DNA of 64,000 nt from an uncultured delta proteobacterium (GCA_963771175.1 CAVYSY010000005.1:10535-74534), one strand, 5' to 3'; positions 1-64,000 are shown, counted from the stretch's first letter. Notes: a model not told the origin generated them from the sequence alone. Numbers and translations are program-made.

Positions 1-2
1 TG

Positions 3-158
3 CTCGTGTACGCGTTCAGCCAGTTCGAGCACCCGCGCAAGAACCTCATCCTCGCGGGCTTCTTCGGCGGCTCGGTGCTGGCCGCCGTGTTCCTCGGCCT
101 GGGCGCCCACACGTTGGAGCAGGTGATGCTCCGGCCGCCCCCGCCGCCCGTCTTCTGA
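3..158 (+). CDS. 3' end of a membrane protein, truncated by the window edge
   Basis: Frame 3 reads LVYAFSQFEHPRKNLILAGFFGGSVLAAVFLGLGAH...PPPVF to TGA at 156-158; GC3-rich codons and a hydrophobic segment. Confidence 0.6.
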   Translation, partial: LVYAFSQFEHPRKNLILAGFFGGSVLAAVFLGLGAHTLEQVMLRPPPPPVF

Positions 159-167
159 CGCGCGCCC

Positions 168-641
168 GTGGAGACGTCCGCCCCCGCGAGCCCGCGCTGT
201 CCCGCGCACCAGCGGGTCGCCGTGGCCACCTGCGCTCGCTGCGGCACCTTCCTGTGCGGTGAGTGCACCGAGTTGCTCGGCGAGGCCGCCTATTGTGCCT
301 CGTGCGCGGCCCTCGTCGCGCCGCAGGTGGGCCCCATTCCCCTCGGTCTCCTGGCGGTGTCCGGCCTGGTGCTGCTCGGGATGCTCTCCACCGCGGCGGC
401 CTTCCTCCCCTTCTTCCCGTCCATCCTCAGCTTCCCCCGGTGGGTGCTGCTCGGGGCCTCGGGCGTGGCGGGGCTGTGGGTGCCGACACGGGTGCTTCAC
501 CGCATCGACAGCGGGCGGGGTCCTCGACGGGCGCGACTCCTCGCCCGATGCACGCGCTGGCTCGCCAGTGTGAACCTGCTCGTCTTCCTGCTCTCGCTCG
601 CGTGGATGCTGTTCCTGCTCCGCGCGGCCCGGCCAGGCTGA
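168..641 (+). CDS. Hypothetical membrane protein with N-terminal Cys-rich (B-box-like) zinc finger
   Basis: CxxH..CxxC...CxxC...CxxC followed by three hydrophobic segments. Confidence 0.65.
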   Translation: METSAPASPRCPAHQRVAVATCARCGTFLCGECTELLGEAAYCASCAALVAPQVGPIPLGLLAVSGLVLLGMLSTAAAFLPFFPSILSFPRWVLLGASGVAGLWVPTRVLHRIDSGRGPRRARLLARCTRWLASVNLLVFLLSLAWMLFLLRAARPG

Positions 642-662
642 GCCCTCGGGGCCGCGCGCCCA

Positions 663-1355
663 TCACACCCCGCGCTCGTTCGGGTCCCAGATGTACTTGT
701 GCATCTGGAGCTGGAAGCGCACCGGGAGCCGATCCTCGATGACCCACTCGGCCAGCTCCTTCGTGGTGAGCTTGCCGTAGACGGTGGAGAAGAGCATCCC
801 GTACGGCTTCTCCAGCAGCCGGTGCTCGGCGATGAGCCGCTTGGACCACTCGTAGTCCTCGCGGCTGCCGATGACGAACTTGAGCTCGTCGTTGGCATTC
901 ATCGAGGAGAAGTTCCGGTAGTCGTTCCGGTCACTCTCTCCCGAGGACGGCGTCTTCATGTCCACGATTTTATGGACGGCCGGAGGCACCAGCCGCACGT
1001 CGATGGCGCCGCTCGTCTCCAGCAGTACGATGAGCCCCGAGGCCAGCAGCTCCTCCATCAGTGGGTACACCCCGGGCTGCAACAGGGGCTCGCCGCCCGT
1101 CACCTCCACCCGCTGCGCTCCGAGCGCCTTCACCTGGGCCACCACGTCCGGAATCTTCATGCGCGAGCCGCCGTGGAAGGCGAACTCGCTGTCGCAGTAG
1201 GTGCAGCGCAGGTGGCAGCCGGTGAGCCGCACGAAGGAGCAGAGCAGCCCCGCGTGCGAGGACTCGCCCTGCACGGAGAGGTAGATCTCCTTCACCACCA
1301 CGGAGTCAGCGGTGGGAACACGACGGGGCTCGATGTGGGGGCGGGCGACGGGCAT
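663..1355 (-). CDS. queE: 7-carboxy-7-deazaguanine synthase (radical SAM)
   Basis: EIYLSVQGES, RLTGCHLRCTYCD (CxxxCxxC), VTGGEPLLQ, ETSG, C-terminal QLQMHKYIW. Confidence 0.9.
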   Translation of the reverse strand: MPVARPHIEPRRVPTADSVVVKEIYLSVQGESSHAGLLCSFVRLTGCHLRCTYCDSEFAFHGGSRMKIPDVVAQVKALGAQRVEVTGGEPLLQPGVYPLMEELLASGLIVLLETSGAIDVRLVPPAVHKIVDMKTPSSGESDRNDYRNFSSMNANDELKFVIGSREDYEWSKRLIAEHRLLEKPYGMLFSTVYGKLTTKELAEWVIEDRLPVRFQLQMHKYIWDPNERGV

Positions 1356-1503
1356 GGGGGATCCGGGGGCTGCTTCAACCCCACCCGGGTGGTGGATGCA
1401 AGCGGAGACGCCCCTCGGACTCCAACCGTCTGTTTCCTCTCGGGATTTCCAGGCGCCTGCCCTCCTCGGGAGGGAGCGGGCTCCCGAGAGGCGGCGTGGG
1501 GCC

Positions 1504-2337
1504 TCAGCCCGGGGTGTTCCGTGCCTTCACCTGGGCGAGGAAGCCGTCGATGAGCTGCCGGGCGATGCTCAGGCGCGGGGGGAGGTTCGGGAGGTTGTCG
1601 GGGGTGAACCAGCCCGCCTCGGCGATCTCCTGACCATCCACCTGGATGTCGCCACCGGCGTACTCGGCGGTGAAGCCCAGCATCAGCGAGCGGCCGAAGG
1701 GCCACGGTTGGCTGCCGAAGTAGCGGAGGTTCTTCAGCTCCACCCCCACCTCCTCCTTCACCTCGCGCACCACCGTCTCCTCGAGCGACTCGCCGACGTC
1801 GACGAAGCCGGCCAGGGTGCTGAAGAAGGCCCCGGGGAAGTTGGCGTTGCGCGCGAGCAGCATGGCATCGCCGCGGGTGATGAGCACGATGACCGCGGGG
1901 GAGATGCGCGGGTAGTAGGGCGTGCGGCAGACGGGGCAGCGGCGCGCGCGCTCGCCGGGGACGAGCACCGTGGGCTGTCCGTCGCGCCCGCAGAAGCGGT
2001 GGGTGACGTCCCACTCGGCGATGGCGAGCGCCCGGCCGGCGACGCCGAAGAGGCCCTCGTCCACGCGGGTATAGAGGTTGCGCGCGGGGATGAGCTTCAG
2101 GCCGGCGGGAGGCTCGGTGTCCTTGGGGAGGGAGACGGCGTAGCAATCCACGTCGTCGAGCGTGCCGAGGAAGATCGCCTCGGTGGCGAGCGCGGGCAGC
2201 TCCGCGCCCGTGGGGATGTGGATGGAGCCCTCGCGCTCTCCGACGAGGAGGTCCAGGCCGCGCGCGACGAAGAGCAAGGCGGTGTCGCGCGAGCGCGTGG
2301 GAGCATCATGTCCGGGGATGAATCGAGGTGAGCTCAC
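1504..2337 (-). CDS. nudC: NAD(+) diphosphatase (Nudix)
   Basis: Zinc-ribbon-like RFCGRDG...RCPVC, YPRISPAVI, Nudix box GFVDVGESLEETVVREVKEEVG, SQPWPF signature; GTG start at 2337 inferred. Confidence 0.9.
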   Translation of the reverse strand: MSSPRFIPGHDAPTRSRDTALLFVARGLDLLVGEREGSIHIPTGAELPALATEAIFLGTLDDVDCYAVSLPKDTEPPAGLKLIPARNLYTRVDEGLFGVAGRALAIAEWDVTHRFCGRDGQPTVLVPGERARRCPVCRTPYYPRISPAVIVLITRGDAMLLARNANFPGAFFSTLAGFVDVGESLEETVVREVKEEVGVELKNLRYFGSQPWPFGRSLMLGFTAEYAGGDIQVDGQEIAEAGWFTPDNLPNLPPRLSIARQLIDGFLAQVKARNTPG

Positions 2338-2406
2338 GCCCGGCACCTTAACGGGACGGGATGCGTTGGGGCAGGGGACTCGCCGCGACCGTGCTAGGAA
2401 CAGGGC

Positions 2407-2871
2407 ATGCTCCGCACCTCGCTCCTGACGGCCCTCCTCTGCGTCTCCGCCGGCTGCGCCCGGGCTCCCGTCGTTCCCGTCCGCCACGTGGTGGGCACGG
2501 CGCAAGCGCCCACCTTCCGCATCGCCCAGGGCAAGGGCACGGCCATCCTGCTCGTCAACGAGGAGACCGGGGCCCGCGCGGCGTCCATGGGCGTGTTGGA
2601 GCTCCAGGGTGGGGCCGGCGTGCCCGAGCACGTCCACGAGCACAGCGTGGAGATGCTCTACGTCGAGGAGGGCGATGCCGAGATGACCATCGAGGGACAG
2701 GTGCTGCCCGTGCGCTCGGGGGACGCCGTCTACATCCCGGCGGGGACCCGCCACGCGGCCCGGATTCCGGAGGGCACTCCGCGCTTCCGGGCCGTGCAGG
2801 TGTATGTGGGCCCTGGCCCCGAGCAACGCTTCCGCCAGGGGGTGTCCCTCGAGTCCGCCTCCTCTCCGTGA
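2407..2871 (+). CDS. Cupin-domain lipoprotein
   Basis: Signal peptide with SAGC lipobox; cupin motifs HVHEHSVEMLYVEEG and GDAVYIPAGTRH. Confidence 0.8.
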   Translation: MLRTSLLTALLCVSAGCARAPVVPVRHVVGTAQAPTFRIAQGKGTAILLVNEETGARAASMGVLELQGGAGVPEHVHEHSVEMLYVEEGDAEMTIEGQVLPVRSGDAVYIPAGTRHAARIPEGTPRFRAVQVYVGPGPEQRFRQGVSLESASSP

Positions 2872-2874
2872 GGC

Positions 2875-3288
2875 CTACTTCTCCGGCTTGTGGGGAGGCA
2901 GCTCTTCGGGCAGCGGTATCCGAACCAGTTTCAGCCCCTTCGGCCCGTGGTCGAGCACCGTGAAGCCCTTGCCGGAGATCCTGACGAGCTGACCATCCCG
3001 GGCCGTCCCACTCGCGAGCCAGGCCTCCGCTTCCTCTCTCGACGCGAACGAGTGGGCGACCTTTATCCCCTCGATGGCGGGCGTCGTGACTTTGCGAAAG
3101 AACTCGCGGAACTCCTCGAGCTTCTGGAGGTCGTCGCGGACGAAGAGCAACGCCGCCGCACAGACCCGGAGCGCCTCGTCTTCGGGTGTCCCCTCGGGGT
3201 GGTGCTTGCTCACGGTCTCCATGGTCCGAAGCACGGTGTCCACATCGAAGCTCTGGTTGTATTTCATCGACATGCCTTGGGGGAGCAA
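2875..3288 (-). CDS. Hypothetical protein, downstream partner of the Cys-rich lipoprotein
   Basis: 137-aa ORF with protein-like composition, 27 bp after the lipoprotein stop; start may be a later Met. Confidence 0.6.
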   Translation of the reverse strand: MLPQGMSMKYNQSFDVDTVLRTMETVSKHHPEGTPEDEALRVCAAALLFVRDDLQKLEEFREFFRKVTTPAIEGIKVAHSFASREEAEAWLASGTARDGQLVRISGKGFTVLDHGPKGLKLVRIPLPEELPPHKPEK

Positions 3289-3315
3289 TAGCGTGGTGTC
3301 GTGAATGACAGGCTT

Positions 3316-3795
3316 CTAGAGCGCGAGAGGCGCCAGGAGCAGCGCGCCGGCTCCGCCTGTGACAAGGATGAACGTGGTGCCCGCGACGATGACAACGGTT
3401 CCGAGTGCAATCTCTGACTTGTGGGCCCGAATCCAAGCGCGCGCCTTGTCGAGACTCGAGAACTCGAGGGGAGGACGTTTCTTCACTCGCTCCTCCTCTT
3501 CCTTCTCCTTCTCTTCAATGCATTGCATGTATTCCTTGCGGCACTTCTTGGTGCAGTATTCGTAGTACCACTCGTTGTGTTCCGTGTGTGGATAGGGTTG
3601 CCGCGAGGACTCCCAGCATTGGTTGAAACACTTGTTGAGCTCGTCATCGCAGTCGTACCCGGAGCCCCCCGTCCCGAGCGCGCTGCCCACTCCGCTCGCG
3701 TCCTCATCCACCACGTAGGTCTGGGCCTTGCCCCGTACCGGTCCCACATGGCCGCAGCCGACGCAGGCCACCGCCACGGCACCCAGCAGCGCCAT
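3316..3795 (-). CDS. Cys-rich lipoprotein with hydrophobic C-terminal tail
   Basis: MALLGAVAVACVGC lipobox, GGAG upstream, Cys cluster (CDDELNKCFNQC...YCTKKCRKEYMQC), C-terminal IALGTVVIVAGTTFILVTGGAGALLLAPLAL. Confidence 0.7.
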   Translation of the reverse strand: MALLGAVAVACVGCGHVGPVRGKAQTYVVDEDASGVGSALGTGGSGYDCDDELNKCFNQCWESSRQPYPHTEHNEWYYEYCTKKCRKEYMQCIEEKEKEEEERVKKRPPLEFSSLDKARAWIRAHKSEIALGTVVIVAGTTFILVTGGAGALLLAPLAL

Positions 3796-3912
3796 CAGCT
3801 TCAGGTCTCCTCTTTCAAGAGGCGTCAGGGTCCTCGCCGTCTCCCGAGCTCTCATCAAGGGCCCCACGGTGTGCTCCGACTGCAGGGGAGCAGGTCAATC
3901 CATGCGGAAAAA

Positions 3913-3930
3913 ACCTGAGTAATCTCAGGT
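3913..3930. promoter_or_regulatory. Perfect palindrome ACCTGAG-taat-CTCAGGT, putative operator
   Basis: Read directly; AT-rich context in a divergent intergenic region. Confidence 0.45.
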
Positions 3931-3944
3931 ATTTACGGGTGGAT

Positions 3945-3963
3945 GGGGGGGGGGGGGGGGGGG
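3945..3963. repeat. G19 homopolymer tract
   Basis: 19 consecutive G; exact length is subject to sequencing error. Confidence 0.85.
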
Positions 3964-4219
3964 CTGTACAAAGGTTCAGCGAGAACCTGCCCCGACGGAT
4001 GGCTTCCGCCACCCCTCTCCCGTCCATGCGGATCCTTATGACGGATCGGCGGAGTCGACTCTAGGAGGCCGGGTCCTCCCTCCGCAATTTCACCCGCCTG
4101 GCTCGCGGCGGGCAGTGGACAGTGGGCGAGCCCTGGCCGTGAGCGCTCTCCCCCAGCAGGCGAGAGGCTCTCGGCAACCCCGGGGCCCATCCCGGGTTAG
4201 GATGGGAGTCCCCCGGGCC

Positions 4220-6514
4220 ATGGACTCTCCGCTGATGAACGACGACTCCTCCCAGTTCCCCCGCCCCCTCGGGCGCTACGAGCTCGTCCACCTGCTCGGA
4301 CAGGGCGGCATGGGCGAGGTGTTCCTCGCCAAGATTTCCGGTGCCGCGGGCTTCGAGAAGCCCTGCATCGTCAAGACGATCCTCCCCACGCTCCTCAAGG
4401 ATCGGCAGTTCCTCGACCGCTTCCACCACGAGGCCAAGGTGCTGGTGCACCTCGTCCACTCGTCCATCGCGCAGGTGTACGACATGGGCGAGGCCGAGGG
4501 CACCTACTACATGGCCCTCGAGTACGTGGCCGGCGTGGACCTGTCCTACCTCCAGGAGCAGGCTCGCACCGAGGGCCAGTCCCTCCCCGTGCCCGTGGCG
4601 CTCTACCTCGGCCAGCGCATCGCCGAGGGGCTCGGCTACGCCCACCGCAAGACGGGCCCGGACGGCCTGCCCCTGGGCATCGTCCACCGCGACGTCTCGC
4701 CCCACAACGTGATGGTCTCCTACGAGGGCGAGGTCAAGGTCATCGACTTCGGCCTCGCCAAGAGCGCCGCACGCAGCAAGTACACCCTGCCGTCCACCGT
4801 CATGGGCAAGCTGGGTTACATGTCCCCGGAGCAGGTGCGCGCCGAGGCCGTCGACCACCGCAGCGACATCTACTCCTGCGGAGTGGTGGTGTGGGAGCTG
4901 CTCGCGGGCCGGCCCCTCGTCGCCCATGGCACCGTGGGCGAGATGATGGCCGCCATGTCCAACCCCACGGTGCCCGCGCTGCATGAGCTCCGCCCGGACG
5001 TGGACCCGGCCCTCGACGCGGTGGTGCGTCGCGCGCTGGCCCCCAACCCCGCGGACCGCTACGCCCGCGCCGATGACTTCGCCCGCGCCCTCAACGAGCA
5101 GCTCCTGCGCACCGGCTCCTCCCTCGGAGCCGAGGAGGTGGGCAACTTCGTGCGCGCCCTCTGCCCGGAGGCCTTCGCTTCTCAGCGCAAGCTCCTCTCG
5201 CGCATCTCCAGCCCGGACCTCCGCCGCACGCCCGCGCCCGACGGCACCCTCGTTCCCCTGAACACCGCCCGGTACACCCCAATCCCCCTGCACCCGCCCA
5301 GCGCAACCAACACGGGCTACGAGGCCACCCTGGTGCGCTCGGCCAGCGGTACCGCCACGCCGACGGTGTCGCCCCAGTCCGGCTCCGGGCCCGTGGCCGT
5401 GAGCCGCAAGGGGTGGACGGTGGCGATCGTCCTCGGGGCGCTCGGCCTGGTGGGAGCCTCGGCGGGGGTGACCGCGGTCATGATGACCCGTCGTCCTCCG
5501 CCTCCGCCAATCGAGCAGGGGGGTCCTCCGCCTCCTCACGAGGGTGGGCCGGGAGGACCTCCCCCGCCGCACCATCGGCCCCCACCCCGTCCGGGCATGC
5601 CGCCTCCGGGTGGGCCCGAGGGTGAGCCGCCTCCGGGTGGGCCGGAAGGGGGCCCTCCTCCGTTTGGTGAAGTCCGGCCCGTTTCCGGTGGACCGGAGGC
5701 CGGGGCACCCGAAGCGAGCATGGCTCCGGGTGCGCTCGCGACCGCACCCACGGAGCCCGAGACTGGCTCGGCGCCGACGGAGGCCGCCGCACCGCCCGCG
5801 GAGCCGAAGAAGTCGGAAGCGGAGGCGTCTGCCGCCGGGTCGAAGCTCGTCCCCGCGGGGAATGTGGTGGGGATGCGGCCTGGCCCCGGTGGGCTCTACC
5901 TCATCCCGCAGCAGGGACGGCGGGCGGGGCTCACCCAGGGGATGGTCCTCCAGGTGGTGGCGGCGCCGGTGAAGGACAAGAAGGCGAGACTGCTCGGCGA
6001 GGCGACGGTGGTGAAGGTGCTGCCAAGGCGCACGCTGGTGCAGCTCGATGCCCGCGTGCGCGAGGCCGAGCAGGCCGAGTCCCTCTTCGTGGTGCTTCCC
6101 GAGGTGGTTCGTCCCGAGCGCTCCGCCGCGAAGGTCGAGCCCCAGGCGCCCGCCTCCCCGCCCGAGCCCCCGGTGGAGACCGCCACGCCGACGCCCACCG
6201 AGCCGGTTCCCGCTCCCGCTTCCGCCCCCACCAGCGAGCCGCGGGAGTTGAGCGGGCGCGTCTCGTTCAAGAGCATCGGCCCCTTCGCCAAGCACGTCAT
6301 CCTCACCAACACGGACACCGTCCTCTGGAGCGGGTGCCTCCTCGTGATGGGGGGGCGGGACATGTACAAGCTGGGCGGCATGGCCCCCGGCGGCTCGCGG
6401 GAGATTCCGCTGAGCGACTTCAAGCCAGGTGGCCGGGAAGTGCCCTTCGTGGGGAAGAACCGGCTCGGCCTCTTCTGTGCCGAGGGCGAGCGGCTGTTCC
6501 CCGCGAAGCTGTGA
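4220..6514 (+). CDS. Membrane Ser/Thr protein kinase (Hanks type) with Pro-rich extracytoplasmic region
   Basis: LGQGGMGEV, HRDVSPHN, IDFGLAK, GKLGYMSPEQ; TM segment VAIVLGALGLVGASAGVTAVMM; GGPPPP repeats; start Met inferred. Confidence 0.92.
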   Translation: MDSPLMNDDSSQFPRPLGRYELVHLLGQGGMGEVFLAKISGAAGFEKPCIVKTILPTLLKDRQFLDRFHHEAKVLVHLVHSSIAQVYDMGEAEGTYYMALEYVAGVDLSYLQEQARTEGQSLPVPVALYLGQRIAEGLGYAHRKTGPDGLPLGIVHRDVSPHNVMVSYEGEVKVIDFGLAKSAARSKYTLPSTVMGKLGYMSPEQVRAEAVDHRSDIYSCGVVVWELLAGRPLVAHGTVGEMMAAMSNPTVPALHELRPDVDPALDAVVRRALAPNPADRYARADDFARALNEQLLRTGSSLGAEEVGNFVRALCPEAFASQRKLLSRISSPDLRRTPAPDGTLVPLNTARYTPIPLHPPSATNTGYEATLVRSASGTATPTVSPQSGSGPVAVSRKGWTVAIVLGALGLVGASAGVTAVMMTRRPPPPPIEQGGPPPPHEGGPGGPPPPHHRPPPRPGMPPPGGPEGEPPPGGPEGGPPPFGEVRPVSGGPEAGAPEASMAPGALATAPTEPETGSAPTEAAAPPAEPKKSEAEASAAGSKLVPAGNVVGMRPGPGGLYLIPQQGRRAGLTQGMVLQVVAAPVKDKKARLLGEATVVKVLPRRTLVQLDARVREAEQAESLFVVLPEVVRPERSAAKVEPQAPASPPEPPVETATPTPTEPVPAPASAPTSEPRELSGRVSFKSIGPFAKHVILTNTDTVLWSGCLLVMGGRDMYKLGGMAPGGSREIPLSDFKPGGREVPFVGKNRLGLFCAEGERLFPAKL

Positions 6515-6517
6515 GCC

Positions 6518-9379
6518 TCAGAAGCTGCCGGTGAGCTGCAGCGTGAAGGTGCGCCCGTACTGGGGCACGGGCGCGGCGGCGCGCTCCTGCCCGAGGGGCA
6601 GGGCGTAGCGGTCGTCGAGCAGGTTCTGCACGCCGGCGAAGTAGCGCACGTGCGCCAGCTCCCCGGAGACGCCCATGCCGATCAGCAGGGCCTCGCCGTT
6701 GTCCGCGCCCTCCTTCGCGAGGCCGCGGGCGCTCTGGTAGGTGGCCTGGGTGGCCAGGCGTACGTCTCCATTGCCCAGGGGCAGCATCAGTCGCCCGGAG
6801 GCGAGGTGCGCGGGCATGGAGCTGACCACGTCGTCCGAGGCGTTGCGCAGGGTGACGAAGGAGTAGCTCAGGTCCACCATCAGGTAGCGCCCTGGCTGCC
6901 AGTGCAGGCCGGCCTCGGCGCCCCAGGCGAGCGTCGTTCCGGAGCTGTTGGTGAAGACGAGGCACTGCTCGCTGCCGGCCGGGCTGCCGCACAGGGGCGT
7001 GCCGTCCTCCGTCTCCAGCACCACGAGGTTGGAGATGCGGTTGTGGTAGCCGGCCACGGTGAGGCGCAGCTCGTCCGTCAGGTCGTGCGCGTGCTCGAGC
7101 TCCAGGGTGGAGATGGTCTCCGGCTCCAGCGAGCCGGCGGCCCGCTGGGTGAGCAGGTTGTCGCTGTAGTCGAGCTCGTTGACGTTGGGGGCGCGGAAGG
7201 CGCGACCGACCACCAGCTTGGTGAGGCCCTTGTCATAGGGGCGGCCGATGAGAGACAGCCGAGGGGTGAACGGGGTGGTGTCCAGGTCGAGGTACTTGTC
7301 CACGCGCAGGCCCGCCGAGAGGCTCAGCCGCGGGTGCAGACGCCACTCGTCCAGCAGGTAGGCGGAGAGCAGCACGCGGCTCCTGTCGGGCAGGGGCGTG
7401 GTTCCCACGGGGCCGAAGCTCTCCTGCTCCACGCGCTGGCCCTGGCCTTCCAGTCCCACGGTGAGGCGGTTGTTGTCGGAGAGGTCGAGGAGGAAGCGGG
7501 CCTCGGCGCTGAGCCAGTTGGCACGGCCGGCATCGGTGTCGCGCCGCAGGTCGCCGTCGGGCAGCTCGTGCATCCAGTACCCGCGGTAGCGGCTGGCGTC
7601 ATAGGAGCCGCGCAGCGACAGGTTCAGCCGCTTGCCCAGGGCCTTCTCGTAGCGCGCCTCGACGAAGCCGCGGATGTCCGCCACCTCGGTGCCGGAGGCT
7701 CCCAGCACGGTGTCGAAGGGCCCGGTGGGAATCTGCTTCTGGCGCCCGTGGAGCTGGGCCTGGAGGGTGAGGTTACCGAAGCGGGCCCGCAGCGAGGCGG
7801 TGGCGGCGCGCTCCCCGTCCTGCCCGGACACCACTGGCAGGCCCTCGCCCAGCCGGGTCGTCTCCGCGCCCTCCATGTTCAGCCCCGCCACGGACAGCAG
7901 CACCGAGTTGCGCCCGTCGTCCCACGCGGTGGTGCCGTGCAGCCGGAGGTTGCCCAGGGCGCCCACCGCGGCCGTCGCCTCCACCCGGCGCTCCAGGCCC
8001 AGCGAGTCGCGGGGCACCACGTTGATGACGGCGAAGAAGGCACCCGTACCGTAGAGGGCGCTGCCCGGGCCTCGCACCACCTCGATGCGCTCCACCTCCT
8101 CGAGGTCCACCGACAAGTCCCGCGCCGAGTAGCCCTGGCCGGCCCACACGTCGTTGACGGAGTGGCCATCCCAGAGGATGAGGACGCGGGTGTTGAAGTC
8201 GCCCGGGGGCGCGAAGCCGCGCACGCCCAGGTAGGTGTACGTCCGGTCGTCGGAGAGGAAGATGCCGCGCACGGCGGCCAGGGCCTCGGCCAGCGTGGTG
8301 TAGCCGAAGGCGCGCAGCTCCTCCTGGGAGATGACGGTGATGGAGGCGGGGGCCTCGTCCACGGAGAGCAGGCTCTTGGACGCGGCGCGCACCGGCGGGG
8401 GCTCGTAGCGCAGCTCGGCGTGGATGCGCGTCTCCTGGTCGGCCACCACCTTCACCGTCTTGCGCTCGGGGCGCACGTCCCGGCTCTCCACCTCCAGGGT
8501 GTGCTCCCCCTCGGTGAGGGTGACGACGGTGGGGGTGAAGCCGGTGGGCCGGCCGTCCACGCGCACCGTGGCGTTCTCGCGGTTGGCGGTGACGATGAGG
8601 CGCCCGGTGGGCTTCTCCTGGGAGCGCAGGGCCACCTGGAGGGGGACGCTGCCGTCGGCGGGCACCTCCACCACGAGCTGGGCCGGGGCGTAGCCGGGGG
8701 CGCGCACGTGGAGCACGTGGGAGCCGGGGGTGAAGCGCAGCGTGCCGGGCACCCGACCCACCACGGGGCCGTCCGCGGCCTCGCGCACCTCCGCGCCCTC
8801 GGGCGTGCCGGAGAGCACCACCTCGCCGGTGATGAGCTGGAGCGAGAACTCCTGCGACACGGAGCGCCCCCGCGCCACCGAGATGGACTCCTCGGTGGGA
8901 CGGTAGCCCTCCTTGTGCACCACCACCTTGTGGCGCCCGGGCGTCAGCGCGAGCGTCAGGGGCGAGCGGCCGCGGATGCCGAGGTCCTCGCGGTCCACGA
9001 ACACCTCGGCCCCCGGGGGCTCGGTGGTGACGCGCACCAGGGCCACCTTGGGGCGCAGCCGCTCCATGGCACGGCGCACCTCGGCCTCGTCGGCCTTGGG
9101 CAGGTCCTCCTGGGCCAGGTCGTTGTAGTAGCGGTAGGCCTCGTTGTAGCGGGCGAGCGCCTCGTAGCACCGGGCGATGTTGAAGAGGACGTTCCGGTTG
9201 GGGACGAGGCGGTAGCTGGAGAAGTAGGCGCGCAGGGCCTCGACGTACTGGCCCTGGGCATAGGCCTCGTTGCCGAGCTCGAAGGCCACATCCGCTTCAT
9301 CCGCGGTGTTGCTGGCCAGGGAGGCGGCGGGCGTGAGCAGCAGGGAAAGGACGAGGCAGCCGAAACGGAGCACGCGCAT
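6518..9379 (-). CDS. TPR + PEGA x3 + TonB-dependent receptor
   Basis: Signal peptide, TPR (FELGNEAY...LFNIARCYEAL), PEGA repeats, plug motif ERIEVVRGPGSALYG, C-terminal Phe (TLQLTGSF). Confidence 0.9.
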   Translation of the reverse strand: MRVLRFGCLVLSLLLTPAASLASNTADEADVAFELGNEAYAQGQYVEALRAYFSSYRLVPNRNVLFNIARCYEALARYNEAYRYYNDLAQEDLPKADEAEVRRAMERLRPKVALVRVTTEPPGAEVFVDREDLGIRGRSPLTLALTPGRHKVVVHKEGYRPTEESISVARGRSVSQEFSLQLITGEVVLSGTPEGAEVREAADGPVVGRVPGTLRFTPGSHVLHVRAPGYAPAQLVVEVPADGSVPLQVALRSQEKPTGRLIVTANRENATVRVDGRPTGFTPTVVTLTEGEHTLEVESRDVRPERKTVKVVADQETRIHAELRYEPPPVRAASKSLLSVDEAPASITVISQEELRAFGYTTLAEALAAVRGIFLSDDRTYTYLGVRGFAPPGDFNTRVLILWDGHSVNDVWAGQGYSARDLSVDLEEVERIEVVRGPGSALYGTGAFFAVINVVPRDSLGLERRVEATAAVGALGNLRLHGTTAWDDGRNSVLLSVAGLNMEGAETTRLGEGLPVVSGQDGERAATASLRARFGNLTLQAQLHGRQKQIPTGPFDTVLGASGTEVADIRGFVEARYEKALGKRLNLSLRGSYDASRYRGYWMHELPDGDLRRDTDAGRANWLSAEARFLLDLSDNNRLTVGLEGQGQRVEQESFGPVGTTPLPDRSRVLLSAYLLDEWRLHPRLSLSAGLRVDKYLDLDTTPFTPRLSLIGRPYDKGLTKLVVGRAFRAPNVNELDYSDNLLTQRAAGSLEPETISTLELEHAHDLTDELRLTVAGYHNRISNLVVLETEDGTPLCGSPAGSEQCLVFTNSSGTTLAWGAEAGLHWQPGRYLMVDLSYSFVTLRNASDDVVSSMPAHLASGRLMLPLGNGDVRLATQATYQSARGLAKEGADNGEALLIGMGVSGELAHVRYFAGVQNLLDDRYALPLGQERAAAPVPQYGRTFTLQLTGSF

Positions 9380-9487
9380 TGCGCGCCCATTCTTCCCTCG
9401 GAAACCCCGTCAGGTCCACGGAACGGCAGTGGAAGTCATACCGCCGGAGCGGGTAGGAGGCCGGGCAATCGGTTGGGACGGCCCCGG

Positions 9488-9940
9488 CTACCCCGTCAGG
9501 GCCGCCGCCAGCGCCCGGGCCGCGGCCTCCAGCTCCGCCTCCGGGCGCGCCTCGTCAGGGAGTGCGTCGAAGGCGCCCCGCCCCCACAGGCGCTGGGGCG
9601 TGTCCCGGTAGCGCGGCACCAGGTGCAGGTGGAAGTGACGCAGCACGTCGCCGATGGCGAAGGCGTAGGCGTGCTCGGCGCCGAGCACCTCGCGCTGGGC
9701 CCTCATCACCCGCGCGGCGAAGGGGCCCAGCTCGCGCGCCGCCTCGTCGTCCAGGTCGTACAGGGCCCGCGCGTGCCGCACGCTGGTGAGCACCACCCAG
9801 CCGGGCAGCGCGCTGGGCGAGGCCACGCCGTGGAGCACCAGCCCCGCCGAGCGAGCGAGCACCCCTCCCACGGGACGGGTGGCTCCACTCACGAGGGCGC
9901 AGCCGAGACAGGGGTCGTTCACGTCCACCTTGTTGCTCAT
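9488..9940 (-). CDS. HIT family hydrolase
   Basis: CxxC near the N-terminus and HFHLHLVPR histidine triad; ATG at 9940. Confidence 0.85.
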   Translation of the reverse strand: MSNKVDVNDPCLGCALVSGATRPVGGVLARSAGLVLHGVASPSALPGWVVLTSVRHARALYDLDDEAARELGPFAARVMRAQREVLGAEHAYAFAIGDVLRHFHLHLVPRYRDTPQRLWGRGAFDALPDEARPEAELEAAARALAAALTG

Positions 9941-10063
9941 GGCGCGCACGCTACCAGCGCCCGGCGGGCAGGAGTGCTCTGCTTGACGCAGGTGGGGTGG
10001 GTCGGAGAGTGTCTCCCGCCGCTCCTCGCGGGCAGGGCATTCCAACCATTCAAGGTGGGGAAG

Positions 10064-11746
10064 ATGAAGAAGCATTTGGCGATCGTGTTGCCGCTGCTGG
10101 TTGTCGGGTGCACGGAGCCTGAGGACAAGGACCAGGACGGAATCATCGACGGCGTCCGCGAGCCGGACAGCGTGTCGGTGGTGGCCCCGGCCAATCCGAA
10201 GGGGACGGTCTCCGGGCAGGTGCTGAACACCCGGATGCAGCCGCTCCCGGGCGCCTCGGTGCAGCTGACCATCGGCAGCGCGACGACGGAGCAGCCCGTC
10301 ACGGCCACGACGGACGCCTCCGGCAATTTCATGTTCAAGAACGTGCCGGCCGGCTCCCAGGTGTTGGTGACCATCGGCATGGAGGGGTACGCCACGCTGC
10401 GCGCCAGCGCCGTGGTGCCCTCCAGCGCGGGCAACATCCCCATCAACAACGGCAACGCGAGCATTGGCGCCATCACGCTCGCCGAGACGAAGAGCACCGT
10501 GCGCTTCACGCTCGTCACGCCGTCGGGTCGTCCCGCCGCGGGTGCCCAGGCGTACCTCGAGGCCTCTCCCACCGGGACGATTGCCTTCAATGGCTCCACG
10601 GTGACGGCCGTGAGCTCGGTGGTGGTCCTGGCGCAGGCGGATGCCCAGGGCGTCGTCTCCTTCAACAATGTCCCCGCGCCGGCGGAGCTGGCTCGCATCG
10701 GCGAGTACTCCCGCGAGGGGGGCAGCTACCGCCTGTGGGTGGATCCGGTCGATGTGAACTCCGATGGAGTCATCGATGCCGCCGGCTATGCGAAGAAGAT
10801 CGATGCCTCGTCGTTGATGGTGTACGGCGGCTCGCAGCTCATCCTCCTGCCCGCGCCGCGCAACGATGCCGACTCCATGGATCCGTCCGATCCCTCCACC
10901 GGCAGCGGCTTCAGCCTGGTGGCCACGAGTCTCTCCAGCCTCAACTTCGACGGCATCACCGACGTCGCGAAGAAGGCCCTGGCCAAGGAGCCGCTGCGCA
11001 ACATGCTCCGGGCCAACGAGTCCCTCTTCGTCGCCTTCTCGCACCCCATCCAGAAGGACACCCTGCTCGCCACCGTGACGGACGAGTCCGGCCGTACGGG
11101 CGCCCCCATGACGGTGACTCCCAACGCGACGGGGGATGCCTTCAGCCTCGCCCTCCCCTCGCCACTGAGCATCGTGGAGGGCAACAGGTACAACGTGGTC
11201 CTGCGGGCCACCTCGGCCTACGACCAGACCACCCTGATCTGGAAGGGCTACTTCATCAGCGGCGACGTCGGCAGCCCGAAGTCCACGACCCAGCCGGGCT
11301 TCGTGACTGTTGCCTTCAAGGACGGCGCCGGCGGTACCACGCCCAATCTCGACAATGGGGAGTGCGTCGTCGTCACCTTCAATCAGGTGGTCATCCCGCC
11401 CGATGCGACGGTGCTTCCGCCTGTCGAGGCTTTCTTCAACGCGAACCTCGGCCTCACGGGTCGCATGGGCGAGTACGGTGCCGCCACGGGCTTGCAGCTC
11501 TCCGTGGCTCCTGCTCCCATGGTAAACGCCTGCTTTGATGAGAAGGCGAGCTACCCCATCAGCACCAACTTCACCTTCACGCCTCGCTACTACCTCCAGA
11601 TGAACACGGGCGTGGGCATCTCGGTGCCCGCTGGCACGGCGGTGAAGCTGGCCTTCAGCAAGTATGCGACGAGCGCCGCCACCTACGAGACGGCCTGGGC
11701 CAAACCGCTGACCAGCGACGTCGAGGTCTCGCTCACCAAGCTGTAA
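10064..11746 (+). CDS. Lipoprotein with carboxypeptidase-regulatory-like (beta-sandwich) domains
   Basis: MKKHLAIVLPLLVVGC lipobox; GTVSGQV...PLPGASV...TTDASGNF motif; DxDxDG-type Ca-binding motifs (DKDQDG, DVNSDG). Confidence 0.8.
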   Translation: MKKHLAIVLPLLVVGCTEPEDKDQDGIIDGVREPDSVSVVAPANPKGTVSGQVLNTRMQPLPGASVQLTIGSATTEQPVTATTDASGNFMFKNVPAGSQVLVTIGMEGYATLRASAVVPSSAGNIPINNGNASIGAITLAETKSTVRFTLVTPSGRPAAGAQAYLEASPTGTIAFNGSTVTAVSSVVVLAQADAQGVVSFNNVPAPAELARIGEYSREGGSYRLWVDPVDVNSDGVIDAAGYAKKIDASSLMVYGGSQLILLPAPRNDADSMDPSDPSTGSGFSLVATSLSSLNFDGITDVAKKALAKEPLRNMLRANESLFVAFSHPIQKDTLLATVTDESGRTGAPMTVTPNATGDAFSLALPSPLSIVEGNRYNVVLRATSAYDQTTLIWKGYFISGDVGSPKSTTQPGFVTVAFKDGAGGTTPNLDNGECVVVTFNQVVIPPDATVLPPVEAFFNANLGLTGRMGEYGAATGLQLSVAPAPMVNACFDEKASYPISTNFTFTPRYYLQMNTGVGISVPAGTAVKLAFSKYATSAATYETAWAKPLTSDVEVSLTKL

Positions 11747-11773
11747 AGCTGTAGCCCTGGCGTTCCAGGAGCA

Positions 11774-11805
11774 GACAACCGGGCGGACTGCGCCGCCCGG
11801 TTGTC
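11774..11805. terminator. 13-bp perfect stem-loop after the lipoprotein gene
   Basis: GACAACCGGGCGG-actgcg-CCGCCCGGTTGTC; no U-tract. Confidence 0.55.
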
Positions 11806-11989
11806 CCAAGTCATCATCGCTGTGAGGGAAGTGTCCTGGGCAGAACGGGTCTTGAGGGCTTCTGGTGCTCCAAAGCCTGCCGGGGACGAGCACATCCAAA
11901 GGGCCGTGCATAGCATGGAGCGGCGTTCCCACCTTGTACGAGGGACCCGCGCCATGACCGAAACGTTCACGCAAACCCTCGAAAACAGG

Positions 11990-12412
11990 ATGGCTGACAG
12001 CCGCCAGCCCGCCAATTCGGCCGAGCGCAGGCGTGTGCTCGTCGTCGACGACTTCGACGACGCACGCGAGATGTACGCGGAGTACCTCGAGTTTGTTGGC
12101 TTTCAGGTAGATGTGGCCCGCAACGGGGTAGAGGCCGTGGAGAAGGCCCAGGACGCTCCCCCGGACATCATCCTGATGGACCTGTCGCTGCCCATCATGG
12201 ACGGGTGGGAGGCCACGCGGCGGCTGAAGCAGGACCAGCGCACCCGCGACATCCCGGTGATGGCGCTCAGCGGCCATGTGCTGGCTGGCAATGCCGAACA
12301 GGCGAGGCAGGCCGGCGCGGACGAGTTCGTCGCCAAGCCGTGTCTCCCGCAGGATCTGGAGGAGCGCATCCACCGGATGCTCAAGCCCAGCAAGCCCAAG
12401 AGCAAACCCTAG
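11990..12412 (+). CDS. Single-domain response regulator (CheY/DivK-like)
   Basis: VLVVDD, ILMDLSLPIMDG, ALSG, AKP; start could be 11954. Confidence 0.88.
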   Translation: MADSRQPANSAERRRVLVVDDFDDAREMYAEYLEFVGFQVDVARNGVEAVEKAQDAPPDIILMDLSLPIMDGWEATRRLKQDQRTRDIPVMALSGHVLAGNAEQARQAGADEFVAKPCLPQDLEERIHRMLKPSKPKSKP

Positions 12413-12454
12413 TCCGCTACCCTGATTCTTCCTCTTCGCGCGTAGGCACGTCCC

Positions 12455-15400
12455 GTGGGCTCCCCCCCTGCCTCCCGGTCCAACGTCGACGGGTGGACTC
12501 CGCCCGAGGCGTTCGACGAGTACCGCCTGGTGCGTCTCATCGGCCATGGGACCACGGGGGGCGTGTACCTCGCCCATGACACGCTGCTCGACCGGCCGGT
12601 GGCGGTGAAGTTCGTCCGCGAGCTGGGCTCCGGCGCGCTCACCCGCTTCCTGGTGGAGGCCCGCGCCGCCGCCCGTGTCCAGCACCCCAACGTCGTCACC
12701 CTCTACCGGGTGGGCCAGCTCGAGAACCACCCCTACCTCATCTCCGAGTTCGTCCGGGGCACCTCCCTGGACCGGCTACCGCGGCCCATGCCCTGGGAGC
12801 GCGTGCTGGAGCTCGGCAAGGACCTGGCGCGGGGACTGGGCGCCGCGCACCGCCGCGGCGTGCTTCACCGCGACATCAAACCCGGCAACGCCATCCTCAC
12901 CGAGACCGGCGAGGTGAAGCTGCTGGACTTCGGATTGGCCAAGCTGCTGGACCTGGACGCGCCCGGGGGGGCCGGCGCCGACGCGCAGTTCATGGAGGAT
13001 CCGCTCGACGACGTGCCGCCGTCGGCCCTGCCGGAGGGCATGCTGGTGGGCACGCCCTACTACATGTCCCCGGAGGCCTGGGCGGGCGAGGAGCTCACGG
13101 CCCGCGGCGACGTGTACTCGCTGGGGTTGGTGCTCTACGAGCTTTGTGCGGGCCAGGGGCCCTTCCGGGACGTGCGCCTGCGGGAGCTGCCGAAGGCGGT
13201 GTCCTCCCGGGACGCGCGGCCTCTGGCCGAGGTCGCTCCAGGCGTGGACCCGGCCTTCGCGACCGTGGTGGACCGGTGCCTGCGCCGCGCGCCCGAGGAG
13301 CGCTTCGCCTCCGCCGTGTCGCTGTTGGACGCGCTGGAGCAGCTCTCTCGCGACGAGTCCGCCGGGGTCGTGCCCGAGGGCAATCCCTACCGCGGCCTCC
13401 AGGCCTTCGAGGCCGAGCACCGCGCCCTCTTCTTCGGCCGGCAGCGAGAGCAGCGCGAGGTGCTGGAGCGGCTCCGGGCCGAGCCCTTCCTGCTCGTCAC
13501 CGGTGACTCCGGCGTGGGCAAGTCCTCGCTGTGCCTCGCCGGCGTGCTGCCCCAGCTCATCGATGGCGCGCTGGAGGACAGGCGGCGCTGGAGGGGTGTG
13601 CGGTGGGTACCGGGCCGTCGCCCCGCCGCCGCGCTCGCCGCCGCGCTCTCCCCCGTGCTGGACGCGGACGAGGAGGGGCTGCTGGCCTTCCTGCGCGCGG
13701 ACCCCACCGCGCTCGCGCGCCGGTTGCGAGCCCGCCTCGGCCCGGATGAGGGACTCGTCGTCTACGTGGACCAGCTCGAGGAGTTGGTGACGCTCGCGGG
13801 CGATGCCGAGGCCGCGCAGGCGGGGCTCGCGCTCGGGGGACTGGCCGAGGGCGTGTCCGGCGTGCGCGTCCTCGCCACCTGCCGCAGCGACTTCCTCACC
13901 CGGCTGACGGCGGTGCCGGGGCTCGGCGCGGCGGTGCCCGGGGCGCTCTACCTGCTGCGGGCGCTCGGCCCGGAGGAGGTCCGCGAGGCGGTGGTGGGCC
14001 CGGCGCGGGTGAAGGGCGTGCGCTTCGAGTCCGAGGCACTGGTGGACACGCTGGTGTCCTCCACCTCGGCCACCGAGAGCGGGCTGCCACTCCTGCAGTT
14101 CGCGCTCGCCGAGCTGTGGGAGGCGCGGGACGAGGCCTCGGGCGTCATCACCCAGGCGGCGCTGGACGGACTGGGCGGCGTGGGGGGCGCGCTGGCGAAG
14201 CACGCGGACGCGGCCGTGGCACGCCTGCTGCCGGACCAGCGCACCGCCGCTCGCGGCGTCCTGCTGCGACTCATCACCGCGGACGGCACCCGGGCCCGGA
14301 AGACGGACCAGGAGCTGGTGGGGGATGACCCGCGCCACCGCACGGTGCTGGAGGCCCTGGTGCGCGCGCGCCTGCTGGTGGCCCGCGAAGGGGAAGGGGG
14401 CACCTCGTACGAGGTGGCCCACGAGGCGCTCCTGTCGGGCTGGGGCACGCTGGCGCGCTGGCTGGCCGAGGCCTCCGAGCGCCGCGAGGTGCAGTCCCGC
14501 CTGGAGGCCGACTCCGCCCACTGGGAGCGCGCGCGCCACATGAGGGAGCTGCTCTGGGGGCCCCGGCAGCTCGCCGAGGCCGCCGCGCTCGAGCCGGCCG
14601 AGCTCACCCGCCGCGAGCTGGCCTTCCTCGAGGCCTCGCGACGCACGGTGGTGCGCAGCCGCCACCTGCGACGGGCGCTCGCCGCGGGCTTCGTCCTCTC
14701 GCTGGGGCTCGTCTACGGGGGCCTGCGGCTGCGCGAGGCGGGAGAGCGGGACGCGGCGGTGCGCGCCTGGCTCGCCGATGCCGCCACCGCGATGGACAGC
14801 GTGTACCGGGAGCGTGCCACCTTCGCCGTCGCGCAAGAGGAGGCGCTCCGCTTCTTCGATGCCGGTCGCAAGGACGAGGGCGAGGCGGCCTGGGCACGCG
14901 CCATGGCGGCGGAGACGTCGGTGCGCCGTCGGCTCGACGAGGCGGGGGATCGACTGGAGCACGCGCTGGTGTTGGACCCCACCCGCGAGGATGTCCGCGG
15001 CGCCCTGGCCGACTTCCTCCTCGAGAGCGCCCTGCACGCCGAGCGGGAGCCGGGAGCCAGCGAGGTGTCGGCGTTGTTGCAGCGGCTGAAGCTGTACGAC
15101 ACCTCGGGAGAGCGCTGGCGGCGGTGGACGATGCCCGCCCTCGTCACGCTGGAGGTGGGCGCGCCCGGCGCGACGGTGGAGCTGCGTCCGGTCTCCAGGG
15201 ACCTGGAGGGCCGCGAGAAGCCAGGCGAGCCGCTAGCGCTCGGCGCGGGGCCGTGGGTGGACGTGCCGGTGCCACCGGGAGACTGGCGCCTGGTGGTGAG
15301 GGCGCCGGGGCACGAGCCCGCCTCCGCCCCGCTGCGCCTCTCGCGCGGCGAGCGCAGGCGCCTGTCGCTGCCGCTCATCGCCGAGGGCCGGCTTCCCGAG

Positions 15401-16228
15401 GGCCTCGTCTATGTGCCGCCAGGGCGCGTGCTCTTCGGCAGCGCGGCGGACGCGAGCGTGCGCGGCTTCTTCAACGCCGTGCCGCTGCACGCGCGGGAGA
15501 CGGCGGGCTTCCTCATCGCGCGCCATGAGACGACGTACGCGCAGTGGTTGACCTTCCTGGAGTCGCTGTCCCCGGAGGAGCGCGCCCGCCGCCTGCCTCG
15601 CACGAGCACGACGTACCACGGGCTGCTCCGGCTGGAGCGGGAGCGGGACATCTGGGTGCTGCGCTTCCAGCCGGGTGGGGTGGCCTATACCGTCCGAGCC
15701 GGGGAGAAGGTGCGCTACGCGAAGCGGGACCGCCGCGTGGCGCAGGACTGGCTGCGCTTCCCCGTCACCGGTGTCTCGTTCGAGGACACGGAGGCCTACC
15801 TGGCCTGGCTGGACCGGACGGGCCGCGTGCCCGGTGCCCGCCTCTGCTCGGAGCTGGAGTGGGAGCGCGCCACGCGTGGCGAGGACGGTCGCGAGTTCCC
15901 CCACGGCAACGTGCTCGCTCCGGACGACGCCAACTTCGATCTCACCTACGGCAAGGAGCCCGGGGGATTCGGCCCCGACGAGGTGGGCTCGCACCCGGCT
16001 TCCCGCAGCCCCTTCGGCGTGGATGACCTGGCGGGCAATGCCTTCGAGTGGACGCGCTCCTCGGTGGAGCCAGACCGCGCGGTGGCGCGAGGGGGCAGCT
16101 ACTACTTCGCGGCCGCGACGGCCCGCTCGGCCAACCGCGAGATGCCGGAGCGCACCTTCCGCGACATCAACGTGGGCCTCCGCGTGTGCGCGGATCCGCC
16201 CTCCCGTACGTTGCCCACGCGGGAGTGA
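12455..16228 (+). CDS. Ser/Thr kinase + STAND-type NTPase + TM + FGE/SUMF1-domain protein
   Basis: HRDIKPGN/DFG/GTPYYMSPE; NPYRGLQAF, Walker A GDSGVGKSS, Walker B VYVDQLEEL, EVAHEALL; TM LAAGFVLSLGLVYGGL; FGE motifs RLCSELEWE, SPFGVDDLAGNAFEW, RGGSY, GLRVC. Confidence 0.88.
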   Translation: MGSPPASRSNVDGWTPPEAFDEYRLVRLIGHGTTGGVYLAHDTLLDRPVAVKFVRELGSGALTRFLVEARAAARVQHPNVVTLYRVGQLENHPYLISEFVRGTSLDRLPRPMPWERVLELGKDLARGLGAAHRRGVLHRDIKPGNAILTETGEVKLLDFGLAKLLDLDAPGGAGADAQFMEDPLDDVPPSALPEGMLVGTPYYMSPEAWAGEELTARGDVYSLGLVLYELCAGQGPFRDVRLRELPKAVSSRDARPLAEVAPGVDPAFATVVDRCLRRAPEERFASAVSLLDALEQLSRDESAGVVPEGNPYRGLQAFEAEHRALFFGRQREQREVLERLRAEPFLLVTGDSGVGKSSLCLAGVLPQLIDGALEDRRRWRGVRWVPGRRPAAALAAALSPVLDADEEGLLAFLRADPTALARRLRARLGPDEGLVVYVDQLEELVTLAGDAEAAQAGLALGGLAEGVSGVRVLATCRSDFLTRLTAVPGLGAAVPGALYLLRALGPEEVREAVVGPARVKGVRFESEALVDTLVSSTSATESGLPLLQFALAELWEARDEASGVITQAALDGLGGVGGALAKHADAAVARLLPDQRTAARGVLLRLITADGTRARKTDQELVGDDPRHRTVLEALVRARLLVAREGEGGTSYEVAHEALLSGWGTLARWLAEASERREVQSRLEADSAHWERARHMRELLWGPRQLAEAAALEPAELTRRELAFLEASRRTVVRSRHLRRALAAGFVLSLGLVYGGLRLREAGERDAAVRAWLADAATAMDSVYRERATFAVAQEEALRFFDAGRKDEGEAAWARAMAAETSVRRRLDEAGDRLEHALVLDPTREDVRGALADFLLESALHAEREPGASEVSALLQRLKLYDTSGERWRRWTMPALVTLEVGAPGATVELRPVSRDLEGREKPGEPLALGAGPWVDVPVPPGDWRLVVRAPGHEPASAPLRLSRGERRRLSLPLIAEGRLPEGLVYVPPGRVLFGSAADASVRGFFNAVPLHARETAGFLIARHETTYAQWLTFLESLSPEERARRLPRTSTTYHGLLRLERERDIWVLRFQPGGVAYTVRAGEKVRYAKRDRRVAQDWLRFPVTGVSFEDTEAYLAWLDRTGRVPGARLCSELEWERATRGEDGREFPHGNVLAPDDANFDLTYGKEPGGFGPDEVGSHPASRSPFGVDDLAGNAFEWTRSSVEPDRAVARGGSYYFAAATARSANREMPERTFRDINVGLRVCADPPSRTLPTRE

Positions 16229-16363
16229 TGCCACGGGGTGCCCTCGTGGGGGCCTGCCTCTCGACAATGCAAGTGCCTGGGTGCGACATGTGTGGCTTGC
16301 CCGAGGGAGGACCGCTGCACACCGTCGCGCGTGTGGGGACTGGGGTGTTGGAGGGGTGGGGAC

Positions 16364-17351
16364 ATGCGAGCGAGCGGGCGGTGGTGTTGCGTCGTGGCGG
16401 CCGTGGGGATGGTGGCCTGCGGGGGCGAGGTGCTGGTGGAGCCCGAGGAACACCTCGGTGAGCAGGCGGCGGCGCTGGCGGTATCCAATGGCACCAGGCT
16501 GAATGGCACCAACCTGAACGGGACGAACCTGAACGGAACGAACCTGAATGGCAGCCCGCTGTCGGGGGTGCTCGTCTCGGTCGACTACGCGGGCGCTCGC
16601 ACCGACAAGGTGTCCGGCGTGCGGCGGCTGGGCACGTTCGACGCCGTGTGGCTGGAGGGCTCGGTCTTCCACGGCCGGTCCCGGGGGCGATACCTGTTCG
16701 GGCTCGATTTCCAGCGCGCGCGCTTCACGGGCAACCTGGGCAGTGGCCAGACGGTGGAATTGCGCGTGGACGCCATCACTCCGGGCTCGGCGGAGAGCCC
16801 GGACGTGTGGGCGTATCGGGTCTCCTACCGCGCGCCGACGGATGGCCGGTGGTACCCGCTCTGCGAGGATGCGAGTGGCCAGCCGGCGGCTGCCATCGCC
16901 GTGGCGGGGCGCTGGGACTACCGACAGGGGCTGCCGGGCGTGGGCGGTGCGAAGTACGACGACCCCCGCACCTTCACCTTCGCGTGCGAGGGCGCGGCGA
17001 TCGCGAAGTGCATCCGCTTTGGCTACAGGCCGTGGGCGAGCGTCGACGGCGTGAGCCTCGCGGCGCTCCACCAGGCCTGCACGCGCCTCATCCGTGCGGA
17101 CTACTGCGGCGACGGCACCTCGCACACCGTGAATGGGCAGTGGGTGAACATCATCGACGCGCTGGGCGTGCAGCGGGACTCCGAGCGCTGGGCGCTGGAA
17201 GCGGAGTGGGACGCCGAGGGCGCGCGCTGCTTCACGGACTACAACCGAGCCCGAGCACCCGTGTCGTGTCCGGAGATCCGGATGAAGACGCAGTGCGGCA
17301 CGTCTGGAGGCCTTCTCCACTGGCACGTTGCTGCGCAGCGAGACGCCGTAG
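16364..17351 (+). CDS. ADYC-domain lipoprotein with NLNGT pentapeptide repeats (one frameshift near 17310)
   Basis: MVAC lipobox; NGTNLNGTNLNG; FACEGAAIAKC, HQACTRLIRADYCGDG; the shifted frame ends AFSTGTLLRSETP* before the convergent kinase stop. Confidence 0.8.
16487..16552 (+). repeat. 15-bp tandem coding repeat (NGTNL pentapeptides)
   Basis: aatggcaccaggctg aatggcaccaacctg aacgggacgaacctg aacggaacgaacctg aatggc. Confidence 0.85.
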
Positions 17352-17368
17352 CGCCCGGCGGCCCTCTC

Positions 17369-18888
17369 CTAGGGGGCGCACGGCTGGGGAGACGGCTTGC
17401 CGAGGAAGTCCACCTGGAGCCCGCCGTACTCCGAGCGACCGAACTCCATGCGCCACGCGTGCAGCACCGCCACCCGCCAGGCGATGTTCAGCCCCAGGCC
17501 CTGCCCACCGAGCCCGCGCGTGCGCGCCGTGTTGCCCCGGACACCCCTCTCGAGGATGCCCGGCAGCTCGCTGTCGGGGATGCCGGGTCCATCATCGAGC
17601 ACCCGCAGGCGGAAGGTGTCTCCGGGCTGGCGCTCGAGCACGACGGCGACATGGCCCTCGCGCGAGTTGTAGCGCACGGCGTTGTAGATGACGTTGCTCA
17701 CCGCTTGCTCGATGAGCGTGACGTCTCCGTCCACCACCAGCGGCGACTCGGGGACGGCGCACTCGAGCGCCACGCCCGGACTGGCGCGCGATGGGACGGT
17801 GGCGGCCCATGCACCGCTCCACCAGGGCGTTGAGGTCCACCGGCCCGCGCTGCACGCTCGGCTCACCCGCCTCCAGCCGGGCCGCCGCGCCCAGGTTGTG
17901 GATGAGCGCCGCCATGTAGTGCGCCTCCTGGCTGGCCGCCGCGACGACTGATGCCTCCATCGGCTCGCCTCGGGCCGCGCGCCGCTGCAGCTCGGCCAGG
18001 TGGCCCTGGAGTACCGTCAGGGGGAGCATCACGTCATGCGTGGTGTTTCCGAGGAAGGTGCGCAGCGCCTGTTCCCGCTTCTCCTTGAGGTCCATCTGCG
18101 CGCGCACCTCGTGCCCCGCCTCGTCGAAGGCGCGTGCCAGTTCGGAGATTTCATCGTTGCCCTGGAGGGTGATGGAGCCCTGGTAGGCGCTGCCGGCGAA
18201 GGCCCGCACCTCACGGGTGAGCTGCCGGAGGCGATGCACCACGGGCCCCACTGTGAGCAGCACGCCCGCCAGGGCGATCAGCATGGGCAGCAGCCAGAGG
18301 TCGGGAGGGGGGAGCAGGGGCTGCCGTGCTCCCCGGTCGGGGTGCTCCATCCGTTGGGCGAGCACGAAGGCGCACGGGCCGGACGCCCAGGCATGCGCAC
18401 CAGCACCTCGCGCGGGCCACGGGGTCCAAACCCGGGGAACCCGGAGGACGGGCTGGCCGACTCCTGCCCCTGCCGCAGGTCTTCCACGAGCCCTTCATCC
18501 AGAGGGGGCGCGGCGGGGTTGCGGGCCGAGAAGCGGGCATCGTAGGCGAACAGCCGGACTTCACCCCTTCGAGGGGGAGCCCTGCTTCCGGGCGGAGGTG
18601 GCGGGCCCTCTCCCGACCGACCCGGATGCGGGGGCGGCTCCCCCCATCCCATGGGCGGCGGGGCGGGCGGTCGCGGTGCGACGGTCGAGCCAGGGGCGCG
18701 TTGCTCCAGGTCGTGGGAGCGGCCTCGCACTGCTCCCGCCCTCCCGAGAGCATGTGCGTGAGGGCGTACTCGGCGAGGGCCGACTCGCGCGCTCTCTCCT
18801 CGACGGCCGTGTGGACCCACGCCAGGCCCATCGCGACGGGGAGCGCCACCGCCATCGTCGTGAGCGCCAGCCGCATCCGCAGCTTCAT
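17369..18888 (-). CDS. HAMP sensor histidine kinase (split by several frameshifts)
   Basis: N-terminal TM MKLRMRLALTTMAVALP; HAMP NDEISELARAF; H-box NTTHDVMLPL; N/G boxes NVIYNAVRY, DDGPGI, GLGL; ATGA overlap with the regulator stop. Confidence 0.85.
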
Positions 18889-19559
18889 GGGTCCTCGCCC
18901 TCTCCGAGCCGGTAGCCGATGCCCCACACCGTCTCGATGTGCTTGCCCGGGCCGAGCTTGCGCCGCAGCCGCGACACATGAACGTCCAGCGTCCGCTCGG
19001 TGCCCTCGCGCTCCGGATCCAACACGTTCTCCACCAGCCACTGGCGCGTCACCGCCGCCCCGGGTCGACGGGCGAGCGCGGCCAACAGGTCGAACTCCAC
19101 GCGCGTGAGCTCCACCGGGGTGCCGTGGACGCGCACCTCGCGGGCCTGGAGGTCCACGTGCAGCGCGCCGATGTCGACGCCGCTGTCCTGCCGCTGCAGC
19201 ACTGGCCGGCGCAGCCGCGCGCGCACGCGCTCCACCAACTCCTCGGGCCAGAAGGGCTTGGTCATGTAGTCGTCGGCCCCCAACTTCAGCGCCCGCACCT
19301 TGTCCGCGGTGTCATTGCGCGCGCTGAGGATGAGCACTGGCACGTCCGAGCCATCCCGGAGCTGCTTGAGGATGTCCATCCCGTAGGTGCCGGGGAGCAT
19401 CAGGTCGAGGATGATGAGCCTCCAGGTCGCCGCCTCGTCCGGGCGCAGTGCGCGCCCCTCGGTCCACCAGGTGGGCTCGAAGCCCGCCCGCCCCAGGTGG
19501 TCGACAATCTGTGCTCCCAGCTGCCGGTCATCCTCGATGAGCAGGATGCGCTCACCCAT
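18885..19559 (-). CDS. OmpR/PhoB-family response regulator
   Basis: ILLIEDD, ILDLMLPG, GADDYMTKPF, winged helix LTRVEFDLL...VHVSRLRRKL...TVWGIGY. Confidence 0.93.
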   Translation of the reverse strand: MGERILLIEDDRQLGAQIVDHLGRAGFEPTWWTEGRALRPDEAATWRLIILDLMLPGTYGMDILKQLRDGSDVPVLILSARNDTADKVRALKLGADDYMTKPFWPEELVERVRARLRRPVLQRQDSGVDIGALHVDLQAREVRVHGTPVELTRVEFDLLAALARRPGAAVTRQWLVENVLDPEREGTERTLDVHVSRLRRKLGPGKHIETVWGIGYRLGEGEDP

Positions 19560-19640
19560 GGCCTTGTCCTCTCCAGAAGTCGTGGCCGCCCCATCCGGGT
19601 GGGCACCACCCCTACTTGTGCCCCGTCGTACCGGAAGCGT

Positions 19641-19657
19641 CGTAAGAGAATCTTAAG
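19641..19657. promoter_or_regulatory. Direct-repeat box CGTAAG-N5-CTTAAG, putative OmpR-family binding site
   Basis: 11-bp-period direct repeat in an AT-rich patch between the regulator and the divergent lipoprotein gene. Confidence 0.55.
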
Positions 19658-19737
19658 ACATGGCTCCTAGCTTGAGTCTCGGCGGGGCCGGCCGGGGCCT
19701 CGCCATTCCGACACCCAGGGTGTCGAGGAGCGATGAC

Positions 19738-20763
19738 ATGAGGTCTTGGCTGGAGTCGAAGAGGGGGCAGGGCAGGTTGCTGGGCACGGTGCTGCTCGCG
19801 GCGGCACTGGGCACCGGCTGTGGCGGCGCGTCGAGCGAGGAGGAGACGCCCGCCGCCCAGGCGAGCGAGGCCCTGGGCACGGCGAGCGATTCCGCCCACT
19901 CGATGGAGCTGGAGCGGCTCATCGCGGGGCTGGACGGAGACCTGAAGCGGGAGCAGCACGAGGCCTTCCGGTGCGACCCCGAGCCGGAGGTCACCGAGGT
20001 GCAGGTGTGCGACAAGACGGTGCCCTCGCGAATGCGCTTCGAGTGGACGGAGTGCAGCCGCGCGCCGTTCCAGCGCCCTCCTCCCGAGGCGGGCCAGACG
20101 CAGGATGGACAGTGGATGCCGCGGGGCGGTGGACTGCCTCCGCCGGGGGATGCGGCTCCCACGAGCTCCAGCGGCACGGTGGAGCTCGTCAACGACGTCA
20201 TCGTGACGCCGGAGGGCACCTGCGGTCCGGAGACGCGCCTCGACAGCCTGCAGAGCGCGACCTTCTCCACCACGCACACCAGGCCGGACGGGAGTGTCGT
20301 GACCTTCCAGGGGACGGCCACCTCGAGCGGGAACCGCCTGGTCAGCGAGACGAGCTTCACCCGCACCGGCACGGTCGACACCACGCGCGAGGTCCGGGAC
20401 GCGGAGGGGCAGGTGGTGCGGAGCCTTCACCTCTCTGGCACGCTCTCCGTCGCCTTCGACGGCTCCGGCGAGGAGCCGGTCCGCATCCTGAGCGGCAAGT
20501 TCGACGCGGCGCTCGCGGATGGCACCACCTCGGTTATCACCGTGGAGGAGCTGCGCCGGACGCGGGGCTGCCGCTGGCCGATCGCCGGCACGGTGGTCCA
20601 GACCCAGGCGGATGGCACCGAGCACGTGTTGGGCTTCGGCCCCGAGTGCGGCTCGGCCACGCTCGATGGCGAGGCGTACGAGCTGCGGGGTGGCCATCAC
20701 GGGCGGGAGGGGCGTGACGGAGGCCGTCTGGGCGGCCCCGGTCCCTTCATCGGCTCCCGCTGA
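19738..20763 (+). CDS. Hypothetical lipoprotein, Thr-rich and predicted beta-rich
   Basis: LLAAALGTGC lipobox; Cys pairs; CRWPIAGTV. Confidence 0.75.
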   Translation: MRSWLESKRGQGRLLGTVLLAAALGTGCGGASSEEETPAAQASEALGTASDSAHSMELERLIAGLDGDLKREQHEAFRCDPEPEVTEVQVCDKTVPSRMRFEWTECSRAPFQRPPPEAGQTQDGQWMPRGGGLPPPGDAAPTSSSGTVELVNDVIVTPEGTCGPETRLDSLQSATFSTTHTRPDGSVVTFQGTATSSGNRLVSETSFTRTGTVDTTREVRDAEGQVVRSLHLSGTLSVAFDGSGEEPVRILSGKFDAALADGTTSVITVEELRRTRGCRWPIAGTVVQTQADGTEHVLGFGPECGSATLDGEAYELRGGHHGREGRDGGRLGGPGPFIGSR

Positions 20764-20923
20764 ACCTTCACCCCTCGCGCGGTCTCGAGCGTCCACCCAA
20801 GGACGGGCCCACCAGGCAGGCAGGCGTCCGGCAGCGGCGGATGTGTGACATCCGGACGCTCTCGGGATGCAAACGCGCCGCATCATGCGCATCCCACCTC
20901 CGCGTATCAGGAGGTGGGGTGGC

Positions 20924-22147
20924 GTGAGCGAGCGCACGAGGTGCCAGGGAGCGGGGAGACGTGTGGCCTCGTACGGAGGAGGCGCGTGCGGGCTCCTCGT
21001 GCTGCTGGGCCTGGTGGTGCTCGTGGGGTGCAAGCGAGGCGGGTCGGCGCCCCAGCCCCAGGAGCAGGCACCGGTGGAGCTCGGGCCGGAGGACGTGGTG
21101 CGCGTGGAGCCGCGCGAGCTGCGGAGCGGGCCCGTCCTCTCCGGCACGCTCCAGGCCCGGCGCGCCGCCACCATGCGGGCCGAGGTCCAGGGCGCCGTGC
21201 TGGAGATGGCCGTCGAGCAGGGCCAGCGGGTGAAGAAGGGCCAGCCCCTCGCGCGCATCGAGGCGCTCGCGCTGGAGGACCAGTACCTCGCCGCGCGCAC
21301 GGCGGTGCAGGTGGCGCGCAACGGCGTGGAGGTGGCCCGTGTCGAGGAGGCGCGCAACCGCAAGCTGGTCGACGCGGGCGTCATCACCCGGCGCGACTAT
21401 GAGCGGGCGGAGCTCGCGCGCCGGCAGGCCGAGGCGCAGCTCTCCGAGGCCAGGGCCCGCATGGCGCTCTCGCGCAGATCAGGTGGACCGCACCCGCATC
21501 CGCGCCCCCTTCGACGGGGTGGTGAGCGAGCGCCACGCCAGCGCGGGTGACATCGTCCAGCCGGGCGCGCCGCTCTACACCGTCATCGACCCCACCAGTC
21601 TGCGGCTGGAGGCCTCGGTGCCGGCCTCGCAGCTCGAGACGCTGAAGCCCGGGGCCCGCGTGGACTTCTCCGTCAGCGGCTATGGAGACCGCACCTTCCA
21701 GGGCCGCATCGAGCGCATCAATCCCGCGGTGGACCCGGCCACCGGCCAGGTGCGCCTCTACGTCGCCCTCCCCAACACCGAGCAGTCGCTGCTCACCGGG
21801 CTCTTCGCGGAGGGCCGGGTGGCGGCGCTCCGGCGCGAGGTGCCCGCGGTGCCCGTGTCCGCGGTGGACACGCGCGCCGAGCCTCCCGCGGTGCTGCGGG
21901 TGAAGGACGGCCGGGTGGAGCGCGTGGGCGTGACGCTGGGCCTGACGGACGACATCGCCCAGTGGGTGGAGCTGCGCTCCGGCGTACAGCCCGGGGACGT
22001 GGTGCTGAGGGGCTCGGCGCGGGACCTGGCCGAGGGCACCCGCGTGGAGCTGCGGCTGCCCGAGCAGCCCAGGAGCCGGAGCCGGGCGTGGGCGGTGCCG
22101 GCACTCCGCCGGTCCCGGAGCAGCCCCAGGAGTCCGAGCCCCACTGA
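20924..22147 (+). CDS. RND efflux periplasmic adaptor (frameshifted)
   Basis: AGGAGG upstream of GTG 20924; LVGC lipobox; GQRVKKGQPL, IRAPFDGVV, INPAVDPATG; frame changes near 21475 and 22070. Confidence 0.85.
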
Positions 22148-22181
22148 GTCCCGCGCCCACCTTCATCGAGGGAGAGCTCCC

Positions 22182-25100
22182 GTGTTCATCTCCGACTTCG
22201 CCATCAAGAAGCCCATCGTCACCATCACCGCCATGTTGGCGCTGGTGGTGTTCGGCCTGGTGGCGCTCGCTGGTGCTGCAGACGGACGAGTTCCCGGACA
22301 TCCAGCAGCCCATCATCAACGTCACCATCGCCTACCCGGGCGCCTCGCCGGAGGTGGTCGAGCGCGAGGTGGTGGAGCCCGTCGAGGACGCCCTCTTCAG
22401 CATCAGCGGGGTGGACGCCGCGAAGTCCACCTCCAGCGCCACGGACGGCCTCGCGCAGTTCACCGTCTTCTTCGACTACGAGAAGGACCTGCAGCAGGCG
22501 TCCCAGGACGTGCGCGACGCCATCTCCAGCAAGCGCAACGACCTGCCGCTGGAGATGGAGGAGCCCGTCCTCACGCGCTTCGATCCGGCGGACCTGCCCA
22601 TCATCTCGCTGGCCATCACCTCGGAGACGCTGCCGGCCACGGCGCTCACCCGGCTGGTGGACCCGGGCATCGTGGGCGAGCTGCGCTCCATTCCGGGCGT
22701 GGCCCAGGCCTCGGTGGTGGGCGGCATCGAGCGGGAGATGACGGTGTTCAGGTGCGCCCGGTGGCGCTGCAGGCCGCGGGGCTGAGCATCGCGCAGGTGG
22801 TGCAGGCGCTGCAGGCGCAGAACCTCGCGGCGCCGGTGGGCCGGCTGGACGGGCCGCTGGAGGAGACGCACCATCCGCCTCAAGGGCCGGCTGGAGACGC
22901 CCGAGGACTTCGCGCGCGTCGTCATCGCCGAGCGCGGCGGCCGTCCCATCCGCCTCGGCGCAGGTGGCCCAGGTGTTCGACGGCACCGAGGAGCCGCGCA
23001 CCCTGGCGCTCTACAACGGCGGCGAGGCGGTGGGCATCGACATCCTCAAGGCCAAGGGCTACAGCACCACCGAGGTGGCCGACGCCGTCCGCGAGCGCGT
23101 CGCCGAGCTCCAGCAGCACGCTGCCCGCGGGCGTGAAGCTGGAGATGGTGCGCGACGCGGGCGTGCGGGTGGAGCGAGGCGGTGGAGAACGTGCAGGGCG
23201 CGCTGCTGGAGGGCGCGCTGCTCACCGTGCTGGTGGTGTTCCTCTTCCTCAACTCGTGGCGCTCCACGGTGATCACGGGCCTGGCGCTGCCGGTGAGCGT
23301 GCTGGCCTCCTTCATCAGCGTGTGGGCGTTCGGCTTCACGCTCAACACCATGTCGCTGCTGGGCCTCGTCGCTGGCCATCGGCATCCTCATCGACGACGC
23401 CATCGTGGTGCGCGAGAACATCGTGCGCCACATCGAGCTGGGGAAGGACCACTACACGGCCTCGCGCGAGGGCACGAGCGAGATTGGCCTCGCGGTGGCG
23501 GCGACGACGTTCTCCATCGTGGCGGTGTTCGTCCCGGTGGCCTTCATGTACGGGGTGGCCGGGCAGTGGTTCAAGCCCTTCGCCCTCACCATCGCGTGCT
23601 CGGTGCTGGTGTCGCTCTTCGTGAGCTTCTCGCTGGACCCGATGCTCTCGGCGTACTGGCCGGACCCGGCGGTGGAGCAGGGGGCGCGCAAGGGCCCCAT
23701 CTCGCGGGTGCTCGTCGCGCTTCAACCACTGGTTCGACCGGCAGGCGGACCACTACAAGCGCGTCATCGCCTGGGCGCTGGACCACCGGCTGGCCATGGT
23801 GCTGTTGGCGGTGGGCTCGCTGGTGGGCGCGCTGGTGCTCCAGGCCACCCTGGGCGGGGCGGGCTTCGTCCCGGTGAGCGACCGCGCGGAGATTGAGATG
23901 CTGGTGGAGACGCCCGCCGGGCTCCAGCCTCGACTACACGCGGCGCAAGGTACGCGAGGTGTCCCGCCTCGCGCGCGAGCCACCCGGAGGTGGCGTACAC
24001 CTTCACCACCATCGGCACGCCGCTGCCGCTGCGCTCGCCGGGCGTGGACCAGGCGCTGGTGTACGTGCGGCTCGACGCCCAAGGCGAGCGCGAGCTGAGC
24101 CAGGAGGAGCTCGGCGTCATCCTGCGACAGGGAGATGGCGCGCGTGGCCGGGGCGAGGGTGTCCGTCTTCACCAGCGGCTTCGGCGGAGCCTTCAAGGCG
24201 ATTCAGTTGGAGCTGCGCGGGCCGGACGCGCGGGAGCTGTCGCGGCTGGCCGAGCAGGTGCGCCGCGAGGTGGAGCAGGTGCCGGGCGCGGTGGACGTGG
24301 GCCTGTCCACGCGCGGGCAGAAGCCGGAGGTGGAGGTGGAGGTGGACCGCGGCGTGGCGGGCCGGCTCGACGTGACGGTGGGCCAGGTGGCGCAGGCGCT
24401 GCGCGCGGCCTTCGCGGGAGTGGACTCGGGAGACTGGGTGGACCCCTCGGGCGAGACGCGCGACGTGGTGGTGCGGCTGGTCCCCGAATCCGCGCATGCG
24501 CCCGAGTGACCTGGTGCAGACTCCCCCTGGTGGCGGGCGCGGGGCCGGACGGCACGCCGGCGCTGGTGCCCCTGGGGCAGGTGGCGCGCATCCGCGAGAC
24601 GGTGGGGCCCGCTCAAATCAACCACCTCAACCGCGAGAGGGTCATCAACGTGCAGGCCAACGTGCAGGGGCGCTCGCTGTCGGAGGTGATGACGGACATC
24701 CGGGCGCGGATGGCGCAGGTGCGGCTGCCGCCGGGCTACGAGCTGAGCGAGGGCGGCGAGGCTCGCGACCAGGCCGAGGTGTTCGGCCGCGTCTTCCTCG
24801 CGCTCGCGGTGGCGGTGCTGCTGATGTACCTCATCCTGGTCATCCAGTTCGGCTCGTTCCTGGACCCGGTGGCCATCCTCGTCTCGCTGCCGCTGTCGCT
24901 CATCGGCGTGGTGCTGGCGCTGCTGGTGACGGGGGACACGCTCAACATCATGAGCCTCATCGGCGTCATCCTGCTGATGGGGATTGTCGCCAAGAACGCC
25001 ATCCTGCTCATCGACTTCGCCAAGTGGGCGCATACGCGGGGCAAGCCGATGCGGGAGGCGCTCATCGAGGCGGGGCGCATCCGCCTGCGGCCCATCATGA

Positions 25101-25360
25101 TGACGACGTTCGCCCTCATCGCCGGCATGGTGCCGGTGGCGCTGGGGTTGGGAGAGGGCGGCGACTTCCGGGCGCCGCTGGGACGGGCCGTCATCGGCGG
25201 CGTCATCACCTCCACGCTGCTGACGCTGCTGGTGATTCCGACGGTGTACGAAATCCTCCACGACGGGCGCACCTGGGCGATGGGCAGGCTGCGGCGCACC
25301 CTGGGGCCCGGGGAGCACAAGCCGGTGCCTGGTCCGCCCCAGGCTCGGCCGGGGGCGTGA
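22182..25360 (+). CDS. RND efflux permease (AcrB/AcrD/AcrF family; many frameshifts)
   Basis: [64 protein letters not shown] spread over several frames. Confidence 0.9.
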
Positions 25361-25370
25361 GGCGAGCGCC

Positions 25371-27616
25371 ATGGAGGTGACGGGCTGAGGAGGGTCTCCG
25401 CAGTCCAGGGCGGCGCCGTCGTGCTGGTGGGGCTGGTGGTCCTGGTCGCGTGGGTGCTCGACATCTCCAGCATCAAGGGGCTGCGGGCGGGCCTGCCCAC
25501 GATGAAGGCCAACACGGCCCTGTGCTTCATCCTCTCCGGGGCCGCGCTCCTGCTGGCGAGCCTTCCCCGGCAGAGCGCCTTCGTGCGGCACGCCACACGG
25601 GCCGGCGCGGGGTTCGTCGGTCTCATCGCGGGCCTGTCGTTTGCCCAGTACCTCTTCGACGTGAACCTGGGCCTCGATGAGCTCCTCGTGACGGACAAGG
25701 CCCGCGGCGTGGAGCTCGGTCACCCGGGGCGGATGGCCCCCAACACGGCCCTCTGCTTCGTCCTGCTCGGGGGGGCGCTCCTCTTCCTCGATGTGCGGAC
25801 GCGGTGGGGGGGCTGGCCCTCGCAGTGGCTCGCGGCCCTCGCCGGAGTCATCGCGCTGGTGGCCTTCGTGGGCTACCTCTACGGGCAGCAGGAGTTCACC
25901 GGCATCTCCCGCTACGCGCAGATGGCGCTCCACACCACGGTGTGCTTCCTGCTGCTCTCCACCGGTGTCTTCACCGTCCGCCCGGAGCGCGGCTTCATGA
26001 AGGTCGTCACCTACTCGGGCGTGGGAGGCGTGCTCGCGCGCTGGCTGCTGCCGCCGGCGCTTGTCCTCCCCATCCTCCTGGGCGGGCTGGTGCTGTGGGG
26101 CCACCGGGTGGAGGCCTTCGCCTTGCCCTTCGCGGTGGCGCTCATCGCCACGGGCAACGTCGTCGCCTTCGCCGCGCTGGTGTGGGGGGCCGCGTTCGCT
26201 TTGGACCGGGTGGAGGCCCGGCGCCTGCGGGGCGAGGAGGAGCGGATGCGGCTGGTGGCCCGGGAGCAGGCCGCGCGCGCCGAGGCCGCCGCCCAGATGC
26301 GCGAGCGCTCCCGGGCCGAGGCCGCCGAGCAGGAGGCCAGCACGCTCGCCGCGGCCCAGCGCTTCCTCTCGGAGGCGGGCGTCTCCATGTCGGCCTCGCT
26401 CGACGAGGCGGAGACGCTCTCCACCCTCACCTGGCTCGCGGTGCCCCGGCTCGGCGACTGGTGCGTGGTGGACCTGCTGGAGCCAGAGGGAGCCACGCGG
26501 CAGGTGGCGGCCACCCACGTGGACTCGGCCCGGGCCGCGCACCTGGCGGAGCTCGCGGAACGGCGCCCGACGGAGCCGGCGGAGTCCGGCACCCTGGCGC
26601 ACGTGCTGCGCACGGGTCAGCCCCTGCTGCTTCCGGACCTGGACGGCCCCCGGCGGCTCGCGGACGTGCTGGGCGTGCAGCGGGTGGAGCCGTTGCATGT
26701 GCTCGGGGTGCGCTCGGCCATGGTGGTCCCGCTCCTGGTGCACGGCGAGCCGTTCGGCGCCATCACCTTCGTGTCGTCGCGCACCGAGCGGCGCTTCACC
26801 GAGGCGGACCTCTCCCTGGCCGAGGAGTTCGGCCGGCGCGCGGCGGTGGCGGTGGAGAACTCCCGGCTCTTCCTCGAGGCCCAGCATGCGGTCCGCACCC
26901 GCGAGGAGGTGCTGGCCGTGGTGAGCCACGACTTGAAGAACCCGCTGGGCAGCATCGCGCTGAGCGTCCAGCTCCTGCGCCGGCTCCTCCCCGAGGGCGA
27001 GGTGGGCGAGCGGATGCGCAAACACACCCACACCATCGAGCGCTCGGTGGAGCGGATGGAGCGGCTCATCCGCGACCTGCTCGACATGGCGAGCCTCCAG
27101 GCCGGCCGGTTGACGCTGGACCTGAGGCGCTACGCGGCGGACGACCTGGTGCGCGAGGGGCTGGCGCTGCTCGAGCCGCTGGCCATCCAGAAGCGGATTG
27201 AATTGCGGACGCGACTGCCCCGGGAGCGGAGCTGGGTGCGCTGCGACCGGGAGCGCTTCTTCCAGGTGCTGACCAACCTGGTGGGCAACGCCCTCAAGTT
27301 CACTCCCGAGGACGGGAGCGTGACGGTGGAGGTGGAGCCCCAGGGGGACTTCGTGCGCTTCTCCGTGCGCGACACCGGCCCGGGCATCTCCGCCGAGGCA
27401 CTGCCCCACCTCTTCGAGCCCTTCTGGCAGGCCAAGGGGGCGGCGAGGCAGGGGACGGGGCTGGGCCTCTCCATCAGCCGGGGCCTCGTGGGGGCCCACG
27501 GTGGCTGGCTGGAAGTGGAGAGCGAGCAGGGGCGGGGGAGCACCTTCTCCTTCACCCTGCCCCGGGCCTCCCTGACGGCCGAGCGGGAGCGGGCCCCGGG
27601 GCCCACGGTCCACTGA
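25371..27616 (+). CDS. Multi-TM sensor histidine kinase with GAF domain
   Basis: [18 protein letters not shown] membrane repeats, GAF ([12 protein letters not shown]), [28 protein letters not shown]; 5' end probably frameshifted (intact ORF from 25421). Confidence 0.88.
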
Positions 27617-27720
27617 ACAGACGGGCAAGCATCCTCTTCGAACACTCCTGGCGTGTGTGCCACACTGCCTCGCGTTCCGCGCCGCGCGGGCGGGGGACGA
27701 AGCCACTTCGGAGCACTTCG

Positions 27721-28860
27721 ATGACGGACGAGCGCTGGACGAACGAATTCCTGGATGCCATGCGCGAGCAGTGCGACCCGCCGGCCGACGAGGCGGTGCG
27801 GAGCCTCTTCGCGCAAGGGATGGTGGGCTCGGCCAATGAGCTGATGAAGCAACTGGTGGCCAAGGAGCGGGTGCACGCGGAGGAGCTCCCCGAGCCGCTG
27901 CGCGGCTACTTCGAGCAGAGTGCCCGGCTGCCCTCGTGGGCGGACAAGGAGCTCATCCGCGAGGGGCAGGCGGTGTTCAGCCGCTGCGGCCCGCTGTCGG
28001 TGGTGGCGCTGGTGTGCGCGGGGCTGCCCACCTGCTACGCGGGGGCCCAGGGGGTGCAGGTGCTCCACCTCACCGCCCGGCTGCAGACGGACACCCGGCG
28101 CCGCATCGTGGAGACGGCGCAGATGGTGGTGGACGTGATGGGCCCGGGCGGGCTCGAGGACGACGGCTGGGGCATCCGGGACGCGCAGAAGGTGCGCCTG
28201 ATGCACGCCGCCGTGCGCCACCTCATCCGGCAGAGCGGCCGATGGAACCCCGAGTGGGGCCAGCCCGTCAACCAGGAGGACATGGCCGGCACGCTGGTGT
28301 CGTTCTCGGTGGTGACCATCCGCGCGCTGATGAAGCTGGGCTACACCCTCTCCGCGCGCGAGGCGCAGGCCTACTACCATGCGTGGCGGGTGGTGGGTTA
28401 CATCATGGGCGTGGACGAGCGCCTGCTGCCGGAGTCCTTCGAGGACGGCGAGCGCCTCACGGACCGCATCTTCGGGCGCGTGTTCCGCACCAGCGAAGAG
28501 GGCAAGGCGATGACGCGCGCCCTCGTCGAGCTGCTGGAGCACATCGTCCCCGGCGACCTCTTCGATGGCATGTGCGCCACGCTCATCCGCCACCTGGTGG
28601 GGGACTCGACGGCGGACCTCATCGCCGTGCCGCCCTCGGACTGGACGCGCCACCTGGTGAAGCCGCTGAAGCTGCTGGGCTGGGTGATGGACGAGACGGA
28701 CGAGCAGAGCCGGGTGAACGCGAAGCTCGCCGAGCTGTTCGGCCGCAAGCTGCTGGAGGGCATCGTCTGGGTGAGCCGCGGCACCGAGCGCCCGCCCTTC
28801 CGCATCCCCTCCGAATTGGGCGAGTCCTGGAAGGTGCGCAGCCGCGAGCAGCAGCTCTGA
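27721..28860 (+). CDS. Oxygenase MpaB/DUF2236 family (latex-clearing-protein-like)
   Basis: [47 protein letters not shown]. Confidence 0.82.
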
Positions 28861-28899
28861 GGTGGCCCGGGCCCGTTGGGGGCCGGCCTGCCCGGCCCC

Positions 28900-29556
28900 T
28901 TACGCCTGGGTGCCCATCACCTTGGCGGCCCAGCGGCGCGTCGAATCGTCCCCGTTCTTCATCAACGAGTCGAAGCTCCCGGCGCGCATCAGTTCCACCA
29001 GCCGTTCGTCCCGTGCGAGGATTTCAGTTGCATGCCAGGGGAAGAGGAGGTCCGTTTCCCCCGATTCTTGGTAGCGCGAGTCGGCGACCAGGGCTTCCAG
29101 ATACCGGGAGTAGCTGTCGAAGAACCGGTCCACGTTAGATGCGATGGGCATGATGTCGGGCGCGTACTCGTAGGTGTCGATGCGCACCACGGGTTGTCTT
29201 CCCCGGTCATCCGCGAGCCGGGGCACGGTGGCATAGGTGTAGATGTCGCCGCCGAAAACAATCACCGGCTCTCCCAGTTGATCCCAGTAGTTGTTCCTCC
29301 ACCACTTATTGGTTTCCTCTAGCCTATGCTCCTGATCATCGTGGCGGGTGAGCCCCCACCCCATGGCTTTGTCAGCGAAAGCCGCGTATCCCAGGCGCGC
29401 ATAGACGCTTGTTAGGACCGGGTCGAAGGGGACGCCCTCTAGCAACCCCTCGGCCCTTAGTGGCTTACGGGCGGGCGGTGACGTCTCCAGCCCGAGATTC
29501 AATTGCTTGCATATGCTCATCAGTCGCTCCAGCCCGGGCAGTGACATTGTCTCCAT
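28900..29556 (-). CDS. Putative immunity protein (SMI1/KNR4-SUKH-like)
   Basis: 13 bp downstream of the toxin stop; lower GC; QPVVRID...PIASNVDRFFDSY motif. Confidence 0.65.
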   Translation of the reverse strand: METMSLPGLERLMSICKQLNLGLETSPPARKPLRAEGLLEGVPFDPVLTSVYARLGYAAFADKAMGWGLTRHDDQEHRLEETNKWWRNNYWDQLGEPVIVFGGDIYTYATVPRLADDRGRQPVVRIDTYEYAPDIMPIASNVDRFFDSYSRYLEALVADSRYQESGETDLLFPWHATEILARDERLVELMRAGSFDSLMKNGDDSTRRWAAKVMGTQA

Positions 29557-29569
29557 TGTTAATCCTCGT

Positions 29570-31451
29570 CTAGTCGAGACCAGGGAATTGAATCCGTAGT
29601 TCGCGCAACGCGGCTTCTCTGGCTTGGTCGGTGGTTTTCAGCAACCCTGGTGGAGTATCGACGCGGTGGTACCAGGGTTCGAATTGCCTATCAATGATTT
29701 CGGCCGCACGTCTTACGTCGTCCGCTGTCGGATTGGGCCGGGCGGTTCGAAATCTCTCCCACAAAAGATTGATGTCTTTGTGGGCGTACTTCCGCGTCAT
29801 CGCCAGGTTCTTCGCGGCGTTGATGTTGTCATCCGGAAAGAGGTGCGCGTACTGGAGCGGTCGCCGGTGGTGGATAGGAAGTTCCGCTCGTAGCTCATTC
29901 AAGCTCTTGGCGAATTGCGGATACAACTCGGCGTAATACGCACGAGCGTCCTTCCGAAGGGTATTTTTTAGCTCCGTATCCAACGGTTGCCTGATGGCCT
30001 GTTCGAGGCGGGCAAAGAGGCCCCGCAGCGTCTGTCGCTCGCCTTTGGTCAGGGCCTGCTCGCCTTCCAGTGCCAGTTTTCGCCAGAGTTGCCCGAAAGC
30101 CTCCTGTTCCTCCTTGGACAGGCGCTTGAGGGCGGTGCGCAACCAGCCGGCCACCGCTTCGGGCTCGCGGCTCAGCGCCCGCCCCACCCACTCAAGCCCC
30201 TCCGTGGCGAAGAAGCCCAGGCCCCTGGCGAGAATGCCTCCCGCCATCCAGAGGGCTGCCTCCTCCACGCCCCTCTCAGACAGCCAGGCCGAGCCCTCAA
30301 TCACGCCCTCGCGCCAGCGCAGCAGGGTGGCCTCGTGCATGGACAGGTACCAGCTCGGCCCGGGCTGCTGCGGCGGGCGCTCCACCCGGGCGGACTCCAC
30401 CCGGCCCCGTGCCTGAGCCTCTCCCGGCTGGTGCTCGGCCCCCAGCACCACCCGCACCGTGCGTGTCCCCAGCCCCTCGGTGAAGGGCAGCAGCACCTGC
30501 AACAGGTGCCCCGCCACCTCGGACGAGAGCGATTTCGAGCCGCCTCCCGGCCCCTCGCGCGTGCGCCGCACCTCGCGCAACTCCCACCCGGCGAGCCAGC
30601 CGTCCTCCAGTTGCACCGCGAGCTCCACCCGCGCCGCGCCCCCGGCTGGCACCTGCACGGCGCGCACCCACGCGCTGGCCGCCTCGTGGAAGGCGAGGAC
30701 GGTGTTGGCCGGCGTGCCCTGGGTGCGCACCGGCAGTGTCCGGGCCTCGGCGGGGCGGCCTCCCTGGCGGGTGGCGTCGTAGTCCACCGCCCAGCGCGCC
30801 TCCTCGCGCCGCAACCTCAGCACCACCTCGCCCGTCCGCCGGCCCGCGTAGTCGGCGAAGACACGGCGCAGCACCCGCGCCAGCCCCTCCGTTTCCACCG
30901 GCCGCCCCGCGCGCCCGCTCCCGCGCGCTTCCTCGTAGCCCACCGGCGTCAGCGCGCCCCCCTCCACCCAGAAGGCGAAGGCCAGCACCGCCCCCACCTC
31001 CTCCACCCCGCTGCACAGGCCCACCACCCGTGCCAGCGCCCTGTCCACCTCGGCTTCCCGTGCCGCCTCCGCGTCCCGCCCCTCCCGTTGGGCCGCCAGC
31101 ACCAGCGCCGCCGCTCTCTCCCGTTCCACCTGTCGCGCCCGCTCCTGGACTTGCTCGGGGCGCGTTCCTCCCTCTGGCCCATGCGCCAGCACCGTCACCG
31201 GCTCTTCCGCCGGGTGCGAGTCCCGCTCCGCCACTGCCTCCACTGCCGGAATCAAGAGGTTGCTCTCGCGGCGCCGCCTGGATGCTCGCGGGTGTCAGCC
31301 GTAAGGAGGCTGCGCCCCTCGCCATGCCATGCCCCCACGGCGTGCCCGTGGCGCAACCCAGCAGGAGGAGCAGCACCACCGGGGACACGGCGCTCAACCC
31401 CAGTGGCTGCCGCGCACCTGACGGGCGCGGGCCAGCACGACGGGTGGACAT
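29570..31451 (-). CDS. Lipoprotein polymorphic toxin (SitA-like) with C-terminal His-rich nuclease-like domain; one frameshift near 31255
   Basis: VVLLLLLGC lipobox in ORF 30297..31451, continuing into ORF 29570..31255; C-terminal IHHRRP...NL...AHKDIN..W..F...PNPT; GC drops over the C-terminal domain. Confidence 0.7.
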
Positions 31452-31738
31452 GCCGCACCTCCGAGCGGGCCGCGAGGCCTGGAAAGCGTGTCCTCGGGAT
31501 TACAGGGAGGCTCGGGCTGACCCGTCAACACCCTTGAGCGCGTGGACGGGCGCTCACGGGAACGTCACCCCGCTGGCGCTGAACGTCCGGCTCCCGCTCG
31601 CGTCCCACAGTTGGCCACGCACGCCGTCCTCGTCCATCAGTCCCTCGGCGCGCAGACCGATGAGGCTCCTCGGCCGGGGGTGGACTCCACCCAGAAGGCT
31701 GGGAGCGACTCGGGCGGCGTGCCATCTTACGCCACGCC

Positions 31739-32533
31739 ATGCGCTTCCTCTCCACCATCCTCGTCCTGTTCGCCTCTGTTCCGGTGTGGGCCCAGCCGGA
31801 GCTGCCGATGCCTGCCTCCCTCAGCGAGCGGGTGATGTTGGTGTGGGGAGGAGGACGGACGCGCGAGGAGGCGGAGGCCTTCGTGTCGTCCTACCAGGAG
31901 CGCGCGGTGGACTGGGCGCGTGTGCTGGAGCTGGGGCCCGGCTACCCGCGTGTCGTCGACGGCGCGGAGTTTCCCGGACTGCGTCCCGGCTACTACTTCG
32001 TGGCGCTGGGCGTGTGCGACGTGAAGGAGGGCGCGGAGCTGACGAAGGTGTTCAAGGCGCTGGAGCCGCTCTCGTACTCGCGCCGGGTGCTGTGGGAGGA
32101 GCGCGACCCGCTGGTGTGCCCGTCGCTGCTGCCGGGGTGGACCTTCGGCAAGAGCGTGCAGGCGCGGGTCTCGGGAGGCACGCTGGCGGGGGCCACCTTC
32201 GACTACGCGGAGGAGGTGGGGATGCGCGAGCACCGGAACTGGCTGCTCGTCCTCGCGCTGCTGAAGAAGGGGGACGCGGAGAGCACCGTCGTCGAGCCGC
32301 CGGAGGATGGGGCCTCGTCGGAGGTGAAGAGTCTGAAGGTGGGCCGGGGCGAGGTGGTGCTGGAGGAGTGGCTGACGCACCCGACGTGCGACCCGGAGCC
32401 GCGCTCCGAGCTGCACACGCGCACCTGGCGCTTTTCCGCGCAGAAGGGGGAGATCGTGACGAAGCAGGTGAAGAAGCTGGTGCAGCGCAAGGACTGCACG
32501 AAGGAGCCGGGCGAGGTTTCCGCGGAGGAGTGA
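31739..32533 (+). CDS. Hypothetical exported protein
   Basis: Signal peptide MRFLSTILVLFASVPVWA; strong GC3 codon pattern; four Cys. Confidence 0.7.
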   Translation: MRFLSTILVLFASVPVWAQPELPMPASLSERVMLVWGGGRTREEAEAFVSSYQERAVDWARVLELGPGYPRVVDGAEFPGLRPGYYFVALGVCDVKEGAELTKVFKALEPLSYSRRVLWEERDPLVCPSLLPGWTFGKSVQARVSGGTLAGATFDYAEEVGMREHRNWLLVLALLKKGDAESTVVEPPEDGASSEVKSLKVGRGEVVLEEWLTHPTCDPEPRSELHTRTWRFSAQKGEIVTKQVKKLVQRKDCTKEPGEVSAEE

Positions 32534-32560
32534 GACGCTCCCCGGCGCGGGCCACCCGCT

Positions 32561-32989
32561 TCACTTGCGCTCACGGCCGAAGATGTCCGCGTCCGCTTCT
32601 TCTCCCCCGGGAGCACCGTCGGCGCCGTAGCTCCACACCACGGGCCGTCCATCGCGGAACTCATACTGGTAGGGCATGCCCCAGGGGTCGTACGGGAAGC
32701 GTTCAATGATCCCGCTGTTCACGAGCGCCCGCATCCCTCCCGTGGTGGGGACACGCCCGGTCTTCGCGGAGTAGAGCTTCAGGGCATTGTGGATGCTCTC
32801 GATGTCGTGCTCGGCGGTGTCCCGCTTCGGAGGCGGGAAGCACACGCCCGGTATGATGAACAGCATCACTCCGAGCCACAGCGCGCCCATCACCACGAAC
32901 AGGCCCAGGGTGGTCACGAGGCTGAAGAGGAGATGGCGCAGCCATGCCTTCCAGGTGAGTTTCGGATGCACGGACGGGTCTGGAGCCAT
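32561..32989 (-). CDS. Type II secretion GspG C-terminal-domain membrane protein (orphan)
   Basis: ALKLYSAKTGRVPT...L..LV, DPWGMPYQY, SYGADGAPGG...DI. Confidence 0.75.
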   Translation of the reverse strand: MAPDPSVHPKLTWKAWLRHLLFSLVTTLGLFVVMGALWLGVMLFIIPGVCFPPPKRDTAEHDIESIHNALKLYSAKTGRVPTTGGMRALVNSGIIERFPYDPWGMPYQYEFRDGRPVVWSYGADGAPGGEEADADIFGRERK

Positions 32990-33210
32990 GCCCGAGGCGC
33001 TTTCAATCTCCGTACCCGCCAGCGCCACGAGGGAGCCAGTCCGGTGCGATGCACCAGGAGGCTGGGTCCGTGCACTCCTTGTCCGCACGGCGCCGGGCCC
33101 GGCTGCCAATCTGTCAGCACCTGCTCAGCAGGCGGGCAACCGAGGTCGGCAAAGGGTTCACGGCCCCGCCATGATCTCCTAGGGTGGATGCCTCTCCCCG
33201 AGCCGTGCCG

Positions 33211-35155
33211 ATGCCCCGCGCAACCCTGCCCGAAGACTACCGGCGACACGTGACGGCGGCCCTGGCCGCGCTGAACGTGCGCAACCTGGTGCTGAGCATC
33301 CACGACCCGAGCTTCCCGAGCGCCCCGGCTGAGGACATCGGCCGTGGCTCGCCGTACTCGGAAGGGGGCATGCGCTTCCTCGAGTTCGCGCGGGAGCTGG
33401 GCTTCAATGGCATCCAGCTCGGCCCGCAGGGGCAGACATCGGAGGACAACCCCTCGCCGTACGACGGGACGCTCTTCTCGCGGAACGCGCTGAACGTGGC
33501 GCTCGCGTCCCTCACGCACGAGGAGTCCTGGGGCGGCCTGCTGCGGCCCGAGCACGTGCAGGCCCTCGTCGCGTCCCGGCCCGGCGGTGGCGAGTCGCGA
33601 ACGAAGCACCGCTACGCCTTCCGAGCCCAGAGCGAGGCGCTGGAGGAGGCGTGGGTCACCTTCCAGCAAAAGCGGGCCCGGGCCATGCCGGGCAGCGCCA
33701 TCGCCTGGCTGGCCGAGCACTTCGACACCTTCCGGCGCGAGCACCACGAGTGGCTGGAGCGGGACGCGCTCTATGACGCGCTCTGCATCGAGCACGGGCG
33801 CCCCTACTGGAAGGAGTGGCCGAGCGAGTGGGACAGGCGGCTGTGGAGCCCGCGCGCGGGTGAGGAGGTGACGTTCACCCAGCGCCGACACGTGCTGCTG
33901 GCGAAGTACGCCGGGCAGGTGGAGGCCCATGCCTTCCGGCAGTTCCTGGTGCACTCGCAGCACGCGGCGCTGCGGGAGCGGACGGTGGCCTGGGGCCTGA
34001 AGCTGTACGGGGACCTGCAGATTGGTTTCTCGCCGAAGGATGCGTGGGCGCACCAGGGGCTCTTCCTGGGCTCGTACCTGATGGGAGCGCCGCCCAGCCG
34101 TACCAACCCCGAGGGTCAGCCGTGGAACTACCCGGTGTTGGATCCGGCGCAGTACCGCGCGCCGAACGGAGCGCCGGGCCCGGTGCTGGGGTTCATGGCC
34201 TCGCGGGTGAACAAGATGCTGTCCGAGTACGACGGACTGCGCATCGACCATCCGCACGGGCTGGTGTGCCCGTGGGTGTACCGCTCGGGAGAGCTGGATG
34301 CGCTGCGCGCGGTGCAGAACGGGGCGCGGCTCTTCTCCTCGCCGGACCTGCCGGAGCACCCGGAGCTGGCGCGCTGGTCCATCGTTGCGCCGGGGCAGCT
34401 CGACCGCATCGGTGCCGCGCTACGCGGATGGCTGGGTGCGCGAGCTGAGCCCTGCGCAGGTGCGTCGCTACAGCGCTCTCTTCGATGCCATCATCACGGC
34501 GGCGCATGCCCACGGGCGGAAGGTGTCGGACCTGCTGTGCGAGGTGTTGAGCACCATGCCCCATCCGCTGCAGCGGGTGCTGGAGCAGTACGGGCTGGGG
34601 CGCTTCCGGGTGACGCAGAAGGCGGACCTGACGAACCCGCGGGACGTGTACCGGTGCGAGAACGCCGCGCCCGGGGATTGGATCATGGTGGGCAACCACG
34701 ACACGAAACCCATCTGGGCCCTGGCGGACCGCTGGCGGCAGGCGGGCGAGGCGCGTGCACAGGCGGACTACCTGGCGTGGAGGCTCCACCCGGAGGAGGA
34801 GGGGCGCGAGGACTTCGCGCGGCGGCTGGTGGAGGAGCCGGGGTTGCTGGTGCAGGCGAAGTTCGCGGACCTGTTCGCGAGCCGGGCGGAGAACGTGATG
34901 GTGTTCTTCGCGGACCTGCTGGGGATGAAGGAGACGTACAACGCGCCCGGCACGGTGAGCGAGGAGAACTGGAGCCTCCGCGTGCCCAACGACTACCGGC
35001 GCGAGTACGCGGAGAAGCTCCAGGGCGATGCCGCGTTGAACCTGCCGAAGGCGCTGGCGTTGGCGTTGCGCGCGGGCGGAGAGGAGGCTCGCGCGCGACA
35101 CCAGGGGCTCATCACGGCGCTGGAGCGGCTGGCCGCGGAGCTGCAACTCGGGTGA
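33211..35155 (+). CDS. malQ: 4-alpha-glucanotransferase (GH77), one frameshift near 34410
   Basis: SPYDGTLFSRN, LYGDLQIG, GAPP...GQPWNYP, GLRIDHPHG, GNHDT, YNAPGTVSEENWSLR. Confidence 0.85.
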
Positions 35156-35164
35156 CGAGCGTGC

Positions 35165-35897
35165 TCAGTCCTGCACGTCCACGACGAGGCGGGTGGGCTC
35201 CTTCAGCTCCATGACCCGGTACTTGTTGGGGTGCTTCACGCCGAGCACCCAGGTGACCTCGCCCTCGAAGTCGCACGTCAGCTCCAGCTCCTCGAGCACG
35301 GGGAGCTTGGGCTTGCGCTCGCGCTCGGCGACCGTCACCTGACCATCCGCGTGGGCCTGGGCGGGTGTCATGCGCACCTGCAGCCAGCCCTGGCCGGCGA
35401 TGGGCGTGGGGTCGCCGGAGCCGCACTTGATGACCGGCTTGTCGATGTACTCGAGGTGGTAGCCGGGCACCTGGTCGCCGTCGAACTGGAACACGACGCG
35501 GTCGAAGCCCTCGTTGCGGGCCGAGCGCACCTCGCGCAACGCCACCGGCTTCAGGGTGGAGCGCTTGATGTCCACGCGGCCCGCGGTCCACTCGCGGTTC
35601 TTCGGGTCCTCGGGCTGGAGGGCCTGTGAGCCCGCGGGGGTGGGGGAGGGCGGAGGCGTGGCCTCGGGAGCGGGCGTGGCCCCGGCATCGGCTCGCGGCG
35701 CCAGCATCGGCCTCGGCGGTCTGCTCGGCGGGAGCGGGGGGCGTGGTGGGCGACGCGGGCGGGGGCGTCGCCTCGGCGGGAGCGGTCTCGGCGGGGGTGG
35801 TGGGCTCGGGCCGTGCGGCCGGCTCGTCCTTCTTGCATCCCGCCATCGCGAGGCAGGCGGCGAGCCCCAGCGGCATCCAGCGTCCGGTCACCTTCAT
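35165..35897 (-). CDS. Lipoprotein with Pro/Ala linker and AMIN-like C-terminal domain (frameshift near 35700)
   Basis: LAMAGC lipobox; GFDRVVFQF, CDFEGEVTWVLG, PTRLVVDV. Confidence 0.75.
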
Positions 35898-36034
35898 CGT
35901 CGTCCTCCTGGCGGCCCGCGTGGTTGGGGCCGGAAACAGGGCCCCATGTGGCACGAGCCGCGCCCGAGTGCCAGAAGGATTGCCTCGGGGAGCCAGCGGA
36001 GCCGGAACGACGGCGGCTCCGCCAGTGGAGGGAC

Positions 36035-36508
36035 TCAGTCGTCCTGTTTGACCGGGATGAACTGGCCGCGAATCTCACCGGTCGGGTTGTTGGTGGTGTG
36101 GACGTTCACGTAATAGAGGCTGTCCTTGAAGTCATCCCGCTCGTCGTCGTTGAGCGTCCTGGTCCCTTCGAAGGTGCCGTTGCGCATGTCGGTGCTGGTG
36201 ACGGTGAGGTTGAAGACGATGGGGCCGCTCGTGCCCGCGGCGCCCACGTGGACGTGGGCCGAGCTGCCGGACACCTCCTGCAGGTCGCTCGTCAGTCCGG
36301 AGAAGCTGCCGACGACCTTGAGCTCGTCATCGTCGAGCGTGGCGGTGGCCGTCCCGGAGGCGGTGGTCGTCACCGGAGGGACCTCGGCGGCGCCCGAGAG
36401 CTGGGTGGACGCGATGTACTTGTCTTCGCCGCAGCCGGTCAGCGCCAGCAGCCCGGCTCCCACCAACGTCAGCACCGCCCCCCAACGCTTCGTGTGTTGC
36501 GTGTGCAT
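36035..36508 (-). CDS. CHRD-domain lipoprotein
   Basis: LTGC lipobox; LSGAAEVPPV, AHVHVG, YYVNVHTTNNPTGEIRGQ. Confidence 0.88.
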   Translation of the reverse strand: MHTQHTKRWGAVLTLVGAGLLALTGCGEDKYIASTQLSGAAEVPPVTTTASGTATATLDDDELKVVGSFSGLTSDLQEVSGSSAHVHVGAAGTSGPIVFNLTVTSTDMRNGTFEGTRTLNDDERDDFKDSLYYVNVHTTNNPTGEIRGQFIPVKQDD

Positions 36509-36810
36509 CGGTGTCTCCTGTCTGTCCGCCAGGGCCCATGGTCGTGCCCGGAATGGGCCCGGTGCCCGGTGGAGGGTCCCGTGTCTAGAGGACTTCCGGG
36601 ATGCCATCGATTCCATGTGACGGGGGAGTGCCCGGTATCGGGCGGTCCCGGGCTCGGCCGTTCATTCCTGACACCTCGGGTGGGTCCAGGGGGAGGGAGG
36701 AGGCATCCGGGGCGATACACGTCTGGGGGGCGTCAATTCACACGGACTGCTTGGGAGGACGTACTCCGCCGCGTATATCGTGGCCTGGACGCGTACCCGA
36801 ATCTGGAGCG

Positions 36811-38112
36811 ATGACTTCAATGGCCCTCGATCTCACCCCCCTGCTTGGTCCCCGGCGGGACGACACCCTTGGCACGATGGTGCGCGGTCTCGTCGGCAGC
36901 GAAATCCTCCGCATCGCGGGGGAGATTCGCGAGTTGGTGGCCCAGGGCAAACAGGTGTGCAACCTGACCGTGGGTGATTTCAGCCCCAAGGAGTTCCCCA
37001 TCCCGCCCGGGCTGGGCGAGGGCATCGCCACGGCGCTGAAGGCGGGGGAGACGAACTACCCGCCCTCGGATGGAGTGCTGTCGCTCCGGCAGGCGGTGCT
37101 GCGCTTCTACGAGCGCGCGCTGGGGCTGAAGTACCCGCTGGAGAGCGTGCTCATCGCCGGCGGTGCGCGGCCGATCATCTACGCCATCTTCCGCGCGGTG
37201 GTGGATCCGGGAGACACGGTCGTCTACCCGGTGCCCTCGTGGAACAACAACCACTACACGCACATGGTGGGGGCGAAGCACGTGCCGGTGGTCACCGACG
37301 CCGAGCATGGCTTCATGCCCACGGTGGAGCAGCTCGCGCCGCACCTGAAGGAGGCGCGCCTGCTGTGCCTGTGCAGCCCGCTCAACCCCACGGGCACGAT
37401 GATTTCGCCCGAGTCCCTGCGGGACATCAGCCGGCGCGTGGTGGAGGAGAACCGCCAGCGCGAGGCGCAGGGGCGCAAGCCGCTCATCGTGATGTACGAC
37501 CAGATCTACTGGACGCTCGCGTTCGGGCAGACGAAGCACGTGACGCCGCTGGAGCTGGTGCCGGAGCTGGCGCCGTACACGGTGTTCGTGGACGGCATCT
37601 CGAAGGCCTTCGCGGCCACGGGTGTGCGCGTGGGCTGGGCGCTGGGGCCGCCGTCCATCGTCTCGCGGATGAAGGACGTGCTGGGGCACGTGGGGGCGTG
37701 GGCTCCCAAGGCCGAGCAGGTGGCGGTGGCGCGCTTCCTGGATGACGTGCCGGCCACGTCGGGCTTCCTGGAGGTGATGCGCCAGCGGGTGGACGAGCGG
37801 CTGGTGGCGTTGCACCAGGGCTTCACGGCGATGCGGGAGGCGGGTCTGCCGGTGCGCTCCATCGCGCCGCAGGGCGCCATCTATCTGTCGGCGCGGTTCG
37901 ATCTGATCGGCAAGGCGGGGCTGAAGACGAACGACGACATCCGCCGGCTGCTGCTGGACAAGGCGGGCTTCGCGTTGGTGCCCTTCCAGGCCTTTGGTCT
38001 GAAGGAGGACACGGGCTGGTTCCGCCTGTCGGTGGGCGCCGTGTCCCTGGAGGAGATTCAAGCGGCGCTGCCGAGGGTGGAGGCGGTGCTGCGCGAGGCG
38101 GCGGGCAGGTAG
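36811..38112 (+). CDS. PLP-dependent aminotransferase class I/II
   Basis: NYPPSDG, CSPLNPTG, YDQIY, GISKAFAATGVRVGW, WFRLS. Confidence 0.9.
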   Translation: MTSMALDLTPLLGPRRDDTLGTMVRGLVGSEILRIAGEIRELVAQGKQVCNLTVGDFSPKEFPIPPGLGEGIATALKAGETNYPPSDGVLSLRQAVLRFYERALGLKYPLESVLIAGGARPIIYAIFRAVVDPGDTVVYPVPSWNNNHYTHMVGAKHVPVVTDAEHGFMPTVEQLAPHLKEARLLCLCSPLNPTGTMISPESLRDISRRVVEENRQREAQGRKPLIVMYDQIYWTLAFGQTKHVTPLELVPELAPYTVFVDGISKAFAATGVRVGWALGPPSIVSRMKDVLGHVGAWAPKAEQVAVARFLDDVPATSGFLEVMRQRVDERLVALHQGFTAMREAGLPVRSIAPQGAIYLSARFDLIGKAGLKTNDDIRRLLLDKAGFALVPFQAFGLKEDTGWFRLSVGAVSLEEIQAALPRVEAVLREAAGR

Positions 38113-38244
38113 GCCCCCTCGGGGACCCCGTCTGGCGTGTCCCATCGGGCTCGGGAATAGGGGGGCCGTGTCGCCGTTGAGGGCGGCACGCTCGGGGGGC
38201 GGCCAACCGCTTTTCGAGTGCCCACGGGGACGGCACCACCACCC

Positions 38245-39522
38245 ATGCTCAAGAGATTCGTGAACGTGAAGGACGAGGAGGTGGGCTCGGTCCTGCTGGC
38301 CTTCGTGTACTTCTTCACGTTGATGTGTGGCTACGCCATCCTCAAGCCGCTGCGCGACGAGATGGCGACGGCGAAGGGCGTGAAGAACGTCTCGTGGCTC
38401 TTCACGGCGACCTTCGTGGTGATGCTGGTGGCGGTGCCGGCCTTCTCGGCGCTGGTGGCGCGCTGGCCGAGGCAGCGGGTCATCCCGCTCGTCTACCGCT
38501 TCTTCCTGGTCAACCTGTTGGCCTTCTTCGTGGTGCTGAAGCTGGACGTGGGGCGCGGCGTGGTGGCGCCCGCCTTCTTCGTCTGGGTGAGCGTCTACAA
38601 CCTCTTCGTCGTCTCCATCTTCTGGAGCTTCATGGCGGACCTGTTCGCGAGCGAGCAGGGCCGGCGCCTCTTCGGCTTCATCGCGGCGGGGGGCACGGCG
38701 GGCATGCTGGTGGGGCCCTTCCTGGTGACGCGCCTGGCCGAGCCGCTGGGTGCCACGAACCTGATGCTCGTCACCGCGGTGCTGCTGGAGGTCAGCGCGC
38801 AGTGCGTGCGGCTGTTGTCGCGCCGGGCCGCTGTCGTTCAGCCCCGGGCGGCCGTCGCCGAGGCTCCGGTGGGCGGGGACATCTTCGCCGGGCCGCGGCT
38901 GCTGTTCTCCTCGCCGCTGCTGCTGGGCCTGGGGCTGCAGATGCTCCTCTACGCCGCCACCTCCACCTTCCTCTACAACCAGCAGGCCCACATCGTGGCC
39001 ACGGTGGCCTCCGGCACCAACGCGCGCACCGCCGCCTTCGCCCACCTCGACTTCTGGGTGCAGGCCCTCACGCTCGTGCTGCAACTGGTGGTGACGGGGC
39101 GCCTCATGACGCGCTTCGGCCTGGGCCTGACGCTGGCGGTGGCGCCGGTGCTCACCGCGCTCGGCTTTCTCGGGCTGGCGATGGTGCCCACGATGCTGAT
39201 GCTCATCGGCTTCAAGTCACTGCGCGGTGCCACGCACTACGCCTTCGAGCGGCCCGGGCGCGAGGTCCTCTTCACCAGCGTGGACCGCGAGGCCAGATAC
39301 AAGTCCAAGGGCTTCATCGACACGGTGGTGTACCGCGGCAGTGACTCGGTGAGTGCCTGGCTGTACACGGGCCTCGACTCGCTGGGCCTGGGCGTGACGG
39401 CGCTGGCGCTGACCGCGGTGCCCTTCGCGGGCCTGTGGCTCACGGTGTCCCTGTGGCTCGCCCGGCAGCAGCAGCGCGCTCCCGCGCCCGCTTCGGCTCC
39501 CACGCTGACTCCCGCGCCGTAA
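38245..39522 (+). CDS. MFS transporter, NTP/NDP exchange (TLC/Npt)-like
   Basis: YAILKPLRD, FWSFMADLF, RLFGFIAAGG, ERPGREVLF, YKSKGFIDTVVYRGSD; about 12 TM segments. Confidence 0.82.
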   Translation: MLKRFVNVKDEEVGSVLLAFVYFFTLMCGYAILKPLRDEMATAKGVKNVSWLFTATFVVMLVAVPAFSALVARWPRQRVIPLVYRFFLVNLLAFFVVLKLDVGRGVVAPAFFVWVSVYNLFVVSIFWSFMADLFASEQGRRLFGFIAAGGTAGMLVGPFLVTRLAEPLGATNLMLVTAVLLEVSAQCVRLLSRRAAVVQPRAAVAEAPVGGDIFAGPRLLFSSPLLLGLGLQMLLYAATSTFLYNQQAHIVATVASGTNARTAAFAHLDFWVQALTLVLQLVVTGRLMTRFGLGLTLAVAPVLTALGFLGLAMVPTMLMLIGFKSLRGATHYAFERPGREVLFTSVDREARYKSKGFIDTVVYRGSDSVSAWLYTGLDSLGLGVTALALTAVPFAGLWLTVSLWLARQQQRAPAPASAPTLTPAP

Positions 39523-40434
39523 CGGCAAAAAAAATGGGGAATGTCTCGTTTGGAAGCGAGACATCCCCCATCACTGCGACCTCGACCTCACTGCCTTCCC
39601 CTCCTGCGGGCAGGAGTCGTCGGGTCGTCAGCCCTGGAACCCGGCCCCCGCCGGACTCCCGGGCTGGCCCCCCGGTGCAGGAGGGGGGCGAAACGCAAAA
39701 GCCCTACCAGCTATAGATGCCACCTTCGTCCACCACCTCGTCGAGGTCGTGGTTGTGCGCCGACTCCATCGGCTGGTTCCGGGAGCGGCGACCCGGGCTG
39801 AAACCCCAGCCCCCGGCCAGCACGAGAGAAGCCGACGTCAGGTGCGGAGACAGCGGCCGCACCGACGCGAGACAGGTCACCCCCGTGAGTGCCTCGCGCA
39901 GGGCGGCCGTTACCCGGGCCTCCATCAGCACCGCGAGCTGCGTGCGCTTCGCCCCCGCGAAGTACGCCACCCGCGGCACCTCCACCGTGTTTCCCCCCCC
40001 CCTGCCCGGCCGTCCTGGACAGACGGACCAGGTTCCTGGTCACCGACGCGCCCGGCTCCCCCCCCATATTCAGGACCAGGCCCATCCTCTCCCCGCCCGA
40101 CCGCTTCCCGTGGACCTGATGCCCCGCTGCCTTCATCCCGTTCTCAACCCTGAGCTGCATGGGCTCCTCCCCCCCTTGGCACGCCCGTGAGCGCGTGAGT
40201 GACGCGGGGGATAATGGCCAATCCCTGATCGGGAGTTTTCCGCTCGGACGCCAACCGCTTGCGTATGAGCGCCAAGCAGATGCGGAGCCCCGAAACGCGT
40301 TTCACGGGGGCGATCAAAATTCACGCACAGTGCCTGCTCGCTCGCTCCACGAGCGGACATTTTTGCTGAACGGCCTTGCAGGTAGGAGGCGGCATGTAGG
40401 GGTATGGTCGTGTCCGTTGGACGCGCTATGAGGG

Positions 40435-43400
40435 ATGACCATGGGTGACGGAGGACGGGGCGTGCTGGCCGTGGTGGCGGAGAAGCCATCCATGGCGCGC
40501 GACATCGCGCGGGCGCTGGGGGCTCGCGAGCAGGGCGAGGGGTGTTACCGGGGCAACGGCTACGTGGTGACGTGGGCCATCGGGCACCTGGTGGGACTGG
40601 CGCAGCCGCACGAGATGCGGCCCGAGTGGAAGCGCTGGCAGCGCGAGCTGCTGCCCATGCTCGCCGCGCGACTGGCCGCTGGTGGTGGAGGACAAGACGG
40701 CCTCCCAGTTCCAGGTGGTGCGCCGGGTGATGACCTCGCCCGAGGTGGACGCCGTGGTGTGCGCCACGGACGCCGGGCGCGAGGGCGAGCTCATCTTCCG
40801 CTACATCTACGAGGCCGCCGGGTGCCGCAAGCCGGTGCGGCGGCTGTGGGTGAGCTCGCTGACGGAGGGGGCCATCCGCGAGGGCTTCCGCGCGCTGAAG
40901 CCGGGGCGCGACTACGACGGGCTGGCGGACGCGGCCAAGGGGCGCAGCCGGGCGGACTGGCTGGTGGGGATGAACCTGTCGCGCCTCTACACGCTGGCGG
41001 GCGGGGACACGCTCTCGGTGGGTCGGGTGCAGACGCCCACGCTGGCCATGGTGGTGGAGCGCGAGCTGGCCATCCGCGACTTCGTCCCCAAGGAGTACCT
41101 GGAGGTGGTCGCCACCTTCGGCCCGGCGGGCCCCGAGGGGCCCCAGGGCAGCTACCAGGGCACCTGGTTCCGTCCCGCGGAGCCGGGCAAGGAGAAGGAG
41201 TGGGACTCGCGCGAGGCCCGGCGCCTGCCCGCGGACGGTGTGGAGGCGAAGGCGGTGGTGGCGCGCGTGCGAGGCGGGCCGCGCGGCCGTGGAGTCCGTC
41301 ACCGCCGAGACGAAGCGGATGGCGGCGCCGCTGCTCTACGATCTGACGGAGCTGCAGCGCCACGCCAACCGCCTGTACGGCTATCAGCGCCCAGCGCACC
41401 CTGGAGCTGGCGCAGGCGCTGTACGAGAAGCACAAGCTGTTGAGCTACCCGCGTACCGCCAGCCGGCATCTCTCGCAGTCGGTGGCGGAGACGCTGCCCG
41501 AGGTGGTGCGCGCCATCCGCGGGCCCTGGGAGGCGCTGCTCGCGCCCGGCACCGGGCAGAAGCCCGCTGGGGCGCCGCTTCGTGGACGACGCGAAGGTGA
41601 CGGACCACCACGCCATCATCCCGACGACGACCTCGCCCGAGGGCGCGAGCGCTCTCCCAGGACGAGCGGCGCATCTACGAGCTCGTCTGTCGTCGGCTGC
41701 TGGCGGCGTGGCACGAGGACTTCGTCTGGTTGGTGACGACCGTCATCACCGCCGTCACCTCGCTCGCCGCGAATGGGGGCTCGCCCGTGGTGGACCGCTT
41801 CCACAGCGCGGGCACCATGGTGGAGCGCGAGGGCTGGAAGGTGCTGGACGTCGGGGGAGGGCAGCGTGCCCCGAAGTCCCGCGAGGCGGGGAAGAAGAAG
41901 GAGGGCGAGGCCGAGGCGGAGGAGCCCGAGGACGAGCAGGAGCTGCCGCCGGGGCTGACGAAGGGGCTGGCGCGTGCGGTGCGCGAGGTGAAGCCGGTGA
42001 CGAAGCGGACGCGGCCCCCGCCTCGCCTCACGGACGCGAGCCTGCTCACGGCGATGGAGACGGCCGGGCGGGCGCTGGACGACAAGGAGCTGGCGGACGC
42101 GATGCGCGGAGTCGGGGCTGGGAACGCCCGCCACGCGCGCGGCCATCATCGAGACGCTGCTCGACCGTGGCTACCTGGTGCGGCGGGGCAAGGCGTTCGA
42201 GGCGACGGAGAAGGGCATCGGGCTCATCCGGGTGGTGCATCCGGACGTGAAGAGCCCGGCGATGACGGGGCAGTGGGAGGCGCTGGCTGCAGCGCATCGA
42301 GCGCGGCAGCGGAGACCTGGACTCCTTCCTCCGGGGCATCGAGGCCTACGTCATCGAGGTCGTGGGCAAGGTGCCCCCCTCGCTTCCCATGCCTCCTCCC
42401 ACCACGCCGCTGCTCCCGGCGGGAGCTCCGCGTGAGGCCGCGCACCCCGTGTCCAAACCCAGGAGCACCCGGGCTCCCAGCAGCACCCGGGCTCCCAGCG
42501 AGCCGACTCCGGCCTCCAGGTCATCCCGCAAGAATGCCGTGCTCCCCCTCGCGAACACCGTCCGGCCCGAGCGCACGCCCCGCGCGCCCACGCCACCGGA
42601 GGCCCTGCGCGGATTGCTGAAGGAGGTGTTCGGCTTCTCGGACTTCCGGCCGTACCAGGAAGCGGTGTGCCGCGCGGCGACCGAGGGCAAGGACCTGCTG
42701 CTGGTGATGCCCACCGGAGCGGGCAAGTCGCTCTGCTACCAGCTGCCCGGCCTCGCGCGGGCGGGCACGACGCTCGTCATCAGCCCGCTCATCGCGCTGA
42801 TGGAGGACCAGGTGGCGCGGCTGCAGTCGCTCGGGCTGGCGGCCGAGCGCATCCACTCGGGACGGGACAGGGCCACGTCGCGCCAGGTGTGCGCGGACTA
42901 CCTCGAGGGCCGGCTGGACTTCCTCTTCATCGCCCCCGAGCGGCTCGGGGTGCCCGGCTTCGTGGAGCTGCTGGCCCGGCGCACGCCCTCGCTGGTGGCC
43001 GTGGACGAGGCGCACTGCATCTCTCAGTGGGGGCACGACTTCCGCCCGGACTACCGGCTGCTGGGCACCCGCCTGCCGATGCTGCGCCCCGCGCCCGTCA
43101 TCGCGCTCACCGCCACCGCGACCCCGGACGTGCAGCACGACATCGTCCAGCAGCTCGGGCTCCAGGGACCGCGAGACAAGCCCGCGCGCACCTTCATCCA
43201 CGGTTTCCGGCGCACCAACATCGCCATCGAGGTGCGCGAGCTCAACCCGAGCCAGCGCGGCGACGCCATTCGCGAGCTGCTCGCCGAGCCCGAGCACCGT
43301 CCGGCCATTGTCTACGCCTCCACGCGCAAGCACGCGGAGCGGTACGCCGAGGCGCTCGGCGCGGACTTCTCCACCGGCATGTACCACGCGGGCATGAGCG

Positions 43401-44797
43401 CCTCGGATCGCGACGCGGTGCAGTCGGCGTTCCTCGGAGGCCGGCTGGAGGTCATCGTCGCGACGACGGCCTTCGGCATGGGCATCGACAAGGCGGACGT
43501 GCGCACCGTGGTCCACGCCGCGCTGCCGGCCAGCCTGGAGGGCTACTACCAGGAGCTGGGCCGCGCGGGCCGCGACGGGAAGCCCTCGCGCGCGGTGCTG
43601 CTGCACTCCTTCATCGACCGGCGCACGCACGAGTTCTTCCACGAGCGCGACTACCCCGAGCCCTCCGTCCTCGAGCGCCTCTACCGGGCCGCCCGCGACG
43701 AGCCGGAGCCCAAGGAGTCCCTCGCGGCCCGGGCGCGCGTGGCGTCGGATACCTTCGACAAGGCGCTCGAGCAGCTCTGGATTCACGGCGGCGTGGAGGT
43801 GACTCCAGACGAGTCCGTTCGCCGTGGGCGGCCGGGCTGGGCGGCCTCGTACTCGGCGCAGCGCGAGCACAAGCAGTCACAGCTCGACCACATGGCCCGC
43901 TACGCCGAGTCCCACGGATGCCGCATGCGGCACCTCGTGGCGCACTTCGGTGACCTGCAGGACTCGGGGGCGGCGTGCGGCCTGTGCGACGTCTGCGCGC
44001 CCGAATCCTGTGCCACCCTGCGTTTCGGCGAGCCCTCCGCCACCGAGGCCCAGGCACTCGCGCGCATCCTCGGGGCGCTCCACGAGCGCGATGCCCAGGC
44101 CACCGGCCGGCTCCACCGCGAGCTGTTCGGCGAGGCGCTGCCACGACGTGACTTCGAGCGGCTCCTCGGGGGTCTCGTGCGCGCCGGGCTCGTGCGTCTG
44201 TCCGAGGACACCTTCGAGAAGGATGGTCAGAACATCACCTTCCAGCGCGTGACGCTCACGCCCGAGGGCCGGCGCACGCACGAGCCCGCTCCGGGGCAGG
44301 TGCAACTGCCACGGGCTCCGGACGAGGCCCCCGCGCGCAAGCGCCGCGGCTCGAAGGCCAAGGGCTCGCGGACCAAGGTCTCCAAGGGGGGACGCACGCG
44401 CCGGACCTCACGCGGGAAGGCCGCCGATTCCTCCACCACCTGGTCGAAGGTCGAATACGAAGGGGACATGGCGGAGCCGGTGGCGGCGCCTCGCGCCCCT
44501 CGTGGCCGGGAGGCCCTCGCGCGGGCGCTGGAGCGCTCCAGGCGCAGCGGGGCGACGCTCGGTGTGGGCTCGGCCTCGCCCCGACTGGTGGAGGCCCTGC
44601 GCTCGTGGCGGCTCAACGAGGCCCGCAGGCGCCGCGTGCCCGCCTTCCGCATCCTCACCGACGCGGTGCTCGGCGCCATCGCCACCGCGTGCCCTCGGGA
44701 CGGCGCGGCGCTCCAGCGCATCCACGGTGTGGGCCCCAAGCTGACCGAGCGCTACGGCGACGCCATCCTCGCGCTCGTCGGCCACGAGTCGCCCTGA
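40435..44797 (+). CDS. topB: DNA topoisomerase III - RecQ helicase - HRDC fusion (topoisomerase half carries about 7 single-base insertions)
   Basis: Toprim AEKPS, ATDAGREGE, GRVQTPTL, catalytic SYPRT, DHHAIIPT, GLGTPATRA, MTGQWE; then in one frame LQRIERG...EVVGKV, linker, RecQ MPTGAGKS, VDEAHCISQWGHDFRPDY, ALTATA, AFGMGIDK, YYQELGRAGRDG, zinc-binding CR...CGLCDVC, HRDC LRSWR...VPAFRI. Confidence 0.85.
42464..42499 (+). repeat. 18-bp tandem duplication in the topoisomerase-RecQ linker
   Basis: AGCACCCGGGCTCCCAGC x2, encoding STRAPS x2. Confidence 0.8.
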
Positions 44798-44952
44798 GGC
44801 CCCAGTGCCCGTTGGACAACCCTCGTCCCGGCGGGGGGTGGTATTGCCATCTCGGTTTATGAGAAGGTGAGCATCCGTTCTCGACGCGAGCGGGGCTCTG
44901 CCGCAGGAGTCGCTTTCCTTGCTGGTGCCGATGAGGTGCCGAGGGGGCCGTC

Positions 44953-45531
44953 ATGCCGCTGGAGAAACTGGTCTTCGCCTCGACGGTCGAGTCGCTGTTC
45001 GTCCGGCAGCTCGGGGCGAGGTGGTCCCCCCACGACCGGGAGCGGCTGGCGGAGGCGGGGCTGGACCTGTCGCGGCCCCTCGCGGTCTCCTACCCGCTGG
45101 AGCAGTGGAAGACTTTCGTGCGCATCGCCGCCGAGGCGCTCTATCCGCGGCTCTCTCCCGTCGAGGCGCATCGGTGGATGGGCATCCACTTGCTGGAGGG
45201 CTACCTCCAGACGTTCCTGGGGAGCATGGTGGCGGAGCTGGCTCTGGCGCTGGGCCCGCTGCGCACGTTGGAGCGCGTCGGGCAGGACTTCCGCAGCGGC
45301 AACAACTTCAGCGAGGTGCGGGTGGTGGAGCTCTCGCCCCGTCACATCGAGCTGTGGATGAACGACGTCCTCTGTGAGCACCCCTCCTTCGCGGCGGGCT
45401 TCATCCTCCGGACACAGCATGTGGCCGGTGCGCGCGGCGCCTTCGTGGACGTGCGCTCCTTCGATGGCACCGCCTGCACCTTCGACGTCCGATGGCGGGA
45501 GGCCATCGTCCCCCAGGCCCTCAACGGCTGA
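44953..45531 (+). CDS. DUF2378 family protein (myxobacterial)
   Basis: LVFASTVESLF...GLDLSRPL..SYP..W, GPLRTLER, FRSGNNF. Confidence 0.8.
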   Translation: MPLEKLVFASTVESLFVRQLGARWSPHDRERLAEAGLDLSRPLAVSYPLEQWKTFVRIAAEALYPRLSPVEAHRWMGIHLLEGYLQTFLGSMVAELALALGPLRTLERVGQDFRSGNNFSEVRVVELSPRHIELWMNDVLCEHPSFAAGFILRTQHVAGARGAFVDVRSFDGTACTFDVRWREAIVPQALNG

Positions 45532-45536
45532 GGCGC

Positions 45537-46994
45537 CTACAGGTACGGCGACAGCAGCCGCGCCACGCCATCCCGCAGGCGGACGGGCAGCGAGCGGCCA
45601 TTCACCTCCTCCAGGGTGAGGAGTCGCGCCTTCGTGAGCCGCTCCTCGATGAGGGCGTCCAGGCGCGTGGCGAGCTCCGGGTCGTAGCACTCCACGTTGA
45701 ACTCGAAGTTGAGCCGCAGCGAGCGGGGGTCCCAGTTCGCCGAGCCCACCAGCGACCACGCCCCATCCACCACCATCAGCTTGGTGTGGTCGAACGGAGG
45801 CGCGGTGAGGAAGACGCGGCAGTTGGGGCGCATCACCTGCCAGAACTGCGCGGTGGCGGCCCATTGCACCACCGGGAGGTTGAGCCGCTCGGGCAGCACC
45901 ACGTCCACCCGCACGCCCCGCAGCGCCGCCACGTTCAGCGCCGTGACGAGCGCCGTGTCCGGGATGAAGTAGGGCGTGACGATGCGCACCGTGCTGCGCG
46001 CGCACGCCAGCGCGCCCAGCAGCGTCCAGCGCACCGTCTCGAAGTCCTCGTCCGGGCCGTCCGGAATCCCCCGGGCGAGCACCGGCCCGGCGGGCTCCAG
46101 CGGAGGGAACCACGCCTCCCCCTGCAGGCGCTCCTTCGTGGTGAAGGCCCAGTCCTCGGCGAACGTCTCCTGCAACTGCCCCACCACCGGTCCCTCCACG
46201 CGGAAGTGCAGGTCGCGGGCGTCGCCGTGGCCGGGCAGGAAGTGCTCGCGGATGTTCATCCCCCCGGTGAAGCCCACCCGCCCGTCCACCACCAGCAGCT
46301 TGCGGTGGTTGCGCAGGTTCATGAAGGGCAGGCGCGCGGGGAAGAGGAGCGTGGGGAGGAAGCGCGCCACCCGCACCCCGGCGCGGCGCAGGCGGCCGGT
46401 GACGGGCGGCCAGTGGTAGCGCACCCCCATCGCGTCGATGAGCACGCGCACCTGCACCCCGCGCTTCACCGCTCGCCCGAGCGCGTCCACGAAGCGCCGG
46501 CCCGCCTCGTCGTTGTCGAAGATGTAGCTGCACAGCGAGATGGAGGCGCGCGCCGCGTCGATGGCCTCCAGCATGGCCGGGTAGGCACCCGCGCCGGCCT
46601 CCAGCGGGACGAGCCGGTTGCCCGGCAGCAGGGGGCGGTGGTGAATCACCTCGTCCACCAGGCGGGCGAGCGAGGCGAGATGCTCGGCCGGAGGCACCGC
46701 CGTCGCCAGCGTCTCGGGGGTGCACGCGGGCACACCCGACCGGGGCGGGAACTGGCCGTGCTCCTGGCGCAGCGTCAGCGAGCGGCCCCGGCGGCGGATG
46801 CGGTTGATGCCCAGCAGCAGGTACAGCACCACGCCCACCAGCGGAACCAGCCACACCAGTCCCACCCAGGCCACCGCCGCGCGCACGTCCCGCTTGCGCA
46901 GCACCGCGTGCCCGGTGGCCAGGACATTGGCCAGCACCGTGAACACCGCCGCCACATGGGGCCATATCGCCAGGAGCAGCGATTCCAGCGTCAT
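45537..46994 (-). CDS. cls: Cardiolipin synthase (PLD family)
   Basis: Two N-terminal TM segments, two HKD motifs (RNHRKLLVVDG, DHTKLMVVDG), GSANWDPRSLRLNFE. Confidence 0.92.
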   Translation of the reverse strand: MTLESLLLAIWPHVAAVFTVLANVLATGHAVLRKRDVRAAVAWVGLVWLVPLVGVVLYLLLGINRIRRRGRSLTLRQEHGQFPPRSGVPACTPETLATAVPPAEHLASLARLVDEVIHHRPLLPGNRLVPLEAGAGAYPAMLEAIDAARASISLCSYIFDNDEAGRRFVDALGRAVKRGVQVRVLIDAMGVRYHWPPVTGRLRRAGVRVARFLPTLLFPARLPFMNLRNHRKLLVVDGRVGFTGGMNIREHFLPGHGDARDLHFRVEGPVVGQLQETFAEDWAFTTKERLQGEAWFPPLEPAGPVLARGIPDGPDEDFETVRWTLLGALACARSTVRIVTPYFIPDTALVTALNVAALRGVRVDVVLPERLNLPVVQWAATAQFWQVMRPNCRVFLTAPPFDHTKLMVVDGAWSLVGSANWDPRSLRLNFEFNVECYDPELATRLDALIEERLTKARLLTLEEVNGRSLPVRLRDGVARLLSPYL

Positions 46995-47159
46995 CCCTCC
47001 TCCGCCCGGCCGCGTCGAGACGGGGCTGGGGGACAGTATGTGCACGGTCGTCCGGGTGTGGCGCGGGCGGGCCGGAGGGCTCCGTCCAGCATCCTTCAGA
47101 GGTGCGCTTCAGGGGGGCTCTTCAGGGGGACTCCCCAGGGGTGCATATACTGCGGTGCC

Positions 47160-48212
47160 ATGGAGCCCATGCCCGACGTCACCCGCTTCTTCCACCCCGT
47201 CCTGGCCGCCCGGAAGCTGCGCGGGAAGCCGGTGCGCGTGGAGCTCGCCGGCCGCGCCTACGTCCTCTTCCGCGATGCCCAGGGCCGCCCCGCCGCGCTC
47301 GCGGACGCCTGCCCCCACCGCTTCGCCCCGCTGTCCGCCGGCCGTGTCACCCCCGAGGGCCAGCTCGAGTGCCCCTACCACGGCTGGCGCTTCGACGCCG
47401 ACGGCCATGGCCGCAGTCTCAGCCAGCCCGACCTCAAGAAGTGCGACGCGCGCGCCTTCCAGGTCGTCGAGCGCTACGACTACCTCTGGCTGGCCGCGCG
47501 CGACGCGCCCCTCTCCGCCTTCCCGGACTTCGCCCCCCAGGGCTACGAGTTCAACGGCTCCTTCTCCATGCTCTTCCGCGCGCCGCTGCACGTGGTGCTC
47601 GACAACTTCAGCGAGGACGAGCACACCCCCACCGTCCATACCCGCCTCGGGTGGGACCGCACGCAAGCGGGAGGCGTCGAGTACGACGCCCAGAACTTCG
47701 AGGACCGCACCGAGGTGCGCTACAGCGCTCCCCAGCGGCCCTCGTACCTCATGCCCCTGCTGCTGCTGCGCAATGGCGACATCTTCCACAACCGCTGGGT
47801 GACGCGCTTCGACCCGCCGCGCGCCGACTTCACCATCACCTGGACGGGCCCCACCGGCCAGCAGCGCCCCTTCACCAACCGCCCCATCGTCTTCTTCGTG
47901 CCGGAGACGGCGAACACCACGCGCCTGCACGTCTTCTCCTTCGGCCTGCTCCATGATGAGCGCCTGCGCCCGATCATGCCGGTGGTGCGCCGGGCCTCCA
48001 TCGTCCTGGCCTGGTTCGAGGTCCGCGACGACGCCCGCTTCATCCCCCTGGTGGCCGGCACCCCCTACAGCATGAAGGGCATGCGGCTGAGCCGGTACGA
48101 CAAGCCCCTCATCCACAACCGCAAGCTGCTCGAGCGCATCTACTTCGCCCAGGACGACGCCAGCGCCTCGCCCGAGCCGCTGATGAATGTGCCCGAGGCC
48201 GCCAACGGCTGA
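47160..48212 (+). CDS. Rieske non-heme iron oxygenase (VanA/KshA-like)
   Basis: CPHR...CPYHGW Rieske motif; DNFSEDEHTPTVH mononuclear iron motif. Confidence 0.88.
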   Translation: MEPMPDVTRFFHPVLAARKLRGKPVRVELAGRAYVLFRDAQGRPAALADACPHRFAPLSAGRVTPEGQLECPYHGWRFDADGHGRSLSQPDLKKCDARAFQVVERYDYLWLAARDAPLSAFPDFAPQGYEFNGSFSMLFRAPLHVVLDNFSEDEHTPTVHTRLGWDRTQAGGVEYDAQNFEDRTEVRYSAPQRPSYLMPLLLLRNGDIFHNRWVTRFDPPRADFTITWTGPTGQQRPFTNRPIVFFVPETANTTRLHVFSFGLLHDERLRPIMPVVRRASIVLAWFEVRDDARFIPLVAGTPYSMKGMRLSRYDKPLIHNRKLLERIYFAQDDASASPEPLMNVPEAANG

Positions 48213-48529
48213 GCCCGCGCCGAAGGGGGTGCCCACTGTCCGATTGCGATACATCCCCGTCCGAGAGTCGGGCGGGGAGCGTCTCACGCGCACAACTCCT
48301 TGATACATCAAACGTTTTGGCGAAAAACGTCAGGACTCTTTACGCGGGAGCCGGGATTGCTTGGAGCATCTGTGCTCCACGGCCTTTCACGTTATCGCGG
48401 CCAAGTCCCGAATTTCTGAGGAGACGGGCTCTTGGCCCGGAGGTTGCTCATGGGCACGGCGCGCGGTCGAGGCTGGATACCCCCAGGCGACCGCGTCCAA
48501 CCCTTGTTGTCCCCCAAAAGGAAGCTCCC

Positions 48530-49327
48530 ATGCGCAAGCTCTCCATGGCGTTGCTGGCTGGTGTTGCTCTCGTTGGTTGCGGTGGTCCCGAGGCCGCCGA
48601 GCAGAAGATTCCGACGTTCGAGGAGTTCCAGGCCGAGGCCATCACGGACGAGGGCGACGTCTATGTCGTCAACGGCGACGAGGCCGTCGAGGGCGTCGAG
48701 GGCCTGCGCGCGTACTATGACAACTTCGTGGCCAACGGCGACGTGGGCTCCACCGAGGGCGGCCTGGCCGTGTACTACAGCGGCGGCGACATCAAGTGGA
48801 GCGCCACCCAGGCTCGTAACCTCACCTACTGCGTGAGCTCCTCCTCGTTCGGCAGCCGCTACAGCACCGTGGTGAGCGCGATGAACAACGCGACCGCGGC
48901 CTGGGAGGCCACCTCCAACGTCAACTTCATCCACAGCAGCACCTACGACTCCAACTGCACCGCGTCCCAGACCGGCGTGCTCTTCGACGTGCGCCAGACC
49001 AACGTCACGAGCTACCTGGCCCGCGCGTTCTTCCCGAACTCCAGCCGCTCGAGCCGCAACATCCTCATCAGCACCAGCGCCTTCGGCAGCATCTCGCCCT
49101 GGACGCTCACGGGCATCCTCCGCCACGAGCTGGGCCACACGCTCGGCTTCCGCCACGAGCACACCCGCCTGTCGAGCACCGGCTGCTACGAGGACTCCGC
49201 CTGGCGCGCGCTGACCAGCTACGACTCCTCCTCCGTCATGCACTACCCCCAGTGCAATGGCACCCAGACGGGCGACCTCGTGCTGACCAGCCTGGACAAG
49301 TCCGGCGCCAAGTCGCTCTACCCGTAA
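48530..49327 (+). CDS. M57-like metzincin metalloprotease lipoprotein
   Basis: LVGC lipobox; HELGHTLGFRHEH; Met-turn SSVMHY. Confidence 0.85.
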   Translation: MRKLSMALLAGVALVGCGGPEAAEQKIPTFEEFQAEAITDEGDVYVVNGDEAVEGVEGLRAYYDNFVANGDVGSTEGGLAVYYSGGDIKWSATQARNLTYCVSSSSFGSRYSTVVSAMNNATAAWEATSNVNFIHSSTYDSNCTASQTGVLFDVRQTNVTSYLARAFFPNSSRSSRNILISTSAFGSISPWTLTGILRHELGHTLGFRHEHTRLSSTGCYEDSAWRALTSYDSSSVMHYPQCNGTQTGDLVLTSLDKSGAKSLYP

Positions 49328-49381
49328 TCCGTCCGCTCGCTTGAGCTGACAGGGGCCGGGGATGCTCACCTCTCTCCGGCC

Positions 49382-49759
49382 TCACATTTCCGGCGCCATC
49401 GCCTCCTCGGGCAGCGACATGGGCTCGAAGAAGATGAGCGTCTTCAGCTGGTCCGAGCCGTGGATGTCGATGCACTCGATCTCCCCGCTCTCGCTCTCCG
49501 CGGCGTAGACGTGCGCCGGCTCCGGGATGCGATGGGTAATCTCCTCGCCCGGCCGCCCCACCGTCACCTGGATGGCGCCCTCCTCACTGCCCTTCTCCGC
49601 GAGCGAGATGTCCACCAGGGGTAGGCGCTCGGTCACCGTCTGCTCACCGAGGTTCGGGACCTCGGCCTCGACGCGCACCCAGTGGTCGCGCTCGATGGTG
49701 CTCACGAGGGAGAGGTAGTCGGCCCACCCGTCCCGGGGAATCTCTCGCGTGTGATACAT
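49382..49759 (-). CDS. DUF5335-like protein
   Basis: TREIPRDGWADYL...LPLVDIS...ITHRIPEP. Confidence 0.7.
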   Translation of the reverse strand: MYHTREIPRDGWADYLSLVSTIERDHWVRVEAEVPNLGEQTVTERLPLVDISLAEKGSEEGAIQVTVGRPGEEITHRIPEPAHVYAAESESGEIECIDIHGSDQLKTLIFFEPMSLPEEAMAPEM

Positions 49760-49905
49760 TGGCCTGCCTCCGGCGCCTGGTCCGCGTTGGGGTTCTCTCC
49801 AAGCGTAAGGACGCCGGGAATCGGCGCCAGCGCTCTATCCGAGAACGGATACGGGACGAGCGGCGGGGCCCCGGCATGCCGCCCGCCCTGTGTGAATCCA
49901 GGCAC

Positions 49906-50298
49906 TCACTTCCGCTGGGGACTCGGGGCCTTCGGATAGAGCTCCACCAGGGTGGCCTCGTACCTGCCGCCCGGCTCGTCGTAGGAGGCGCGCACCTGCG
50001 AGCCCTCCTGGAGTTGAGCCCGGTCCGCCTGCTGGCCGCCGCTGACGATGCGGGTGTCCTCGCCCAGCGCGAGCGTCAGCGTGGTGCCGTCCTTCTCCTT
50101 CACCGTGATGCTGTTGCCGGCGACCCCCGTCACCGTCCCGTAGATTTCCTGGTCCGCCAGGTCCTCGCCGCCAAGGTTCTCGGGGTTCTGTTCGGCGACG
50201 CGGTCCTCCTGGCCCAGACGGTCACTCTCCTTCTTGCAGCCAGCGAGGCCGAGCAGGGCCACCGCCGTCAGACTCCACGTCCACTTGTGCATGGCCAT
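49906..50298 (-). CDS. Small lipoprotein (OB-fold/DUF5666-like)
   Basis: LAGC lipobox; GTVTGV...ITV...LQEGSQVRASY. Confidence 0.7.
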   Translation of the reverse strand: MAMHKWTWSLTAVALLGLAGCKKESDRLGQEDRVAEQNPENLGGEDLADQEIYGTVTGVAGNSITVKEKDGTTLTLALGEDTRIVSGGQQADRAQLQEGSQVRASYDEPGGRYEATLVELYPKAPSPQRK

Positions 50299-50494
50299 TG
50301 GCTCCTTGCCGCCGGGCTCCGACGGCTCCTTTGGACACAAGGTGGTGTGTCAGAGCGAGCGGGCACAATGGGATCGGGCGTAAGGCAGGGGGTTCCTCGC
50401 CTGTCAAAGTGGGCAGGCGTGCGGCCGTGCCTCGAGCGGGGCGCGTGTGCTCCTCGAGCCCACCGACGGAGACAGCCTCCTCCTCCTCCGGCCC

Positions 50495-50537
50495 TGGTTT
50501 AAGTCAATTGACGTTTTCAGTCGTTCGACTTAAACCA
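50495..50537. promoter_or_regulatory. Inverted-repeat operator upstream of the TetR gene
   Basis: TGGTTTAAGTC-N21-GACTTAAACCA perfect 11-bp inverted repeat, with TTGACG (-35-like) inside. Confidence 0.7.
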
Positions 50538-50634
50538 TTTCGCGTGGGCTCGAGGACGGGCCACCCCCGGAGGTCATGATGAGTGCCGACAACAGCATTC
50601 AGCCCAGTGGCGACAAGAAGGTTCCGGTGCGCTG

Positions 50635-51279
50635 GTGAGCTCGGGCAAGTCCGACCGGGGCAGTGAGACACGCGAGCTGCTGCTCGTCACCGCGGAGCGG
50701 CTGTTCGCCGAGCATGGGGTGGAGGCGGTCTCCAACCGCCAGGTGAGTGAGGCAGCGGGCCAGTCGAACAACTTCGCGGTCGGCTACCACTTCGGCTCCA
50801 AGGAAGACCTCGTGTTGGCGATCGTGCGCCGGCACTCCGAGTCGGTAGAGCGGCGGCGTACCGAGATGCTCGCGGAGATCACCGGCTCGCCCGACCTGCG
50901 CGACTGGGCGTCCTGCCTCGTGCGGCCGCAAACCGAGCACCTCGCCTCGCTGGGCAGCCCCACCTGGTACGCGCGGTTCATCGCGCAGGTGACGAGCAAT
51001 CCCTCCTTTCGAGAGCTCGTGGTCGAGGAGTCGCTCTCCACGCCGTCGATGCAGCAGACCACCGAAGGCATCTTCCGGCTGGTCCCGCGTCTTCCCGAGG
51101 AGGTGCGGCAGGAGCGTGGCTACATGTGCCGGTTGATGATCGTTCACATGTGCGCCGAGCGGGAACGCGCGCTGCAGGAGGGCACCGCGATGCCACGCTC
51201 GACGTGGGAGTCCACCGCGGCCGGACTGGTCGACGCGCTCGTCGGATTGTGGCTGGCCCCTGTCACCGCCCGGCGGTGA
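50635..51279 (+). CDS. TetR/AcrR-family regulator
   Basis: TRELLLVTAERLFAEHGVEAVSNRQVSEAAGQ...AVGYHFGSKEDL. Confidence 0.92.
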   Translation: MSSGKSDRGSETRELLLVTAERLFAEHGVEAVSNRQVSEAAGQSNNFAVGYHFGSKEDLVLAIVRRHSESVERRRTEMLAEITGSPDLRDWASCLVRPQTEHLASLGSPTWYARFIAQVTSNPSFRELVVEESLSTPSMQQTTEGIFRLVPRLPEEVRQERGYMCRLMIVHMCAERERALQEGTAMPRSTWESTAAGLVDALVGLWLAPVTARR

Positions 51280-51326
51280 CCTCAAGCTGTCCAGACGTCG
51301 AAAACAACCGAAAAGGATGTGTGCTG

Positions 51327-52046
51327 ATGAATGCGACTCATGCCAGCCAGCCCCCCGGGATCGACCCCAAGCTCGTCCTGCCCGACAACCCCTCCCTGTT
51401 CACCCGCCTGCGGGTGGCACTCAGGGCCATTAAATTGGTCAGAGGCAACGAGGGGAATCCCGTCTATGGCCAGGCGATCCAAGCCAGCCTGGACCTCGAG
51501 GTCTACGCATCGCTCGCCCAGCGGCTCAAGCTCACCGAGGACGGGCGCCGCATGCTGTCCGAGCGCCCTTCTCTCGATGCCAGGGATCTGGATCTGGGTG
51601 CGCTCGAGCGCCTGCCCGAGGGAACGCTCGGCCATGCGTACGCGCGCTACTACAGTGACAACAAGATCTCGCCCTTCGAGACGACGCTCGAGATCAAGAA
51701 CGACGTCGACTTCATCTCCAAGCGCTACCGAGAGACGCATGACCTGTTGCACTCGCTGACGGGCTACGGCACGGACGTGGTGGGCGAGATGGAACTGCAG
51801 GCGTGGGCCCTGGGCAATCTGGGTATCCGGACCGCGGCGCTCATCCTGCTGGTCGGCACGCTCGGACAATTCAAGGACCCGCAGTCCGGAGTCGCGAGGT
51901 CCGAGTACCTGCGGCGGGTGAGGGCCGCGTACCACCGTGGCCGCGCGTCCCCGCTGTTCCTCGACTTCTGGTTCGAGAACCACTGGGAGACCCCCATGGC
52001 CACGCTGCGCGAGCGGCTGTTCGCCCCCGCGGAGCGGATGAACTGA
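51327..52046 (+). CDS. Coq4-family protein
   Basis: GRRMLSERP, LPEGTLGHAY, RYRETHDLLHSLTGY...GEMELQAW (HDxxH-x11-E metal motif). Confidence 0.85.
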   Translation: MNATHASQPPGIDPKLVLPDNPSLFTRLRVALRAIKLVRGNEGNPVYGQAIQASLDLEVYASLAQRLKLTEDGRRMLSERPSLDARDLDLGALERLPEGTLGHAYARYYSDNKISPFETTLEIKNDVDFISKRYRETHDLLHSLTGYGTDVVGEMELQAWALGNLGIRTAALILLVGTLGQFKDPQSGVARSEYLRRVRAAYHRGRASPLFLDFWFENHWETPMATLRERLFAPAERMN

Positions 52047-52068
52047 CTTGGACAGGAACGTCGTGGCA

Positions 52069-53313
52069 ATGGAAGAGCGCATCGTCATCGTGGGAGCCGG
52101 CCAGGCCGGTGGCGAGGTGGCCGCCGGCTTGCGAAGGCAGGGCTACAAGGGGCGCGTCCTCCTGCTGGGAGACGAGCCGCATCCGCCCTACCAGCGGCCT
52201 CCGCTCTCGAAGGGGTTCCTGCAGGGGAAGGTGGCGCTGACCGAGCTCTACCTCAAGCCGCTGGCGACCTATGAGCACTTCGACATCGAGCTCGAGACCG
52301 GCACGCGCGTCGACGCCATCCACCGCTCCACGCGAGAGGTCTCCCTGGGGGATGGACGCCGGCTGGCCTACGACAAGCTCGTTCTGGCCACGGGAGGCCG
52401 GGCTCGTCCCTTGAGTCTTCCCGGACTGGAGGGGGCCCGACTCGAGAACCTGTTCGCCCTGCGCTCCATCTCCGACGTCGAGGCGATGCGCGCGAGGTTC
52501 GTCGCGGGCAATCGGTTGGTCATCATCGGTGGCGGCTACGTGGGGCTCGAGGTCGCGGCCGTGGCCGTGCAGCTCGGGCTGCATGTGACGCTGCTGGAGG
52601 CGGCGCCTCGCCTGCTCGCGCGGGTGACAGGTCCGGAGGTGTCCTCGTTCATCGAGCAGCTCCACCGCGAGCGGGGTGTGGAGTTCCGGCTCTCGTGCGA
52701 GGTGCGGGACCTGGAGCTCGACGAGGCACGACGCCAGGTGCGCGGGGTGAGCCTCGCGTGTCACGGCGTGCCAGAGCGGCTCGAGGCCGACCTGGTGCTG
52801 GTGGGAATCGGCCTCATCCCCAATACGGAGCTGGCCTCCGCGGCGGGCCTGGCCGTCGACAATGGCATCGTCGTGGACGAGTACGCCTGTACGGCCGATC
52901 CGGCGATCCTCGCCATTGGAGACTGCGCGAATCAGCCCTGCGCCTACACGGGCGGACGCATCCGGCTCGAGTCCGTGCCCAATGCCATCGAGCATGCGCG
53001 CGTCGCGGCGGCCACCCTGATGGGCAAGCGGGAGCCCTATGCCGCCATTCCCTGGTTCTGGTCGGACCAGTACGGCTTGAAGCTGCAGATGGTGGGGCTC
53101 TCCACCGGCTACGAGCAGTGCGTCACGCGAGGCCCCGTCGAGGGCAAGGGGTTCTCGGCCTACTACCTCAAGGACAGACGGGTCATCGCCGCGGATGTCA
53201 TCGGCCGCCCCGCGGAGTTCATGGCCGCGAAGCGACTGGTCTCGAGCCGGGCGGAGGTGGACGTCACCCGCCTGGGCGACGCGGCCGTCCCGCTCACCAG
53301 CGTCGCCGCTTGA
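52069..53313 (+). CDS. NAD(P)H:ferredoxin reductase (putidaredoxin-reductase type)
   Basis: IVGAGQAG, PYQRPPLSK, IGGGYVGLE, AIGDCA, PWFWSDQY. Confidence 0.93.
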   Translation: MEERIVIVGAGQAGGEVAAGLRRQGYKGRVLLLGDEPHPPYQRPPLSKGFLQGKVALTELYLKPLATYEHFDIELETGTRVDAIHRSTREVSLGDGRRLAYDKLVLATGGRARPLSLPGLEGARLENLFALRSISDVEAMRARFVAGNRLVIIGGGYVGLEVAAVAVQLGLHVTLLEAAPRLLARVTGPEVSSFIEQLHRERGVEFRLSCEVRDLELDEARRQVRGVSLACHGVPERLEADLVLVGIGLIPNTELASAAGLAVDNGIVVDEYACTADPAILAIGDCANQPCAYTGGRIRLESVPNAIEHARVAAATLMGKREPYAAIPWFWSDQYGLKLQMVGLSTGYEQCVTRGPVEGKGFSAYYLKDRRVIAADVIGRPAEFMAAKRLVSSRAEVDVTRLGDAAVPLTSVAA

Positions 53314-53349
53314 AGACAGTCAACACCCGGAAGGAATCCAGGAGAACCC

Positions 53350-64000: not shown

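What the first reader, a model, noticed from the sequence alone, without database searches (positions are those of the whole stretch)
40435..44797. Topoisomerase III fused to RecQ helicase and HRDC in one polypeptide
Seen: the conserved end of the type IA topoisomerase core (W-LQRIERGSGDLDSFLRGIEAYVIEVV, about 42284-42364) is in the same frame as the RecQ ORF 42362..44797, with no stop. An approximately 80-aa Pro/Ser linker joins them. All frameshifts lie upstream, inside the topoisomerase half, and look like +1 insertions. Known: RecQ and Top3 cooperate as separate proteins (E. coli RecQ-TopB; Sgs1/BLM-Top3 dissolvasome), and reverse gyrase is a helicase-topoisomerase IA fusion with the opposite domain order and a non-RecQ helicase. 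Inference: this is a single-chain decatenase or Holliday-junction dissolvase of about 1450 aa. Similar fusions may already be annotated in other myxobacteria, but I know of no functional characterisation. The active site reads YPRTAS rather than the usual YPRTDS.
Basis: partly seen in the sequence, partly recalled or inferred. Interest (0 to 1): 0.8.

Follow-up and report, generated by a model that had tools for sequence, protein, structure and literature searches.

The report
Topoisomerase III–RecQ fusion gene, misassembled
This soil myxobacterium encodes its DNA-untangling enzyme (topoisomerase III) and its partner motor (RecQ helicase) as one long protein, a fusion shared by many relatives but apparently unstudied; the seven frame breaks seen here are most likely assembly errors.

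Summary
Window 40435-44797 (+) carries a type IA topoisomerase broken into eight frame pieces. The last piece runs without a stop into an 811-aa RecQ/HRDC frame.

The breaks are seven single-base insertions. Contigs of three public runs lack all seven, and a fourth lacks six. This assembly has 1215 insertion-like frame switches genome-wide (123.6 per Mb, against 5.7 per Mb in relatives' loci). They are very probably assembly errors, not a pseudogene. Leaving the seven bases out gives 1451 aa with no stop.

The fusion itself is real:
- Same-genus (Archangium) genomes have one intact frame of 1451-1494 aa.
- 43 of 63 loci from a species-wide collection carry both halves in one frame; depositors label 29 Acidobacteriota, 11 Myxococcota and 3 others.
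- In five complete genomes of the genus it is the only topoisomerase III.

Databases already list it as "DNA topoisomerase 3" or "RecQ". Six literature searches found no study of it. Two earlier notes of this scan reported the same fusion on other DNA.

The likely function, inferred and not shown, is a flexibly tethered RecQ-Topo III unlinking machine. It is possibly DNA-damage regulated.

The parts
40366..40382 (+). Conserved upstream box CTGAACGRCCTTGCAGG, a candidate LexA-type operator about 50-70 nt before the start codon.
   Evidence: It is an invariant block in a 9-sequence alignment of otherwise variable upstream DNA. The core pattern is found once before the gene in the same-genus loci that include upstream DNA. 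It matches a recalled M. xanthus LexA-box consensus at 16 of 17 positions. Other sites with at most 1 mismatch in this genome lie before recA, a RecN/SMC-like gene and a gyrA-like gene.
40435..44797 (+). Whole Topo III-linker-RecQ-HRDC gene as it stands in the assembly, with 7 extra bases.
   Evidence: With the 7 bases left out it is 4356 nt and 1451 aa, with no internal stop.
40435..42361 (+). Topoisomerase III half (Toprim plus the type IA core). It includes the TDAGREGE Toprim motif and the active-site Tyr codon at 41446-41448.
   Evidence: Pfam on the pieces and on intact orthologues. NCBIfam 'DNA topoisomerase 3' NF005829 scores 663.3 bits against a cut-off of 597. E. coli Topo III 2o19 matches at 3.1e-86 over residues 13-667.
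40662..40662 (+). Extra base 1 (frame +1).
41270..41270 (+). Extra base 2.
41384..41384 (+). Extra base 3.
41563..41563 (+). Extra base 4.
41649..41650 (+). Extra base 5 (one of these two positions).
42107..42107 (+). Extra base 6.
42282..42282 (+). Extra base 7.
42362..42607 (+). Pro/Ala/Ser/Arg-rich linker of 82 aa.
   Evidence: Linker length is 48-292 aa (median 131.5) in 124 fused relatives.
42647..43579 (+). RecQ helicase motor (DEAD 42647-43132, Helicase_C 43262-43579).
   Evidence: GAGKS and DEAH motifs.
43661..43834 (+). Extra helix-and-strand insert between the motor and the zinc module. It is winged-helix-like in the model.
   Evidence: Secondary structure of the AlphaFold2 model, residues about 363-420. 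Only positions 18-65 of the Pfam RecQ_Zn_bind model match.
43853..43996 (+). RecQ zinc-binding module with four conserved Cys.
   Evidence: invariant C1157, C1176, C1179 and C1182 in alignment A1.
44039..44257 (+). Winged-helix (RQC-like) domain.
   Evidence: Model residues 489-561 form three helices and a beta-hairpin. Foldseek aligns 601-610 columns to RecQ catalytic cores 4tmu and 1oyw. Pfam RQC was not detected.
44324..44500 (+). Disordered Arg/Lys-rich spacer.
   Evidence: pLDDT below 50 for model residues 584-642; composition.
44582..44779 (+). HRDC domain.
   Evidence: Pfam E 1.3e-19.

Best explanation
In the living organism this is most likely an intact gene for a 1451-aa protein. An N-terminal topoisomerase III (Toprim plus type IA core) is joined by a flexible, disordered linker of about 80 aa to a complete RecQ helicase. 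The RecQ half has the motor, a zinc module, a winged helix, a basic spacer and HRDC.

The seven frame breaks in the window are single-base insertion errors of a long-read-like assembly.

Inferred mechanism: RecQ uses ATP to unwind duplex DNA 3'->5' at forks, gaps or joint molecules. This hands single-stranded DNA to the tethered Topo III. Topo III cuts one strand with its active-site tyrosine and passes another strand through, which unlinks late replication intermediates, hemicatenanes and double Holliday junctions. The tether replaces the protein-protein contacts or SSB/Rmi1 bridging used elsewhere and fixes a 1:1 ratio. Because the fusion is the only Topo III in complete genomes of the genus, all Topo III action there would be helicase-coupled.

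A conserved LexA-like box upstream suggests induction by DNA damage.

Shown here: the architecture, its conservation, the catalytic motifs and the artefactual nature of the breaks. Inferred: the activity, the coupling and the regulation.
For: The breaks are artefacts:
- Contigs of X20, X1 and X2 lack all seven bases. X3 lacks six; at 42282 its only cover (depth 3.2) does not show the omission, and its listed contig ends at 42281.
- The runs come from two studies. The X20 contig (14,015 nt) differs from the window at 46 letters and 7 gaps. One X2 contig of 414 nt (41886-42301) has 0 other letters and differs only by the two extra bases.
- Genome-wide there are 1215 insertion-like against 329 deletion-like same-strand frame switches without a stop. 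That is 123.6 per Mb, against 5.7 per Mb (2 in 348,894 bases) in same-genus loci. 30% of gaps between events are under 1 kb, against 11.6% expected for a Poisson process.
- A second cluster of 14 insertion events lies in an AcrB-family gene at 22270-24518.
- The RecQ paralogue on contig C26 is also split between frames.
- Assembly completeness is 81.66%.
- Leaving the 7 bases out gives 1451 aa with 0 stops. The topo half is then 95.9% and the RecQ half 94.4% identical to the G011 orthologue.

The fusion is real:
- Intact ORFs of 1451-1494 aa occur in relatives, with the full domain set in the two scanned.
- The 120 best database hits are all Topoisom_bac plus RecQ-domain proteins.
- 43 of 63 genome-contig loci have one frame over both halves.
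- In the listed rows of a 251-genome phylum sample, 80 genomes have an open frame of at least 1300 aa.
- 5 of 5 complete genomes of the genus have exactly two type IA topoisomerases: one of about 900 aa and the fusion.

Catalytic equipment:
- E16, K17, D112, E116, Y337, R339, K759 (GAGKS), DEAH 852-855 and four Cys are invariant in 12 diverse members.
- NF005829, TIGR01056 and TIGR00614 all score above their cut-offs.
- E. coli Topo III aligns through its decatenation-loop region with only a one-residue gap.
- The RecQ-half model has pLDDT 78.4 and matches RecQ cores at target-normalised TM 0.65-0.69.

Flexible tether: linker length is 48-292 aa, rich in A/G/P/R/S.
Against: No biochemical or genetic data exist for any member, as far as six searches show.

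None of the runs laid is proven to be the source sample, so a strain-specific pseudogene is not formally excluded.

Nonsynonymous/synonymous codon differences are somewhat higher in the topo half (26/37) than in the RecQ half (41/87). Part of this may come from misplaced error bases next to the insertions.

In Myxococcaceae the acidic residue after YPRT, which is Asp in E. coli Topo III and in the non-Myxococcaceae fusions examined (13 of 15 sampled loci, two of them unfused Clostridia enzymes), is Ala, Ser or Gly. Its role is unknown to me.

The recQ equivalog model TIGR01389 scores below its cut-off (463.7 against 640.2).

The LexA-box consensus is recalled, not taken from a call. No sigma-70-like promoter was found. 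In M. xanthus the protein called RecQ (MXAN_1950) was not significantly changed in a lexA mutant (supplement row), but I could not establish whether that protein is the fusion.
Confidence: 0.8

Rival explanations
1. The gene is a true pseudogene in this strain. The topoisomerase half has decayed through seven frameshifts, and only a stand-alone RecQ (from GTG 42362 or a later start) is made.
For: The sequence as deposited has seven frameshifts. None of the runs laid is proven to be the source sample. The non/syn ratio is a little higher in the topo half.
Against: All seven changes are insertions, with no deletion and no stop-creating substitution. Near-identical contigs lack them. The same one-base-insertion pattern hits an unrelated AcrB gene and about 1200 places genome-wide, roughly 20 times the rate in relatives' loci. 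The read-through protein is 95.9% identical to the orthologue. The fusion is the only Topo III in complete genomes of the genus.
Confidence: 0.04
2. The fusion is a tightly coupled ATP-driven topoisomerase in the manner of reverse gyrase. It would introduce positive supercoils or drive ATP-dependent relaxation, rather than act as a loosely tethered unlinking pair.
For: Helicase plus type IA topoisomerase in one chain is the reverse gyrase principle. Both halves are strongly conserved together across phyla, at 53-66% identity in the best segment for the non-Archangium full-length loci, with an Oligoflexus locus at 44% and one Solibacteraceae locus at 49%.
Against: The domain order is inverted. 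The helicase is a complete RecQ with zinc module, WH and HRDC, not the reverse gyrase helicase-like module. The reverse gyrase model TIGR01054 scores 108.2 bits against a cut-off of 471.7. The linker is long, of low complexity and varies from 48 to 292 aa, which argues against a fixed latch-type interface.
Confidence: 0.1
3. The fusion belongs to a mobile element or an anti-phage defence system rather than to chromosome maintenance.
For: RecQ-like helicases occur in defence systems. The helicase half gives a sub-threshold match to DpdF (215.1 bits against 550). The patchy spread over several phyla suggests horizontal transfer.
Against: There is one copy per genome, in a conserved place in the genus, with flanking DNA matching in G011, G006 and G014. 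The neighbours are an MFS-like transporter, a DUF2378 protein and a PLD-family enzyme, with no defence or mobility genes. It is present in 80 of 103 sampled genomes of the family.
Confidence: 0.03

Closest known systems
E. coli RecQ + topoisomerase III (TopB), with SSB
   Same: The two enzyme families are the same. E. coli Topo III (2o19/1d6m) matches residues 13-667 at E 3e-86, including the decatenation-loop region. E. coli RecQ core (1oyw) matches 718-1055 at E 6.7e-82. The cooperative strand-passage activity is known from established work (recalled: Harmon, DiGate & Kowalczykowski 1999; Suski & Marians 2008).
   Different: Here the two are one chain, Topo III first, with a 48-292-aa disordered tether. 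The basic C-terminal tail of E. coli Topo III is replaced by the linker. The Toprim motif reads D-A-G where E. coli has D-P-D. RecQ carries an extra insert before the zinc module.
Eukaryotic dissolvasome (BLM/Sgs1-Top3-Rmi1)
   Same: A RecQ-family helicase works with a Topo III-type enzyme. BLM cores match at E about 1e-66 and TOP3A weakly at E 4e-14.
   Different: Those are non-covalent complexes that need the OB-fold partner Rmi1, and Top3 binds the helicase N-terminus. No Rmi1-like part was seen or looked for here, and the topoisomerase is N-terminal and covalent.
Reverse gyrase
   Same: It is a natural single-chain helicase-type IA topoisomerase. A 2020 paper's significance statement (PMC7245102, seen in the listing) calls such a fusion unique to hyperthermophiles.
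   Different: The domain order is opposite, the helicase module is not RecQ, and the coupling is tight through a latch. TIGR01054 scores 108.2 bits against 471.7.
Unfused Firmicutes-type topoisomerase III (NCBIfam NF005829 / PRK07726 type)
   Same: This is the best-scoring NCBIfam model (663.3 bits). Stand-alone Clostridia homologues (L119 at 767 aa, L128 at 705 aa; 40-45% identity) share TDAGREGE and YPRTDSR.
   Different: They have no helicase attached.
Database orthologues named 'DNA topoisomerase 3' / 'recombinase RecQ' (Archangium, Cystobacter, Stigmatella, Hyalangium, Corallococcus, Myxococcus xanthus 1592-1597 aa)
   Same: Same gene and same architecture, at 66-97% identity.
   Different: Those records are intact. 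The window copy carries seven extra bases. The database names hide the fusion.

Membership tests
Topoisomerase III (type IA, topB subfamily) | Toprim domain followed by the type IA core, scoring above curated family thresholds. | tested here: met
   On orthologue P0002: NF005829 663.3 against 597, and TIGR01056 552.3 against 515.75. Pfam Toprim and Topoisom_bac (E 1.7e-107) are present. In the window the same domains are present but split over frames.
Topoisomerase III (type IA, topB subfamily) | Active-site tyrosine with the following Arg, and the Toprim acidic residues. | tested here: met
   Y337, R339, E16, D112 and E116 are invariant in 12 diverse members. The second Asp of E. coli's D-x-D is Gly (TDAGREGE) in 120 of 122 proteins, and also in unfused Clostridia Topo III. 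The residue after YPRT is A/S/G in Myxococcaceae.
Topoisomerase III (type IA, topB subfamily) | Topo III-specific decatenation loop (E. coli residues about 502-519; numbering recalled). | tested here: inconclusive
   The region aligns to E. coli Topo III with only a one-residue gap, so an insert of that length is present. It is less basic than in E. coli. No function was tested.
RecQ helicase family | SF2 motor with Walker A and DEAH motifs, scoring above the family threshold. | tested here: met
   TIGR00614 recQ_fam scores 381.1 against 219.8. DEAD and Helicase_C are found, with GAGKS and DEAH motifs. The stricter equivalog TIGR01389 scores 463.7 against 640.2, so that one is not met.
RecQ helicase family | RecQ-C region: a four-Cys zinc module and a winged helix. 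| tested here: met
   RecQ_Zn_bind E 7.9e-10 and four invariant Cys. A winged helix is seen in the model and covered by Foldseek alignments to 4tmu and 1oyw. Pfam RQC was not detected.
RecQ helicase family | HRDC domain. | tested here: met
   PF00570 E 1.3e-19 at ORF residues 741-806.
Reverse gyrase | N-terminal helicase-like module and C-terminal type IA topoisomerase, matching the rgy model. | tested here: not met
   The order is inverted. TIGR01054 scores 108.2 against 471.7.
RecQ-Top3-Rmi1 dissolvasome | ATP-dependent dissolution of double Holliday junctions; an Rmi1 OB-fold partner. | not testable with these tools
   This needs biochemistry. No search for an Rmi1-like protein was made.

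The most novel reading that the evidence does not exclude
The covalent Topo III-RecQ protein is not just two enzymes on a string. It would be a distinct ATP-coupled strand-passage machine and the sole Topo III of these bacteria. It would be switched on by DNA damage through the conserved LexA-like box, and would dissolve joint molecules or unlink sister chromosomes without any SSB or Rmi1-type adaptor. The lineage-specific loss of the acidic residue next to the catalytic tyrosine in Myxococcaceae would reflect altered metal or cleavage-religation chemistry, tuned to helicase coupling.
Probability: 0.25. Interest if true: 0.75.

Novelty: new variant of a known kind. Interest (0 to 1): 0.5.

Why it matters
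RecQ-Topo III cooperation is conserved from bacteria to humans, where the BLM-TOP3A complex suppresses crossovers and genome instability. How helicase and topoisomerase are coupled is hard to study in multi-protein complexes.

A natural fusion with fixed 1:1 stoichiometry is present in many cultivable, harmless soil bacteria, including the genetic model Myxococcus xanthus, and is the only Topo III in complete genomes of this genus. It offers a ready-made single-chain system for biochemistry, single-molecule work and structure determination. It also contradicts the printed view that only reverse gyrase fuses these two functions.

For this particular record the practical message is different. 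The gene looks broken only because the assembly carries on the order of a thousand or more single-base insertion errors. These will also break many other gene calls in it.

Tried and rejected
- **Real pseudogene or programmed frameshifting.** Rejected for the reasons given under the rival explanations.
- **The D-x-G Toprim motif as a fusion-specific defect.** Rejected: the same TDAGREGE occurs in unfused Clostridia Topo III (L119, L128).
- **YPRTAS as a sign of inactivity.** Not supported: the position varies (A 56, S 43, D 20, G 2, no match 1, of 122) in otherwise highly conserved proteins.
- **Mapping the M. xanthus protein called RecQ (MXAN_1950) onto the fusion.** MXAN_1950 is induced by mitomycin C in the supplement table of PMC12288472. 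A search for the locus tag found no paper, and the cluster look-up gave other accessions. This stays unresolved. From its position in complete genomes I suspect MXAN_1950 is the stand-alone paralogue, but that is a guess.
- **Sigma-70 promoter scan of 39400-45600.** 0 sites found.
- **Rfam scan of 39000-64000.** Nothing in the 900-nt upstream spacer, only the rRNA operon.
- **Literature.** Six searches for the fusion found no paper on a bacterial Topo III-RecQ fusion. One search found no paper holding the recalled LexA-box string. Most subscription-journal papers are not in the library searched.
- **Not run.** Complex prediction, a fold of the topoisomerase half, and a phylogeny to count fusion and fission events.
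Full report
**What is in the window.** Between 40435 and 44797 on the + strand, the ORF listing shows a chain of overlapping reading frames, each shifted by +1 from the one before. It ends in an 811-aa ORF at 42362-44797.

Pfam finds pieces of the bacterial type IA topoisomerase core in three of the seven upstream pieces, plus a weak Toprim match. In the last ORF it finds DEAD, Helicase_C, RecQ_Zn_bind and HRDC. The frame of that ORF is open back to a TGA at 42263. It encodes the conserved end of the topoisomerase core directly followed by the linker and RecQ.

**The frame breaks.** A global alignment with the closest orthologue found (G011; 94.4% identity, 4105 of 4348 aligned bases) shows exactly seven one-base insertions in the window. 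They lie at 40662, 41270, 41384, 41563, 41649/50, 42107 and 42282. The RecQ half has only in-frame differences.

Four lines of evidence say these are errors of the assembly.

1. I laid Logan contigs of four public runs from two studies on the stretch.
   - X20, X1 and X2 lack all seven bases.
   - X3 lacks six. At 42282 its only cover (depth 3.2) does not show the omission, and its listed contig ends at 42281.
   - The X20 contig (14,015 nt) differs from the window at only 46 letters and 7 gaps.
   - An X2 contig of 414 nt is identical to the window except for the two extra bases it spans.
2. A blastn of the whole window against 11 loci of G011 shows a second cluster: 14 insertion events (13 of one base, 1 of two) and one deletion between 22270 and 24518. 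This lies in an unrelated AcrB-family transporter gene.
3. I ran a codon-position GC scan of my own that finds same-strand frame switches without a nearby stop.
   - It re-found six of the seven sites.
   - Genome-wide it counts 1215 insertion-like against 329 deletion-like switches.
   - That is 123.6 per Mb, against 5.7 per Mb (2 events in 348,894 bases) in the same-genus loci fetched.
   - The events are clustered: 30% of gaps are under 1 kb, against 11.6% expected.
4. The assembly scores only 81.66% completeness in 58 contigs, and its second RecQ paralogue is also split between frames.

Leaving the seven bases out in a script gives 4356 nt and 1451 aa with no internal stop. The topo half is then 95.9% and the RecQ half 94.4% identical to the G011 protein. 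Nonsynonymous/synonymous codon differences are 26/37 in the topo half and 41/87 in the RecQ half. None of the runs is proven to be the source sample, so a strain-specific pseudogene is not formally excluded. I put it at about 4%.

**The fusion is real and conserved.**
- Same-genus genomes have one intact ORF: 1451 aa (L002), 1455 aa (L003, L004) and 1494 aa (L005). Open frames run through both halves in L011 and L012.
- Two of these proteins carry Toprim, Topoisom_bac (E 1e-102 to 1e-107), DEAD, Helicase_C, RecQ_Zn_bind and HRDC in that order.
- A search of 5.8 billion proteins returned 6211 hits at E <= 1e-20 among the 8000 candidates scored. The 120 best all carry Topoisom_bac, DEAD, Helicase_C and RecQ_Zn_bind, are 1163-1721 aa long, and are 58-97% identical.
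- Their sources name them 'DNA topoisomerase 3', 'DNA topoisomerase III', 'ATP-dependent DNA helicase RecQ' or 'recombinase RecQ'. The organisms are Archangium, Cystobacter, Hyalangium, Stigmatella, Corallococcus, Myxococcus, Pyxidicoccus, Aggregicoccus and Thermoanaerobaculia. The M. xanthus members are 1592-1597 aa.

In the one-genome-per-species collection, 63 loci were kept out of at least 621 matching stretches. They sort as follows:

| Class | Loci |
|---|---|
| One stop-free frame over both halves | 43 |
| Both halves adjacent but not in one frame | 3 |
| RecQ half only (several with 3 kb of upstream DNA and no topoisomerase) | 12 |
| Topoisomerase only (two are stand-alone Clostridia enzymes, three are cut by contig ends) | 5 |

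Of the 43 single-frame loci, depositors label 29 as Acidobacteriota lineages, 11 as Myxococcota, and one each as Solirubrobacteraceae, Oligoflexus and 'Proteobacteria'.

In a sample of 251 genomes of the phylum, 138 have a match at E <= 1e-90, and 80 of 103 in the window's own family do. In the rows listed, 80 genomes have an open frame of at least 1300 aa around the match. That count leaves out the window's own genome and the unpublished G183, and 81 further match rows were not listed.

In five of five complete genomes of the genus, the only type IA topoisomerases are one of about 900 aa and the fusion. The own genome shows the same two. So in this genus Topo III exists only tethered to RecQ.

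**Anatomy.**

*Topoisomerase half.* It passes the curated thresholds of NCBIfam 'DNA topoisomerase 3' (663.3 against 597) and topB (552.3 against 515.75). It aligns to E. coli Topo III over residues 13-667 at E 3e-86. This includes the stretch that holds the E. coli decatenation loop, with only a one-residue gap.

Catalytic residues are invariant in 12 diverse members. Two deviations from E. coli were checked:
- The Toprim motif is TDAGREGE (D-x-G, not D-x-D) in 120 of 122 proteins. It is also so in unfused Clostridia Topo III, so it is a subfamily trait.
- The residue after YPRT is A (56), S (43), D (20) or G (2), with no match in 1 of the 122. Of 15 sampled genome-contig loci (13 fusions from outside Myxococcaceae plus the two unfused Clostridia enzymes), 13 read YPRTDSR, one YPRTNSR and one YPRSDSR. 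The change is therefore specific to Myxococcaceae.

*Linker.* It is 82 aa here (P 21, A 11, S 9, R 9, T 8). In 124 relatives it is 48-292 aa (median 131.5) and rich in A/G/P/R/S.

*RecQ half.* It passes recQ_fam (381.1 against 219.8) but not the recQ equivalog (463.7 against 640.2). An AlphaFold2 model of window residues 42575-44794, built with 30 homologues, has pLDDT 78.4. It shows, in order:
- the two RecA-like domains;
- an extra helix-and-strand insert of about 60 residues before the zinc module;
- the zinc module;
- a winged helix;
- a disordered basic spacer (residues 584-642, pLDDT below 50);
- the HRDC domain.

Foldseek's best matches are RecQ catalytic cores: 4tmu at E 2e-30 and 1oyw at E 7e-29, with target-normalised TM 0.65-0.69 and 601-610 aligned columns.

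**Surroundings.** Upstream is an MFS-like transporter gene (38218-39522), ending in a hairpin, and then about 900 nt without a convincing gene. Downstream are a DUF2378 gene (44953-45531) and a convergent PLD-family gene (45537-47045). None is linked to DNA metabolism.

In nine Archangium upstream regions, two islands stand out of variable DNA. One is at about 40247-40275. The other is an invariant CTGAACGRCCTTGCAGG at 40366-40382, and its core pattern occurs once before the gene in all same-genus loci that include upstream DNA. It matches a 17-nt M. xanthus LexA-box consensus that I recall (Campoy et al. 2003; not verified in any call) at 16 of 17 positions.

The genome has 11 sites with at most one mismatch. 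One precedes recA, one a RecN/SMC-like ATPase, and the single exact one a gyrA-like gene. The others precede unrelated or unassigned ORFs. This is a lead for damage-inducible expression, not a finding.

**Mechanism.** The parts shown are a complete Topo III and a complete RecQ on a flexible, length-variable tether. From established knowledge of E. coli RecQ/Topo III/SSB and of the eukaryotic BLM-TOP3A-RMI complex (recalled), the most likely action is helicase-fed single-strand passage. RecQ opens duplex DNA at converging forks, gaps or double Holliday junctions, and the tethered Topo III unlinks the strands.

The variable, disordered linker argues for proximity and stoichiometry rather than a rigid reverse-gyrase-like latch. 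A reverse-gyrase-like supercoiling activity is a minor rival (about 10%), and a defence or mobile-element role is less likely still.

**Novelty.** The fusion is in public databases under names that hide it. Six full-text searches found no paper on it. A 2020 paper's significance statement, seen in the search listing, says hyperthermophiles 'uniquely' fused the two functions as reverse gyrase (PMC7245102). The library lacks most subscription journals, so 'not in print' is only as strong as those searches.

Two earlier notes of this scan (e1-6721993 and e1-7193247) reported the same fusion in other genomes and reached the same view. I re-tested their claims here (real fusion, several phyla, no paper found), and they hold.

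I class it as a new variant of a known kind: a covalent form of the RecQ-Topo III partnership. This particular record adds only a damaged copy and a warning about the assembly.

Noticed in passing
window 22270-24518 (- strand gene): An AcrB/AcrD/AcrF-family RND transporter gene carries 14 insertion events (13 of one base, 1 of two) and one deletion relative to the G011 orthologue. This is the same error pattern as in the topoisomerase half.
   Followed up: partly
whole genome G000 (58 contigs): A codon-position GC scan finds 1215 insertion-like and 329 deletion-like frame switches without a stop. That is about 20 times the rate in same-genus loci, and the events are clustered in patches. Gene calls from this assembly will be badly fragmented.
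   Followed up: yes
G000:C26:129711-131361: The second, stand-alone RecQ-family gene of this genome is also split between two frames at about 130264.
   Followed up: no
window 59182-64000: An rRNA operon: 16S at 59182-60717, a tRNA at 60904-60977, and 23S from 61301 to the window end (cut). G006 has four copies of this stretch.
   Followed up: yes
window 40247-40275: A second conserved island (GACGCCAACCGCTTGCGTA...GCGCCA) lies in the otherwise variable upstream region of the fusion gene in nine Archangium sequences. Its role is unknown.
   Followed up: no
window 43661-43834: A conserved insert of about 60 residues lies between the RecQ motor and the zinc module. The model predicts three helices and two short strands (winged-helix-like). 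It is not part of the Pfam RecQ_Zn_bind match.
   Followed up: partly
G000:C33:215732 (locus L140, site 1501-1517): The only exact match in the genome to the recalled LexA-box consensus lies 36 nt before an ORF with a gyrase/topoisomerase IV subunit A domain.
   Followed up: partly
window 39533-39572: A 16-pair hairpin with a T-run follows the MFS-like gene and looks like a bidirectional terminator. The roughly 900 nt between it and the fusion gene hold no Rfam family.
   Followed up: partly
loci L117, L118, L122, L124, L127, L129, L130, L131: Stand-alone RecQ genes are 48-64% identical to the RecQ half of the fusion. By record title the eight are Polyangium, Nannocystis, Holophagales, Pseudacidobacterium, Candidatus Sulfomarinibacteraceae, candidate division WWE3, one labelled Acidobacteria and one labelled only 'bacterium'. 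They have 3 kb of upstream DNA without a topoisomerase. These are either the unfused ancestor form or secondary fissions.
   Followed up: no
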